Positions 1 through 64,000 of a DNA stretch of 64,000 nucleotides are shown here, one piece after another. The stretch is from Thermodesulfobacteriota bacterium. GTDB taxonomy: Bacteria; Desulfobacterota_D; UBA1144; Nemesobacterales; UBA2774. The DNA is taken from assembly GCA_965216785.1 (NCBI GenBank), contig OZ244197.1, forward strand, positions 374,828-438,827. The letters run 5' to 3'. The translations under genes were made by a program, and so were the position numbers. Every line of letters begins with the position of its first letter. Position 1 is the stretch's first letter. Under the pieces are notes generated by a model, which saw nothing but the letters and a program-made list of their open reading frames with translations, made no database searches and was not told the origin of the DNA.

Positions 1-3000
1 ATATGAGACTATTTCGTTCTCATCAAGTGGAGGGTCGCTCGAGAGCTGAATTTTGGGCTTTTCCGCAGTGCCCGTTATGTTTATATACACTTCGATGTTA
101 GATATCTCATAAAGCGCCCGGACATCGATAAACGGATTTATTATTTCCTTACCCCTGAAGCTCACCGTACCACCCTGGATGACAAAGAGTTTGCCCATGA
201 ACTGATATTCACCCCTTACTACATCTATGTTTCCGGTCACGATGTAAGGCTCTTTTAATTTCTTATTGATCTCGAGCCTACCCTCAACTTCGATATTAGC
301 ACCGCTTCCCTTAACCCACGAGTCTTTGGGAATATCGACATTAAGCTTCATTTCCACATACTCTATGAAATAATCTATTTCACCTTTTCCGGTATATATA
401 AACTCCTCGCGCTCAGCTTCTCTCTGGTTTACGAATTTGATATTCTCTACGACCTTAATGGGCTTTTCGGGAACGATCACCTCTATGTCCCGTGCTGTTA
501 TGTCTCCTGTGATGAGAGCGTTTAACATTTCTCCCTTAACGTCGATCTGCCCGTCCATCCTGGCCGTAACCTCAGCCGGAGTAGCCTTTACCATGAGTCC
601 GTTCAAGGCGCCCTTACCCGAGTACTTGAGAGTACGGAAATCCACACTGCCCTCAAACGTTCCTTCCCCTTCCTCAGTCAGTATTTTAAGCGGGTGGAGT
701 TTTCCCTTCTTACCGCTCATTTCAAAAACGGCCTCTGGTATTCGGAGCTTATTCGCAAGAGAGTACATTTGAAAATTTACGTCTTTTACTTCTATCTTTC
801 CGTTTATATTAGGGTCCATTCCGCTGCCCGACGCACTCAGATCGACAATTAATCTCCCGTCAATAGTTTTAAGCTCCTCGTTAAATGCTATGAGCGGGCT
901 AAGATCAATACCGTCCGATTTTATATTCGCGTTGAACGTAGTGTTCTGAAAGCTTTTTTCGAAGTCCTTTTGAGTAAGATCGACCTTGGCCTTTGCCGTA
1001 GCCGAAAGGATGGACTTTGAGTTCTCAAATACGTGAAAGCCAAGATCAATATCGCCTTTTGAGAATAGTACATCTAGGGTGATCTGATCGCTATTAAAAT
1101 TCATGTACTGCAAGTTACTCGCCTGAATACTGGCGTTTACATCAGGGAAATTGAGAGACGGCCCGAAATTGAGTACGCCAGAGACCTGACCTTTTAGGGG
1201 AAATTGAAAATTGAGGAGCTCGGAAACATCTAGAAGATCGATCTTTTTGAGCTCGATTTTTGCTTGAAGAGTGTTGTCGAATCCGACTTCGGCATCGCCT
1301 ATTATGTAATTATCCTTATGATGTAAATTAAAAGAGCGAAGTGTCAATCTATCCTTGAATATCTTTACATCCACAGGCTCCTTATTTGTAAGTACCGACT
1401 TTTCGATGTTGAGGTTGATATTATCGACTTCAAGAGCGGTCTCATCCCCCATCAGATCCCTGAGCTTAAAGTCCATTGAATATTTCCTCGTCTTAGTTTC
1501 GAGAATCTTCAAGTTACCGTCCACACCGCCTGCCGCGCTCTTTGCGTTGAACTTTACGGTCTCGATGTCTCTTCCATTAAAAAAAGTGTCCCTGAGTGTT
1601 CCGCCTGCGCGTAGACTCAGGTCTGAAAAATCAAAATTAGTGGCGCCCGACAAATCGAACCTTCTAATTTTCAATGCATCGCTGTCATAAGAGAAATCTA
1701 AACCTGTTGTTGTAAATGTGAGCTTAGGCGCATCAATGTCACCGCTCAATTTTCCTTTGGCGTTCAGAGAGCCTTGTAGCAGAGCATCCTGGGTAAATGT
1801 AGAGACGACGCTTAGGTCTTTAATATCGATATCGTAATTAATCCCGCGGGTGCCGGGACCTCCGAATGTCCCGCTCGCATTGGCGTTTATCTTATCGGAA
1901 TTAAGGACAAGCGATTTTAAAGTGAGGACGTTGTTACTAAACGAGGCATCGATTCTCCCACGCTCCAAACTCATATCAAATATACTCGAGGGCTCAAACT
2001 CGGCCTTAACCGAGCCTTCGAAATTCTGTGGAAACTCACCCTCTAAACCTAAAACACCCTTAAGCTTGAAGCTCGAGTTCAGATCGCTCTTGTATAGATC
2101 GTCCTCCAAGAGTGGGGCCAGATTGGCGTTTAAAAATTTTACATCGAAATCATAGTCCAGTGTGGAGTCGGCCAGTTTAAGCGGCCCGGTCAGATTTATT
2201 TCACCTGCGGTTCCGCTTACAATTTTAAGGTCTTTAAAATCAAAAAGCGCACTGAAAGACTCTGAGTCGCTCCAGCTACCCTTAAAGTTGATATCAGAAT
2301 TTACGTCCGCACTGTATTTTTGCGCTATTTCTTCATCACTAAGCTCCTCTGATTGCTGAAAGAGCTTTAGCACCTCCGCAGTCTGAAGCGCCTCGAGAGA
2401 TATATTTATATCAACAGTGTTATTCCCGCTTCCCTCCATCATCTCTTCCAAATAAAGACTCCCTTCAAGAGATGCCTGACCGAAATCGGTATTTAGCGTA
2501 CCCTCGGTAAAATCCAAATCATTACCCTTAATGATGATCCTATCTACCCCACCCCCGATTTTTGTATCCATAAGCAGCGAATCCACAAGCTTAAGCTCGG
2601 CTGTGGCGTCAATCTCTTCATAGTCCTTATATAGACCCCTGGTTTTTATCTCAAGATTAACACTTCCCGCATCTCCAAGATCAATACCCAGAGCTGAGGC
2701 TTTGAAATTGAAGCTCGGATTTTCAAACTTTCTGATCGTGCCCTCTAGAGAGACGTCCGCACGACCGAGAAGAAAGCTCAGGTGCTTTATACTGAGCTTG
2801 TCCATTTTTTCGTTTATTGAGTAAGTAGCTTTTCCTGAAGCTTCATTAAGGTGTACCTCGAAGTTCTCCTGATCGTGATATCTGGCAATCAGATCACCGT
2901 TATCGAGTTCCACCTCAATATTCTCTATCAATTTCAGCACCTTGAGGCTCAAATCCAGGTTGTTGAGCTCGTACTCTATGAGCTCGTTCTTGATACGGTC

Positions 3001-3489
3001 GTTTACGAATATTCTGACATCTGACCCCTTGGCGTTTTGAATAAAGACGTTCCAATCTGTGGGATCACGCCACTCGCGGGGCTTGAAAGGCTCGAGCACC
3101 TCGTAGTTCCATGATTTGTCAGGGTAATAAATCAGGTTTAGGCGCAGCCCCTTTGTAGTCAATTTTTCTATCGGGATCAGCTTACTGAATAGAGTGGAGC
3201 TATCGAGCATCAATGGAAGGGAATAGTCTATAAAAATTTCATCTATATCGAGAAAGTCCTCGTTGTCGATTTTAAAGCTGACGTCCTTGAGCACAACTCC
3301 GCGTAAAAAATTCCCTTCTATGCTGCCGATGTAGAATTCCTGATCGGTGAGTGCATTAATTACGGAGTTTGCGGATACTCTGACGAATTCCCTAAAATAG
3401 CGGGTCTGTACCAAAAAAAACAGGATTGCCGCTAATAAAGCAAGTATCAATAGGAATATTCCGATAGGCTTGAGTACGGTTGAGCGCAT
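1..3489 (-). CDS. AsmA/TamB-like large envelope protein, N-terminal ~1160 codons (3' end runs off the window edge)
   Basis: Not in the ORF track because no stop lies inside the window. Manual reverse-complement translation from ATG at 3489 gives MRSTVLKPIGIFLLILALLAAILFFLVQTRYFREFVRVSANSVINALTDQEFYIGSIEGNFLRG...; the first ~60 codons were checked base by base, and reading on further by eye I met no stop (rest not re-verified base by base). The ORF track lists no complete minus-strand ORF and only short plus-strand ORFs in this span. N-terminal TM helix then a long beta-rich region, same architecture as CDS 29021..32722. Confidence 0.7.
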   Translation of the reverse strand, partial: MRSTVLKPIGIFLLILALLAAILFFLVQTRYFREFVRVSANSVINALTDQEFYIGSIEGNFLRGVVLKDVSFKIDNEDFLDIDEIFIDYSLPLMLDSSTLFSKLIPIEKLTTKGLRLNLIYYPDKSWNYEVLEPFKPREWRDPTDWNVFIQNAKGSDVRIFVNDRIKNELIEYELNNLDLSLKVLKLIENIEVELDNGDLIARYHDQENFEVHLNEASGKATYSINEKMDKLSIKHLSFLLGRADVSLEGTIRKFENPSFNFKASALGIDLGDAGSVNLEIKTRGLYKDYEEIDATAELKLVDSLLMDTKIGGGVDRIIIKGNDLDFTEGTLNTDFGQASLEGSLYLEEMMEGSGNNTVDINISLEALQTAEVLKLFQQSEELSDEEIAQKYSADVNSDINFKGSWSDSESFSALFDFKDLKIVSGTAGEINLTGPLKLADSTLDYDFDVKFLNANLAPLLEDDLYKSDLNSSFKLKGVLGLEGEFPQNFEGSVKAEFEPSSIFDMSLERGRIDASFSNNVLTLKSLVLNSDKINANASGTFGGPGTRGINYDIDIKDLSVVSTFTQDALLQGSLNAKGKLSGDIDAPKLTFTTTGLDFSYDSDALKIRRFDLSGATNFDFSDLSLRAGGTLRDTFFNGRDIETVKFNAKSAAGGVDGNLKILETKTRKYSMDFKLRDLMGDETALEVDNINLNIEKSVLTNKEPVDVKIFKDRLTLRSFNLHHKDNYIIGDAEVGFDNTLQAKIELKKIDLLDVSELLNFQFPLKGQVSGVLNFGPSLNFPDVNASIQASNLQYMNFNSDQITLDVLFSKGDIDLGFHVFENSKSILSATAKAKVDLTQKDFEKSFQNTTFNANIKSDGIDLSPLIAFNEELKTIDGRLIVDLSASGSGMDPNINGKIEVKDVNFQMYSLANKLRIPEAVFEMSGKKGKLHPLKILTEEGEGTFEGSVDFRTLKYSGKGALNGLMVKATPAEVTARMDGQIDVKGEMLNALITGDITARDIEVIVPEKPIKVVENIKFVNQREAEREEFIYTGKGEIDYFIEYVEMKLNVDIPKDSWVKGSGANIEVEGRLEINKKLKEPYIVTGNIDVVRGEYQFMGKLFVIQGGTVSFRGKEIINPFIDVRALYEISNIEVYINITGTAEKPKIQLSSDPPLDENEIVSY

Positions 3490-3694
3490 GTCTCTAACTC
3501 TGAATTATAACATAAGGGCCTAAAAAAAGAATTAAAATCGGGCTTTTACAGCTAAAACGAAAACCGAAACTTAATATTCATAGCTACAAAGACTTAAGCC
3601 CTGAACTCTACAATTAAATATACCCAACACCTGGGGGAAAAGAGCTGTATTGAGGGCTTATGTGCTTATCTTAACCCTGTCTTAATATTAGAAC

Positions 3695-3723
3695 TTGCTA
3701 AGCCAATAATGCTCAGATAATAT
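3695..3723 (+). promoter_or_regulatory. candidate sigma-70 promoter for nuoG-nuoH
   Basis: TTGCTA, 17-bp spacer, TAATAT, about 35 bp upstream of the nuoG ATG. Confidence 0.3.
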
Positions 3724-3756
3724 TCTCAGGACTCTAGATTTACCATAAATTCCCCT

Positions 3757-5361
3757 ATGCCTAAACTAACTATAGACGGAAAGGAATTAGAGGTTGAAGA
3801 CGGCCTGAATCTGATTGAGGCCGCCTCGCGAATCGGGGTGGAAATACCCCATTTTTGCTATCATCCCGCGCTTAGCGTAGTGGCGCAGTGCAGACAATGC
3901 TTGGTAGAGGTGGAAGGTGTGCCTAAGGTAATGCCCGCCTGTAATACTTACGTGAGAGAAGGGCTTATAGTTAAGACAAATTCAGAGCGTGCCGTAGAGG
4001 CCAGAAAGGCAACAGTTGAATTTACACTTATCAACCACCCGCTCGACTGTCCGATCTGCGATAAAGGCGGTGAATGCCCGCTTCAGATGACCACAGTCTC
4101 ACACGGACCCGGTTACAGCCGCTTTGAAGGCCCTGAGGAAAAGAAGGTAAGACAGAAATATTACCTGAGCGATAAAATTATATATGACCCCAACCGCTGC
4201 ATTATGTGTACAAGGTGCGTAAGGTTTACGGATGAGGTGACACAAACGGGCGAGCTTGGATATGAGGGAAGAGGATTCAGGAAGAAAATCGTGGTTTTCC
4301 CCGGAAAGAATCTGGATAACGAGCTTTCCGGAAACGTTACCGACCTTTGCCCCGTGGGCGCGCTGCTTAATAAAGATACGCTTCATAAGGAGCGAGTCTG
4401 GTATTGGAAATTCACGGATACTGTGTGCTCGCTTTGTAGTAACGGCTGCAACATAACAGTCGGAGTAGACCCGAGAAAGGGAAAAGTCGCCAGAGTGAGA
4501 CCTAGAACGAATACGGATGTTAACGACTACTGGATATGCGATAGGGGCCGCTATGAGTGGACAGATATACAGGACGCGGATAAACGCCTTAAGGACCCTA
4601 TTATAAGAAGGGGCGAGGGGTATGAGATAACGGATTGGGAAGAGGCGTTAAGCTTCACGGCTGAAAGGCTTGTTGAGGAAAGTCGTAAGCCTCTGCAATC
4701 AATCGCATTTTTAACCTCGGCAGCATTAACCAACGAAGAGCTTTATCTGTTTAAAAAAATTGGAGAAACGCTGGGAAGCAATAATATCGCTTCTAGCATA
4801 GGCCTTATTAACGATAAAAAGACTTTTGGCCTGCTCAGCTCGGATCCCTACCCTAACAGCACGGGAGTGAAGGACCTGGGGTATCCATACGGTTCGAACA
4901 TGGTTTTTGAGGTCATAGAGTCAATTATGGAAGGCAAGATTAAATCCCTCTATACGGCCGGAATAGATATTTTTGATTTTGTGAAGCAAGAGGATAAGCC
5001 AAGGCTAAGTGACGCGCTATCCAGGCTCTCTTTATTCGTAGCTCAGGATGTAATGCTTACCGAGACGCTCAGACTTTCGCACGTGATACTCCCCGGAGCA
5101 AGCGCATATGAAAAAGACGGCACATTTACAAACGACAGGGGAAGGGTGCAGAGAGTAAGAAAGGCGATAACGCCTCCCGGCACCGCGAAAGCGGACTGGG
5201 AGATACTATCACTAATAGGAAAAGAGATCGACGAAACGCTATTTGGCTACAAAGACCCGGGAGACGTCATGGACTCTATTGCCAGCGAGTTTCCGGCATA
5301 CGGTGGTATATCCTACGATAATATCGGAATGCTCGGTATAATGAGATCGGGCCCGGCTTGA
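3757..5361 (+). CDS. nuoG: NADH-quinone oxidoreductase subunit G (75 kDa Fe-S subunit), short form (534 aa)
   Basis: N-terminal 2Fe-2S ferredoxin-like region (HFCYHP...CRQC), then Cys clusters HPLDCPICDKGGECPLQ, CIMCTRCVRF, CPVGAL typical of NuoG/Nqo3. Confidence 0.85.
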   Translation: MPKLTIDGKELEVEDGLNLIEAASRIGVEIPHFCYHPALSVVAQCRQCLVEVEGVPKVMPACNTYVREGLIVKTNSERAVEARKATVEFTLINHPLDCPICDKGGECPLQMTTVSHGPGYSRFEGPEEKKVRQKYYLSDKIIYDPNRCIMCTRCVRFTDEVTQTGELGYEGRGFRKKIVVFPGKNLDNELSGNVTDLCPVGALLNKDTLHKERVWYWKFTDTVCSLCSNGCNITVGVDPRKGKVARVRPRTNTDVNDYWICDRGRYEWTDIQDADKRLKDPIIRRGEGYEITDWEEALSFTAERLVEESRKPLQSIAFLTSAALTNEELYLFKKIGETLGSNNIASSIGLINDKKTFGLLSSDPYPNSTGVKDLGYPYGSNMVFEVIESIMEGKIKSLYTAGIDIFDFVKQEDKPRLSDALSRLSLFVAQDVMLTETLRLSHVILPGASAYEKDGTFTNDRGRVQRVRKAITPPGTAKADWEILSLIGKEIDETLFGYKDPGDVMDSIASEFPAYGGISYDNIGMLGIMRSGPA

Positions 5362-5377
5362 GGAATAAAAACTACAC

Positions 5378-6442
5378 ATGATTTATGCAGAACTGGGATT
5401 TACGCTCTTAAAAATTGCCCTTCTTTTATTCGTAGTGCTTACGCTCGTAGCGTACCTGACGCTTGCGGAGAGACGCGTGAGCGCGTTTATACAGGACAGG
5501 CTGGGCCCGAACCGAGTGGGCCCGTTCGGCTTTCTGCAGCCGCTTGCAGACGGTATCAAATTTATATTTAAAGAAGATATAGTCCCGAAAGAGGCAAACA
5601 GACCTCTATTTATAGTGGCGCCCGCCTTTGCATTGGTTACAGCGCTTATAGCCCTTGCAGTAGTGCCGATCGGAAGGGGTTTTGAAACAGACGTATTCGG
5701 CCTGCTACAGGAGCCTCTGTTTGTGAAGCTTCAGATTGCGGACTTAAACGTAGGTGTGCTTTACGTGCTCGCTATCGGGTCTTTGAGTGTATATGGAGTT
5801 GTGCTCGGAGGCTGGGCGTCAAACAGTAAATACTCTTTTCTCGGAGGACTCAGGGGCGCGGCGCAAATGATAAGCTATGAGCTTGCTATGGGTATATCCA
5901 TACTGGGCGTTATTGCGTGGACAGGGTCACTCAGGCTTCAAGATATAATAGAAGCTCAGTCACATTACTGGTTTATATTCCCTCAGATACTTGGCGGCAT
6001 AGTATTCATAATAGCCGCGTTTGCGGAGACAAACAGGCTGCCGTTCGATATGCCCGAAGCAGAGCCCGAGATTGTGGCAGGCTATCACACGGAGTACAGC
6101 AGTATGAAATTTGCCATGTTCTTTATGGCAGAGTACACGCACATGATTGTGGTGTCGTGCCTCGTAGTGGCGCTCTTTTTCGGCGGGTGGTACCCGCTTC
6201 CCTGGGGAGGCTGGTTCGGAATAGATATAGATACGTACTGGTATCTGCCGCCGCTCGTATTCGTAGGAAAGGTGCTCGCGTTCCTGTTCTTTTTCATCTG
6301 GGTAAGGTTCACCCTGCCCCGCTTCCGCTATGATCAGGTGATGAACCTCGGTTGGAAAGTACTCTTCCCCATAGCCATACTGAACATCATCGTGATCAGT
6401 ATAGCCATCCTGGTGCTTCAGCACTATGGGTATCTTAGCTGA
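5378..6442 (+). CDS. nuoH: NADH-quinone oxidoreductase subunit H
   Basis: Polytopic membrane protein, 354 aa, 16 bp after nuoG; overall pattern fits NuoH/ND1 (YLTLAERRVSAFIQDRLGPNRVGPFG). Confidence 0.9.
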   Translation: MIYAELGFTLLKIALLLFVVLTLVAYLTLAERRVSAFIQDRLGPNRVGPFGFLQPLADGIKFIFKEDIVPKEANRPLFIVAPAFALVTALIALAVVPIGRGFETDVFGLLQEPLFVKLQIADLNVGVLYVLAIGSLSVYGVVLGGWASNSKYSFLGGLRGAAQMISYELAMGISILGVIAWTGSLRLQDIIEAQSHYWFIFPQILGGIVFIIAAFAETNRLPFDMPEAEPEIVAGYHTEYSSMKFAMFFMAEYTHMIVVSCLVVALFFGGWYPLPWGGWFGIDIDTYWYLPPLVFVGKVLAFLFFFIWVRFTLPRFRYDQVMNLGWKVLFPIAILNIIVISIAILVLQHYGYLS

Positions 6443-6488
6443 TTCTATCTTTTAAATATTGAATTAGGGTAAAACGAGAGCGGTTAAG

Positions 6489-6851
6489 CTAATCGTCCTT
6501 CTGAACCATCGTGATTTCGTCTTTTTTATTGGGCACGACGCACAGGAACTCAAAAGGCTCGTCGCTGAGCACTTCGTAAAAGTGGGGTACGCCCGCGGGG
6601 ATAAAAACGACGTCGTCTTTCTCGACTTCGAATACCTCATCTCCGATCCCGATTTTAGCTCTGCCGCTTAGCACATACTGTTCGTGCTCAACGGTATTGG
6701 TGTGAGCTGGTATGCCACCACCGGGCTCCATTACAAACCGCCTCATTGCGAAGTTAGGCGACTCGTCAGGGCCGATTAGCACCTGAGTATGGGTTAGCCT
6801 TCCAGCTTCGACTTTTTTCAGGCTTATATCGTTTATGTTTTTTACAGGCAT
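6489..6851 (-). CDS. cupin domain protein
   Basis: 120 aa; cupin-like His/Glu motif region (GGGIPAHTNTVEHEQYVLSG ... FIPAGVPH). Confidence 0.6.
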   Translation of the reverse strand: MPVKNINDISLKKVEAGRLTHTQVLIGPDESPNFAMRRFVMEPGGGIPAHTNTVEHEQYVLSGRAKIGIGDEVFEVEKDDVVFIPAGVPHFYEVLSDEPFEFLCVVPNKKDEITMVQKDD

Positions 6852-6863
6852 TAAAGTTTGAGT

Positions 6864-9338
<2,475 letters not shown>

Positions 9339-9518
9339 CTACCTCCGTGCAAATGCTGGGTGGGGAACTAATGGACTTGTATTATACCATGGCAGAGATA
9401 AAAAGTAAAATAAAATCAGGGGGTTTGATCACATTTCCGTCTCAAAATACTAGGCCGAAAAAGCTCATAAATTATAGGGTGTTACAGCGGGGTCGAAGCG
9501 GACCCGCAGCGCTCTTCT

Positions 9519-10073
9519 CTAAAGCTTGGGAGGCGTGATGCCGACCTGGTTCTGATACTTCCCTTTTTTATCGGCGTAAGAGACTTCACATAGCTCATCA
9601 GATTCGAAAAACAGCACCTGCGCTATACCCTCGTTTGCGTAAATTTTTGCCGGAAGAGGGGTAGTATTTGATATCTCCAAAGTCACAAAACCTTCCCATT
9701 CGGGCTCGAATGGAGTTACGTTTACGATTATACCGCACCTTGCGTAAGTGGACTTGCCTACACAAAGGGTTATGGTGCTTCTGGGAATCCTAAAGTACTC
9801 GACCGTTCTGGCCAGCGCGAAAGAATTAGGAGGAATCATGCATATGTCCGACTTGATCTCCACAAAGGATTTATCGTCAAAATCCTTGGGGTCGACAACC
9901 GAGTTGTGGACATTCGTGAATACCTTAAATTCATCGCTCACCCTGATGTCGTAACCGTATGCGGAAAGCCCGTAAGAAATGGATCCGTCTCTTACCTGCC
10001 CGTCTACAAAAGGCTCGATCATCTTGTGCTCTAATGCCATTTTTCTTATCCAGTGGTCGGGTCTTACTGACAT
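9519..10073 (-). CDS. dcd: dCTP deaminase
   Basis: 184 aa; dUTPase-fold Dcd-like sequence (SAYGYDIRV ... [16 protein letters not shown]). Confidence 0.85.
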
Positions 10074-10146
10074 ATCTCTTAGCTCCTTTAGGTTCTTATG
10101 CTATGAAATTTAGAGGCATAGTACCATAGATCGAAATTTTTCACAA

Positions 10147-11166
10147 TCACATAAACTGCTTTAAAAATCTGATATCGTTCTCAAAAAAGAGCCTGATATC
10201 GTTTATACCGAATTTAAGCATGGTAATCCGCTCAATACCCATTCCGAATGCAAACCCGCTGTATTTATCCGCGTCATAACCTACGCTCTTGTATACCTCC
10301 GGGTCTACCATTCCGCATCCTAGAATCTCAAGCCACCCGGTTTCCTTGCATACCCTGCAGCCCTGCCCTCCGCAAATTACGCACTCTATATCGACCTCCG
10401 CACTCGGCTCGGTAAAAGGGAAAAACGAGGGTCTGAACCGAACGCCCAAGTCTTCACCGAACACAAGCCTCAGAAACTCCGTTATTACCCCTTTAAGGTC
10501 ACCAAAAGTAACATTCTCGTCCACAAGAAGCCCTTCTATCTGATGAAACATGGGAGTGTGGGATACGTCGCTGTCGCAGCGATAGACTCTACCGGGGGCG
10601 ATTATTTTTACGGGCGGCTCCTGAGTCTCCATTACCCGTATCTGAACAGGAGAGGTATGGGTCCTCAGCACTACTTCGTCTGAGACGTAGAAGGTATCCT
10701 GCATATCGCGAGCCGGGTGATTCCGGGGGATATTCAGGGCCTCAAAATTATAGTAGTCACTCTCAACCTCGGGGCCTTCGGCAACCTGAAACCCCATCCG
10801 CTGAAATATATCTATTATTTCTTCCATTACCTGCGTTACAGGGTGAAGCGCCCCCGATGTCACACCCCTTCCGGGAAGTGTGACATCGATTTTCTCTTGC
10901 GACAGGGCTTGTTTCTTCTTTTCATTTCTCAGGCTTTCAAATTTACTATCGAATAAGCCCTCGATGACAACCTTTGTTTCGTTTACGAGCTTACCCATTT
11001 TAGGCCGCTCGCTGTCCGAAAGGTCCTTCATGCCTTTTAGGATTTCAGTAAGGACGCCCTTTCTGCCGACGTACTTAGCTTTAAGGTTTTGGAGCGTAGC
11101 TTCGTCCCCTACGCTTACAAGCGCGGCTTCTACCTCTTCTCGAAGTGCCTGAAGTTTTTCTTCCAT
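10147..11166 (-). CDS. pheS: phenylalanine--tRNA ligase alpha subunit
   Basis: 339 aa; class II aaRS motifs (FHQIEGLLVD, GFAFGMGIERITMLKFGI). Confidence 0.9.
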   Translation of the reverse strand: MEEKLQALREEVEAALVSVGDEATLQNLKAKYVGRKGVLTEILKGMKDLSDSERPKMGKLVNETKVVIEGLFDSKFESLRNEKKKQALSQEKIDVTLPGRGVTSGALHPVTQVMEEIIDIFQRMGFQVAEGPEVESDYYNFEALNIPRNHPARDMQDTFYVSDEVVLRTHTSPVQIRVMETQEPPVKIIAPGRVYRCDSDVSHTPMFHQIEGLLVDENVTFGDLKGVITEFLRLVFGEDLGVRFRPSFFPFTEPSAEVDIECVICGGQGCRVCKETGWLEILGCGMVDPEVYKSVGYDADKYSGFAFGMGIERITMLKFGINDIRLFFENDIRFLKQFM

Positions 11167-11168
11167 TC

Positions 11169-11675
11169 CTAATTCCTTACAACAGAGACTATTGTAATTA
11201 CTATCATTGCCATGCCTAACGCGCCTTTTGAAATGCTGCCTCCCATCCTTCCGAGAAACGCTCCCCAGCCTGATTTCATTGCGCTGTCTAGCTTTTTTTG
11301 TATAAATAAATCAACTAAAAACGCCCCCACGAAAGCCCCTATGAATGCGCCGATGACGGCTCCTATGCCCAAAAAAAACGGTAGACCCATGATGCCGCCG
11401 GCGATTCCGAAAACGATGGAGCCTATGATTGCTTTATTACTGGCTTTATATTTCTTAGCACCGTAAATACCCAGCACAAACTCAATTAGCTCTCCTAGAA
11501 GCGCAAGCGCTGTAAGCACGAATAACACGGTGACCGTAACGTCGTGAAATCCCCCGTACCACGCGAGTAATATTGAAGCGCCAAGGATTATATAATTACC
11601 CGGAAGTCCGAACACATGGGAAATTAAGCCGAAAAATGACACAAGTAAGAATAAGAAAAATATAACATAATCCAT
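11169..11675 (-). CDS. DUF456-like small membrane protein
   Basis: 168 aa, very hydrophobic and Gly-rich with GLPGNYIIL; 2 bp upstream of pheS on the same strand. Confidence 0.6.
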   Translation of the reverse strand: MDYVIFFLFLLVSFFGLISHVFGLPGNYIILGASILLAWYGGFHDVTVTVLFVLTALALLGELIEFVLGIYGAKKYKASNKAIIGSIVFGIAGGIMGLPFFLGIGAVIGAFIGAFVGAFLVDLFIQKKLDSAMKSGWGAFLGRMGGSISKGALGMAMIVITIVSVVRN

Positions 11676-11715
11676 GACTTGATTAAGGGCTTTGACGAGC
11701 CCGCCTAAATACTGC

Positions 11716-12633
11716 TCAAGCGGCCTTGCCCTTTCTATGTCTCCAGAAAATTACAAATGAGCTGGCCACGAATATTGACGAGTAAGTACCCACAATCGCT
11801 CCTACTATGAGTGTGAAGGTGAAATCATGAATGACCGAGCCTCCCAAAATGAATAACGGTATAAGTACTAAGAATACAGTAACACTCGTAAGAATCGTTC
11901 TGGAGAGAGTCTGATTTATACCTTCGTTGACAATTTCTCTGAAGCTTGTTTTTTCGCTCTTTTTGAGATTTTCCCTTATTCGGTCGAATATAACTATCGT
12001 GTCGTTCACAGAAAAACCGATCACTGTCAGAAGCGCCGCAACTATGGCGAGAGAGAACTCTTTATCCGTTATGGATATGGCACCGAGTGTAATAATAGTA
12101 TCGTGTATAAGGGCTATAACGGCTCCCATGGCAAAGCCAAATTCAAAACGGAACATTATATATATGAGTATCCCTACACAGCCAAGCAGAATCGATATTA
12201 TGGCTTTGGATATCAGCTCTGAGCCCACTCTGGGCCCGATGTAGTCGACCCTTAGTATGGAGCCCCCTTTAAACTCGGGATTATCCTTCATTATCCCTTC
12301 GAGTTTTGATTGAAAACCCTGTATCTCATCAAATTTCACAGTGTCGGGTGAGAAGCGGATTAAATACTCGTTATCACCCGTAAGCCCTAGCCTCTGAACA
12401 GCCTCAGGGGCGTAACCTGTGGATTCAAGGACTTTTTCTACCTGATTTAGCTGGAGGTCCTTCTGTAGCTTTATATGTATTTCTGTGCCGCCCGTAAACT
12501 CAACTCCCCAATTTGGGCCTTTATGATAGATAAGAGATAGGATGGATATTATGATTAGGGCGATAGATATAAAAGACGCCTTCTTCATCATACCCACAAA
12601 GTTGACATGGGTGCCGGGTTTAATTAATTCCAA
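11716..12633 (-). CDS. secF: protein translocase subunit SecF
   Basis: 305 aa; NWGVEFTGGT motif and SecDF-type TM bundle; directly downstream of secD. Confidence 0.9.
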   Translation of the reverse strand: MELIKPGTHVNFVGMMKKASFISIALIIISILSLIYHKGPNWGVEFTGGTEIHIKLQKDLQLNQVEKVLESTGYAPEAVQRLGLTGDNEYLIRFSPDTVKFDEIQGFQSKLEGIMKDNPEFKGGSILRVDYIGPRVGSELISKAIISILLGCVGILIYIMFRFEFGFAMGAVIALIHDTIITLGAISITDKEFSLAIVAALLTVIGFSVNDTIVIFDRIRENLKKSEKTSFREIVNEGINQTLSRTILTSVTVFLVLIPLFILGGSVIHDFTFTLIVGAIVGTYSSIFVASSFVIFWRHRKGKAA

Positions 12634-12658
12634 GTTAGTGAAACCTCCTCAAGTTCTC

Positions 12659-14257
12659 CTAAATACTAAGTGCCTGGACCTTTTTCTCCTGATATATCTG
12701 GTTAGTTATTACGCGGGCAACTACAACGTTACTGAAGACGGTCGAGATAATACCAATTGAGAGAGTAGCCGCGAAACCTTTAATCGGGCCCGTGCCGAAC
12801 CAAAATAGAATGAGAGCTGTGATCAGGGTAGTTATATTCGCATCGAGCACTGTCCATAGGGACCTGCCGTAACCGGCGTCAATTGCCGCAAGCGGAGATT
12901 TACCAACCCTGAGCTCCTCTTTTATCCTTTCGAAAATGATAATGTTGCCGTCTACCGCCATACCCAGAGTAAGCACAAGTCCAGCTATACCGGGCAGGGT
13001 CAGCGTTACGCCGAATGCCGAGAGAAAACCCATAATAAAGAGCATATTGAGGGCAAGCGCTACATCGGCCACGACCCCCTGGAGCCTATAGAAAACAACC
13101 ATAAATATAAATACGAGTATGCCGCCCACAATCATGGAAAGCTTTCCTTTGTCTATCGAGTCTTTTCCGAGAGACGGCCCGACGGTCCTTTCCTGCTCAA
13201 TAGTAACTGGTACGGGAAGAGCGCCTGAGCGCAGCACAAGGGCAAGGTCTTTTGCCTCATCTGTAGTGAAATCTCCGGTGATTCTGCCCTGTGAAGTGAT
13301 CCGCTCCTGAATGACCGGGGCGGACTTAATTACTTCATCAAGAACTATCGCAAGCCTCTTGTCTATATTCTCCTCGGTAAGCACTCCGAACTTGCTCGCA
13401 CCCTCGCCTTTAAAGTTAAAGCTGACTGCGGGTCTCCCAAGCTCATCGAAAGTGAGCCTCGCATCGGAAAGTGACTCTCCTGTCACATGAGCTTCCGCAT
13501 CGGTAATAAAGAAGAGCTCGTTTTCAGCCCCGGTATCTCCCGTATGCAATGCAAGACCTTGCTCCTCAAGCTCTTCGGGTGTTGTAACACCGTATTTCGC
13601 AAGAAGAACTTCTTGAGTGGGAGCTGAGTCCGTTACGATTTTGAACTGCAGCACGGCGGAGCGTTTAATGATATCGATTATTCTTTGTCTGTCTTTTTCA
13701 GAGGCTCCGGGAACCTGTATGAGAATCCTATCGGCCCCCGCCTTTTGAATGGACGGCTCTACGAGTCCGAGCTCCCCAACACGGTTTTCTATTACCTGTT
13801 TCACCTGATCGATCGCGTTAGTCTCCGCATCGGATATATAAGACTGATTTAAGTCAAAGCTAAGAGACAAATCCTTTTCCTGAATATCGGATATCTGGCC
13901 GAAGTTGGTCTCGGCAACAGCTTTCGCCTTATCTAGGTCTGCTTTTGAGAAAAACTGAAGTGTAAGGGTATCACCTGTTTTTTCAGAGCCTTTTATGAGG
14001 ACCCTCTCACCCTTAAGCTCCGTGTTCATAAAGTCTTTAATACTTCCAAGCTCGTTCTCAACGGCTTTATCCGTGTCTACACCCAGGAGCAGGAATATGC
14101 CGCCCCTTAAGTCAAGCCCGAGTCTGATCCCTCTATCGGGGAACAGTCTTCCCCACCACCCCGGAAGTGAATCACCCAGAAGCGTCGGGGTGAGCAGTAT
14201 AAGGGACATAATAAACACTGCCATGATTGTAACTATCCAAGCTCGTGAAGCTCTCAT
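12659..14257 (-). CDS. secD: protein translocase subunit SecD
   Basis: 532 aa; large periplasmic domain plus SecD TM region; in a yajC-secD-secF arrangement. Confidence 0.9.
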   Translation of the reverse strand: MRASRAWIVTIMAVFIMSLILLTPTLLGDSLPGWWGRLFPDRGIRLGLDLRGGIFLLLGVDTDKAVENELGSIKDFMNTELKGERVLIKGSEKTGDTLTLQFFSKADLDKAKAVAETNFGQISDIQEKDLSLSFDLNQSYISDAETNAIDQVKQVIENRVGELGLVEPSIQKAGADRILIQVPGASEKDRQRIIDIIKRSAVLQFKIVTDSAPTQEVLLAKYGVTTPEELEEQGLALHTGDTGAENELFFITDAEAHVTGESLSDARLTFDELGRPAVSFNFKGEGASKFGVLTEENIDKRLAIVLDEVIKSAPVIQERITSQGRITGDFTTDEAKDLALVLRSGALPVPVTIEQERTVGPSLGKDSIDKGKLSMIVGGILVFIFMVVFYRLQGVVADVALALNMLFIMGFLSAFGVTLTLPGIAGLVLTLGMAVDGNIIIFERIKEELRVGKSPLAAIDAGYGRSLWTVLDANITTLITALILFWFGTGPIKGFAATLSIGIISTVFSNVVVARVITNQIYQEKKVQALSI

Positions 14258-14277
14258 ATGTTAGGTTATTCCTCCTG

Positions 14278-15812
<1,535 letters not shown>

Positions 15813-16613
15813 TTATAATTCAAGCACGTCCTTCATCGTGTAGAGCCCCGGGGATTTTCCGTAAATCCACCTCACCGCCCTCACTACTCCTTTAGCGAAA
15901 TTGTCGCGGTTCATAGCCCTGTGTGTAAGCTCTAAACGCTCTCCGTCTCCAAAGAACATCACCGTGTGCTCACCAACGGTGTCTCCACCCCTTACTGACT
16001 GAAGCCCAATCTCCTTGTCACCTCTTTTCCCTATCCTGCCGTGGCGCTCGAACCTGGCTGTGCTTTGAAAGTCCCAACCCAGCCCCTTTGCCGCGGCCTC
16101 TCCCAGCCCGAGCGCTGTTCCGCTCGGAGAATCGGCCTTTAAATTATGATGCGCTTCAACTATCTCAATATCGTATTCCTCACCCAGAACCTCGGCAATC
16201 TGCTTTGTGATTTCGAACATTACGTTTACCCCAATGCTCATATTGGGAGCGAATACACAGGGAAAACTCTCTGCGAGCTCAAACAATCTGTCTTTTTCAG
16301 TATCTTCAAAACCGGTAGTGCCGATTACCATTGATTTACTAAGAGTTTTTGCAAGCTCAGCGTTCTTCAAAGTTGCGGAAGGAGAAGTGAAGTCAACTAT
16401 AACGTCGGCGTCGGCAGAGGCTTGGCTCAAGTCTGAAGAGACGGTGACGCCGATTTTCCCCTCCCCCGCCAAAGCGCCCGCATCACTGCCGATGGACCCG
16501 TGGCCCGGGGCCTCTGTTGCGCCCACTATTTCTATGTCCTTGGCCTGATTGAGAAAATGAAGTATGCGGAGCCCCATTCTTCCGGCTGCACCGGTGACTG
16601 CTACCTTAACCAT
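15813..16613 (-). CDS. dapB: 4-hydroxy-tetrahydrodipicolinate reductase
   Basis: 266 aa; N-terminal Rossmann motif VAVTGAAGRMG and DapB C-terminal region. Confidence 0.9.
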   Translation of the reverse strand: MVKVAVTGAAGRMGLRILHFLNQAKDIEIVGATEAPGHGSIGSDAGALAGEGKIGVTVSSDLSQASADADVIVDFTSPSATLKNAELAKTLSKSMVIGTTGFEDTEKDRLFELAESFPCVFAPNMSIGVNVMFEITKQIAEVLGEEYDIEIVEAHHNLKADSPSGTALGLGEAAAKGLGWDFQSTARFERHGRIGKRGDKEIGLQSVRGGDTVGEHTVMFFGDGERLELTHRAMNRDNFAKGVVRAVRWIYGKSPGLYTMKDVLEL

Positions 16614-16615
16614 AA

Positions 16616-17146
16616 CTATTCAATGACCTCAATCACGGGCTCTTGAATCTCTATCACAGGCTCTTGCTCTACCTCTATACAGCCTTCTATGCAGCTATCG
16701 GACGTAATAAGCCACTTGTCCTCAAAAACCCCAAGTGAATATTGGCTCGTTTGATTGAGGTTTATCAGACTTCCTGAAGTCGGTGATTTGCGCTGTGTGC
16801 TAAGCTCGACCACCACAGTAGAAGTCCTGTCATAAATCTGTGTAGCCAGCATGCGGTAGCTAATTAGCGAAAAATTATTGTCTGATAAAGTATTTTTCAT
16901 CTGATTTATATATCCCGCTTTGTCGGTGTAGGGAACACTCACGTATTTGTAAGCCTTATCATAATTTTCGCGCTTAATGGCATTCAAATAATCTTTTACT
17001 ACCTCGGTCGGAGTCGGTTTTATATCCTTACGCTTGACCTCCGGGATGTCCGCTATATATTCAGGCTCTGATTTTTTCCCGCAGGCGATGACCGGAATTA
17101 GAAGAAGCAGTGTAAGCAGCGACAGCTTCCTCAAGTTGTTAATCAT
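16616..17146 (-). CDS. hypothetical lipoprotein with C-terminal QEPVIE tandem repeat
   Basis: ORF track starts at 17194; I prefer ATG at 17146 (MINNLRKLSLLTLLLLIPVIACGK, signal peptide plus lipobox Cys). C-terminus carries the short repeat EQEPVIEIQEPVIEVIE. Confidence 0.55.
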   Translation of the reverse strand: MINNLRKLSLLTLLLLIPVIACGKKSEPEYIADIPEVKRKDIKPTPTEVVKDYLNAIKRENYDKAYKYVSVPYTDKAGYINQMKNTLSDNNFSLISYRMLATQIYDRTSTVVVELSTQRKSPTSGSLINLNQTSQYSLGVFEDKWLITSDSCIEGCIEVEQEPVIEIQEPVIEVIE

Positions 17147-17346
17147 GATTTTCTGATTATACCTGTTCATTTGTGGAATAGAATAAGTCGGCATGTGCCA
17201 TATTTCAAGAAATTTTCCACATTGCCGGGATCCGCACTACTATCAACCCGGGTGATTTATGAAGTATCATTATATAAAGTCTTCACCGGGGACCTCTTCT
17301 AAAGCCTCCGAGATAAGGGAATGCCATCTAATTTAGCGACTTAATT

Positions 17347-17874
17347 ATGAGCATACTAAAAGAACCAAAACCCGTTTATTTATTTACGGCGATTATATAT
17401 AAACCCGATTCAGAGCTTGATGACTGCATAAAAGCCCTGAATAGCAAGTTTGGGGAAGTAGATTTTGAAAGCCCCGCACTCCCCTTTGAGGGGACTTCTT
17501 ATTACGAGAGTGAGATGGGTAAAGAGCTCAAGAGAAAAATAATCACTTTTCAAAGACTCATAGCGCGCGATAAACTCAAGCAAGTAAAAGTGTTTACCCA
17601 GGGCTTGGAAGAAAAATTCTCGGAGAACGGGCATAGGACGATAAACATCGATCCCGGATACATTGCCCAGGAGCATGTGGTTCTGGCCACGGGTAAGGGC
17701 TTTGCACACAGGCCTTATCTGGGAGAAGGCGTATACGCAGACCTTACGCTAATCTATAGGGGAGATGAATACTCTACACTTGAGTGGACTTACCCTGACT
17801 ACGGGAATAGTGAAATGAGAGCTCTGTTTCAAAGACTAAGGAAAAAGTATGAAGGCAAACTGAACCCGGATTGA
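17347..17874 (+). CDS. hypothetical protein (possibly DUF4416-like)
   Basis: 175 aa complete ORF, upstream and co-oriented with yicC; family assignment is from memory and unverified. Confidence 0.5.
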   Translation: MSILKEPKPVYLFTAIIYKPDSELDDCIKALNSKFGEVDFESPALPFEGTSYYESEMGKELKRKIITFQRLIARDKLKQVKVFTQGLEEKFSENGHRTINIDPGYIAQEHVVLATGKGFAHRPYLGEGVYADLTLIYRGDEYSTLEWTYPDYGNSEMRALFQRLRKKYEGKLNPD

Positions 17875-17958
17875 CAAAGACTCAATAAAAAATGTATTGT
17901 ATCTGACACTCTATACGGCCTGATGCCGGGCTCTACTAAGCCTTACGAGGAAAGTCAC

Positions 17959-18828
17959 ATGAAAAGCATGACCGGATTTGGAAAAAGCGAAAGAGAGACT
18001 AAAAACGGCAAGATAACCATCGAAGCTCGCTCTGAAAATCATAGATTCCTTGACATTAAACTCCAGATTCCCGAATCTGTAATGTCCATTGAGCCTGAGC
18101 TTTCGGAATACGTTAAAAAGGTAATCCGGCGAGGTAAAGTAAGGGTAACTGTATCTATAGAGGGGAAAAGACAAAACTCCTCAGCCCTTGACCTGGATAT
18201 TGCCCGTGAATCAAAGAGAACTCTTGAGAAGCTAAAGAAAGAGCTTCAAATAAAAGAGGATATACGTCTTGAGCATTTGCTTGCTATTAAGGAGATATTC
18301 CCCTCTGAGTCAGGCTCGCCTTTGAATCGGAGTCAGATATCGGCCCTAAAGAAAACACTGGCAAGCGCGATCCAAAAGCTTGATGACTCGAGAAAAATTG
18401 AAGGCGGCAAGCTCGAGAAAGACCTTCGTCAGAGAATCGGAAAAATCGAGCGCCTTACAAAGAAAATAACCACAAAAAGAAAAGAGTTTATGAAAACCGC
18501 ATCGGCCAAATTGAAAGAGAGAATTGAGAAAATTCTCGAGGACACTCAAATCGACGAAGGGCGTCTTTACCAGGAAACCGCATTTTTAGCAGAAAGAAGC
18601 GATATTACCGAAGAGCTGGTAAGACTAAACGCTCACATAGGCAAATTCAGGGAGACCCTGAAACAGTCGGGCTCAGTGGGTAAGGAGCTCGATTTCCTCC
18701 TTCAGGAGATGAACCGTGAATCGGGCACTATCTCGGCAAAATCCAAAGACGCTTCAATTTCTCACATATCTATCGAGTTCCGCTCGGAGCTTGAGAAGAT
18801 AAGAGAACAGGTTCAGAATATAGAATAG
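17959..18828 (+). CDS. yicC: YicC family stress-induced protein
   Basis: Start moved to ATG 17959 (MKSMTGFGKSE, GAGG 8 nt upstream); N-terminal YicC-like region and C-terminal conserved region (ELDFLLQEMNRE). Confidence 0.8.
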   Translation: MKSMTGFGKSERETKNGKITIEARSENHRFLDIKLQIPESVMSIEPELSEYVKKVIRRGKVRVTVSIEGKRQNSSALDLDIARESKRTLEKLKKELQIKEDIRLEHLLAIKEIFPSESGSPLNRSQISALKKTLASAIQKLDDSRKIEGGKLEKDLRQRIGKIERLTKKITTKRKEFMKTASAKLKERIEKILEDTQIDEGRLYQETAFLAERSDITEELVRLNAHIGKFRETLKQSGSVGKELDFLLQEMNRESGTISAKSKDASISHISIEFRSELEKIREQVQNIE

Positions 18829-19017
18829 TAACAACCCAATTGTCCGGCCATGCCTTGGCTTTAGGTACCCTGCGTCTTAAGCACAAAACCATACATAGCA
18901 TGAAAGTTGCAAGTTTTAAACACTATGCTATGATTTCTTGGTTTTCAAATAAGGATTATTTGATTTATAGAGATTCCATTTTGTTAGCATCTCGCCATAA
19001 AAAAGGAGTAATTGATA

Positions 19018-19887
19018 ATGAGCATCCTAGTGAATAAAGACAGTAAAGTTATCGTCCAAGGCATTACTGGAAGCGCGGGCCTTTTTCACGCGACCCAGTG
19101 CCGAGAGTACGGCACCCAGGTAGTGGGCGGAGTAACGCCTGGTAAAGGGGGAACGGACGTGGACGGGTTTCCGGTATTCGACACTGTGTCTAAAGCGGTT
19201 GCGAGCACTGGAGCTAATACTTCACTGATATTCGTCCCTGCTCCTTTTTGCCTGGATTCGATGATAGAGGCTATTGACGCCGGAGTGGAGCTCGTTATCT
19301 GCATAACCGAGGGCATACCCACACTCGATATGATTAAGGTAAAGAAGTACATGGAGGGGAAGGACGTAAGACTGATCGGACCCAACTGTCCGGGAGTTAT
19401 GACCCCTGGAGAGGCCAAAGTGGGCATTATGCCGGGTTACATACACACCCCGGGGAGGATAGGGATCATTTCAAGAAGCGGCACACTTACTTATGAGGCC
19501 GTGTGGCAGCTTTCTAACCTGGGGATAGGACAGTCTACCTCTGTGGGCATTGGCGGAGACCCCGTAATCGGCTCTACTTTTATCGACATTTTAGGTCTCT
19601 TTGAAGAAGACGACGACACCGATGCTGTTGTGATGATAGGAGAGATCGGCGGAAGCGCCGAGGAAGAGGCGGCTGAGTTTATAAAGGACAACATGTCAAA
19701 ACCCGTAGTAGCGTTCATTGCGGGAGCTACAGCTCCTAAGGGAAAAAGGATGGGACACGCGGGAGCGATCATATCCGGAAGCTCCGGAAGCGCAAAGGAT
19801 AAAGTGGCCGCGCTCGAGCGGGCAGGTGTTACGGTGTGTCCGAGCCCTGCTGAAATGGGCGAGACGCTACAGGCCAGAATCGCTTAG
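19018..19887 (+). CDS. sucD: succinate--CoA ligase (ADP/GDP-forming) alpha subunit
   Basis: ATG 19018 with AAGGAG 9 nt upstream (track used TTG at 19012); CoA-binding N-terminus, GPNCPG, phosphohistidine loop MGHAGAII. Confidence 0.85.
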
Positions 19888-19898
19888 AATAAGCAGGT

Positions 19899-20858
19899 TC
19901 AGACGGCCTGATTGTACAGCTCTTTATTTTCCACCAGCCAATCGTAGTGCTTTGATATTCCCTCTGCAATACTTATCTTAGGAGAGTAAGAAAGATCCTT
20001 TTCCGCCTTTGATATATCGGCGAACGTGTGCTTGGCGTCCCCTCTTTGAGTATCGGCATATTTTATTTTTGCTGCCCTTCCCACTACTTCCTCGATTATT
20101 TTTATGGCATCGCTAAGAATGATTCTGCTTCCCCCGCCGATGTTGTAAATCCCCCCGGGCCTGCCATTATCAAGAGCTTGCATATTGGCCGTAACTGCGT
20201 CACTTACAAACGTGAAATCTCTTGTTTGCTCACCGGTGCCGTAGATCTCGATCTCCTCACCGTTCATTACAGCGCTTATAAATTTATGAAACGCCATGTC
20301 GGGACGCTGCCTCGGACCGTAAACCGTAAAGTACCTGAGGGACACCGTGGGGATACCGTATCCCGTATGGTAAAGAGAAACCAAATGCTCGCCGGCAAGC
20401 TTCGTCACTCCGTAAGGAGAGACGGGTCTTTGAGGGGAGTTTTCCGTAATAGGGAGGTCCTGGGCGTCACCGTATACCGAGGAGGAGGAAGCGTAAATAA
20501 ATTTCTTAAGGTCTTTGCCCTTAGAAGCTTCGAGCAGGAGTTGAGTTGCCAGGACGTTATTATTAACATAATCCTTGAATTTCTTTCCCCAGCTTGATCT
20601 GACACCGGCAAGGGCCGCCTGATGGAAAACAGCGTCCACCCCGGAGATTAAACTGTTAAGATCTAGCTCCGCGAGGTCTCCTTGGATAAACTCAAACCCA
20701 CTGTGAGCGAGAAGTCCCTTCAGATTATTCTCTTTTATTCTCTTCGGATAGTAATCGAAAAATGAATCTACCCCTAAAACTTCATATCCGCCGGCTATCA
20801 GCCTTTCAGTCAGATGAGAGCCGATAAAGCCTGCAACTCCCGTAACAAGAACTCGCAT
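19899..20858 (-). CDS. NAD-dependent nucleotide-sugar epimerase/dehydratase (extended SDR family)
   Basis: 319 aa; GVAGFIGSHL Rossmann motif, catalytic YxxxK (SPYGVTKLAGE). Confidence 0.85.
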   Translation of the reverse strand: MRVLVTGVAGFIGSHLTERLIAGGYEVLGVDSFFDYYPKRIKENNLKGLLAHSGFEFIQGDLAELDLNSLISGVDAVFHQAALAGVRSSWGKKFKDYVNNNVLATQLLLEASKGKDLKKFIYASSSSVYGDAQDLPITENSPQRPVSPYGVTKLAGEHLVSLYHTGYGIPTVSLRYFTVYGPRQRPDMAFHKFISAVMNGEEIEIYGTGEQTRDFTFVSDAVTANMQALDNGRPGGIYNIGGGSRIILSDAIKIIEEVVGRAAKIKYADTQRGDAKHTFADISKAEKDLSYSPKISIAEGISKHYDWLVENKELYNQAV

Positions 20859-20952
20859 ATAGGATTCATCTCCCGCTTGATTGATCTATTAAAATTGCGT
20901 CGTTATACAATTTGACAAAGCACAAAACACCAATAACAATTGTACTAATCTC

Positions 20953-21414
20953 ATGAAACGCAAGATTAAAGCAACACTTAGTTTACTCGTATTATCACTG
21001 AGTTTAAATACCGCGGGCGCACTTCCACCCCCATGTACCCAGGATGAGCTACTAGACACATCGGAATACGCGGTAGAGGGCACAGTGATGAAAGTAGTGT
21101 GCTCAGAGCCCTACGATTCTAACGAGTGCAAGCCCGGGGCGGATGAAAAAGTTGTATTTGTGCCAGAGCTCTTTTCAAACTGCGCAGCCACGATACTGGT
21201 CTCTAAAAACCTAAAAGGCAGCCACGAAGCGGGAGAAAAAGTTGTGATTCCTTACGTGCGGGTCGCTAGGGCGTGCAGCGGAGGCACTCATATAATTCCG
21301 GGCAGTCCGACCAGCGAGCTTAGTATCGGGACCGTTATCAAATACTATAAATCCGAGCAGTGCAGGTACTGGAATATAGAGAAGATTGAGGAGCCTGCTT
21401 CTACACAGGAGTAA
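20953..21414 (+). CDS. hypothetical secreted Cys-containing protein
   Basis: 153 aa; N-terminal signal peptide (MKRKIKATLSLLVLSLSLNTAGA), 7 Cys; no recognisable family. Confidence 0.5.
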   Translation: MKRKIKATLSLLVLSLSLNTAGALPPPCTQDELLDTSEYAVEGTVMKVVCSEPYDSNECKPGADEKVVFVPELFSNCAATILVSKNLKGSHEAGEKVVIPYVRVARACSGGTHIIPGSPTSELSIGTVIKYYKSEQCRYWNIEKIEEPASTQE

Positions 21415-21488
21415 CTGCCGGGACCTCATACTATCAGCAGTCCGATCAATATTACCGATTTCATTTTTACTAAAATTTTAGAGAAATT

Positions 21489-23075
21489 ATGGCACTCACT
21501 CCGTTTGAACTTGAAATTTTCCAGAATATCCTAAGCTCTATCGCTGAAGAAATGGGGATGCTATTAATAAGAGCAGGGTTCTCCCCTAACATAAAAGAGC
21601 GGAGAGACCTGTCGTGCGCGATCTTTAATGCCAAGGGAGACATGATAGCGCAGGCCGCACATATACCCATACACCTGGGCTCAATGGGGTTTGCCGTAAA
21701 GGCTGTACTCGATGAGCCGGATATGCAGCCGGGGGACGTTTATATACTAAACGACCCGTTCAGAGGCGGTACACACCTGCCTGACGTAACCTGTATTAAG
21801 CCGGTATATTCGAAAGGGAAAATAGTATTTTTCGTAGCAAGCAGGGCACACCACGCCGACATCGGCGGCATCACACCGGGTTCGATGCCCGTATCTACCA
21901 CAGTTGAGGAAGAAGGAATCCTTATCCCACCTTCAAAGCTCTATACAAAAAACAGATTGAACAAAAAGCTGTTTAATAAGATCCTTAACAGCACGCGCGA
22001 CCCTGAGGAAAGAGAAGGTGATTTCAACGCGCAAGTAGGCGCTCTTGATCTGGGCGAGAAGAGGCTCACTGAGACTATAGGTAAATACTCGCTGAACCAC
22101 CTGCTTGAGGCAGGAGAGGAGCTTCTTAACTATAGCGAGAAGATAATGAAAGAAGTAATAAGGGCCATCCCGGACGGCGTTTACAGTTTTCAGGATGTCA
22201 TGGATGACGACGGCGCAGGGACCCGGAAAATTCCTTTAAAAGTAAAAATAACTATTAAGGGGAGCCGCGCAGAGGTGGATTTCAGAGAAAGCTCTCCGCC
22301 TGTGAAAGGTAACCTGAACGCCCCTTACAGCGTAACGACCGCAGCGACTATATATGTGTTTCAATGCCTTGCTCCAAAGGAGCTTCCTCTTAATTCGGGG
22401 CCTCTCAGGGTGGTGAAGATTATCGTTGACGATCAATCGATTTTAAACGCCAAGTTTCCAAGAGCGGTCGTGGGAGGAAACGTCGAAACCTCACAGCGAG
22501 TTGTAGATGTAGTGTTCGGCGCGCTTTCAAAAGCCGTGCCCGAGAAGGTGCCCGCGGCAAGCGCTGGATCTATGAGTAATATCGCATTTGGGGGAATTAA
22601 CCCAAGAACCGGACGGATATACGCTTATTATGAAACCATAGCTGGGGGAATGGGGGCGCGTCCAGGGATAGACGGGGTGAGCGCTGTTCAGACCCATATG
22701 ACAAACACACTTAACACGCCGGTTGAAGCGCTGGAGCGGGAGCTTCCGGTGATGATCCGCTCCTATACGATCAGGAGACGGAGCGGGGGCGCAGGAACGT
22801 ACAAAGGCGGAGACGCCATTGTGCGCGAGTTTAAATTCCTCAAAAAAGCTACCGTATCTCTTATAACCGAGAGAAGAAGATTCTCTCCCTACGGCTTAAC
22901 GGACGGAAAGCACGGGAAAAGAGGAAAGAACAGCTTAATTGTAAGAAATAAAGTAACGAAGCTGCCCCCAAAGTGCACATTTGAGGTGAAAAAAGGGGAT
23001 ATTATTAGTATTGAAACTCCCGGCGGCGGAGGCTGGGGCGGCAAACCCTGTAAAAACCCAGGACAAAGTGGATGA
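21489..23075 (+). CDS. hydantoinase B / 5-oxoprolinase family protein (no HyuA partner in window)
   Basis: 528 aa; N-terminal Hydantoinase_B-like pattern (ELEIFQNILSSIAEEMGMLLIRAGFSPNIKERRDLSCAIFNAKGDMIAQAAHIPIHLGSM). Confidence 0.8.
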   Translation: MALTPFELEIFQNILSSIAEEMGMLLIRAGFSPNIKERRDLSCAIFNAKGDMIAQAAHIPIHLGSMGFAVKAVLDEPDMQPGDVYILNDPFRGGTHLPDVTCIKPVYSKGKIVFFVASRAHHADIGGITPGSMPVSTTVEEEGILIPPSKLYTKNRLNKKLFNKILNSTRDPEEREGDFNAQVGALDLGEKRLTETIGKYSLNHLLEAGEELLNYSEKIMKEVIRAIPDGVYSFQDVMDDDGAGTRKIPLKVKITIKGSRAEVDFRESSPPVKGNLNAPYSVTTAATIYVFQCLAPKELPLNSGPLRVVKIIVDDQSILNAKFPRAVVGGNVETSQRVVDVVFGALSKAVPEKVPAASAGSMSNIAFGGINPRTGRIYAYYETIAGGMGARPGIDGVSAVQTHMTNTLNTPVEALERELPVMIRSYTIRRRSGGAGTYKGGDAIVREFKFLKKATVSLITERRRFSPYGLTDGKHGKRGKNSLIVRNKVTKLPPKCTFEVKKGDIISIETPGGGGWGGKPCKNPGQSG

Positions 23076-23084
23076 GCTCTACAT

Positions 23085-24311
23085 ATGAAACTGCCTAAAC
23101 TAAACCCGATAGAAGCATTTCCCGTTGAGTACGAGGGTCAGGAGCTGATATGCCTGAGAGACCCTTATAACGTAAGCGATAGGATACTTTACGTCTCCCC
23201 CGAGACATTATATATTCTGGGGATGTTTGACGGTGAGCATTCGGTAAGTGACGTGCAAAAAGAGATTCAGGACAAGTTCGGTCAGCACGTAAACTCAGAG
23301 GATATTGAAAGCTTAATAGATCAGATGGACGAAGCTCTATTTCTCGACAGTGAGAAGTTCGCTGATTTTAAGGCTAATCTCGAATCTAGTTTCAATGACT
23401 CGCCGATGCGCGCTCCGAACCATGCCGGGCTCTCCTACCCTGAAGATCCGGGTGAGCTAAGGGAATGGATTGCGGGTTTCTTAAATAGCGCGGAGGAATC
23501 AAAACCCTACGAAGGCGCTCAAAGAAATGTTAAAGGGATTATCTCACCCCATATCGATTTCTCAAGAGGCGGTAAATCCTATGCGCTGGCGTATAGAGAG
23601 CTTTTGCAGGACTCAGGCGCGGACACCTATATAATATTCGGCACGTCCCATTACGCAGAGGTTGATAACCCCTATATCTTGACCAGAAAATACTTTGATA
23701 CTCCCCTTGGGCGCGCGCAAACGGATACGGAGATAGTGGACAGAATTAGCGATAGCTGCCCCTGGGATGTATTTCAGGGAGAGATATCTCACAGAACCGA
23801 GCATTCGATCGAATTCCAGGTGGCGTTTCTGCAGTATTTTTTAAATAAAGAGACAGAATTTAAGATTGTCCCGATATTATGTAATTCATTCCATAGACTA
23901 ATTGAGCAAGGCAAGTCCCCGAATGAGGATGAAAGGATAGAGTTATTCCTTAGCCGCGTAAAAGATATCATAGCTGAGCTGGGAGACAGGTCGTTTATCA
24001 TCGCCGGGGCGGACATGGCGCATGTCGGGCCTAAGTTCGGAGACCCTGAAGAGGTAAATGACGGCACATTAAACATTATTAAGGAAAGAGATTTGCTTAG
24101 CCTAGAGCACTGTGAGAACCTGGACGCGGAAGGGTTTTACCGCTCTGTTGAACAAGAAAAAGACTGGAGGAAAATCTGCGGGCTCTCGCCTATCTATTCA
24201 CTCTTAAGCACAGCAGGCGTTAGCAGTGGAAAGATTCTTGACTATGATCAGGCGCTTGAGCCAGATACGGGGTCTGTGGTGAGCTTTGCGAGCGCAGCCT
24301 TTTATAAATAA
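23085..24311 (+). CDS. MEMO1-family protein (AmmeMemoRadiSam system protein B-like) with ~110-aa N-terminal extension
   Basis: 408 aa; MEMO-like core (GLSYPEDP, GIISPHIDFSRGG, HSIEFQVAFLQY, ADMAHVGPKFGD); starts 9 bp after the preceding gene. Confidence 0.7.
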   Translation: MKLPKLNPIEAFPVEYEGQELICLRDPYNVSDRILYVSPETLYILGMFDGEHSVSDVQKEIQDKFGQHVNSEDIESLIDQMDEALFLDSEKFADFKANLESSFNDSPMRAPNHAGLSYPEDPGELREWIAGFLNSAEESKPYEGAQRNVKGIISPHIDFSRGGKSYALAYRELLQDSGADTYIIFGTSHYAEVDNPYILTRKYFDTPLGRAQTDTEIVDRISDSCPWDVFQGEISHRTEHSIEFQVAFLQYFLNKETEFKIVPILCNSFHRLIEQGKSPNEDERIELFLSRVKDIIAELGDRSFIIAGADMAHVGPKFGDPEEVNDGTLNIIKERDLLSLEHCENLDAEGFYRSVEQEKDWRKICGLSPIYSLLSTAGVSSGKILDYDQALEPDTGSVVSFASAAFYK

Positions 24312-24315
24312 CACT

Positions 24316-25269
24316 ATGTCTAAAAAATTCACAATCCTGGACGCGCACGAAGATATAGCCTTTCACCTAAACTACTTTAAGAGAAGCTTTGTAAATCCCG
24401 AAGTGCCTAGCATGATTACACTCCCTGCTCTCAAAGAGGGAAACGTCAAGCTCGTATTCAACACGATTTTTGTCCCGCCCAAACAAAAGCCTGACAATAC
24501 GGTGAAATCCGCCATGGACCAGCTGGCTACTTACGAAAAACTATATAGTGATTACGAACAGGATGTATACCAAGTTTTGAGACCTGGTGATATTGAGAAT
24601 CTGGACGAAAATCCGAGGATAGGGTTTCTGACTCTCATGGAAGGTGCCGACCCGATTGAGGAGCCGGACAAGCTGGGGATGTTCTATGATAGGGGAGTCA
24701 GAGTCATCGGGCTTGCCTGGAATGATAAGAACAGCTACGCCTCCGGTAACGACACGGAGGACGGGCTTTCAGAAATGGGCAGCGAACTGATTATGCGAAT
24801 GAACGAGCTTGGAGTTACGCTCGATCTGTCGCACCTTAACCAAAGATGCTTCTGGGACTCGATAGAGCTTACAGAGCTAATACCGATAGCCACTCATTCC
24901 AATTCAAGAGCATTGACCGATCATCCGAGAAACTTAAATGACGATCAGCTAAGAGCTATATCAGAGCGCGGAGGTGTGGTAGGTATAGTTCTGTACAACC
25001 TTTTCCTTAAGACTACCGAAAAAGCACCGACACTGGAGGATGTTTACGCCCATGCCGACTACATGATAGGGGTTATGGGAGAGGACCATGTGGGGATAGG
25101 AAGCGATATGGACGGGGCGAGGATCGAGGATTTCCCCGAAGGGCTGAAATCCATAGACAAGCTTCAGAGTATCGCAGAGTTTTTTATAGCTAAGGGTTAT
25201 AGCGAGAGCCGAGTAAGAAAAATCATGAGCGAGAACTTTATGAGGGTAATGGAAAAAAACCTCAGATAA
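24316..25269 (+). CDS. membrane dipeptidase (peptidase family M19)
   Basis: Start moved to ATG 24316 (MSKKFTILDAHEDIAFHL), 4 bp after the MEMO-like stop; renal-dipeptidase-like motifs (DAHED, GLAWNDKNSYASG, LDLSHLN, IGSDMDG). Confidence 0.8.
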   Translation: MSKKFTILDAHEDIAFHLNYFKRSFVNPEVPSMITLPALKEGNVKLVFNTIFVPPKQKPDNTVKSAMDQLATYEKLYSDYEQDVYQVLRPGDIENLDENPRIGFLTLMEGADPIEEPDKLGMFYDRGVRVIGLAWNDKNSYASGNDTEDGLSEMGSELIMRMNELGVTLDLSHLNQRCFWDSIELTELIPIATHSNSRALTDHPRNLNDDQLRAISERGGVVGIVLYNLFLKTTEKAPTLEDVYAHADYMIGVMGEDHVGIGSDMDGARIEDFPEGLKSIDKLQSIAEFFIAKGYSESRVRKIMSENFMRVMEKNLR

Positions 25270-25286
25270 CAGAATGCATATACCTT

Positions 25287-25322
25287 TATGTGATCCTCAA
25301 CTCTTATGTGATCCTCAACTCT
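25287..25322. repeat. perfect 18-bp tandem duplication (TATGTGATCCTCAACTCT x2)
   Basis: Two identical adjacent copies in the convergent spacer between the M19 dipeptidase and dehydrogenase stops. Confidence 0.9.
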
Positions 25323-25338
25323 TTATTCAACAACATAG

Positions 25339-26367
25339 CTATGAGTCATCCATGTTTTCAACGATAACGTCGGCAAACTCCTGAGTGCCAAGATTTCCGC
25401 CCAGGTCGCGCGTAGTCATACCTTGCTCAAGGGCCTTATTATAAGCCTGCTTAATCTTCTGCGCTGAGGCTCTGAAGTCCTCCCTGCCCTCTGTATCCGA
25501 AAGGTGGTTAAGCATCATTACCGCCGACATCAGAAGCGCAAGCGGGTTTGCGATATTCTTACCCGCTATATCGGGGGCTGAGCCATGAACCGCTTCAAAC
25601 ACAGCTTCCCGCTCGCCGATGTTTGCCCCCGGCACTACGCCCAGGCCGCCGACGAGCCCGGCAGTGAGGTCGCTGATGAGATCGCCGTATAGGTTCTCAA
25701 GCAAGAGCACATCGAAACGGCCAGGGTCCTGAACAAGCTTCATGCACCCCGCGTCGATGATGACCTCTTCGTATTCGATATCTTTGTAGTCCTGGCTGAC
25801 TTCACGGGACTTTCTTATAAAGAGCCCGTCCGTGAGCTTCATAATATTGGCTTTGTGAAATACGCTCACTTTCCTGCGCCCCCTGTGCCTGGCATATTCA
25901 AAAGCCCACTTTGAAATCCTGTAACATGCCTTTTCGGTCGCAACTTTCATGCTCATTACAACACCTGGAGTAATGGTATTCTCGACTCCGCTGTAAAGAC
26001 CCTCGGTGTTCTCTCGTATTACAGCGAGGTCCACCCCTGAAAAACGTGTATTAACGCCGCTGAGATTCCTGACCGGTCTGACCGCGGCGTAAAGGTCCAG
26101 CACTTTACGGAGCTGAACGTTTACAGAGGTAAAGCCTTCTCCAATGGGGGTCGTGCACGGGCCTTTTAACGCGACCTTGTGCTCTTTAATGGCATCAATT
26201 GTTTTCTCGGGGAGGACATCCTCATCTTCTTCAAGCGCCCCCAAACCAGCGTTTCTCTCTACCCACTCAATCTTCGCGCCTGACGCTACTATGACTTTTT
26301 TTACCGCGGCTGTGATGTTAGGTCCGATGCCGTCGCCCGGAATAAGCACAATTTTACGTTTTTCCAT
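25339..26367 (-). CDS. isocitrate/isopropylmalate dehydrogenase family protein (likely NAD-dependent isocitrate dehydrogenase)
   Basis: Start taken at MEKRKIVLIPGDGIGPN (26367); motifs GDGIGP and NLYGDLISDLTAGLVGGLG. Confidence 0.8.
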   Translation of the reverse strand: MEKRKIVLIPGDGIGPNITAAVKKVIVASGAKIEWVERNAGLGALEEDEDVLPEKTIDAIKEHKVALKGPCTTPIGEGFTSVNVQLRKVLDLYAAVRPVRNLSGVNTRFSGVDLAVIRENTEGLYSGVENTITPGVVMSMKVATEKACYRISKWAFEYARHRGRRKVSVFHKANIMKLTDGLFIRKSREVSQDYKDIEYEEVIIDAGCMKLVQDPGRFDVLLLENLYGDLISDLTAGLVGGLGVVPGANIGEREAVFEAVHGSAPDIAGKNIANPLALLMSAVMMLNHLSDTEGREDFRASAQKIKQAYNKALEQGMTTRDLGGNLGTQEFADVIVENMDDS

Positions 26368-26464
26368 AAGGAATATTGAACCCAGTGTAATAATAATTGG
26401 CAAATGGCGAGCATCGCCGGAATACAGAGTCTCTCATAACTACATAAAGAGAACCCCTAGGGGT

Positions 26465-27148
26465 CTATCCCTTCTGTATTGCTTTTGCGGTATATAAACT
26501 GACCAGCCGCGCTATCAGAACGGCTATGAACAGCTGTCCCGCCAGGGCTTCGAGGACCGATAGAATCCTTCCAAGAGGGGTTATGGATGTAATATCACCG
26601 TATCCCAGGGTGCTTAAGGTGGTGTAGCTGTAATATACGAGCTCATTCGTATTTATATCACCCGTAAGGCCGAGCCTTTCGGAAACGAATACAGCGCCCG
26701 GAGACAGATATTCGATACTTCCGTAGATTGTGACCCAAAGGAGCCCCAAAATTAAATACAAACACACAGCGCCGTAAAGAGTATCCTGGGTAATATCCTT
26801 GGCTTTTAGGATATGGTTAAGGAGGATAGTCGTGACAAAGAAGAAATAAAGGATGCTCGCGAATATACTTTGTGTGGAGCTTGCGAAAATCCAGTCGGTA
26901 AAAACCCAGGGCATTCCCAATATGAGAAGTATTATGATGGTTTTCTTGTTTCTGCCTATTGCATATACCCCAAGCAAGAATACAACGTTGCTCGCGATAT
27001 TTATTACATAATAACCGTATTTGACCCCTTCCAGCACCGCAGAGAGTATCAAGAGCAAGATGATCGATACCATAAAGTTAAACATTTTATATTTAGTAGA
27101 GCTTAGAATTATGTGTACGGAGCCTGAAGACTGCTTGTCCCTATTCAT
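26465..27148 (-). CDS. potassium channel family protein (TxGYGD selectivity filter)
   Basis: 227 aa polytopic membrane protein with K+ filter TLSTLGYGDI before the last TM helix. Confidence 0.7.
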   Translation of the reverse strand: MNRDKQSSGSVHIILSSTKYKMFNFMVSIILLLILSAVLEGVKYGYYVINIASNVVFLLGVYAIGRNKKTIIILLILGMPWVFTDWIFASSTQSIFASILYFFFVTTILLNHILKAKDITQDTLYGAVCLYLILGLLWVTIYGSIEYLSPGAVFVSERLGLTGDINTNELVYYSYTTLSTLGYGDITSITPLGRILSVLEALAGQLFIAVLIARLVSLYTAKAIQKG

Positions 27149-27298
27149 TTGTTCCCTCCAAGGTTCATTTGCTTAAGAAGTAATATGAGATTATAGCATT
27201 TAGAGAGGAAATGTTCATACCGACGGAGTTTGAACTCCGGTATAAGAATCATGGATATTTATAAAGGAATGCTTTGAAGAAGCTTACATAGCTGTTGA

Positions 27299-28144
27299 CT
27301 ATCCGTCAGATAGCGTGCATCCTGCCGTATCCACGGTTGCCGTCCCGCTTATGTTTACCGCGCTCCTGCCGCCGCTTATCGTGCAGTTGTTATTCTGCGG
27401 GTCTATGATTACCGTTGAGTTCCCCGCGGCATTAATCCCGAACTGATTTACCGATTCGATCAGCACGCTGTTATTTACTGGGTTTGAAGACTCACCTATT
27501 TCAACGAAGGACTCATTTAAAGTTATAACTGCGTCTCTATTGGCTCTTAGAATAATCCCCTCGTCGGCTTCAATAACGACTGATCCCGAATCCTGGGTGC
27601 GCACACCCTCGCGGCAGTCGGTAATGTCGACACTCTTGACTCGTATAGCTGCCGAGCTCGACCCCGTGGAAATGATGCAGTCCCCGCCGTTACCATCCAT
27701 GATGAAATCTATAAGTGATTCATTGAGTGTAAACTGGCTGTCGTTTCGAACAAAAAACGGGTCTTGAAAGACCTGCCAGCTATCTATTATGATAAGCGTC
27801 GGGTTTTGCTGGAGGGTAAATTCCATTACTATAGTGCTGTTGTCGGTGACTCTGATGTTAGCCCTCTCCGCGTCAAACGTGCTGGATTCGAACCTGAGCG
27901 TTACGTTTCCTGTAAAAGAGCGGAACCTGAGAGTAAAATCACCGCTGCTGTCTGTAGTAGTTCTATCGAGCCTCGAGCTGTCTTCTGTGACTGTGACGGT
28001 AAAAGTGCCGAATAGACCGAAATTGGTAATAGACCCGTTAAGTACTATATTCCCGCTTCCGTCTCCTGTGTTACAACCAGAAATGATAAAAAAGGAAAGA
28101 ATCGTGACGAATACACAAAGAGCTGTACTTTTATACATCACCAT
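27299..28144 (-). CDS. hypothetical lipoprotein, Ser/Thr/Asn-rich
   Basis: 281 aa; signal peptide with lipobox (FFIISGCN); many N-x-S/T tripeptides; no recognisable catalytic motif. Confidence 0.55.
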   Translation of the reverse strand: MVMYKSTALCVFVTILSFFIISGCNTGDGSGNIVLNGSITNFGLFGTFTVTVTEDSSRLDRTTTDSSGDFTLRFRSFTGNVTLRFESSTFDAERANIRVTDNSTIVMEFTLQQNPTLIIIDSWQVFQDPFFVRNDSQFTLNESLIDFIMDGNGGDCIISTGSSSAAIRVKSVDITDCREGVRTQDSGSVVIEADEGIILRANRDAVITLNESFVEIGESSNPVNNSVLIESVNQFGINAAGNSTVIIDPQNNNCTISGGRSAVNISGTATVDTAGCTLSDG

Positions 28145-28270
28145 ATCCTCCTGCTCGATTTGTATAACACCCTCTTATCTAACCAGCATAAGTAATAATT
28201 TATGGAAAGTAAAGCCGGAAATTACTACAGGAAAATCAGTCTGAAAAGATGAGTTTTGAGACAGGAGGCA

Positions 28271-28315
28271 AAAAAACCTCCGGGCATCCTCTCTAAATTA
28301 TGAGAATGCCCGGGG
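28271..28315 (-). terminator. putative intrinsic terminator closing the AsmA-like operon
   Basis: On the minus strand: stem CCCCGGGCAT / ATGCCCGGAG (about 10 bp, one G-U) with an 18-nt loop, followed by a T-run (plus-strand AAAAAA 28271-28276); starts 24 nt after the lipoprotein stop. Confidence 0.45.
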
Positions 28316-28338
28316 ATTTTATAAGTTTTAAGTAAATG

Positions 28339-29007
28339 CTATCTCTCGCTTTTTCTAACACTCGCGAACTGCCTTCCGGCCTCCGGGAGCACTTTATCTA
28401 TATTCTCTTGCGTGGGCTCAAGGTTATTGATCTCGACTATGGCCCTCGCCATTCCTCTGATAATTACCCTGCGGTCGGCGTTCTCCGCGCTAAAAGCCTG
28501 CTGCTGTGAGGACGTGAGGTTGCCAGCTTTTACCAACAGCCCCAGGTTGCCCTCTCTGACCAGCCCGTCATTGAGCATCGCGTTAATAACATTCTTACGT
28601 TTGGCTCTGCTTTTATAGGCGTTAATGACCTCGGGCATGCTTCGAATTTTCTCAGTGATTTGTCCCGAGATATTCCCCTGAGCCCAGGCATAGTCGCCAA
28701 AATCGAGCGTTACTTTATTTCTAAGTACAATTACTTTTGTCTCCGATTTGAGCGTAGGTTCTTCCTGGTATTTGATGCTGCTCTCAGGGGCTGGAGTGGG
28801 TTTTACAGCTTCTCCGTCCGAAGGCTCGGTGTCTTCAGCAGCATTTGCTTCGTCTTCTAGCAGGAACTCTTCCTCAAGGCTTGAGTAGGCGTCCCTTACT
28901 TCTTCTGCGGGGAAGTACACGTTTACTGTAATAGTCGCGCACGATACGAGGTAAAAACATAACGTGAGAGGTAAAAAATAAAGCGCTCTAAATATTGAAT
29001 TTCCCAT
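28339..29007 (-). CDS. lipoprotein, candidate YnbE-like/YdbL-like partner of the AsmA-family protein
   Basis: 222 aa; lipobox (YLVSCAT); begins 13 bp after the AsmA-like gene on the same strand. YnbE/YdbL (DUF1318) resemblance is inference from gene position and is not verified. Confidence 0.55.
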   Translation of the reverse strand: MGNSIFRALYFLPLTLCFYLVSCATITVNVYFPAEEVRDAYSSLEEEFLLEDEANAAEDTEPSDGEAVKPTPAPESSIKYQEEPTLKSETKVIVLRNKVTLDFGDYAWAQGNISGQITEKIRSMPEVINAYKSRAKRKNVINAMLNDGLVREGNLGLLVKAGNLTSSQQQAFSAENADRRVIIRGMARAIVEINNLEPTQENIDKVLPEAGRQFASVRKSER

Positions 29008-29020
29008 TGATTTGCCTCCT

Positions 29021-32000
29021 TTAATTCGTTTCTATTGTGGGCCCTCCTGTGAGCGCCCTTTTGGCCAGCTCCCTGATTACAGAGATTAAATGACTTATCG
29101 ATATAGAGTTCTGTCTGGGATCGGCCTGTATATTCAGGTTTTTGAAACCCAATATTGAGTTTGAAATATTAAACTCTTTAAACGTTATAACACCGTCATT
29201 AATATAACCAGAAATATCCCCTTTATCATAACCCCTGGATGAGCCGAGTATAAGCCTCTCTCTGGCGCCCAGCTTATCCAGTAGAGCCTCGCCTACCTTT
29301 CTCTGCTCTTTCGGTGAATTGGTTGCCCAGAATTTAAAGGGGCCGTCTATAGTATTTAAATCGCCGCCTTCCCCAGTGATCCAGGCAAGGCCGTTCACCC
29401 TTCCCGTTATGTAGTCTTTTTCGGATGAAATGCTTTTTGATATCGCCTCTAGACTGATCTCGTCGAATAAAAAAGAAATATTGTAGTTACCGTTTCCCTG
29501 AAAATAGTAGATACCGGCTCCGTATAAACCACCTCTATAAATCTTGGATGTGAGTTTTTTCAGGTTTATTTCACCTCTGTCCACTTCGAGCTGGCAGTCG
29601 ATGTCCTCGATTTTAATTATGCCGTAGTTAAGCTCGCCGATTTTCAGATAATCTGAGTCTTGAGATGTGTCAAAATCCTTTACGGAGCGGAGGAATTTTT
29701 TATATATGGATTTATTGAGTTTGAGTTGATCCCCCATGAAAGAGCTAAGAGGGTTTTCGGAATCGGCATCGTCCTTTATTGTGATAGTACCGTAAACCTC
29801 TTTTATTCTAAGCTCGGTACCCGAGAGCTTCCCTGTATATGCCCCGCGGAGAACCCTGAGCCTGCCGCCCCATGTTTGGTTAGGATAGAAGAGGTTGTAT
29901 AACACCAGCTCAAGATCGGCTTGCCCCTGTGTCTTGGCATTTGCCGCAGACTCAGGCAAAAAGGGCCGCAAGACATTCATTGCAACCGGTATTTGAATAC
30001 CCGGTATACTGAGCTCCAGCTGCCTTTCTTCATTAAGTGAATTTGTCATTTTCCCGGTAAATCCTAGCTCCATTGAGTCCTTACCCACTATAAACCCCTT
30101 TTCTATAAATAAGGTTTCACCCACTGTCTTTGCGTATAGCTCACCTCTATAGGTATAGCTTGTACCGTTATTAGTAAGACTTATGCCGTTTGCCGTAAGT
30201 TTGCCGCTACCCTCGGGCAGAGAGTTTTGAGGCAAAAGTCCCGTAAAATTAAAATTAGTCTTTGCTATATTCGCGCTCATACCGCCTGTAGAGAGAGAGG
30301 CTCCGCTGAGCTCGATGTCGGTGTCGATCTTAACACGGGGCCCTGTGGTATCGACGTCAATCTTGCCGGCAAGCGCTCCGTTTGAAAACTCGCCTGTAAT
30401 ATTGTCCAGGACAAGACCGGTTTCATTTGGCGTTACCAAGACCTTAAGATCTTGGATTGGCTGAGATAGCACCTCGAGCTTTGCGGCTTCGACGCGGCCT
30501 TCCCAGTCAATTGCACCCGAGTTGGGATCGTTTATTGTGAAGTCGCCCGAGATAGTATTTGAGGTAACTTTTCCATCAAGACCCGTGAAGATACTTTCCT
30601 TAAATTTAGACAGGAACGGGTAGCCGCCCTGATCTCCCATACGGAGCGTCAGGTCGTCCGTCTCGAACCGCCCGATCGCGCCTACATCGGCTTTAACTTT
30701 GCTTAGCTCGATGAAGTTGCCTAGATATTTATAATCCCACTCGACACTCGGGAACTCTATTGCTTTAAATCTGCCGCCCTGCCCCTTAACGTGGCCTGAA
30801 AACCCGTCTCTCCCGCTGTTTTCTATACTGAAGCTTTCGTTAAACTCAGACAGCGAAATGTCTTTGCCGAGAACCTCAAAGTTACTTCCTGTAGATGCCA
30901 TATTGATAGACCAGTCACTTCCAAGGGTAAGTGAAAACGAGAGCTTTTTTACCCTGCCGTTTTTAACTAGATAATCTCCGAATGTAAGACTCTCATAACG
31001 TAGCCCCTCGTTTTCAATCGTTATAGTGTCTCTATACACTCCTGCGGAAGCCTCGGTCTTATCTTCAGATAGAAATTTAAATGCGAGATTTTCTACAGAC
31101 TCTACCTTCGATAGCTTAAACGCTCTGCCTTTACTCAGGCTCAGGATAACGTCCCCAGCTGTAAAGGATATATCCGCATCGTAGTCACCTGAGCCGCCGC
31201 CGAAATTTGCAGTCGCCGTCAGAGCAGTGCCCTCGATGTCGAATGGAATGACGCTTTTGGGGGTTTCTTTCAAATTTAAATTCTGCCCGGTGAGAAGACC
31301 TTTGAGCTTAAAGCCGCCGCCGCTTAAGTCAAAACCCATTGATCCCGAGAGCACACCGTCCATAAAGCTCCCTTTAAGAGATGAAAGAGAGATATCGGTT
31401 TTACTCCAGTTTTCGGTTGCGGAAATTTTTACATCCGATGAAATATCTGCTATTGCTCCTGTCTTTACCCAGTTGAATGTATCCGCCGCGCACTTTCCGG
31501 TTGAAATTATAGGGAAGCTATCACCTATTGTGAGAGTCTGGTTAATTCTTAAATTACAGTTGAGCCCGGATAGTTCAAGATCTTCTTCAGTCTTTTTATA
31601 GTTAAGATCACTGGTGAGAACTTCACCTTTTATAGAGAATTTTCCTTTTTTGCCGGAACCGCTGATTGTTACATTCTGGGCTGTCGCACTCCCTGAGATC
31701 TCATCCTGCTCTAAACTCGGCAGTAAATTCTTGAGCGCGCTCAGGTCTTTAGCTTCGGCGGATCCGTTGATATTGATTATCACATCCTCTTCTTTGACAT
31801 CGGCGCTTCCTGTGAAGCTGCCCTCCATGAGTCCGTTTATGCTCAGATCGAGTTTTTCAAGAGCGGCGGTTTGTAGAGACGGGTTATATTGCAGATCATA
31901 GTCGATCATAAGCGCGGATTCTGCCGAGTCCGCCCTTTTATCCAGGGGGTTTACGCTCATCAGTCCGTATGCATGTAATACATCCGTCAATTCAAAATTT

Positions 32001-32722
32001 ATTCGCGCGTTTGCCTCCAGAGTTGAATCTTGGTTATTCAAAAGACTCTTATTCCCTAGTGCTAAGTCTCTCGTATTTATATCCAATAGTCCTGTTGTTA
32101 AATCAGTCTTTGATTGTACTTTACCTTCAATATCAAATTTACGACCTAAAGCACTAATATCACCGATAAAGTCAACTTCGCTTGACTGCTTTTCGTTATT
32201 ACTGTCGATGCCGATAGCTAGTGATTTTGAGTAGAGTGTGAGATCGGGGCTTATCTGACAATGAGCGTCCGTGATTGTAACTCCTTGAATTACAACCCGA
32301 GAAGGTCTTTCTTTATCGTCTTTATCGCTTTTAATCAGCTCAAGGAGATTTTGTATATTGTCCCGAGTTGCCTGAAGATTCGGGTCCTCAACAATAACCT
32401 CATTAATAATCAATCTCTGCTCTAAAAGAGAAGAGATGATAGCGGGGTCTACTGTAATTCTTTTTACTTCGGCGATCTTAACATTATTTTGTAAAGGGTC
32501 CGTGATCGTAAGTCCGCTCAATCTGAGGTTGAACAGGGGATCTATACCGATCTCTTTAAATTCAATAGAATAGCCGAGCTCTTTGGATAATTTCTCAATA
32601 TATCCAGGCGCTTCTCCACTGAGCTTTCTGTCTAATATAATGTTAACGGATATTAATGCTGCTAGGATTAAAACGGCAGCAATAACAAGAATTTTCAGGA
32701 ACCCGTGTCTCGAAAGGGTCAT
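29021..32722 (-). CDS. AsmA/TamB/YdbH-like large envelope protein
   Basis: 1233 aa; N-terminal TM anchor (FLKILVIAAVLILAALISVNIIL) then a very long beta-rich, low-hydrophobicity region typical of AsmA-like proteins. Confidence 0.75.
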   Translation of the reverse strand: MTLSRHGFLKILVIAAVLILAALISVNIILDRKLSGEAPGYIEKLSKELGYSIEFKEIGIDPLFNLRLSGLTITDPLQNNVKIAEVKRITVDPAIISSLLEQRLIINEVIVEDPNLQATRDNIQNLLELIKSDKDDKERPSRVVIQGVTITDAHCQISPDLTLYSKSLAIGIDSNNEKQSSEVDFIGDISALGRKFDIEGKVQSKTDLTTGLLDINTRDLALGNKSLLNNQDSTLEANARINFELTDVLHAYGLMSVNPLDKRADSAESALMIDYDLQYNPSLQTAALEKLDLSINGLMEGSFTGSADVKEEDVIININGSAEAKDLSALKNLLPSLEQDEISGSATAQNVTISGSGKKGKFSIKGEVLTSDLNYKKTEEDLELSGLNCNLRINQTLTIGDSFPIISTGKCAADTFNWVKTGAIADISSDVKISATENWSKTDISLSSLKGSFMDGVLSGSMGFDLSGGGFKLKGLLTGQNLNLKETPKSVIPFDIEGTALTATANFGGGSGDYDADISFTAGDVILSLSKGRAFKLSKVESVENLAFKFLSEDKTEASAGVYRDTITIENEGLRYESLTFGDYLVKNGRVKKLSFSLTLGSDWSINMASTGSNFEVLGKDISLSEFNESFSIENSGRDGFSGHVKGQGGRFKAIEFPSVEWDYKYLGNFIELSKVKADVGAIGRFETDDLTLRMGDQGGYPFLSKFKESIFTGLDGKVTSNTISGDFTINDPNSGAIDWEGRVEAAKLEVLSQPIQDLKVLVTPNETGLVLDNITGEFSNGALAGKIDVDTTGPRVKIDTDIELSGASLSTGGMSANIAKTNFNFTGLLPQNSLPEGSGKLTANGISLTNNGTSYTYRGELYAKTVGETLFIEKGFIVGKDSMELGFTGKMTNSLNEERQLELSIPGIQIPVAMNVLRPFLPESAANAKTQGQADLELVLYNLFYPNQTWGGRLRVLRGAYTGKLSGTELRIKEVYGTITIKDDADSENPLSSFMGDQLKLNKSIYKKFLRSVKDFDTSQDSDYLKIGELNYGIIKIEDIDCQLEVDRGEINLKKLTSKIYRGGLYGAGIYYFQGNGNYNISFLFDEISLEAISKSISSEKDYITGRVNGLAWITGEGGDLNTIDGPFKFWATNSPKEQRKVGEALLDKLGARERLILGSSRGYDKGDISGYINDGVITFKEFNISNSILGFKNLNIQADPRQNSISISHLISVIRELAKRALTGGPTIETN

Positions 32723-32810
32723 ACAGAAGATATTATATTTAGTATTGCCTAATTTAAAAGGAGAATTTAAAAGAGGCTAAAAACCGGAGCGCCCGCTGAC
32801 AGGCAATCAA

Positions 32811-33227
32811 CTAGGGATTATCGCTAACGAGCTCGACAGTTCTCGCTTTTATGACATTTTTCACTTTATACAGAAAGTATTTTTTCTCCTTTCTGAACTT
32901 ACCCGTTATACGAACAGTATCGCCCTTTTCGATCGGTAAGTGCTCGTCCTCATAATACACTCCGAGCTTGTTGCCTTGAGAGTCTTTCAATTCGAAAACC
33001 GTAAAATCCTCTCCCTTACTCGATTTCGTGTACTTTACTTTCTTTACTACGCCCTCAAGAGTGACTTTCCTGCCGTCGTATTGCTTGGGCTCTGATACCA
33101 CTTCTGCGATATTCGAGGATATGATTTCTTCGGTGGCATTATTCGGAACTAGGCTGTTTCCCGATTGCCCGAAAACCGCCTGAAAGGGAAATGATAAAAG
33201 TAACAATATAACGAGTGTACGTTTCAT
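32811..33227 (-). CDS. secreted OB-fold-like protein (YgiW/BOF-like)
   Basis: 138 aa; signal peptide, then a YDGRKVTLEGVV...FELKDSQGNKLGVY...GDTVRITG pattern resembling periplasmic OB-fold proteins. Confidence 0.5.
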   Translation of the reverse strand: MKRTLVILLLLSFPFQAVFGQSGNSLVPNNATEEIISSNIAEVVSEPKQYDGRKVTLEGVVKKVKYTKSSKGEDFTVFELKDSQGNKLGVYYEDEHLPIEKGDTVRITGKFRKEKKYFLYKVKNVIKARTVELVSDNP

Positions 33228-33401
33228 TTTAATTCCTCAAATAAAAAATTCTTCTAAATTCTCAGATCTTCAAGACTGACATATAATTATAAGTATGGAA
33301 TGTTAAATTACCACCCGATTTGTTGTTAGGTGTCTCGTCCGGCATTCAACTAATGTTGTTAAACAGTTAAAATATATCTATATACGCTCAAGGAAAAACG
33401 C

Positions 33402-34202
33402 ATGCCCTCATCTATGATAAGAAAGATAAACGGACTGCTCAAGAGTGAGAGCCTGGGGAAAGTCATACATTATTTTGACGAGGTTGATTCAACAAACGAT
33501 ACTCTTTACGAGCTTGCGTCAAAAGGCGCTTCTGAGGGTACCGCGGTTATAGCAGACGCACAAACCCGTGGAAAGGGTAGACTGGGCAGAACCTGGATAT
33601 CGCCCGGCGGGCATAATCTATATTTATCCGTACTCTTAAGGCCCGGGATGGGAGCCACCGAAGCTGCACTCCTGACTCTGGTTGCTTCAATAGCCGTATA
33701 CGAGTGTTTAAAAAAAACCGGCATTCATAACGGGGCTATAAAATGGCCAAACGATATCCTGATCGACAAGAAAAAAATAGCGGGCGTACTAACGGAGATG
33801 CAACCAAAAGGCGATAAAGCGGATTTTGTAGTTGTGGGTATAGGGGTGAATGTGAATATGTCCAGAGCTGTTATTAACAGAGAAATGGACGACTTTGCCA
33901 GACATGTTACCTCGGTTAGCGAGAATTTGGGCAGGGAAGTGGACCGGGCAAAACTTGCTGCCGATTTACTTAAGGAACTTGAAGATTGGTATAGCACAAT
34001 GAGACTGCGGGGAAAACCCGCTATTTTGAAGGAATGGATGGATAGATGGGGCGGCCTAAACCAGAATGTACGTGTAAGAATTGAGGGTCAGGAAGAATTT
34101 CAAGGAACAGCCCAAGGAATAGATGAAAACGGCCATTTATTGGTTCAAAGAGAAAACGGCGAAACAGTAGAAGTAATAACGGGTGATATATCTATTATTT
34201 AG
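33402..34202 (+). CDS. birA: biotin--[acetyl-CoA-carboxylase] ligase (no N-terminal HTH domain)
   Basis: 266 aa; BirA catalytic motifs (QTRGKGRLGRTWISP, KWPNDIL, KIAGVLTE). Confidence 0.85.
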   Translation: MPSSMIRKINGLLKSESLGKVIHYFDEVDSTNDTLYELASKGASEGTAVIADAQTRGKGRLGRTWISPGGHNLYLSVLLRPGMGATEAALLTLVASIAVYECLKKTGIHNGAIKWPNDILIDKKKIAGVLTEMQPKGDKADFVVVGIGVNVNMSRAVINREMDDFARHVTSVSENLGREVDRAKLAADLLKELEDWYSTMRLRGKPAILKEWMDRWGGLNQNVRVRIEGQEEFQGTAQGIDENGHLLVQRENGETVEVITGDISII

Positions 34203-34548
34203 CCCTGAAACCAGACATTTCTTCTCTCATATTCTGCATCAGCTCTGTCCACTGATGAACTAATGAAAAATCATTTTCGGGAAGAAGTTTCCTTATCACT
34301 ATCCCACTTTCTTTAACTTCTACCCTGCAGTCCTTATATCTTTTGGATAGTATTTCGGCGAATTTATATAGCTTACTTACCGCCCCGGGATCGTTACCAA
34401 CAAATTTGGAGACAAGAACAACTTCCTGATCGAAACCTTCAAATATGAGATTCCAAAGGCTTGAGCTTGCCTCCATCGCAAAAGAAAGATCAATCGAATC
34501 AGACTGACTGACATCTTTTTCCATATTCACCTGGAGTGACTGCTCCAC
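34195..34548 (-). CDS. hypothetical protein
   Basis: 117 aa complete ORF immediately downstream of the TPR gene; 3' end overlaps the birA stop convergently by 8 bp. Confidence 0.45.
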   Translation of the reverse strand: MEQSLQVNMEKDVSQSDSIDLSFAMEASSSLWNLIFEGFDQEVVLVSKFVGNDPGAVSKLYKFAEILSKRYKDCRVEVKESGIVIRKLLPENDFSLVHQWTELMQNMREEMSGFRAK

Positions 34549-34576
34549 ACAGTCACCTAATTAGACCATATATAAC

Positions 34577-35584
34577 TTATCCGCCTCCGAGCGCCGCAAT
34601 CCTTTGCTTGGCGGTGTCCCCATATCCTTTATATCTATCCTGTCCGAGTGAGATCTCGAGAAACTTTTTGTAGTTAGCAATTGCTTCAGATCTCTTGTTT
34701 TGCTTCTCGTAACCCTGTGCTAAGAAGAAGTAGGCCTCAGGGGTATTGGGATTTAGTGAAATCGCCTTTTGTTCACTCGAGACAGTATTGGCGAATTGTT
34801 TCATATAGAAGTAAGTAATACCAAGATTCATGTACGCCGGGGCATAGTTAGGGTTAAGCTCAATTGCCTTTTGGAACTGATTTACGGCTTTTTGATAATA
34901 GCCCTGGTAGTTGAGCGCCGTTCCAAGATAGTTGTGAAGCTGGGCGGATGGAGCTATCTCTACAGCCTTTTTATACTGTGCCGCGGCCTGATTGAAAGAG
35001 CGTCTTTTCTGATAGTAGGCATTACCAAGACCTATGTACGCGGGAACGTATTTGGGATTGAGCTCGATTGCCTTTCTGATCTCCGGAGCGTTAGGGTTTC
35101 CGCCGCTTGCGGCCCAGAGTATGTAATAGGCTTCAGCGTTATTGGGGTCCTTAGCTAGAATGCCTCTCGCTGCCGCGATAGCCTCTTTCTCACGGCTCAA
35201 ATGGTAATAGCTATAAGCAAGAGCAACCTGAGTCGCCTCTAGATCGGGACCGAGTTTAAGGGCCTTTTCCATATTTTTATATGAATCGTTATAGTATTTC
35301 TCATAATCGTCTTTTATCAGGTATCTGTAAAAACCCATGAAGGAATAAACTTCGGCAAGCCCGGCGTATGCCGGAGCATAATTCGCGTCTATAGCGATAG
35401 CTTTATTATATGTCGCTATTGCTTGCTCAAACCCCTCAGGCGTAAACTTCATAAATTCGGCTTTTCCCTGCTTATACAACCCGGCTGCACCGGCTGCATC
35501 TTGGGCAATTGCAGTGTTAGCGTCTAACCCCGCAACTGTAAAAGTTATAGAAAGTAAAACCAAGCTTAAAATCAAACGCTTCAT
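34577..35584 (-). CDS. secreted tetratricopeptide-repeat protein
   Basis: Start moved to ATG 35584 (MKRLILSLVLLSITFTVAG, AGGAGGG upstream); repeated TPR-like units (AIELNPNYAPAY..., ...LGNAYY...). Confidence 0.75.
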   Translation of the reverse strand: MKRLILSLVLLSITFTVAGLDANTAIAQDAAGAAGLYKQGKAEFMKFTPEGFEQAIATYNKAIAIDANYAPAYAGLAEVYSFMGFYRYLIKDDYEKYYNDSYKNMEKALKLGPDLEATQVALAYSYYHLSREKEAIAAARGILAKDPNNAEAYYILWAASGGNPNAPEIRKAIELNPKYVPAYIGLGNAYYQKRRSFNQAAAQYKKAVEIAPSAQLHNYLGTALNYQGYYQKAVNQFQKAIELNPNYAPAYMNLGITYFYMKQFANTVSSEQKAISLNPNTPEAYFFLAQGYEKQNKRSEAIANYKKFLEISLGQDRYKGYGDTAKQRIAALGGG

Positions 35585-35631
35585 AACTCCCTCCTTGTAA
35601 AGTATTGTGCCTATAATGATTGTATCCGGTA

Positions 35632-36162
35632 TCAATACCCTTCGAGTATATATTTAACTATCTCTTTAGCCAAACCTTCATAAATATCCTTTGCCAAAAA
35701 GCCCATAGAGCTAAACCCGTTTACTTCTCCAGAGGATATTTCATCGCCGGTAGCCTTATTAACCAAGGCTAACTGGACTGTTACCGAAACCTCTCCGAAT
35801 TTTACTCCGCCGCCTTCATAAGAAATATCTGTGCTCGGTCTGTATTCACTTACCTCGCCTAAAACTACTATAGTATCCTCTGCAGGAATATTTTCAATTG
35901 CCCCAAACTCCACTTCTTTGAATTTATCCTTCGTAGCAAGCAGCGCTGCCGACTCTGCCGGGATTTTCGATAGCGCCTGTTCTGGAAAATCGACTATTTC
36001 AGTTACAAACTTATCGAACTGTACGGCCTGGAAACTGCTGAGCTTTTCTTTAGAAGGCTTAAAGTAAGATGTTGTTTTAATGCTCGCGCAGCCACTAAAC
36101 ATCAGAGCCAAAAAGAACAGCGAACATGCGGCATAGTATGAGCGGTAATTTCTATCTTTCAT
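35632..36162 (-). CDS. hypothetical lipoprotein
   Basis: Start moved to ATG 36162 (MKDRNYRSYYAACSLFFLALMFSGCAS, AAGGAGGA RBS upstream); lipobox Cys. Confidence 0.55.
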   Translation of the reverse strand: MKDRNYRSYYAACSLFFLALMFSGCASIKTTSYFKPSKEKLSSFQAVQFDKFVTEIVDFPEQALSKIPAESAALLATKDKFKEVEFGAIENIPAEDTIVVLGEVSEYRPSTDISYEGGGVKFGEVSVTVQLALVNKATGDEISSGEVNGFSSMGFLAKDIYEGLAKEIVKYILEGY

Positions 36163-36276
36163 AATTTCGTGCTCCTCCTTATAAGACAAGTAGTATAAAA
36201 TAGCATACTTCTTCTACTTGATAAACATCAAATCTTAATATTCTGTTATCACAAATGCGCTACGTGAAAAATTTAC

Positions 36277-36322
36277 TGTACAAAATTTGTCACTATTGTA
36301 CAACTTTTGCGAAAATTGTCAC
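36277..36322 (+). promoter_or_regulatory. direct repeats TGTACAA...TTGTCAC x2, candidate enhancer-binding-protein sites
   Basis: TGTACAAAATTTGTCAC (36277-36293) and TGTACAACTTTTGCGAAAATTGTCAC (36297-36322), 120-170 bp upstream of the sigma-54 promoter. Confidence 0.35.
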
Positions 36323-36444
36323 ATCAAACGTGCCTTTAAGGCTTTTTCAAAGCCACTGTATTTTGCTGAAATTTAGTTCAAATTTTAATATTATCATATT
36401 ATATCAGGGGGTTATAAGCAGGAGGCTCTGAAATACACCGAATT

Positions 36445-36460
36445 TGGCACGTGGCTTGCA
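36445..36460 (+). promoter_or_regulatory. sigma-54 (RpoN) promoter, -24/-12 elements TGGCACG-N4-TTGCA
   Basis: Sequence TGGCACGTGGCTTGCA matches the sigma-54 consensus exactly in the GG-N10-GC core; about 43 bp upstream of pilin ATG 36503. Confidence 0.6.
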
Positions 36461-36502
36461 AAATATCTAGTCAAACTCAAAATCTTTTAGGAGGTAGTAG
36501 AT

Positions 36503-37102
36503 ATGTTAAGGAATATACTGAGAAAGAAAAAAGGCGAGAAAGGGTTTACCCTTATCGAGCTTTTGGTTGTTGCAGCGATCATCGGCATCCTGCTCGCAAT
36601 CGCTATCCCTAACCTTATAAAGGCAAGAATATCCGCAAACGAGGCAAACGCAAGAAAGGCCTTGCAGACCCTTAGAGACGCGGAAGGGGAGTATTTCGAG
36701 CAAGATCTTAACGATGATGGTGAGAGAAACTACACCGGATTTATTGGGGATCTCAGCACTGCTGAATCACTCCGTAATCCGGAAGGAACAAGTGATGAAG
36801 AGGACGCACTCATAGATTCAAGCTTTGAGGGTGCGGACGATGGAGAAGATCCCGCTGCGGCAGGCTGCGCGGACTCAAAAGCCGGGTACTGCATAGGCTG
36901 GGATGCCGCTACCATCGAGGCAGCTGCAGGTAACCTTGATGATTTCGGATGGGAAGCTTCTATGACAAGTTTCCGTAAGACAGGTAGAAAAGACTTCGCG
37001 GTTTACGGAGACGGCGTTATAAGGTGCACAGTTACCGGAGCCACCAACTCAGGCGATCCTGGTGACTTTAATGCCGATCGTACAACCGGCGCTTGCGACT
37101 AA
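36503..37102 (+). CDS. type IV pilin (PilA-like prepilin)
   Basis: 199 aa; basic leader ending KG then FTLIELLVVAAIIGILLAIAIPNL (prepilin peptidase site, Glu at +5); C-terminal Cys residues; GGAGG RBS 8 nt upstream. Confidence 0.85.
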   Translation: MLRNILRKKKGEKGFTLIELLVVAAIIGILLAIAIPNLIKARISANEANARKALQTLRDAEGEYFEQDLNDDGERNYTGFIGDLSTAESLRNPEGTSDEEDALIDSSFEGADDGEDPAAAGCADSKAGYCIGWDAATIEAAAGNLDDFGWEASMTSFRKTGRKDFAVYGDGVIRCTVTGATNSGDPGDFNADRTTGACD

Positions 37103-37156
37103 TAATTTTAAGAAAAAGTTAGTTCAATGTAAAGAGTACAAAATGTTTACTATAAA

Positions 37157-37181
37157 ACAGCGGGGTTAGCCCCGCTGTTTT
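37157..37181 (+). terminator. intrinsic (Rho-independent) terminator after pilin 1
   Basis: Perfect hairpin ACAGCGGGG-TTAG-CCCCGCTGT followed by TTT and preceded by AAAA, 55 nt after the pilin 1 stop. Confidence 0.7.
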
Positions 37182-37302
37182 ATCATCGCCCAATTGGTAC
37201 ACAAAGTAGAAATTACTACTTTGATCACTTGCTTTATCAAATAGAATTTCCTGTACGCATACTGCACAATTAAATTGTAATTACGAGTAGGAGCATACTA
37301 AA

Positions 37303-37899
37303 ATGATACAACCGGGCAAAATAAAATTTCAAAACGGATTTACACTGATAGAGTTGCTCGTTGTTGCGGCTATTATAGGCATTCTACTTGCCATTGCTAT
37401 TCCAAATCTCTTAAAAGCCCGAATTTCCTCAAACGAAGTGAATGCGCGAAAAGCGCTGCAAACCTTAAAAGATGCAGAGTATGAGTATTTTGAGCAGGAT
37501 CTGAATGATGACGGTGAGAGAAATTTTACAAATTTCATAGGGACTCTCGGTACACCAGGAACACTCCGCGACCCCTCAGGAACTAATGACGAAGAAGACT
37601 CGCTGATTGACAATACCTTTGAGAAGGCGGTAATAAACGACGGTAGTCCTGCAAGTTCCGCAAACTGCGTAGACTCAAAGGCCGGTTACTGCATCGCATG
37701 GAGCAGCGACGTTGAAACCGACGATTTGACCCTAGTAGCAGACTTCGGATGGGAAGCCTCCATGACGAATGCAAGGGTTAACGGGAGAAAAGACTTTTCC
37801 GCTTTCGCAGATAAAGTTATAAAATGCACCGTAACAACCCAGAGCAAGGGGCAGGCCGGGACGTTTGAATCCGGGCGTAGTGACTCCGCTTGTGAGTGA
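37303..37899 (+). CDS. type IV pilin (PilA-like prepilin), paralog 2
   Basis: 198 aa; leader MIQPGKIKFQNG then FTLIELLVVAAIIGILLAIAIPNL; shares CxDSKAGYCI and DFGWEASMT motifs with pilin 1. Confidence 0.85.
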   Translation: MIQPGKIKFQNGFTLIELLVVAAIIGILLAIAIPNLLKARISSNEVNARKALQTLKDAEYEYFEQDLNDDGERNFTNFIGTLGTPGTLRDPSGTNDEEDSLIDNTFEKAVINDGSPASSANCVDSKAGYCIAWSSDVETDDLTLVADFGWEASMTNARVNGRKDFSAFADKVIKCTVTTQSKGQAGTFESGRSDSACE

Positions 37900-38005
37900 T
37901 AAGCTTATATTCCTCAAATTAGAATTATCAAGCCCACAATCAACCTAATTATCCGAGAGATATTGCCTCTAAACACCGATTAACATATATTTTAGATATC
38001 CGGTT

Positions 38006-38935
38006 ATGTCAGAAACTATTCTCCAAGTAAATGAGCTGGTTAAAAACTTTAAGACAGGGTTCTTTGGAAAAGAAGCCAAGGTTCTAAAAGGGGTTTCATT
38101 CTCTGTCGAAAGCGGGGAGATATATGGCTTTGTCGGGCCGAACGGCGCCGGAAAAACCACTACCTTTAAATGCATCCTGGGGTTTGCGCAGAAATCTGGC
38201 GGTAACATCAGCCTGATGGGCGAAAGTAACGGTAACGTCGACATAAAAGCCCGGATTGGGTACTTGCCCGAGAACCCCTACTTTTACGACTACTTAACGG
38301 GCGAAGAGCTGCTCCACTACATGGGAGAGCTGCACGGTATAAAACAAAAGACGCTTAAGGATAGAGTGGATTTTCTATTATCGAAAGTCAATATGAGCCA
38401 CGCCCGAAGTCTACAGCTCAGAAAGTACTCCAAGGGGATGCTCCAGAGGATTGGAGTCGCTCAGGCGCTCATAAACGACCCGGAATTTATCATCCTGGAC
38501 GAGCCTATGAGCGGACTTGACCCTATAGGTAGAAGAGAGATTAAAGACTTGATACTGGAGAAGAAAGCGAAAGGGAAAACGATACTTCTCAGCTCGCATA
38601 TGCTAGCTGACGTAGAAGCGCTCTGTGACAGAGTAGCGCTGATAATGAACGGCAGGGTTGTTAGGACAGGCACCATCGGTGAGCTACTAAACGAGATACA
38701 CACAGATTACGAGCTCTTTCTCGAAGGATCGAGAGACGATGTCAGAGAGCACGTAAAAGACCTGAATGTTGAGCTAGAGGAAAGAGCCGGCTTCTTGGTG
38801 CTCAAGTTTGATGAGGATATAAAGACTAGGGTTTTTGAAGCTGTAATGAAATCCTCCTCAGAGATTGTCTCACTTCATCCAATGAGAAAATCGCTGGAAG
38901 GACTATTTGTAGAAGAGGCTAACAAAAATGAATAG
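38006..38935 (+). CDS. ABC transporter ATP-binding protein (ABC-2 type)
   Basis: 309 aa; Walker A GPNGAGKTT, signature YSKGMLQRIG, Walker B IILDEP. Confidence 0.9.
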   Translation: MSETILQVNELVKNFKTGFFGKEAKVLKGVSFSVESGEIYGFVGPNGAGKTTTFKCILGFAQKSGGNISLMGESNGNVDIKARIGYLPENPYFYDYLTGEELLHYMGELHGIKQKTLKDRVDFLLSKVNMSHARSLQLRKYSKGMLQRIGVAQALINDPEFIILDEPMSGLDPIGRREIKDLILEKKAKGKTILLSSHMLADVEALCDRVALIMNGRVVRTGTIGELLNEIHTDYELFLEGSRDDVREHVKDLNVELEERAGFLVLKFDEDIKTRVFEAVMKSSSEIVSLHPMRKSLEGLFVEEANKNE

Positions 38936-39731
38936 AGTATTTAGCGTAGCGCGCAACACATTCATTGAAGCCATAAGAGATAGAGTCCTCTACAGCCTGG
39001 TCGTTTTTGCTATACTGATGATTCTAAGCTCACTTATCATAGCCGCCATTTCCGGAGAGCAGTACAATAAAATTGTAAAAGACTTGGGACTCACAGCTAT
39101 TTCAATAATAGGCATCATGCTGTCCGTATTTCTGGGCATGGGTCTTGTTTATAAAGAGATAGAGAAAAAAACAGTCTATAACATCTTCTCAAAACCGATT
39201 AAGCGATACGAATTTATTCTCGGCAAGTATTTAGGCCTGGCTTTTACACTACTTCTAATTACTATTGGGATGGCAATTATACTTTTCCTCTTGGTTCTAT
39301 ATACGGAGCTCAGATATCAGGGGCTTATAGAGTTTTATTACGGGGGTCAGCATTTCAGCGAATTTTTTAACGCCATATATTTTCAGTATCTGGAATTCTT
39401 AATTATTATCGGCATCGCTCTTATATTCTCTAGTTTCACAAGCCCTATACTGAGCGTTTTATTCACATTTTTACTATTCGCGATAGGACGCTTTTCAGGC
39501 GATATAAGACTATTTGCAGAGGAGATAAAAAACCCGGTGAGCGCCGTTTTCGCCGAGGTGATTTATACGGTTATACCCAATCTTGAGAAGTTTAACGCAA
39601 GGAGTGAAGCCGTATACGGCGGCAGTTTAAACTGGGAGCTAATAATTTATACGACCGTCTATGCAATCATTTATACGATTGCGCTCCTATTGCTTTCCAT
39701 GGTCATTTTTGAAAAAAAGGAATTTAAGTAA
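38928..39731 (+). CDS. ABC-2 family transporter permease
   Basis: 267 aa polytopic membrane protein; start overlaps the ATPase stop by 8 bp. Confidence 0.8.
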   Translation: MNRVFSVARNTFIEAIRDRVLYSLVVFAILMILSSLIIAAISGEQYNKIVKDLGLTAISIIGIMLSVFLGMGLVYKEIEKKTVYNIFSKPIKRYEFILGKYLGLAFTLLLITIGMAIILFLLVLYTELRYQGLIEFYYGGQHFSEFFNAIYFQYLEFLIIIGIALIFSSFTSPILSVLFTFLLFAIGRFSGDIRLFAEEIKNPVSAVFAEVIYTVIPNLEKFNARSEAVYGGSLNWELIIYTTVYAIIYTIALLLLSMVIFEKKEFK

Positions 39732-39740
39732 CCAAGCCCC

Positions 39741-40811
39741 ATGTCAATTACAAAAAAACCCATAATCGGCCTAACTGTAATCTTAATATTGATATTAGCG
39801 TCTATACCGTTTCAAAATAAGATAGACGAAGCGCACGGTAAATTTAGCAGTATTGAGGGCAGCATATACCTATCGTCCTCTATGCTCGACAAGATGTCTC
39901 TGGGGTACCAGGAAATTCTAGCCGATGTATATTGGCTTCGGGCGCTTCAGTACTTTGGCGGTAAAGATATTGATGAGCAGGACCCCGAGCTTCTGTATCA
40001 TTATTTTAATATAATTACCGATCTTGACCCGAAATTTGTAAACGCTTACAGGTATGGCGGCGCATTTTTGGCGGAGCCTCCCCCGTATGGACTTGGGAAT
40101 TTTAAATTGGGTGTAAAGGTCTTTGAGAAAGGAAGAGAAAACAACCCCGATAATTTCAGACTGCCCCTTGAACAAGCATTCCTATATTACATATACCCGA
40201 AGAATTACGCTAAAGCCGCTGAGCTTTTCGAAGAGGCCGGAGCTAAACCCGGACTATCGCCATTCAGAAAGGCATCCATTAACGGCATGGCCGCCGCCGC
40301 TCACGCACATGGTGGAGACAGAAAAAATTCCAGGAAAATTTGGGAAACTATCTATGAAACGAGCCCGAGCGAAGGCAGGAGAAATTTCGCACTCAGAAAC
40401 TTAAAAGAGATACAAACAATGGATATTGAGGACAATTTAACACTAGCTTTAAAAGAGTACAAGAAGCGTTTCAAGAAACTCCCGGAAGGGGTGGAGGAAA
40501 TTGTCGATACCGGGATTATTGAATCGGTACCCGCCTCCCCTCTTGATGGACAGTTTATAATCGCGGCCCAAATCGAAGCTGTGAAAGACAGTGCTTTGGC
40601 AGAGAGCAACCTGAATCAAAGTCTTAGGTTCCTGAACGCAAAATCGAGAAGGCATATGAAGACTTTCGGCGAATACCCAAAAGATATAAATGAGCTCAGG
40701 GTGTATATTCAAGACTATACTACCAGCGATTTCCCAGCACACCCGCTTGGCGAGCCATATGACTACGATCCGGAAACAGGAAAAGTAACTTCTGGGGAAA
40801 TTACAAAGTAA
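39741..40811 (+). CDS. membrane-anchored hypothetical protein, helical repeat-like (possible ABC transporter accessory)
   Basis: 356 aa; N-terminal TM anchor (IIGLTVILILILASI); starts 9 bp after the permease. Confidence 0.55.
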   Translation: MSITKKPIIGLTVILILILASIPFQNKIDEAHGKFSSIEGSIYLSSSMLDKMSLGYQEILADVYWLRALQYFGGKDIDEQDPELLYHYFNIITDLDPKFVNAYRYGGAFLAEPPPYGLGNFKLGVKVFEKGRENNPDNFRLPLEQAFLYYIYPKNYAKAAELFEEAGAKPGLSPFRKASINGMAAAAHAHGGDRKNSRKIWETIYETSPSEGRRNFALRNLKEIQTMDIEDNLTLALKEYKKRFKKLPEGVEEIVDTGIIESVPASPLDGQFIIAAQIEAVKDSALAESNLNQSLRFLNAKSRRHMKTFGEYPKDINELRVYIQDYTTSDFPAHPLGEPYDYDPETGKVTSGEITK

Positions 40812-40814
40812 CCA

Positions 40815-41291
40815 TCAATTAATCTCTAGTACTACAAACTCCCTGGTACCTCCGGGGGCTTGTACAACAACGTCGTCGTCAACCTCTTTTCCGATCAGAG
40901 CGCGGCCGATTGGGGATGTAATGGATATAAGGCCGTTCTCGGGCTCTGATTCATCCGCACCTACGAGCTGATAACTAACAGTCTCACCGGTGTCCAAGTC
41001 CTCAAGCGTAACCTTTATTCCGAACGTAACTCTGTCTTTATTGGTAAGCTCCGCGGGGTCAATAACCTCTGCCCTGCTGATCTTGCTCTCAAGCTCCTGG
41101 ATCCTGCCTTCAACAAAAGATTGACGGTCTTTTGCCGTCTCATACTCCGCGTTTTCTGACAGGTCCCCGAGTGAGCGTGCATATTCTATGAGTTTTATTA
41201 CTTCTGGTCTCTCAACTGTTTTAAGGCGGTGAAGCTCTTTTTGAAGTTTTACCAGTCCATTTGGTGTTATGGGTACTCTTTCAGTTGACAT
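40815..41291 (-). CDS. greA: transcription elongation factor GreA
   Basis: Start moved to ATG 41291 (MSTERVPITPNG, AAGGAGGA RBS); GreA coiled-coil and FKBP-like C-terminus. Confidence 0.9.
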   Translation of the reverse strand: MSTERVPITPNGLVKLQKELHRLKTVERPEVIKLIEYARSLGDLSENAEYETAKDRQSFVEGRIQELESKISRAEVIDPAELTNKDRVTFGIKVTLEDLDTGETVSYQLVGADESEPENGLISITSPIGRALIGKEVDDDVVVQAPGGTREFVVLEIN

Positions 41292-41385
41292 AAAGTTTTC
41301 CTCCTTCAATATCCTGGGGGAAATAGATTAGGATTTACTTTCAACATATTAAAGACATGCCCTGTGAATAGATAATTATACAGTA

Positions 41386-44300
41386 TTAATAGTATTCCTG
41401 TAATGCTTTTACGGAAAGCCCCTCTTTTATCAGGACTTCTATTGCTCCTGCCGCGGCTTGTGCTCCTGCAATTGTGGTGAAGTACGGTACTCCCTGAGTA
41501 ACCGATGTTCTCCTTATAGGGTAGGACTGCGCTATCTCTTCTTCTCCAAACGTAGTATTAATTACAAGCTGTACCTGACCGTTCTTCATATAATCGACGA
41601 CGTTCGGCCTTCCCTGCGCCACCTTTTTTACCAACATGCAGTTAACGCCCAGGTTTCCAAGGTATGATGCCGTGCCGTCTGTTGCCAAAATGTTGAATCC
41701 AAGCTCCGAGAGCTTTCGGGCTACCAGAGAGGCCTTTTCTTTATCTTCGTCCTTTACACTTATAAATGCGGTGCCGGTAAGGGGAAGCTCGTTTCCAGAA
41801 GCCATTTGAGCTTTGGCAAAAGAGCGTCCAAGCTCAGTGTCTATGCCCATTACCTCTCCCGTGGATTTCATCTCAGGACCCAGGATCGTATCCACTCCGG
41901 CAAATTTAATAAACGGGAAGACAGACTCTTTAATACACATATAATTCGGTACTATCTCCTCAGTGAAACCAAGCTCAGTTAATTTTTTCCCAACCATTAT
42001 TTTAGTCCCGAGCTTTGCAAGAGGGACTCCTATCGCCTTACTGACAAAGGGTATCGTCCGGCTTGCCCTGGGGTTTACTTCTATTATATATACTTCACCG
42101 TCTTTTATCGCAAATTGGATATTCATGAGCCCCTTAACCCTAAGTGCGAGAGCTAGCTCCTTGGTCTGACGCTTTATTTCCTGAAGAGTTCCGGCGTCTA
42201 TAGAGTAAGGCGGCATAACCATGGCACTGTCGCCAGAGTGAACCCCGGCTTCCTCAATGTGCTCTAGCACTCCTCCTATCACTACGGTCTCGCCGTCTGA
42301 TATAGCGTCCACATCCACCTCTTTTGCGTCCTTGAGAAACTTGTCTATAAGCACCGGATGATTCGGGGACACGTTTACCGCCTCTTTCATATAGCGCTTA
42401 AGCGCCTTCTGCGTATATACGATTTCCATTGCTCTGCCGCCAAGCACGTAAGAGGGTCTCACGACCACCGGATATCCTATATCTCCAGCGATCTGCTTTG
42501 CCTCGCTCTCACTGCGCGCAATCCCGCTTTCAGGCTGCTTAAGGCCGAGCTGAAGGATCAAGTCGCGGAATCTCTCTCTGTCCTCAGCCAGATCAATGCT
42601 CTCTGGGGATGTGCCGATTATCTTTACTCCCCTTTCCTCAAGAGGAAGCGCGAGCTTTAACGGAGTTTGGCCACCTAACTGCACAATTACCCCTTCAGGC
42701 TTCTCCCGCTCGACTATCGACAAAGTATCCTCAAGCGTCAGAGGCTCGAAGTAGAGCCTGTCGGATGTATCGTAATCAGTGCTTACTGTCTCGGGGTTGC
42801 AGTTGACCATTATTGCCTCATACCCTTCTTCCCTAAGCGAAAAGGAAGCGTGGACACAGCAGTAATCAAATTCGATCCCTTGCCCGATTCTATTGGGGCC
42901 TCCGCCCAAGATCATAACTTTCTTTTTATCAGTGGGCAGGGCCTCGTCCTCCCTTTCATAAGTGGAATAGAAGTACGGGGTATGCGCTTCAAACTCTGAG
43001 GCGCAGGTATCGACCATCTTATACACGGATTCTATGTGGCTGTTAAGCCTCAGGCTTCTTGAGTCGTCCTCTGAGTTGCCTATTAGCTCTGACATCCTCG
43101 TATCCGAGAATCCGTACTCTTTCGCCGTTTTTATTCTCTCACTGTCAGGCTTGCCCTTTGAGAGCCTCAGCTCGTTTTCCATATCAACAATCTGTTTGAT
43201 ATTATTGAGGAACCAAGGGTCAATGCGTGTCAGATCATATATTTCTTCAGTATCCATCCCGCTCCTGTAGGCGTCGGCCAAATACCAGAGCCTTTCGGAG
43301 TTGGGGACCTTAAGCTTTTCTGTAATGACTTTCTTGTCACTTGTTTGCGGCTCAAACCCCGAAGAATCTACTTCAAGCGAGCGCATGGCTTTCTGTAAAG
43401 ACTCTTTAAAAGTCCTGCCTATGGCCATTGCCTCCCCAACAGATTTCATTTGAGTAGTCAGAGAGGGATCTGTCACAGGGAATTTCTCAAAGGTAAACCT
43501 GGGTACTTTTACAACAACATAATCTATTGTAGGCTCAAAACAGGCGGGTGTAGTGCGCGTAATATCGTTTGGAATCTCATCCAGCGTATAGCCAACGGCA
43601 AGCTTGGCCGCGATCTTCGCAATCGGGAATCCTGTCGCTTTAGATGCCAACGCCGAGCTACGGGAAACCCTGGGGTTCATTTCTATTACGACCATACGGC
43701 CGTCTTCAGGATTAATACCGAACTGTATATTAGAGCCGCCGGTGTCTACTCCGATCTCTCTTATAATGGTGATCGAGGCGTCGCGCATCTTTTGGTATTC
43801 TTTGTCGGTAAGTGTCTGAGAGGGCGCGACCGTGATGCTGTCCCCTGTATGAACACCCATAGGGTCAAAGTTCTCAATTGAGCATATTATGACTACGTTA
43901 TCCGCAACGTCCCTCATAACTTCGAGCTCATACTCCTTCCACCCGAGCACTGACTCTTCGATCAATATTTCAGAGACCGGACTCGAATCGAGCCCTGATT
44001 TTGCAAATTCCTCAAATTCCTCACGGTTATAAGCGACGCTTCCTCCCGAGCCTCCCAGAGTGAACGAGGGTCTGATAATAATAGGAAAACCTATTTCCTC
44101 CACTATCTGCCAGGCTTCACTCATGTCATGGGCAACTCCGCTCTTTGGGACCTCAAGACCAATTTTTATCATGGCCTTTTTAAATTGCTCACGGTTTTCC
44201 GCCTTTTGTATAGCCGGCATTTTAGCGCCTATTAGCTCTACGCCGTATTTTTCGAGTACACCGCTCTCGGACAGCTCCACCGCAATATTAAGCGCGGTCT

Positions 44301-44577
44301 GACCACCGAGCGTAGGCAGCAATGCGTCGGGCCGCTCGCGCTCTATTATCTTTTCCACAATCTGAGGAACAAGAGGCTCTATGTAGGTACGGTCAGCGAA
44401 CGTGGGGTCAGTCATAATAGTGGCAGGGTTGCTGTTCACTAGTACAATCCTGTAGCCCTCTTCCTTGAGCGCTTTACATGCCTGTGTGCCCGAGTAGTCA
44501 AACTCACAAGCCTGCCCGATCACAATTGGACCCGAGCCTACAAGTAGTATTGTTTTTATGTCTGTTCTTTTAGGCAT
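41386..44577 (-). CDS. carB: carbamoyl-phosphate synthase large subunit
   Basis: 1063 aa; duplicated ATP-grasp halves and C-terminal MGS-like domain. Confidence 0.95.
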
Positions 44578-44762
44578 ATTCTAAAACCTTATGGGCAAGA
44601 TTCTCTTTGCCCTGGTGAAATTAAATCCGTCAATTTATACCCAAGAATTTATGATCTGGCAAACAAGATTATGATACATTTAGTTTACAGAAAATAAGAT
44701 GACCCGGTAGAAATATCTTAATAATATACTAGTAAACCTCAATTAAGACCAATAAGTTATAA

Positions 44763-45512
44763 TCAGCCCGCATCTTCTGATATAACGTTCTCCTCACCTG
44801 AATCAGCCGCGGGTTCATTGGTTTTTTCTCTACTCTTAAGATCGCTCATTACATGAAACATCCTTTGCACGGCGGTGTATGAAGAAAAAACGAGCATTAT
44901 TAAAAGAGCCAGCTTGAGTAGGTAGTTATCGGGTTGATACCCAAGAGCGCTCGTCACAAGGTTGCCAGGATAATTAAATATAGACAGTACACCCAGATAT
45001 ACCACCCTCTCTGTCCTCTGCATGATTCCAACTTCGCACTTTACCCCAAGGCCCTCTGCCCTGGCCCGAGTATAACTGACCATTGTGGTAGAAACGAGTA
45101 TTAGAAACACTACGTAGATATAAACCGTGCCCTGGAAAAAGCTCAGAAGACCGAGGTAAATAAAAGCCTCGGAAAACCTGTCCAGGCATGAATCGAAGAA
45201 CGCTCCGGACTCGCTGCTGATCCCCTGCGCCCTGGCAACTCGGCCGTCGAATATATCAAAAGTTGAGCCTGCCAAAACGAGCACGCCTCCAATAAATATT
45301 AAGCCGTAATGATAGAAAAGACCCGTGATACCGGAGACTACAAGAGTTGAAATCGTAAGTACGTTGGGATGAATTTTAATACCGACCAGATAGTCCTCTA
45401 TCGGCAGCATGAGAAGTAGCCACCATTTTTTTAATCCACTCCCTAAGAGTTTAGAGGACTCGGGGCCTTTTTTGTTTTTCGACCTTTCAGCAATTTCCTG
45501 TGGCTGGCTCAT
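44763..45512 (-). CDS. CDP-alcohol phosphatidyltransferase family protein
   Basis: 249 aa membrane protein with the DG(x)2AR...G(x)3D(x)3D motif (DIFDGRVARAQGISSESGAFFDSCLDRFSE). Confidence 0.75.
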   Translation of the reverse strand: MSQPQEIAERSKNKKGPESSKLLGSGLKKWWLLLMLPIEDYLVGIKIHPNVLTISTLVVSGITGLFYHYGLIFIGGVLVLAGSTFDIFDGRVARAQGISSESGAFFDSCLDRFSEAFIYLGLLSFFQGTVYIYVVFLILVSTTMVSYTRARAEGLGVKCEVGIMQRTERVVYLGVLSIFNYPGNLVTSALGYQPDNYLLKLALLIMLVFSSYTAVQRMFHVMSDLKSREKTNEPAADSGEENVISEDAG

Positions 45513-45618
45513 AATGAATGTTTCCCGAAACTGTTATTTCTGTGAATTGAGGTTACTAAAATATACGCTTTAATCTTTATCAAGCAAGCGGGATATCTTA
45601 TGGGCACTTGCAGATGGT

Positions 45619-47229
45619 CTAGTTAATCCGAGTAATATATACCGACTTAACGCCCGGCTCTCGTCTCTTGAGCCAATTCCCGTATTCCGTTGCCTGACCC
45701 TTTGTAGGAAATGCTCCCACGCTTACACGGCTCCATCTTCCCTTACCGGGCACATCGGCCGTGGTTACTCTTACTTTATAACCCTTACGCTCTAGCTTCT
45801 GTGCAAAACTTCCGGCTGCGGCAGGGTCCTTGAACGAGGCGACCTGGACTGTGTATTTCCCGCTCTCGCTCTGAGATGAATCGCCAGGCGTGATTTTAGT
45901 TATCCGCTTTTCCCTAGCAGGTTCCTCGTATTTCTTAGTGTCGGTAACTGTCTTAGCTGAAACCGCAGGTGGAGGCTTATCCCAATCCCCCTCTTGTGTA
46001 GACTCATAAATACGCTCGATGAGCTCTTTACTCGAATAAGACGCATCGTCGGTGTCAGAGATGCGGGGCGCTGCCGGAACTTGTTTTTCCCGGGTTATGA
46101 GCGCATCTTTTTCCTCGGTTACTAAAATATCTTCTTCAATTATTTCTGTTCCGTCAGATTTCTCCGTCAATTGCTCAGAGCTTTGGGTTTCTTCGATTTC
46201 TTTGCTAGTTTCTACTTCCCTCAGAACTACTGTATCTATCTTTTCAGCCTTAATTAATTTTGCCCCGCCCTGAAGCGGCGCGTTTAACTGTGTATCTAAT
46301 AATAAGGCTATTGCGGTATTAACCGAGCCGCTGCCCGGCTGAGTATAAGTTTCTATCTGAACTTCTTCTTGCAGTTTTTCTTCCTGAATCCCGGCGCTGT
46401 CAATTGAAAGCTCCTGCTCAACAATTCCGGACTCGGCAATCAAAGTTTCTTGTGTGTTTTGGGGCGGGCTCTGGGTTTGAACCGGAGATACGGTATCCGG
46501 CTTTTGGGCCATGTATCCCTTTGGTACTACACCGCCAGCCGTGCTGGTTGATTCTTCTCCGATCTTTACTACGCGGAGGCTTGTAAAAGGTCTCTTTACA
46601 ACTACGCCGTTTTCAACGAGCATAATCTCAACCGAACCCGATAAATTGTTTGGGGCTTCAAAAACGAGCTTTCTGGGTGATTCCGATATTACATGCGCGG
46701 GCCTGCCTCCGATCGTAAGCTTGGTCGTTGCAAAGTCACCGTCAAACGGGCCTTGGATCTCGATCAGTCTTCCTGCCTGCCCGATAAGCGGGGTTTCAAA
46801 ATCAAAAGCTGTTGGAGTCTCAGGTCTGTCGGCAAAAGAATCCGGCAGTTTTACCGCGGCTGAGGAATAGCTGACCTCTCTGTTACTCTCGTCTCTTAGT
46901 GTGACCCTTAAGCTGCTGCCTGACATGTTACTCGGGATAGTTATGGTAATTTGCCCGGCTTGAACAGATGCGCTCTGTACATCCGTATTTATCTTGTAAC
47001 TGTTTAAAACACTCGTGTTATTAACTCCCTCAGGGTAAGCAAATATAGACGCTGAGACAGTATCCCCTCCTGACATATCGTCGGGGAGGAACACTTTCAC
47101 ATCCCCATACTGGGTATTAAAACTTACTACATACGTGCCGCTTAATCTATCGGTCATCCCGAGCTTCGCGGCATGTGCGGTCCAGGCGGCAATAAATATT
47201 ATCAATACTATGAAGACTTTGGCTTTCAT
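45619..47229 (-). CDS. secreted SPOR domain protein
   Basis: 536 aa; signal peptide, long low-complexity middle, C-terminal SPOR-like domain (YTVQVASFKDPAAAGSFAQKLERKGYKVRV...RVSVGAF). Confidence 0.75.
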   Translation of the reverse strand: MKAKVFIVLIIFIAAWTAHAAKLGMTDRLSGTYVVSFNTQYGDVKVFLPDDMSGGDTVSASIFAYPEGVNNTSVLNSYKINTDVQSASVQAGQITITIPSNMSGSSLRVTLRDESNREVSYSSAAVKLPDSFADRPETPTAFDFETPLIGQAGRLIEIQGPFDGDFATTKLTIGGRPAHVISESPRKLVFEAPNNLSGSVEIMLVENGVVVKRPFTSLRVVKIGEESTSTAGGVVPKGYMAQKPDTVSPVQTQSPPQNTQETLIAESGIVEQELSIDSAGIQEEKLQEEVQIETYTQPGSGSVNTAIALLLDTQLNAPLQGGAKLIKAEKIDTVVLREVETSKEIEETQSSEQLTEKSDGTEIIEEDILVTEEKDALITREKQVPAAPRISDTDDASYSSKELIERIYESTQEGDWDKPPPAVSAKTVTDTKKYEEPAREKRITKITPGDSSQSESGKYTVQVASFKDPAAAGSFAQKLERKGYKVRVTTADVPGKGRWSRVSVGAFPTKGQATEYGNWLKRREPGVKSVYITRIN

Positions 47230-47265
47230 TTGTAAATACCTGCATATATGACCATATTAATCATA

Positions 47266-48054
47266 TCATTTGTTTTGTGTTATAAAAACAATCTTAACCT
47301 CGGGTTCTAGAATCTTAAGGTTCTCACCGTAGTCACTCGCGGTCTGAGAGCTTTCAAAAGTACCGATTCTTACCCTATACCATTTCTTGTTATCAGAATC
47401 CGTCATGGTGTTTATGTATGCGGGGTAACCCCTGTTCTTCATAGATTTTAGCACTGAATCCGCAGCTTTTTTATCCGTAAACGAACCGATCTGTACCGTG
47501 TAGCTGCCGTCTGGATCTATAGGGGGTAATTTAACTCTATCTCTTTTTTTATTTTTATCGGTTTTTGCAATTTCTTCAATTGCTTTTTCCCGGGTTACCT
47601 TTTCTGGTTTTGGGGTAGCTGCCGGCTTTTCGGAGGCAGGATCGGGCTTGACAGTGTTTTGTGTTTTTGTAACTATCTCGTTTTGGCCACTTTCAGCTAT
47701 TGGGTCCTGTGGTGTTTGGATAGGTTCAGCAATTTCAATCGTAGAATCAACTTCAATATCCTCCTCTACCTGAAGTCCCTCTGGCGCTTCAGTCTTGACA
47801 TCGGTCTCGCCGATTCTCTCCTCAAGCGCTATGGATTGTTCGAACTCGGTGTCTATTGGCTTTTCGGGAACACGGGCTCGGGGCGGAGTAGTCTCTATGT
47901 TTTCGGGAAAAGTAATACTACGCTCGGATAACCCCTTACCCACTATTATCCCTAGACTGAACGTGACGACGAATAGTACGAAAAACCCGATAACAAGCGA
48001 TACTATCCGGTTTTTGCCAGGATTTTTGTTGCTAGTGCTGTTTTTATTACTCAT
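47266..48054 (-). CDS. membrane-anchored SPOR domain protein (DedD/FtsN-like)
   Basis: 262 aa; N-terminal TM, Pro/Glu-rich linker, C-terminal SPOR-like domain (YTVQIGSFTDKKAADSVLKSMKNRGYPAYI...YRVRIGTF). Confidence 0.75.
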   Translation of the reverse strand: MSNKNSTSNKNPGKNRIVSLVIGFFVLFVVTFSLGIIVGKGLSERSITFPENIETTPPRARVPEKPIDTEFEQSIALEERIGETDVKTEAPEGLQVEEDIEVDSTIEIAEPIQTPQDPIAESGQNEIVTKTQNTVKPDPASEKPAATPKPEKVTREKAIEEIAKTDKNKKRDRVKLPPIDPDGSYTVQIGSFTDKKAADSVLKSMKNRGYPAYINTMTDSDNKKWYRVRIGTFESSQTASDYGENLKILEPEVKIVFITQNK

Positions 48055-48057
48055 ATC

Positions 48058-49740
48058 TCACATCCTTTCAGGAGTGGAAATACCGAGCAATCTAAGACCG
48101 TTACTAAGAACTATACGCACACAGCTTACTAAGTAAAGCCTTGCCTGACTGAGATCCGAGTTTTCGTCTACGATCCTGCATTTATTATAGTAAACATGAA
48201 AATCCGAAGCCAGCTCCTGAAGGAAATAGGCTATTTTGTGAGGGGCGAGGGAAGCTGCCGATTCCTGTACTACCTCAGGGTATAGTAGCAGTTTTTTTAT
48301 AAGGTCGATCTCCACTTGCTCCTTAAGCCCGTCGAGAGATTCGCCTGCGGCGGACAATCCCGTCTCTTCAGCCTTTCGAAACAAACTGTTTATTCTGGCA
48401 TAGGCGTATTGAATATAATAGACCGGGTTTTCACTGGACTCTTTCTTTGCAAGATCGAGGTCAAAGTCAAGATGACTCTCGGAGCTCCTTGCGAGTAGGA
48501 AGAACCGCATCACGTCCGGGCCGACGTCTTTTACTACGTCGCGCATGGTTACATAGCTTCCGGAGCGCTTTGACATAGCAACCTCCTCACCGCGGCGCAT
48601 CAGTCTTACGAACTGAATCAGCACCACATGCAGGCGGGATTCATCGAGCCCGAGCGCATTCAGAGCCGCTTTGAGCCTGGCAATGTGACCGTGGTGGTCA
48701 GCGCCCCAGACGTTGATCAAACTATCAAATTCTCTTTCTAGCTTATGGTAATGGTACGCGATGTCGGCAAGGAAATACGTGGGAGATCCGTCCGATTTAA
48801 CGAGCACCCAGTCCTGGGTATCTCCAAACTCAGTCGCCTTAAACCATAGGGCGCCCTCTTCTTCTTTGAGAGCGTCTTTTTCTTTCATGAGTGTAAGCGC
48901 GGCCTGCAGTCTGCTCAGTCCCTTAGTGCTTTCAAGAGAGGCGTGGATATTCTCACTCTCGCTGTACCACTCGTCAAATTTAATCCCTACGCTCTCTAAG
49001 TCACTTACCAGATGATCAAGAAGCCACTTTTTAGCAAACTCTCTACAGTACAAAATAGATTCCGTCTCCTTACCCTCTTCTGTAAGCGAATCGCCTTCGT
49101 CTGTTTTAATCAACGCTGCAATTTCCTGTATATAGTCTCCTTTGTAACCGTCCTCGGGAAGCTCTCTCTCTATCCCCGAAGCTTGTAGATATCTTGCGTA
49201 AACAGATTCGCCCAGCATCTCCATCTGGTGTCCTCGGTCATTTATGTAGAATTCCCTTGTCACATCGAGACCCGAAGCCCGGAGAATATTCGACAGCGCG
49301 TCTCCGACAACGGCGTTTCTGGCGTGGCCCATGTGGAGAAACCCTGTGGGGTTTGCGCTTACGAACTCGACAAGCACCTTTTCACCCTTGTCTGTGGCGG
49401 CGTTCCCGAAATCAACCCCCGCCTCATCGATCTCTCTGAGCTTATTTACTATGGCCTGCTCTTTAACGAAGAAATTGATAAAGCCCGCGCCCGCAATCTC
49501 AACTTTTTTAAATAACTCTTCCTGCTCTTCGGGCAGGTTTTCTATGATTAGCTCGGCAAGCTTACGCGGATTTTGACCGGTCTTTTTTGCAAGCACCATT
49601 GCGGTGTTGATGGAAAAATCACCGAACTCCTTTCTCTTTGGAATCCCTACTTCAATCTCGTGGGGGAAATCGGCCGCGTTCAAAGTTTTAGCAATGCTTT
49701 CTACGGATTTGAGAACTACTTTTTGAATGTCTTCTTTCAT
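48058..49740 (-). CDS. argS: arginine--tRNA ligase
   Basis: Class I aaRS with HMGH (FLHMGHARN) and C-terminal anticodon-binding region; start taken at MKEDIQ (49740), ORF track begins 19 codons upstream at 49797. Confidence 0.9.
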   Translation of the reverse strand: MKEDIQKVVLKSVESIAKTLNAADFPHEIEVGIPKRKEFGDFSINTAMVLAKKTGQNPRKLAELIIENLPEEQEELFKKVEIAGAGFINFFVKEQAIVNKLREIDEAGVDFGNAATDKGEKVLVEFVSANPTGFLHMGHARNAVVGDALSNILRASGLDVTREFYINDRGHQMEMLGESVYARYLQASGIERELPEDGYKGDYIQEIAALIKTDEGDSLTEEGKETESILYCREFAKKWLLDHLVSDLESVGIKFDEWYSESENIHASLESTKGLSRLQAALTLMKEKDALKEEEGALWFKATEFGDTQDWVLVKSDGSPTYFLADIAYHYHKLEREFDSLINVWGADHHGHIARLKAALNALGLDESRLHVVLIQFVRLMRRGEEVAMSKRSGSYVTMRDVVKDVGPDVMRFFLLARSSESHLDFDLDLAKKESSENPVYYIQYAYARINSLFRKAEETGLSAAGESLDGLKEQVEIDLIKKLLLYPEVVQESAASLAPHKIAYFLQELASDFHVYYNKCRIVDENSDLSQARLYLVSCVRIVLSNGLRLLGISTPERM

Positions 49741-49813
49741 AATATTAGTGGAAAAGTAGACCACATATTCAGACACCTTACAAGAAACCGGTGTCATATT
49801 TTAGATAAACAGC

Positions 49814-50440
49814 TTAGAAATCCGGAAGGGATTCTATCGGAGAGAGATGAGACACGTCGTTCAGCACCTCTATTTCGATTCCGTCTTCCCTGCAGACTAT
49901 TAGGTTTTTACAGGCGGCCTGGAGGTTGAAATTACGAAAACCTTTTAGACCAACTCCTGAGAATTTACATAGGAGGGTAGTGATAGTGAGGTTATGGCTC
50001 ACTGTTACAACCGTCTCACCCTGGTGACGCTCTAGAATCTTGTTAAACACCCTTAGCGCCCTCTCCTGAAGCCCCGTAAGTGACTCTCCCATTGGAAGCT
50101 TTAAGGTCTCGGGACTCTCCCGCCATTGCTTTAACACGTGGTCATACTTTGCCCTTATCTCCTCAAACTTAAGCCCTTCGAGCTCTCCCTGATCCATTTC
50201 TCTTAGGTCTTTTTCTATATTAACCGTGAGTTTATGGTGAGACGCTATTCCGCGCGCCGTCTCAAGCGCTCTTTTCAGATCGCTCGAATAAACGGCAGAA
50301 ATTCTTTCATTTTTAAGAGAGCTTGCAAGCTCTCTGACCTGCTTTTTGCCGTTATGGTTGAGATCGATATCCGCCACTCCCTGACATCTGCCTGTGCGGT
50401 TCCAATCTGTCTCTCCGTGTCTTACAAGTATTAGATTCAT
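49814..50440 (-). CDS. histidine phosphatase family protein (phosphoglycerate mutase-like)
   Basis: 208 aa; catalytic RHG motif (LVRHGETDWN). Confidence 0.8.
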   Translation of the reverse strand: MNLILVRHGETDWNRTGRCQGVADIDLNHNGKKQVRELASSLKNERISAVYSSDLKRALETARGIASHHKLTVNIEKDLREMDQGELEGLKFEEIRAKYDHVLKQWRESPETLKLPMGESLTGLQERALRVFNKILERHQGETVVTVSHNLTITTLLCKFSGVGLKGFRNFNLQAACKNLIVCREDGIEIEVLNDVSHLSPIESLPDF

Positions 50441-50567
50441 TTAGCCCTTTCCATTAGTCTAAAAATGCCTCTGTCTTCTAATTATATACCTGCAGGAATC
50501 GCAGACTTTTAATTAATTCCCCCGGATCGTGCTTCGCACTCCCGTCCATCCTCACTGCCTCTGTCCC

Positions 50568-51689
50568 CTAGGATTCGTTTCTAAACGTGAGTATTACGCC
50601 TTTATCCTTAGCCTCTTTGGCAAGCTCAGAGGGAGGGGGAGGAAGCGGAGCTGATTTATAGACCGCGGTTACGCAGTATTCATCAAACACCGGGTTCCCC
50701 GATGAGTTGCTTACCCTAACGTCGTAGATTTTACCGTCTTTGCCTACTTTGAACAGCACATCGGTCTCAAGCCCGCCGTCCGTAGGTACGCTGGGGGGGA
50801 TTCTCCAGTTTCGGCTGATTTTTCTATGTACCTGCTGACTGTAGAGGTTAATAATAACGGGGCTTACAGACGAGCCGCCGCCTCCGCCGCCGGTACTGCT
50901 CTTTTCGGTACTCGCTTCGAGTCCCGCATCTTCGGCATCGGCCATGGCAAGCTTCTGCTCCTCGCCCATGGGCTCCTCAGGCTCCTGCGGCTCTTCACTG
51001 CTTCCAAGCTGATCGAGTACCTTTTGCCTTTGAATGTCCTTAAGTACCTGGCTTCTCTTTTTATCTAAAGTTTTCTTTTCTGTTTTTTTCTTCTCTTCTT
51101 TTTTAGGTTTGGGTTTTTCCGTAGGTTTTGGTTTCTCGGCTACTTTTTTCTCTTCCTTCTTTTCTACTTTTTTAGGTTCTTCTTTCTTTTTTTCTTCCTT
51201 CTTTTCAGGCTCGAGGGGAATTACCTCTTTCTTCTCAGGCTCTTTCTTTACAACTTCTTTTGGCTTTTCCTCTTTTTTAGGCTCCTCTTTGGGCTTCTCA
51301 GGCTCTTTTTTAACCTCTTGTTTCTTGGGCTCCTCTTTTTTTGGTTCTTCCTTCTTTACCTCTTTTATTTCGGGCTCTTTTTTAGGCTCTTCTTTTTTTG
51401 GAGGCTCGGGAGGGGCTTTTACCTCTTTTTCCGGTGGCTTGGGAGGGGCGGGCTTCTTCTCTACCTTTTTAGGCTGAGTTTTCTTAACAGGCGGGCGACC
51501 ATCACCACCTCCGCCTGTATCCAGAGATGATATCGATACCTGTATAGGCCCGCTCGGGCCGCTGAACTGCGAAGCTCCCCGGAATCCCCAAAATAGTATC
51601 AATGCAATAATTGTAGCGTGGAGCGCGATTGAGAAAACTCCGCCCCAAAACGATGTTCCCTTTGAAGGGTCATTACCTTTTTCTTTCAT
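50568..51689 (-). CDS. TonB/TolA family energy-transducer protein with long Lys/Glu/Pro-rich linker
   Basis: 373 aa; N-terminal TM, about 150 aa of (E/K)(E/K)PKK-type repeats, C-terminal TonB-like domain; directly downstream of the ExbB/ExbD-like pair. Confidence 0.8.
   Translation of the reverse strand: MKEKGNDPSKGTSFWGGVFSIALHATIIALILFWGFRGASQFSGPSGPIQVSISSLDTGGGGDGRPPVKKTQPKKVEKKPAPPKPPEKEVKAPPEPPKKEEPKKEPEIKEVKKEEPKKEEPKKQEVKKEPEKPKEEPKKEEKPKEVVKKEPEKKEVIPLEPEKKEEKKKEEPKKVEKKEEKKVAEKPKPTEKPKPKKEEKKKTEKKTLDKKRSQVLKDIQRQKVLDQLGSSEEPQEPEEPMGEEQKLAMADAEDAGLEASTEKSSTGGGGGGSSVSPVIINLYSQQVHRKISRNWRIPPSVPTDGGLETDVLFKVGKDGKIYDVRVSNSSGNPVFDEYCVTAVYKSAPLPPPPSELAKEAKDKGVILTFRNES
51040..51480 (-). 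repeat. in-frame low-complexity coding repeats (Lys/Glu/Pro-rich linker of the TonB/TolA-like protein)
   Basis: Reiterated aaggaagaaccaaaaaaa-type units encoding (E/K)(E/K)PKK repeats; also produces a spurious antisense ORF (51034..51477). Confidence 0.8.
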
Positions 51690-51709
51690 AATCCGCCGCT
51701 TACCTCTTA

Positions 51710-52147
51710 CTACTGTTTAGTCACGGGCTCTGTGATTAGACCAAGGTTCGTAACCCCGGCATTTCTAATCTCAGACATCACCTCTACAACTGTGCCGTAA
51801 GGAACAGAGGTGTCAGCCCTTAAAAAAACATTTTCCTTCTCTATGTCTTTTCCCTTTGAGCTCATAAGCACCCTGACTTCAACTCTTAGCTCATCGAGCG
51901 TATACTGCTTTTTCTCTATAAATATCTCACCGTCACCGTTTAAAGTAACAACAACCTTCTTCTCCCGGTCTATGGAGGGCATGGACTTGGACTGGGTTTT
52001 GGGCAGCTTAACATCCACACCCTGATACAGAATGGGGGTCGTTACCATGAATATCACAAGGAGGACGAGCATGACGTCTACAAACGGCGTTACGTTTATT
52101 TCGGCCATCACTGTGCGGCCGCCCTGTTTCGGAGTCTGCATTCCCAT
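51710..52147 (-). CDS. biopolymer transport protein ExbD/TolR
   Basis: 145 aa; single TM (INVTPFVDVMLVLLVIFMV) and ExbD/TolR periplasmic domain. Confidence 0.85.
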   Translation of the reverse strand: MGMQTPKQGGRTVMAEINVTPFVDVMLVLLVIFMVTTPILYQGVDVKLPKTQSKSMPSIDREKKVVVTLNGDGEIFIEKKQYTLDELRVEVRVLMSSKGKDIEKENVFLRADTSVPYGTVVEVMSEIRNAGVTNLGLITEPVTKQ

Positions 52148-52156
52148 ATTGCTCTA

Positions 52157-52915
52157 TTACACCTTCTTTATATATCTATCCACTATATTTAAGAACTCGG
52201 AGGAAAAATGCTCCATTTCAACATCTATGCGCTTTACGCGGCTTACGAAGTAGTTATACGCAATAACGGCGGGTATGGCCGCTGCGAGCCCGATAGCGGT
52301 CGCGATCAGGGCCTCGGCTATACCGGGGGCGACTGCCTGCAGTGTGGGGACGCCTTCACTTCCCGCAAGCCCGATGAAGGAAGTCATGATACCCCAAACC
52401 GTGCCAAATAGCCCTATAAACGGTGCCGCGCTTCCGGTGGTAGCAAGAAAAGTAAGCGAGCTTTCGAGTTTAGAGGTTTCTGAAGACATAGTCCTGTTCA
52501 GAGCCCTCTCTACAAGCTCGATCATACCAAGCTCGCCCGACATCATATCGGCGCTTGTCCCGCCCTCGGGTTTTTGTCCCGAGCTGCTTGCCCTTTTGAT
52601 TTTAAGTATCTCCGTGTAGCCCGCTCTGAACACTTCGGCAATCGGCCCGCCGATGTGCTTAGTCGAGGAATAGAGGTTCCCAAAATTCCCGCTCGCATTA
52701 TAGAGATCGAGAAACTTGTCCGAGCTCCGGGTCGCTTTTCTGAGCACGAAGTACTTTGAGAACATAATGGTCCAGCATACGACCGACATAAATAAGAGAA
52801 TAAGAAGAACCGCTTTAACCACAGGGCCCGCGTGAGAGACGAGGGTCATAATTTCTACCTGCTCCGCTGTGGTCTCTGCCTGCGCCTGCAACACGAAAGA
52901 TATCCAGTTTGTCAT
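52157..52915 (-). CDS. MotA/TolQ/ExbB proton-channel protein
   Basis: 252 aa; conserved TolQ/ExbB C-terminal TM region (GLFGTVWGIM..., PGIAEALIATAIGLAAAIPAVIAYN). Confidence 0.85.
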   Translation of the reverse strand: MTNWISFVLQAQAETTAEQVEIMTLVSHAGPVVKAVLLILLFMSVVCWTIMFSKYFVLRKATRSSDKFLDLYNASGNFGNLYSSTKHIGGPIAEVFRAGYTEILKIKRASSSGQKPEGGTSADMMSGELGMIELVERALNRTMSSETSKLESSLTFLATTGSAAPFIGLFGTVWGIMTSFIGLAGSEGVPTLQAVAPGIAEALIATAIGLAAAIPAVIAYNYFVSRVKRIDVEMEHFSSEFLNIVDRYIKKV

Positions 52916-53167
52916 GCTAGTTTACCTGCTGATAAGTTAGATTTAGGATTGAACATTAATGATATTCAACACTGTGAGATTATTACGAATGAGCTACATC
53001 TTAGCTTTGATCTAAAGTGTTCCATACATAATATGTAAAATCAACAGCGATTATGAAAGCCCGGAGGGGGTTAAATACGCCAGTTAGATTTTGATGGGAG
53101 AATATATTATTATTAATCCCGGTACAAAGAGAAAATATAATCTAGGCTCATCAAAAGGAGGCGCGTG

Positions 53168-53617
53168 ATGGCAAGAATTTTAACCGTGACCGCACTGACT
53201 ATAATTTCACTTTATCTTCTGTTCCCGCAGCTGAGTTTTTCTGAGGAAAACAGATACACTGTTGTAATAGAAGAGAGTTTTTATGTCGTAAAGCCGGAGA
53301 ACACAGAGAAGTTTCTCAAGGTTTACAGGGAGAAATTGTATCCCTTCTGGGAAGAGATGCGGAAAATGGGGATTATCACTGAAGAATATAAGCTCTACTC
53401 GCAGAGAGTGCACACTCTCGATCCGCTATGGACGTATAAGACGGTAGTAAAGTTTCCGAACTACGCTGCGCTCGATAAGTGGCTTGAGATGAGGGATGTG
53501 GTTTACAAGAAACTCTTCCCTAACGAAGAGGGTTACAAAACCCCAAGGAAGGAGATTGACCTCATAACAGTAGAGCACTGGGATGAGTTTATAAGAGAAA
53601 TACCGCTTTCTAAGTAG
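53168..53617 (+). CDS. hypothetical secreted protein
   Basis: ATG 53168 with AAAGGAGG RBS; signal peptide (MARILTVTALTIISLYLLFPQLSFS); no family recognised. Confidence 0.5.
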   Translation: MARILTVTALTIISLYLLFPQLSFSEENRYTVVIEESFYVVKPENTEKFLKVYREKLYPFWEEMRKMGIITEEYKLYSQRVHTLDPLWTYKTVVKFPNYAALDKWLEMRDVVYKKLFPNEEGYKTPRKEIDLITVEHWDEFIREIPLSK

Positions 53618-53619
53618 TC

Positions 53620-54642
53620 TTATTTACTGAAAAGGCCCTTCTGCATATGTGGGGGAGCGATATTCAAGTGGTCGTAGGCAAGCGGGGTGACTTCTCTTCC
53701 TCGCGGGGTTTTAACCAATAGCCCTTCCCGCACGAGATACGGCTCGTAGACGTCTTCGATAGTGTCTCTTTCTTCACTCACAGCCGCAGAGAGGGTATCG
53801 ATGCCCACGGGGCCTCCCCTGAATTTTTCAATTATTGTCTCGAGTATCATCCTGTCTAGACCGTCAAGACCGAGTGAATCTACCTCGAGCATGTCGAGCG
53901 CGCGTATTGCAACCTCTTCAGTGACATTTCCGTCCGCCTTTACCTCCGCGTAGTCCCTTACCCTCTTAAGCAGGCGGTTCGCGACTCTGGGCGTACCTCT
54001 GGCGCGGCATGAAATTTCGCTTACCCCTTTCGGAGAAGTGTCCACTCCGAGTATCTTTGCCGAGCGTTTAAGTATCCCTTCAATCTCGTCCGAATTGTAG
54101 TAGTCAAGTCTGAGATCGACGCCGAACCTGGAGCGCAGAGGTGAAGTAAGTAGCCCCGTCCTGGTGGTCGCGCCTACCAGAGTGAAGCGGTTCACACCCA
54201 CCTTCATCGACTTTGCTGTCGGGCCCTCGCCAATCATTATATCAATCTTGTAATCCTCCATGGCAGAGTAGAGGTACTCTTCCACAATTCTGTTGAGGCG
54301 GTGAATTTCGTCAATAAAGAGAACGTCTCTCTCTTCAAGATTAGTCAGAATTGAGGCAAGATCGCCTACTCTTTCTATGACCGGGCCGGAGGTGGAGTAA
54401 ATCCTCACCCCGAGCTCATTCGCCACTATGTGCGCAAGGGTCGTTTTGCCCAAGCCGGGGGGACCGTAGAGGAGCACGTGATCTAGCGCTTCATTACGCT
54501 TCTTCGCGGCCTCAATGAATATAGCCACCTTCTCCTTTACCTTAACCTGACCAAGGTAGTCTTTAAGGTGTGAGGGCCTTAAGTTAACATCAAATTGTAC
54601 ATCCTCTTCCTGACCGTCCGGGTTTATGATTCTTTCATTCAT
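53620..54642 (-). CDS. ruvB: Holliday junction branch migration DNA helicase RuvB
   Basis: 340 aa; AAA+ Walker [10 protein letters not shown], Walker [10 protein letters not shown], winged-helix C-terminus. Confidence 0.95.
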
Positions 54643-54783
54643 GATTTGTTTTCATTCCTGCGGGCATCGCTGTCTGCTTTATTTTATCATGCTCTCGCTC
54701 GCACACGACGTTCACTCGCTGCCCCCAGCCTCTGTCCCCATATAATATATATATTCTCTTTGGAGATTAATAGCTATGGAGTT

Positions 54784-55374
54784 TCAAGAAATCTGTTTCA
54801 TTAGTTTAAGTGAAGCTCTGAGCGCTTTTTCTATATCGTTTTCTCTTGAGGCGATTTCTTCAAGCTGCTTAATTTGCTCATCTATCTCGTTCTTTTTATA
54901 ACCAAGGTTCAGGAGAGCCGAGATCACATCCCCCGCTATTGTTCCTTCTCTCTTGGTCTCCTCAGATATGCTCAGCTTGGGCACTTTGTCCTTCAGCTCG
55001 TTCTGAAGCCTGGAGGCGAGCTTGGGACCGATGCCCGGAATCTTCTTTTTCTGGAGCTCCCCTGACGCTACGGCAGAGGCGAATTCCCCGGGATCGACAT
55101 TGGACAGTATGCTGATTGCAAGCTTGGGACCTACTCCGGATACTCCGATAAGGAGGTTAAAAATAGTTTTCTCGTCCTCGTTCAGAAACCCGAACAGCTC
55201 GATCCCGCTGTCCTTCATGTGCGTGTGGATAATTAATTCAGCATCTCTGCCAATCTCCGGAAGACGGTAAAAAGTGGAAAGGGGCACCGTTACTCCATAA
55301 CCAACACCGCCGACGTCAACGATTACGCTTCCAAGCTCTTTTCGGGCAATTCTGCCTCTAAGAAGGGAGATCAT
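54784..55374 (-). CDS. ruvA: Holliday junction branch migration protein RuvA
   Basis: 196 aa; N-terminal MISLLRGRIA and helix-hairpin-helix motifs (GVGPKLA, GIGPKLA). Confidence 0.9.
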   Translation of the reverse strand: MISLLRGRIARKELGSVIVDVGGVGYGVTVPLSTFYRLPEIGRDAELIIHTHMKDSGIELFGFLNEDEKTIFNLLIGVSGVGPKLAISILSNVDPGEFASAVASGELQKKKIPGIGPKLASRLQNELKDKVPKLSISEETKREGTIAGDVISALLNLGYKKNEIDEQIKQLEEIASRENDIEKALRASLKLMKQIS

Positions 55375-55903
55375 CTAGTGTAAAACGCCTCCTTCTTCTC
55401 CTGGGTTTTACGAAATCAGCTCCGAGTCTGCTTTCGATTCTGGAAAGGTGGATGTGGCAGAGCGCTATGGCCACGGCGTCAGAGGCGTCGGGGCTCTCAA
55501 AATCGGAGATTCCAAGTATCGACGTCAGCATCCTCTGCATCTCCATCTTGTTAGCTCTACCCCTTCCAGTGAGCGCGAGCTTTACCTTTGTGGGCGAGTA
55601 TTCGTGTATGGTAATCCCTGAAGTAGAGGCCGCTAGAAGCGCGACACCCCTCGCCTGCCCGAGCTTTATCGCGCTTCGGGCGTTCTTGGCAAAAAATATG
55701 TCTTCTATGGAAATGGCCTCGGGCTTATGCTCGGTTATTACCTCTACGAGGCCGTCGTATATGACCTTTAGCTTCTGACATAATTCCAGGCTGGATTTGG
55801 GCGCAATACTCCCGTGAGCCACGTGTGCTATATCTCCGTTTCGGACTTCGAGTACCCCGTAGCCGCAAATCCTTGAGCCGGGGTCTATTCCGATTACCTT
55901 CAT
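55358..55903 (-). CDS. ruvC: crossover junction endodeoxyribonuclease RuvC
   Basis: 181 aa; MKVIGIDPGSRICGYGV N-terminus; overlaps the ruvA start by 17 bp. Confidence 0.9.
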   Translation of the reverse strand: MKVIGIDPGSRICGYGVLEVRNGDIAHVAHGSIAPKSSLELCQKLKVIYDGLVEVITEHKPEAISIEDIFFAKNARSAIKLGQARGVALLAASTSGITIHEYSPTKVKLALTGRGRANKMEMQRMLTSILGISDFESPDASDAVAIALCHIHLSRIESRLGADFVKPRRRRRRFTLDDLPS

Positions 55904-55980
55904 ATTTTTAGGTTTAGAAACATCCTCCGGGGACGCTTGAATTAGAGTTGATCGAGTTTACGCCGCCGGGACTATACAAA

Positions 55981-56727
55981 TTAAGTAAGACTTTCTATTA
56001 CTTCTTCCGGCACGTCGAAGTTTGAGTAGACATTCTGAACGTCGTCGCTTTCCTCAAGCGCTTCCATGAGACGGATCATATGCTCTGCTTCCTTACCTTC
56101 GATCTTGACGCTGTTCTGCGGAATCATGGTAACTTCCGCGCTCTCATACTTTAAACCCGCTTCATCGAGCACCGCTTTCACAGCTTCAATCTCCTCAGGA
56201 GGCGTTACTACGACAAGCTCGCTGTCTTCGGTGACAACGTCGTCAGCGCCCGCGTCGAGCACGAGATCAAACACCTGCTCTTCGTCCACAGTGTCCTTTT
56301 CAAATGCGATTCTGCCCTTCATGTCGAACATCCAGGCTACGCAGCCGTTCTCCCCGAGGTTCCCGCCGTGCTTTGTGAAAATGCGTCTGATATCAGAAAC
56401 CGTCCTATTTTTGTTGTCGGTAAGCGTGCGAACCAGAACCGCGCTACCGCCCGGGCCGTAGCCCTCGTAAGAAAGCTCGTGGAACTCGTCCCCGCCGATC
56501 TCACCCGTGCCGCGCTTTATCGCCCGGTCTATGGTGTCGTTGGGCATGTTTGCGCCCTTAGCGGTGTTGATCGCAGTTCTAAGACGAGGATTAGAATCTA
56601 AATCCCCGCCGCCGTGCTTTGCAGCCACTGTAAGCTCTCGGATGAGTTTGGTAAACACCTTACCCCTTTTTGCGTCTACTGCGGCTTTTCTATGTTTGAT
56701 ATTAGCCCATTTAGAGTGTCCGGCCAT
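55981..56727 (-). CDS. yebC: YebC/PmpR family DNA-binding transcriptional regulator
   Basis: 248 aa; [24 protein letters not shown]-terminus; upstream of ruvC as in many bacteria. Confidence 0.9.
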
Positions 56728-56950
56728 AACCTATCACCTCACTTCTTAAAATGTCATCCCGGAGCTGATCCGGGATCTCATATTTTAGTATTTAAAGTTT
56801 ATACGGTATGTAAGAATTTTATAACATCGGGAAAGTTTTAGCAAGATATTCTATAGAGCGTTTATCATCCCGGATGCTGAATCGATCCCGTATCAAGTAC
56901 GGGACATGGTTCAGCACGGGCTTGGTCCGAAATCACATTTTTCAACCGTA

Positions 56951-57841
56951 TTACTCAACCTTCTTAACCGTTACAGTCAGGGGCTGCGGGCCGCCTCTAT
57001 TGGTAGTAATGGTAGACACAGGTGCGCCTGAGTTTATTTCCTTCACCGTGAGCACTTTTGTAGAGGGATTTATGACCTGATCGGCAAGAGAGCTGAAATC
57101 AAAGCGTATATTCGCCTCCGGGTCGAGCCCGAACACCTCCGCCGTGATAGGGGCAGGCTTGCCTACGTCCGTTTCGGGAACAAAGATATTGTATCCCCAG
57201 GCCGGTATCTCAGCGTTTATGAAGCTTCCGCCCGGCTCTTTTACGTTAACGCGCAGCATGCCTTCGATGTTCACTATACTCGATGGTAAGTTTTGAAACT
57301 CCGCCGCAAGCTGATCAGATTTCATCACTATTATCTTTCCGGGGATAAACGACTGGTCACTGTTATTGAGAAGCCCGATCTGGTATTTGCTGGGCTCTAA
57401 GATGCTCTGAGACGGGAACACAAAGGTAGTATTAAGAGTTCCGAACTCGATTAAGAGCTTTTCGATGGAATACACCGCGCTTCCGCCAGAATTGGCCGGG
57501 GTTGCCGGAAGAGAAATTTTAAGTATCCCTCTTTCTCCCGAGATGATAACGCCGAAAGCGCCGGAAAGCTCTGATGGAAGGCTGAATTTTCTCCAGTCAT
57601 CTGTCAGTATCCGGACTTCTATCTCGACCCTGTCCCCGAGAAGCCCGCTGCGGTCGATTGTCCTAATAGAGCGCACTTTACCAATATATTCTGGGTTTAC
57701 GTATATATCGCCTTTAAGGGAAGTTACCTCGACCTCGGTGTACATAGGCTGCGCTTGCCCATCCAGTGAGCTTAGCGGTATCAACAGAGCAACGGCCAGA
57801 ACAATCGTTAGAAACGCTTTAATCTTATGAGCTTTAATCAT
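56951..57841 (-). CDS. hypothetical secreted protein
   Basis: 296 aa; signal peptide (MIKAHKIKAFLTIVLAVALLIPLSSLDGQAQP); beta-rich; no family recognised. Confidence 0.5.
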   Translation of the reverse strand: MIKAHKIKAFLTIVLAVALLIPLSSLDGQAQPMYTEVEVTSLKGDIYVNPEYIGKVRSIRTIDRSGLLGDRVEIEVRILTDDWRKFSLPSELSGAFGVIISGERGILKISLPATPANSGGSAVYSIEKLLIEFGTLNTTFVFPSQSILEPSKYQIGLLNNSDQSFIPGKIIVMKSDQLAAEFQNLPSSIVNIEGMLRVNVKEPGGSFINAEIPAWGYNIFVPETDVGKPAPITAEVFGLDPEANIRFDFSSLADQVINPSTKVLTVKEINSGAPVSTITTNRGGPQPLTVTVKKVE

Positions 57842-58025
57842 TTATGGCACCTTTGGGACTTATAATTATATTTAACCACGAATTTACAGTAATTAACACA
57901 AATTAAAGCAAAAATAAAGATTTTTCCGGTTTTAAACCACTTTTAACATTTTCGCGTGCTTTCGTGCTGATTTGTGGTTAAAGCAAGTTTATTTTATAGT
58001 TGTAATTATCCACGAAAAAACTGAC

Positions 58026-58055
58026 TTGACAAAACACATCAATAGCATGCATAAT
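58026..58055 (+). promoter_or_regulatory. candidate sigma-70 promoter for rho
   Basis: TTGACA (58026-58031), 18-bp spacer, CATAAT (58050-58055); would give a leader of about 110 nt. Confidence 0.3.
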
Positions 58056-58171
58056 AATGATGTCTATATACTTTTACTACAACTCAAAGAGAACTGACTC
58101 TCATTTCCACATTTAGTAAGAAGATTTTGCTGTAAAAAATCCAATATATTGAGGTCGAGGACTTAACACAT

Positions 58172-59539
58172 ATGGCTAGAGCTACCAAATTACGGGAAAA
58201 ATCCCCAGTAGAAGAAAAGGTACGGGAAGAAAAAGTGCAGGGGAAAAAAGAACAATCGGAAAAGGAAGTTGTAAAAGAATCCAAACAGTTCCTTAACCTT
58301 AACGAGCTTAGAAACAGAAAGAGCGCAGAGCTTATGAAAATGGCGCGCGATCTTGAAATAGAAGAAGTTTCGCGTATGACCAAGCAGGATATCACGTACG
58401 CGATACTGAAAGCCCAGAGTGAAAAAGAAGGGGTTATTTTCGCTGAAGGTGTGCTCGAAATACTCTCAGAGGGTTACGGTTTCCTGCGCTCGCCAAAATA
58501 TAGCTATCTACCCGGCCCTGACGACATTTACGTCTCAAAATCGCAGATTCGCTCATTTAACCTCAAGACCGGAGACACTGTAGGCGGACAGGTAAGGCTC
58601 CCTAGGGAAGGCGAGAAAAACCTTGCGCTTCTTAAGATCGAGGAAGTAAACTTTGAATCCCCAGAGGTATGCAGAGAGCGGATCGCTTTTGAAAACAGGG
58701 TTCCACTGCACCCTGAGGAGAGAATTAATCTTGAATACGACGCCAATGAATTCTGCAGCCGTGTGCTGGATCTTTTTATTCCGATCGGTAAGGGCCAAAG
58801 AGGGCTTATTGTGGCGCCTCCTAGGACCGGTAAGACAATACTTCTTCAAAGAATAGCAAACGCGATAACCAAGAACAACCCGGATGTAGCGCTCATAGTG
58901 CTGCTGATTGACGAGCGCCCCGAGGAAGTAACCGATATGGACCGCCATGTGGTAGGCGAGGTCGTGAGCTCAACGTTCGATGAGCCAGCGCAGAGGCACA
59001 TTCAGGTCGCGGACATGGTGCTTGAGAAAGCCAAGAGGCTTGTAGAGCACGGAAAGGACGTCGTTATACTGCTGGATAGTTTGACAAGGCTTGCCAGAGC
59101 AAGCAACACAGTCACTCCCGCGAGCGGAAGGGTGCTGTCCGGAGGTATGGAAGCAAACGCTCTACAAAGACCTAAAAGATTTTTCGGCGCGGCCAGAAAC
59201 ACCGAGGAAGGCGGCAGTCTGACTATCATAGCGACTGCTCTTATCGACACCGGCAGCCGTATGGACGAGGTGATCTTCGAGGAGTTTAAAGGTACGGGTA
59301 ATATGGAAGCGTATCTTGACAGACGCCTTGCCGACAAGAGGGTATTCCCGGCAATCGATATACAGCGCTCGGGTACGAGGAAAGAAGAGCTTCTACTCTC
59401 TGAAGAGGTTCTCAATAAAGTCTGGCTATTGCGTAAGGTGCTTAGCCCGATGAATACGATTGAGGCTATGGAGTTTCTGCTCGATAAAATGAGCGGGACC
59501 AAGTCCAATAAAGAATTCATGAATATGATGAACTCATAA
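58172..59539 (+). CDS. rho: transcription termination factor Rho (with ~38-aa K/E-rich N-terminal extension)
   Basis: 455 aa; N-terminal helix bundle and OB fold ([15 protein letters not shown]), RecA-like Walker A PPRTGKT, Walker B LLIDE. Confidence 0.95.
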
Positions 59540-59650
59540 AGATTTCCGGACTGCCTGATCTCCAACCAAAGGTTTTAATTCATAGTACGTAAGAGATTTA
59601 ATTTTGATAAATTGTTTCGCCCTTTTGCAACTATAGGCTATGGTATTTCT

Positions 59651-61366
59651 ATGTCCGCATTAAAGCTACTACCACTGCTATTCTTGTTTTTCACTCTGCC
59701 TGTCTTAGCTCAGGTGGATCCGCCCTATGAGCCTAAGGCCAGATTCCATCCAGCGCTTGGCAAGCTGGGAATGGTGTCCTCACAGGAGAGATACGCAACC
59801 AGGGCAGGGCTCGAGGTGCTCAAAGAGGGCGGGAACGCTGTTGACGCCGCTGTGACTGTAGGCTTTGCGCTTGCCGTTACGCTCCCGAGAGCGGGAAACC
59901 TGGGAGGGGGCGGGTTTATGCTCGTGTATCTGGCGGAAAAAGACGAAGTAGTCGCTATAGACTACAGGGAAAAAGCTCCGCTTGCGGCTACACATGACAT
60001 GTTCCTAGATGAAAACGGGGAAGTAGACAAAGAGAAATCAAGAAATAGCATATTTTCAGCGGGCGTCCCCGGCACAGTAGCCGGTCTTACGCTCGCGCTT
60101 GAGAAGTACGGCACTATAACTCTCGAAAGAGCAATCCGGCCCGCTCTTGAGCTGGCTAGTCAGGGCTTTGCGGTAAACCAGGAGCTAAGAAGCTCGCTCC
60201 TTCAGGTAAAAGAGCGCATGAGAGAGTCCGACGCCGCTATGGGCACCTATTTTAAAAAAGGCGGAGAGCCTTACCAAGTCGGAGAAACTCTTAAGCAAGA
60301 AGAGCTGGCCTGGAGTCTTGAGGACATATCGAAAAACGGCTCAAAAGCATTTTACTCAGGAGATATAGCGGGGAAGATAGAGAGTTTCATGCAGTCAAGG
60401 GGAGGGCTTATTACAAAAGAGGATCTCTCCTCTTATAAGCCTGTAATCAGGACCCCGGTTAAAGGGACTTATAGAGGCTATGAAATCTACTCTATGCCGC
60501 CTCCTAGCTCCGGCGGAGTACACCTCATTCAGATACTCAACATGCTGGAGCTATTCCCCATGTCTCAGATGGGACACAACACAGCTTCCGCTATACATAC
60601 TATGGTTGAGGCAAAGAAGCTTGCCTATGCAGACCGCTCAGAGCACATGGGCGACCCGGACTTTGCTCCGGTTAATACAAACGGACTGATATCTAAAGCA
60701 TATGCGAAGGAGCTAAAGCTTAAAATTAATTCGGATAAAGCGAAACCAAGTAGTGAAATTCTTCCGGGCTTAATTCCAGCTGCGGAAGGGAACAATACAA
60801 CTCACTTCTCCGTTATAGATAAAGACGGAAACGCAGTCTCAAACACATATACGTTAAATTTCAGATACGGATCTAAAATTATGGTGCCCGGCACAGGCAT
60901 ACTGCTCAATAACGAAATGGATGATTTCTCATCCAAGCCCGGCGTGCCCAACGCCTACGGGCTCACGGGCGGAGACCTGAACGCAATAGAGCCTGGGAAA
61001 AGGATGCTGAGCTCAATGACCCCAACAATAGTGATGAAAGAGGGGAAACCATTCCTTATTACGGGAAGCCCGGGCGGGAGCAGAATCATTACCACAGTGC
61101 TTCAAATAATATTAAACGTGATCGATTTCAATATGAATATCGCAGAGGCTACAAACGCTGTAAGGGTCCACCACCAGTGGCTTCCGGACGTCCTCTATGC
61201 CGAGGAAGGGCTTAACGCAGATACCGTGAGACTGCTCGAGGAAATGGGGCATAGCGTGGAGCTTGGGAATACTATAGGGTGCACAGAAAGTATAATGAAA
61301 GAAGGGGATTTCCTTTACGGAGCGTCAGACCCGAGGAGACGGGACGGTTTGACGATGGGGTACTAA
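59651..61366 (+). CDS. ggt: gamma-glutamyltranspeptidase
   Basis: Start taken at ATG 59651 (MSALKLLPLLFLFFTLPVLAQV signal peptide; track used TTG 59612); GGT motifs (GGNAVDAAV, autoprocessing Thr in TTHFSVIDKDGNAVS, GSPGGSRI). Confidence 0.85.
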   Translation: MSALKLLPLLFLFFTLPVLAQVDPPYEPKARFHPALGKLGMVSSQERYATRAGLEVLKEGGNAVDAAVTVGFALAVTLPRAGNLGGGGFMLVYLAEKDEVVAIDYREKAPLAATHDMFLDENGEVDKEKSRNSIFSAGVPGTVAGLTLALEKYGTITLERAIRPALELASQGFAVNQELRSSLLQVKERMRESDAAMGTYFKKGGEPYQVGETLKQEELAWSLEDISKNGSKAFYSGDIAGKIESFMQSRGGLITKEDLSSYKPVIRTPVKGTYRGYEIYSMPPPSSGGVHLIQILNMLELFPMSQMGHNTASAIHTMVEAKKLAYADRSEHMGDPDFAPVNTNGLISKAYAKELKLKINSDKAKPSSEILPGLIPAAEGNNTTHFSVIDKDGNAVSNTYTLNFRYGSKIMVPGTGILLNNEMDDFSSKPGVPNAYGLTGGDLNAIEPGKRMLSSMTPTIVMKEGKPFLITGSPGGSRIITTVLQIILNVIDFNMNIAEATNAVRVHHQWLPDVLYAEEGLNADTVRLLEEMGHSVELGNTIGCTESIMKEGDFLYGASDPRRRDGLTMGY

Positions 61367-62316
61367 ACCGTGATCTCGAGCATACGGTCAATTGACTTTT
61401 TGGCTTTGTGGGCAGTATCTTCAGGCACCTTAACCTCAAATACCTCTTCCTGAAGTGACTTAAGAACCTTTGGCAGCGTAATCATTTTCATATACTTACA
61501 TACCGCGTTTTCCTTTGCCGGATAAAAGACTTTATCTGGGTTGTCCTTTCTCAAGCGGTGGAGCATTCCGGTCTCGGTAGCTACTATGAATTCTTTTGAT
61601 TCCGACTCTTTCGCGTGGTTTATCATGCCCCCTGTTGAAAGAAAGCACATGTCCTTATCTCCGTTTGTAGAATTGTTTACAGAATGATAGAGGAAATTTG
61701 TGGTGCAGCCGCATTCGGGGTGAATCATCATCTCGGCCCCAGGGTGCGTCTCTCTAATCTCCTTGATTTCAGGAATACGAATGCCCGCGTGCACGTGGCA
61801 CTCTCCGTGCCATATATGCATCTTTCGTCCGGTAACCTTGGCAGCGTAAGCGCCCAGAAACATATCGGGTAAAAACAGTATTTCCTTATCTTCGGGCACT
61901 GAGTTTACTACCTGCACCGCGTTTGCTGACGTACAGCAGTAATCTGTCTCAGCCTTTACTTCTGCGCTCGTATTCACATAGGACACCACAACAGCGCCCG
62001 GGTGCTCTTCTTTCCAGTCCCTTAGCTGCTCGGCGTCAATCGTATCCGCAAGCGAACAGCCCGCTCCAAGATCGGGGATAAGCACTTTTTTATCGGGGGA
62101 AATGATTGATGCCGTCTCGGCCATAAAATGGACGCCGCAAAAAACTATTATATCGGCGTCAGTCTCAGCCGCCTTTTGCGACAGACCAAGAGAATCTCCT
62201 GTGTAATCGGCAATGTCCTGTACTTCGGGGATCTGATAATTATGCGCAAGTATGACTGCGTTTTTATCTTTTCTTAGTCTATTTATCTCTTCTGTTAGCT
62301 TTTCTAGCTCTGTCAT
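61363..62316 (-). CDS. nadA: quinolinate synthase
   Basis: 317 aa; NadA-like pattern including Cys ligands (MIHPECGC...). Confidence 0.9.
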   Translation of the reverse strand: MTELEKLTEEINRLRKDKNAVILAHNYQIPEVQDIADYTGDSLGLSQKAAETDADIIVFCGVHFMAETASIISPDKKVLIPDLGAGCSLADTIDAEQLRDWKEEHPGAVVVSYVNTSAEVKAETDYCCTSANAVQVVNSVPEDKEILFLPDMFLGAYAAKVTGRKMHIWHGECHVHAGIRIPEIKEIRETHPGAEMMIHPECGCTTNFLYHSVNNSTNGDKDMCFLSTGGMINHAKESESKEFIVATETGMLHRLRKDNPDKVFYPAKENAVCKYMKMITLPKVLKSLQEEVFEVKVPEDTAHKAKKSIDRMLEITV

Positions 62317-62347
62317 TTCACACTGTCCATTTCATGAGGTAAATAGA

Positions 62348-63196
62348 TTAGTATACCAGGTAGAGTGCTATGTCTAAAGCTTTGGCAGAGTGTGTTACAG
62401 AGCCTACGGAAATGTAATCGACTCCTGTTTCCGCAATCCCCCTAACAGTTTCGAGCGTCACTCCGCCTGAAGCCTCTATGAGTGCTTTCCCATCTATTGC
62501 AGACACCGCTTCCCTCATATCCTGTGTAGACATGTTGTCGAGCATGATAATATCCGCCCCTGAGTTTAGCGCCTCACTTACCTCTGAGAGATTTGAGGTT
62601 TCGACTTCTATTTGGTATTTATCGCCGTACTTCCGCCTGACAACCTGCACAGCTTTTGAGATACCGCCGGCGGAGACTATGTGATTATCCTTAATAAGCA
62701 CGCCGTCGTACAGCCCTATGCGGTGGTTCTGCCCGCCGCCGGTCAAGACCGCGTACTTATCGAGCACCCTGAGGCCGGGCGCAGTCTTTCTGGTATCTAG
62801 AATTTTAGCTTTATACCCCTCACACTCAGCTGCGTACTTTGAGGTCTCAGTAGCAATGCCCGAGAGCCTCTGGAGAATATTAAGAGCAAGCCTTTCGCCC
62901 GTCAGAATTGCTCTGGTGGGGGCCTCTATTTGTAAGATAACGTCCCCGGGCATAACCTTCGCGCCGTCTTCCTTTGAAAGTACAATACGCGCCTCAGGGG
63001 AAAGTCTTTTAAAGACCCTCTCCGCGATGGGGCCGCCCGCGAGTACGCCTTTCTCCTTCACGCGAATCTCAGCAGTCGATACTGCGTCAACAGAGCAGAT
63101 AGTATCGGTCGTTACATCCCCAGGACCTACATCTTCCACAAGGGCGTTTTCTATAATCCGATCCACTTTTTCCCAATCAAGCTCCGGTCTGTTCAT
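62348..63196 (-). CDS. nadC: nicotinate-nucleotide pyrophosphorylase (carboxylating)
   Basis: 282 aa; quinolinate phosphoribosyltransferase pattern (VGPGDVTT, ILDTRKTAPGLR, IMLDNM). Confidence 0.9.
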   Translation of the reverse strand: MNRPELDWEKVDRIIENALVEDVGPGDVTTDTICSVDAVSTAEIRVKEKGVLAGGPIAERVFKRLSPEARIVLSKEDGAKVMPGDVILQIEAPTRAILTGERLALNILQRLSGIATETSKYAAECEGYKAKILDTRKTAPGLRVLDKYAVLTGGGQNHRIGLYDGVLIKDNHIVSAGGISKAVQVVRRKYGDKYQIEVETSNLSEVSEALNSGADIIMLDNMSTQDMREAVSAIDGKALIEASGGVTLETVRGIAETGVDYISVGSVTHSAKALDIALYLVY

Positions 63197-63221
63197 TTCT
63201 CTATTCGTCCTAATCCAGGAA

Positions 63222-64000
63222 TTATTCTTTTATAATTTTAGGTTCTTTTCCCCTTTCGAGCACGATGTGGGATTTCCAAGAAGGGTTTTCTTCCGGGAAA
63301 TCTTCCCTCATGTGCACCCCTCTGGACTCTTCCCTAATCTGAGAGAATCTCGCTATTAGGTGTGATACCTCAAGTATCATGTTCAATTTTATTTTAAAGT
63401 AGCCGGTGAGCTTGTCCAGATATGCCGAGCACCCAGCCAGCTCATCTAAAGCTTCTTTAAGACCGGCGCTGTTTCTGACCATACCTACATCCCGGTTCAT
63501 GATAGAGGATATAATGTTTCTGCATTCAATATATGTTTTTTGATCAGCATCGCTTGAGCCGCCTATATCGTAATCTGTAAAATCGGGTAGTAAATCCCGG
63601 GGCAAATCTGTTATATCGGCTGAATTTTGAAGCGCTCCGTCGACAGCTCTTTTAGCAAACACTATACATTCGAGAAGGGAATTACTTGCAAGCCTATTTG
63701 CTCCGTGTACTCCGGTGCAGGCGACCTCTCCGCACGCGAATAATCCCTTTATATTAGTCTCGCCCTGAAGTCCGGTGCCGACACCGCCTATGGTATAGTG
63801 GGCCGCGGGCGCAACCGGGATCATGTCCTCTGTCATATCCACACCTAACTCTCTACAGGCAAGGTATATATTTGCAAACCGGGATTTTACTGTTTCGGCG
63901 TCCATGTGCTTTAGGTCTAGATACACAAAATCCTTTCCCGACTCATTCATCTCTTTATAAATTGCGCGCGATACCACATCTCTTGGCGCAAGCTCGCCAA
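63222..64000 (-). CDS. nadB: L-aspartate oxidase, C-terminal part (5' end beyond window)
   Basis: Translation matches the C-terminal half of flavoprotein L-aspartate oxidase (RNSAGLKEALDEL...HIVLERGKEP); track starts at an internal Met, real gene continues past 64000. Confidence 0.85.
   Translation of the reverse strand, partial: GELAPRDVVSRAIYKEMNESGKDFVYLDLKHMDAETVKSRFANIYLACRELGVDMTEDMIPVAPAAHYTIGGVGTGLQGETNIKGLFACGEVACTGVHGANRLASNSLLECIVFAKRAVDGALQNSADITDLPRDLLPDFTDYDIGGSSDADQKTYIECRNIISSIMNRDVGMVRNSAGLKEALDELAGCSAYLDKLTGYFKIKLNMILEVSHLIARFSQIREESRGVHMREDFPEENPSWKSHIVLERGKEPKIIKE

Follow-up and report, generated by a model that had tools for sequence, protein, structure and literature searches.

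The requirement for PilG, PilH and PilI in the piliation of Myxococcus xanthus has reportedly been known since 1998. To our knowledge, the role of these proteins is still unexplained, and they do not feature in the structural models of the pilus machine now available. In this organism, pilA, pilG, pilH, and pilI form a single operon (PMC3546991), and the deletion of pilGHI results in the loss of both S motility and EPS (PMC5544727). The pilB(WA) allele suppresses the EPS defect that follows deletion of pilG, pilH, or pilI, as it does for pilA, and the authors of that study describe PilGHI as necessary for moving pilin through the inner membrane (PMC3724824). In other former Deltaproteobacteria, hits resembling PilGHI have been reported in linkage with pil clusters (PMC6060248).

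Other described systems with an ABC-2 transporter at their center are also relevant here. One is NosD-NosF-NosY, which is involved in the assembly of nitrous oxide reductase. NosD is a beta-helix protein, and NosDFY works by mechanotransmission. Another is GldA-GldF-GldG of gliding Bacteroidota, a three-part ABC-2 system that is tied to a surface motility apparatus.

The locus compared with these systems lies in a window of 64 kb, which is the whole stretch of DNA that was analysed. The ORF table places a second pilin gene, an ABC ATPase gene, an ABC-2 permease gene, and a gene for a 356-aa protein in this order, all on the + strand; the last three genes are referred to below as the triad. The features of the locus are as follows:

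36445..36460, + strand: putative sigma-54-type -24/-12 promoter box, TGGCACgtggcTTGCA, 58 bp 5' of the pilin 1 start codon
36503..37102, + strand: pilin 1, a 199-aa prepilin (Pfam N_methyl, E 3.8e-9)
37152..37183, + strand: predicted hairpin terminator after pilin 1, with a 14-bp stem, a 4-nt loop, and a U-rich 3' side
37303..37899, + strand: pilin 2, a 198-aa prepilin and paralogue of pilin 1 (Pfam N_methyl, E 1.7e-8)
37900..38005, + strand: terminator-free spacer of 106 bp between pilin 2 and the ATPase gene
38006..38935, + strand: pilH-like ABC ATPase, 309 aa (Pfam ABC_tran, E 8.1e-28)
38928..39731, + strand: pilI-like ABC-2 permease, 267 aa (Pfam ABC2_membrane_2, PF12679, E 1.1e-9)
39741..40811, + strand: pilG-like accessory protein, 356 aa (by homology to PilG)

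The reading of 38006-40811 that we favor, with a probability of roughly 0.7, is that it represents the PilH-PilI-PilG counterpart in a Dadabacteria-like bacterium. In this view, the three genes encode an ABC system that is accessory to type IVa pili and accompanies the pilin gene. An analogy to the M. xanthus module had been proposed in the sequence-only reading, and the comparison with a Myxococcus pilA-pilG-pilH-pilI locus bears it out for all three proteins. This reference locus was reached via its PilA, which is 96% identical to M. xanthus PilA, itself confirmed against PDB 8tj2. The alignment between the ATPase and PilH spans the whole protein and extends through the C-terminal region past the nucleotide-binding part (E 7e-77, with 39% identity over 306 aa). 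All catalytic motifs of the ATPase are present: Walker A and B, the Q-loop, the signature (YSKGM), and the H-loop. The permease, which has 5-6 hydrophobic segments, aligns with PilI end to end (27% identity, E 5e-31), and both belong to PF12679. The 356-aa protein is 24% identical to PilG over 284 aa (E 1e-23), with the motifs ADxYWxxxxQ and TDLDPxF common to the two. Identity to the M. xanthus counterparts is thus low, 24-39%, but the similarity goes beyond generic ABC motifs, and on these alignments all three proteins are homologues of PilH, PilI, and PilG. Neither the 356-aa protein nor PilG matched any Pfam or NCBIfam family, and since PilG is not a generic ABC component, the homology to PilGHI is specific.

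As in M. xanthus, where the module corresponds to MXAN_5782-5780, the triad lies directly 3' of a pilin gene on the same strand. The expectation of a module like pilG-pilH-pilI beside pilA therefore held for homology and for pilin linkage but not for gene order, which is G-H-I in M. xanthus and H-I-G here. Moreover, one pilin gene lies upstream in M. xanthus and two lie upstream here, and the M. xanthus module is part of a large pil cluster, whereas pilD, pilS/R, pilBTC, and pilMNOPQ do not adjoin the triad here. Directly 3' of the triad, where Myxococcus has pilD, there is greA. Within the 64-kb window, no homologues of pilB, pilT, pilC, pilD, pilM-P, pilS, or pilR were found, and Pfam scans assigned only housekeeping functions to the flanking genes; a working pilus machine in the source organism is therefore an assumption. 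A divergent TPR protein encoded at 34577-35635 was considered as a possible PilF/PilW/Tgl pilotin; its hits are below the cutoff and typical of any TPR protein.

The conservation of the triad was examined in a genome scan that yielded 80 loci, in which genes were labelled by phmmer and motif search and pilins were counted from a loose six-frame scan that included the "GYTIIELL" pilins of loci L020 and L026. The closest relatives of the triad are found in Candidatus Dadabacteria MAGs. All complete triads in Dadabacteria-like loci (31/31) have the order H-I-G, and one or two pilin genes lie just upstream in 23 of the 24 loci that are informative, i.e., that have at least 2 kb of upstream flank. 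This adjacency is kept down to about 50% PilG identity. The arrangement of pilin(s), ATPase, permease, and 356-aa protein is not due to chance because the same order recurs in these loci. Both similarity to PilH and PilI and conserved linkage to pilins were thus found, which supports the sequence-only reading. Literature searches on pili in Dadabacteria and on an ABC transporter adjacent to pilA in Geobacter returned nothing useful.

Members of Acidobacteriota, Gemmatimonadota, WOR-3, and Myxococcota have the triad as well, and it is conserved as a unit across these phyla with a varying gene order. Among 40 complete triads from other phyla, the order is H-I-G in 26, G-H-I in 8, and I-G-H in 6, with one triad on mixed strands; order is therefore taken as a trait of the lineage rather than as one that defines the family. 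Pilin or other T4P genes lie within 8 kb of 22 of these 40 triads, and pilD directly adjoins the triad in 13 loci. A Terriglobales contig, for example, has the order pilin-H-I-G-methyltransferase-LolA-PilC-PilB, and in Myxococcus and many Acidobacteriota the triad is embedded in a classical T4aP cluster with PilB/T/C/M/N/O/P. No pilus gene lies within 8 kb of about half of the triads in other phyla, many of them in Acidobacteriota (locus L045, for instance, has genes for a GGDEF protein, a TPR/PMT_2 protein, and a hydantoinase as neighbors), so the link with pili is frequent but not obligatory.

The transcription signals around the pilin genes would be consistent with a division of the locus into two units. 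The sigma-54-type box is the sole match in the window, and a single match is within chance expectation; however, about 20 Dadabacteria-like loci have the same box 57-61 bp 5' of their first pilin gene, and the box may act as the promoter of pilin 1. RNA folding of 37100-37240 gives -41.3 kcal/mol (z -6.16), a value equalled by none of 200 shuffled sequences, which suggests that the hairpin at 37152..37183 terminates the pilin 1 transcript. Pilin 1 would then be transcribed from a sigma-54 promoter, with transcription stopping at its own terminator. The absence of a terminator between pilin 2 and the ATPase gene, as originally noted, was confirmed: no terminator-like site was found there on the + strand, and the predicted fold of the 106-nt spacer is not more stable than those of shuffled sequences (z +0.60). 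Read-through from pilin 2 into the ATPase gene would be expected from this sequence, and pilin 2 and the three triad genes are probably co-transcribed. The ORF coordinates agree with the earlier description of an 8-bp overlap between the ATPase stop and the permease start (ATGAATAG) and of a 9-bp gap between the permease stop and the start of the 356-aa ORF. The pilH-like and pilI-like genes are probably translationally coupled.

The two pilins are 63% identical and have their Cys positions in common. Pilin 1 has the cleavage motif G|FTLIELL and 4 Cys, and it matched the NCBIfam prepilin N-terminal domain. Its best NCBIfam match, typeIV_PilA_Myxo, is restricted to the N-terminus and scores far below the cutoff. 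The likeness of both pilins to Myxococcus PilA is confined to the N-terminal helix, which in the case of pilin 1 means the first ~63 aa.

The 356-aa protein has a single N-terminal hydrophobic segment (residues 7-25), a TPR-like array (~57-244), and two pilin-head-like modules (~245-283 and ~284-350). M. xanthus PilG likewise has a hydrophobic N-terminus, a TPR array, and a pilin-like module, and members of the family in general have a hydrophobic segment at the N-terminus, followed by a TPR array and by either one or two modules that resemble pilin heads (GspG-like); the protein here is 53 aa longer than Myxococcus PilG and has the second module. A conserved S-I/V-P-F-Q lies in the hydrophobic or juxtamembrane segment of PilG. 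The original description of this protein as anchored by its N-terminus stands as far as the hydrophobic segment is concerned, but the sequence is compatible both with an anchor that is kept and with a possible cleavage at an ILA|S site. In sequence, the pilin-like modules are closest to the T2SS pseudopilin GspG, and Pfam T2SSG did not match the protein. Compared with the major pseudopilins GspG/EpsG/PulG, these modules have neither a prepilin leader nor the hydrophobic alpha1-N helix, and their position at the C-terminal end of a TPR protein precludes pilin-like polymerisation. A relationship to PilF is not concluded from a Foldseek search with the full-length model, in which all hits were generic TPR proteins at E ~1e-3 and PilF appeared among them without specificity. 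A protein search with a cross-phylum alignment recovered mostly close Dadabacteria-like proteins and added only few distant ones.

An important question is what the ABC part of the module does. One explanation is that it is a true exporter, in which PilH-PilI would carry across the inner membrane a non-protein substrate (a glycan, a lipid-linked sugar, or another envelope component) on which the modification or stability of the pilin or the pilus depends, with PilG acting as a periplasmic adaptor. The permease is indeed of the ABC-2 class, many members of which export polysaccharides or lipids; the top-scoring solved relatives of the ATPase are the lipid-transporting ABCA proteins; and EPS is absent in the M. 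xanthus pilGHI mutants (PMC5544727). However, the suppression of this EPS defect by a pilB Walker A allele, as for the pilA deletion, points to signalling through the pilus rather than to direct export (PMC3724824). Moreover, no glycosyltransferase or polysaccharide gene lies beside the triad, either in the window or in the synteny conserved among Dadabacteria, the conserved partners being instead pilin and pilD, and PilG bears pilin-like modules. Such an exporter is therefore unlikely, and since no substrate is on record even for M. xanthus, the label "export module" used in the sequence-only reading is an assumption.

Another explanation is that the filament served by the pilins and the triad is a short pseudopilus or one of the secretion type, resembling those of type II secretion or competence, rather than a surface type IVa pilus for adhesion or twitching. 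The GspG likeness of the PilG modules, the weak matches of the pilins to the ComGC and GspG models, and the lack of retraction and assembly genes in the window would fit this idea, but the pilin matches lie far below the cutoff and reflect the shared N-terminal helix only, the mature pilins differ from GspG in their large size of 186-187 aa and their 4 Cys, and the homologous module is found inside classical T4aP clusters in Myxococcus and many Acidobacteriota, all of which makes a pseudopilus quite improbable. Finally, the reading as a generic ABC-2 pump that serves efflux or immunity (with a drug, a peptide, or Na+ as examples of what it might move), lies beside the pilins by chance, and resembles PilH/PilI at the family level only, as could be argued from the nearly equal NCBIfam scores of the ATPase (GldA, its best-scoring model, 204 bits; DrrA, 200 bits; all below cutoffs) and from the many Acidobacteriota triads that are away from pilus genes, is largely refuted by the specific PilG homology of the third gene, by the cohesion of the three genes across phyla, and by the adjacency to pilins (23/24) or to pilD (13 loci), and has very little chance of being correct.

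The PilH-PilI-PilG reading can be taken further by comparison with the other ABC-2 systems. The GldA score of the ATPase falls well short of the equivalog cutoff of 402.6, and the GldF and GldG NCBIfam models matched neither the permease nor the 356-aa protein. As for NosDFY (PDB 7o0y), NosF is among the best matches of the ATPase to solved prokaryotic ATPases (152 bits), and NosY is the only solved structure to which the permease shows similarity: a PilI-family profile run against PDB found NosY alone (E 2.7e-6), with a match that covers only the ~160 N-terminal residues, and no solved relative was found with the permease sequence by itself. Both similarities are distant, at the level of the family. 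In both NosDFY and the triad, an ABC-2 engine has a periplasmic accessory protein dedicated to it, but the two accessory proteins are unrelated, NosD contrasting with the TPR and pilin-like modules here. Annotation of the flanking genes and Pfam scans revealed no nos genes near the triad.

By analogy with M. xanthus, so far the one organism known to require the module for pilus biogenesis and pilus-dependent motility (PMC3724824, PMC5544727), the H-I-G triad may have a role in piliation of the source organism. A PilH dimer would bind and hydrolyse ATP at the cytoplasmic face of a PilI dimer, and, if the analogy with NosDFY holds, the work would be passed to a periplasmic partner, instead of or besides the movement of a solute. 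This partner would be PilG, the TPR and pilin-like modules of which might bind pilin heads in or at the inner membrane, and the module would support a step between the insertion or processing of pilin and its hand-over to the assembly platform. More tentatively, PilGHI as a whole could be no Myxococcus oddity but a widespread, multi-phylum "pilin-handling" machine, in which a NosFY-like ABC engine uses ATP to move a periplasmic TPR protein with pilin-mimic domains; PilG would then act on membrane-embedded pilins by, for example, holding them, sorting them, or delivering them to the assembly platform. The fact that the triad travels only with pilin genes in Dadabacteria would fit an action on the pilin rather than on the machine.

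The triad belongs to the known but poorly understood PilGHI system and is not a new kind of system. Its significance is that the full triad, including the specific PilG, is conserved beside pilin genes in an uncultivated phylum, in Acidobacteriota, and in others. For annotation, this means that "hypothetical" or "TPR repeat" family proteins and the adjoining "ABC-2 transporter" genes can be labelled as pilus-associated. The pilin-like modules of PilG on a TPR scaffold, together with a permease distantly related to NosY, lead to the testable hypothesis of an ATP-driven, periplasmic pilin-handling step; if this is true, type IV pilus biogenesis would include an energy-requiring step that had so far gone unrecognised.

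The two pilin genes and the three genes downstream of them, which encode an ABC ATPase (H, PilH-like), a permease (I, PilI-like) and a 356-aa protein (G, PilG-like), are consecutive and lie on the same strand:

36503–37102, + strand: pilin 1 (199 aa; Pfam N_methyl)
37303–37899, + strand: pilin 2 (198 aa; Pfam N_methyl)
38006–38935, + strand: ABC ATPase (309 aa; Pfam ABC_tran, E 8.1e-28)
38928–39731, + strand: membrane protein, permease (267 aa; Pfam ABC2_membrane_2, PF12679, E 1.1e-9)
39741–40811, + strand: third protein, PilG-like (356 aa; no Pfam family)

This arrangement had been described in the sequence-only reading, and the ORF table bears it out, including the 8-bp overlap of the ATPase and permease genes (ATGAATAG) and the 9 bp between the permease stop and the start of the 356-aa gene; greA and carB, in convergent orientation, come after the triad. 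The ATPase has the full set of catalytic motifs, and the permease has 5–6 hydrophobic segments. The 356-aa protein, for which Pfam gave no family match, has a single hydrophobic segment (residues 7–25), which may be an anchor or a cleaved signal peptide.

The absence of a terminator between pilin 2 and the ATPase gene, also part of that reading, held: no terminator-like site was found in the spacer, which is unstructured (fold z +0.6). A strong hairpin terminator follows pilin 1 (~37152–37183; 14-bp stem, z −6.2), and nothing comparable was found 3′ of pilin 2. A perfect sigma-54 −24/−12 box (TGGCACgtggcTTGCA, 36445–36460) is found 58 bp ahead of pilin 1. A single such match in 64 kb could be expected by chance; its recurrence at an equal distance (57–61 bp) in about 20 loci of the Dadabacteria-like group, the window's closest relatives (among the comparison loci L005–L038), argues for the box being functional. 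In many of these relatives, a second box, TGGTAY-N5-TTGCW, precedes pilin 2, and the matching site in the window (37195–37210, TGGTACacaaaGTAGA) has a degenerate −12 element. The boxes and the presence of a terminator behind pilin 1 but not behind pilin 2 suggest two transcription units: pilin 1 as a separate monocistronic transcript, probably abundant, and pilin 2 with H-I-G as a second, probably weaker one.

For the comparison with Myxococcus xanthus, every residue of its PilA sequence was checked and confirmed with the solved structure of the pilus (8tj2); the reference PilA cluster (P0121, Myxococcus sp. AB036A) is 96% identical to it, and proteins from contigs encoding this cluster were compared by BLASTP with the window proteins. 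The Myxococcus and Corallococcus loci read pilS-pilR-pilA-(303 aa, no Pfam)-(326 aa, ABC_tran)-(255 aa, ABC2_membrane_2)-pilD-pilS2-pilR2-pilMNOPQ, which is the published order pilA-pilG-pilH-pilI-pilD (PMC3546991, PMC6060248); in M. xanthus, pilA-G-H-I form a single operon (PMC3546991). The window ATPase matches Myxococcus PilH (39% over 306 aa, E 7e-77) in an alignment that takes in the C-terminal region beyond the nucleotide-binding part, the permease matches PilI (27% end to end, E 5e-31), and the 356-aa protein matches PilG (24% over 284 aa, E 1e-23). Since all three match, and since PilG, which has no curated family matches, is not a generic ABC part, this is specific homology rather than a sharing of ABC motifs. 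The window pilins resemble Myxococcus PilA in the N-terminal helix only.

The 356-aa protein has 333 homologues at E ≤ 0.001, which stem from MAGs classed as Deltaproteobacteria, Thermodesulfobacteriota or Desulfobacterota and are mostly named "hypothetical" or "TPR repeat protein"; an exhaustive search gave 2270 clusters (50% identity) at E ≤ 1e-3 and 855 at E ≤ 1e-10. A family-alignment scan, with one genome per species, yielded 80 loci. The nearest, at 83% and 76% identity, are from Candidatus Dadabacteria MAGs, which makes the organism behind the window a Dadabacteria-like one. Genes were labelled by phmmer against Corallococcus pil and window proteins, plus a prepilin motif. In the Dadabacteria-like group, all 31 complete triads are ordered H-I-G, and of the 24 loci whose upstream flank reaches at least 2 kb, 23 have one or two pilin genes directly upstream, so that the pilin–ABC adjacency is kept in relatives. 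The wider synteny is kept too: birA-orf117-TPR-lipoprotein, divergent pilin(s)-H-I-G, and convergent greA-carB. In one such locus, L038, the genes for the ATPase, the permease and PilG, as well as carB, are each split into several fragments, most likely owing to a frameshift-rich assembly rather than to gene decay.

The triad also occurs in Acidobacteriota (several orders), Gemmatimonadota, WOR-3, Krumholzibacteriia, Myxococcota and unclassified MAGs. These other phyla contain 40 complete triads (26 H-I-G, 6 I-G-H and 8 G-H-I, the last mostly Myxococcota; plus one on mixed strands), of which 22 have a pilin or type IV pilus core gene within 8 kb; pilD directly adjoins the triad in 13 loci. One Terriglobales contig reads pilin-H-I-G-methyltransferase-LolA-PilC-PilB, the methyltransferase-like and LolA-family genes occupying L085 4346–5611. 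The remaining triads have unrelated neighbours. In seven Acidobacteriota loci (L040, L045, L046, L050, L053, L057 and L068), no pilin or pilus gene was found within 6–8 kb of H-I-G; the neighbours in L045 are a hydantoinase A, a PAS-GAF-GGDEF protein and a TPR/PMT_2 protein. In this subgroup, the triad may lie apart from its target, or its role may be a different one. Taken together, H, I and G form a conserved unit that is most often accompanied by pilin and prepilin peptidase genes, without the link being obligatory.

The three-protein homology and the conserved pilin linkage support the earlier proposal of a PilGHI-analogous pilus module, and the window triad belongs to this known kind as a new member: its phylum is new, its gene order (H-I-G) is permuted with respect to M. 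xanthus, and the C-terminal module of its third protein is duplicated. From 48 sequences, AlphaFold gave a confident model of the 356-aa protein (pLDDT 88.5), with an N-terminal helix (7–31), a helical repeat array (~57–244) and two small alpha+beta units (~245–283 and 284–350). Searched against solved structures, a cross-phylum PilG-family profile finds TPR proteins (best E 9e-13), and Foldseek with the whole model gave generic TPR matches only. A profile of the C-terminal unit (32 sequences, several phyla) has GspG/EpsG/PulG major pseudopilins as 8 of its 9 top PDB matches (E 7.5e-5 to 9e-3), over the region "alDmYklDn.rYP ... GYi.rlPkDPWG.eYqy"; Foldseek also ranked pilins at the top, without significance. 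With these modest scores for the pilin-like fold, it can be concluded with moderate confidence that PilG-family members are TPR proteins whose C-terminal part consists of pilin-head-like modules without the polymerising N-terminal helix. Myxococcus and most Acidobacteriota have one such module, whereas Dadabacteria and the Gemmatimonadota homologue L042 have two, the second making the Dadabacteria protein ~50 residues longer than Myxococcus PilG; the corresponding part of the window protein is residues 222–356 (40404–40808). No mention of this architecture was found in the literature searched.

The ATPase scores highest with the GldA (204 bits) and DrrA (200 bits) models, both far under cutoff, and the permease has no NCBIfam equivalog match. 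The permease-family profile matches a single solved structure, NosY (7o0y, E 2.7e-6, N-terminal ~160 residues), and NosF is among the best prokaryotic solved matches of the ATPase (152 bits). NosDFY is an ABC-2 engine that uses its ATP cycle to drive a partner protein in the periplasm instead of transporting a solute. By analogy, this resemblance and mode of action make mechanotransmission a reasonable model for PilGHI.

No homologues of pilB, pilT, pilC, pilD, pilM-P or pilS/R were found in the 64-kb window, and the genes flanking the module mostly have housekeeping roles (icd, argS, ruvABC, rho); the pilus machine is assumed to be elsewhere in the genome. Given this lack, the triad could also, with low probability, serve a pseudopilus-type filament and not a surface pilus. 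The window also encodes a 1233-aa AsmA/YhdP-like protein (29021–32722, minus strand) and TonB/ExbB (50568–52915), which indicate a diderm envelope. Three genes diverge from the pilins (34195–36189, minus strand): orf117, one for a 352-aa TPR protein with PilW/Tgl-type matches below threshold, and one for a lipoprotein-like protein of 185 aa that has an "MFSGC" lipobox. In almost every Dadabacteria-like locus, they keep their place beside the pilin genes.

In M. xanthus, pilGHI deletion abolishes S motility and EPS (PMC5544727), and pilB(WA) suppresses the EPS deficiency caused by pilG, pilH and pilI deletions as it does that caused by a pilA deletion (PMC3724824). A less probable reading is that the module truly exports a glycan or lipid required by the pilus; against this, the conserved neighbourhood has no sugar genes, and in M. 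xanthus the EPS defect behaves like a signalling effect of the lack of pili. A generic efflux pump beside the pilins by chance is essentially excluded by the PilG homology and the conserved pilin linkage.

In M. xanthus, PilGHI has been described as necessary for pilin to be translocated across the inner membrane (PMC3724824). In a PilGHI-type module, a PilH dimer and a PilI dimer would form an ATP-driven engine, with PilG, whose hydrophobic segment is preceded by lysines and followed by a conserved P-x-Q motif, on the periplasmic side, where its TPR and pilin-like modules would contact pilin heads. The module would assist a step between pilin insertion or processing and delivery to the assembly platform; an action on the pilin pool fits the tight association of the triad with pilA and pilD, as opposed to pilBTC or pilMNOPQ. 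What these results add is a view across phyla, and a structural hypothesis, for a pilus accessory system that has long gone unexplained.
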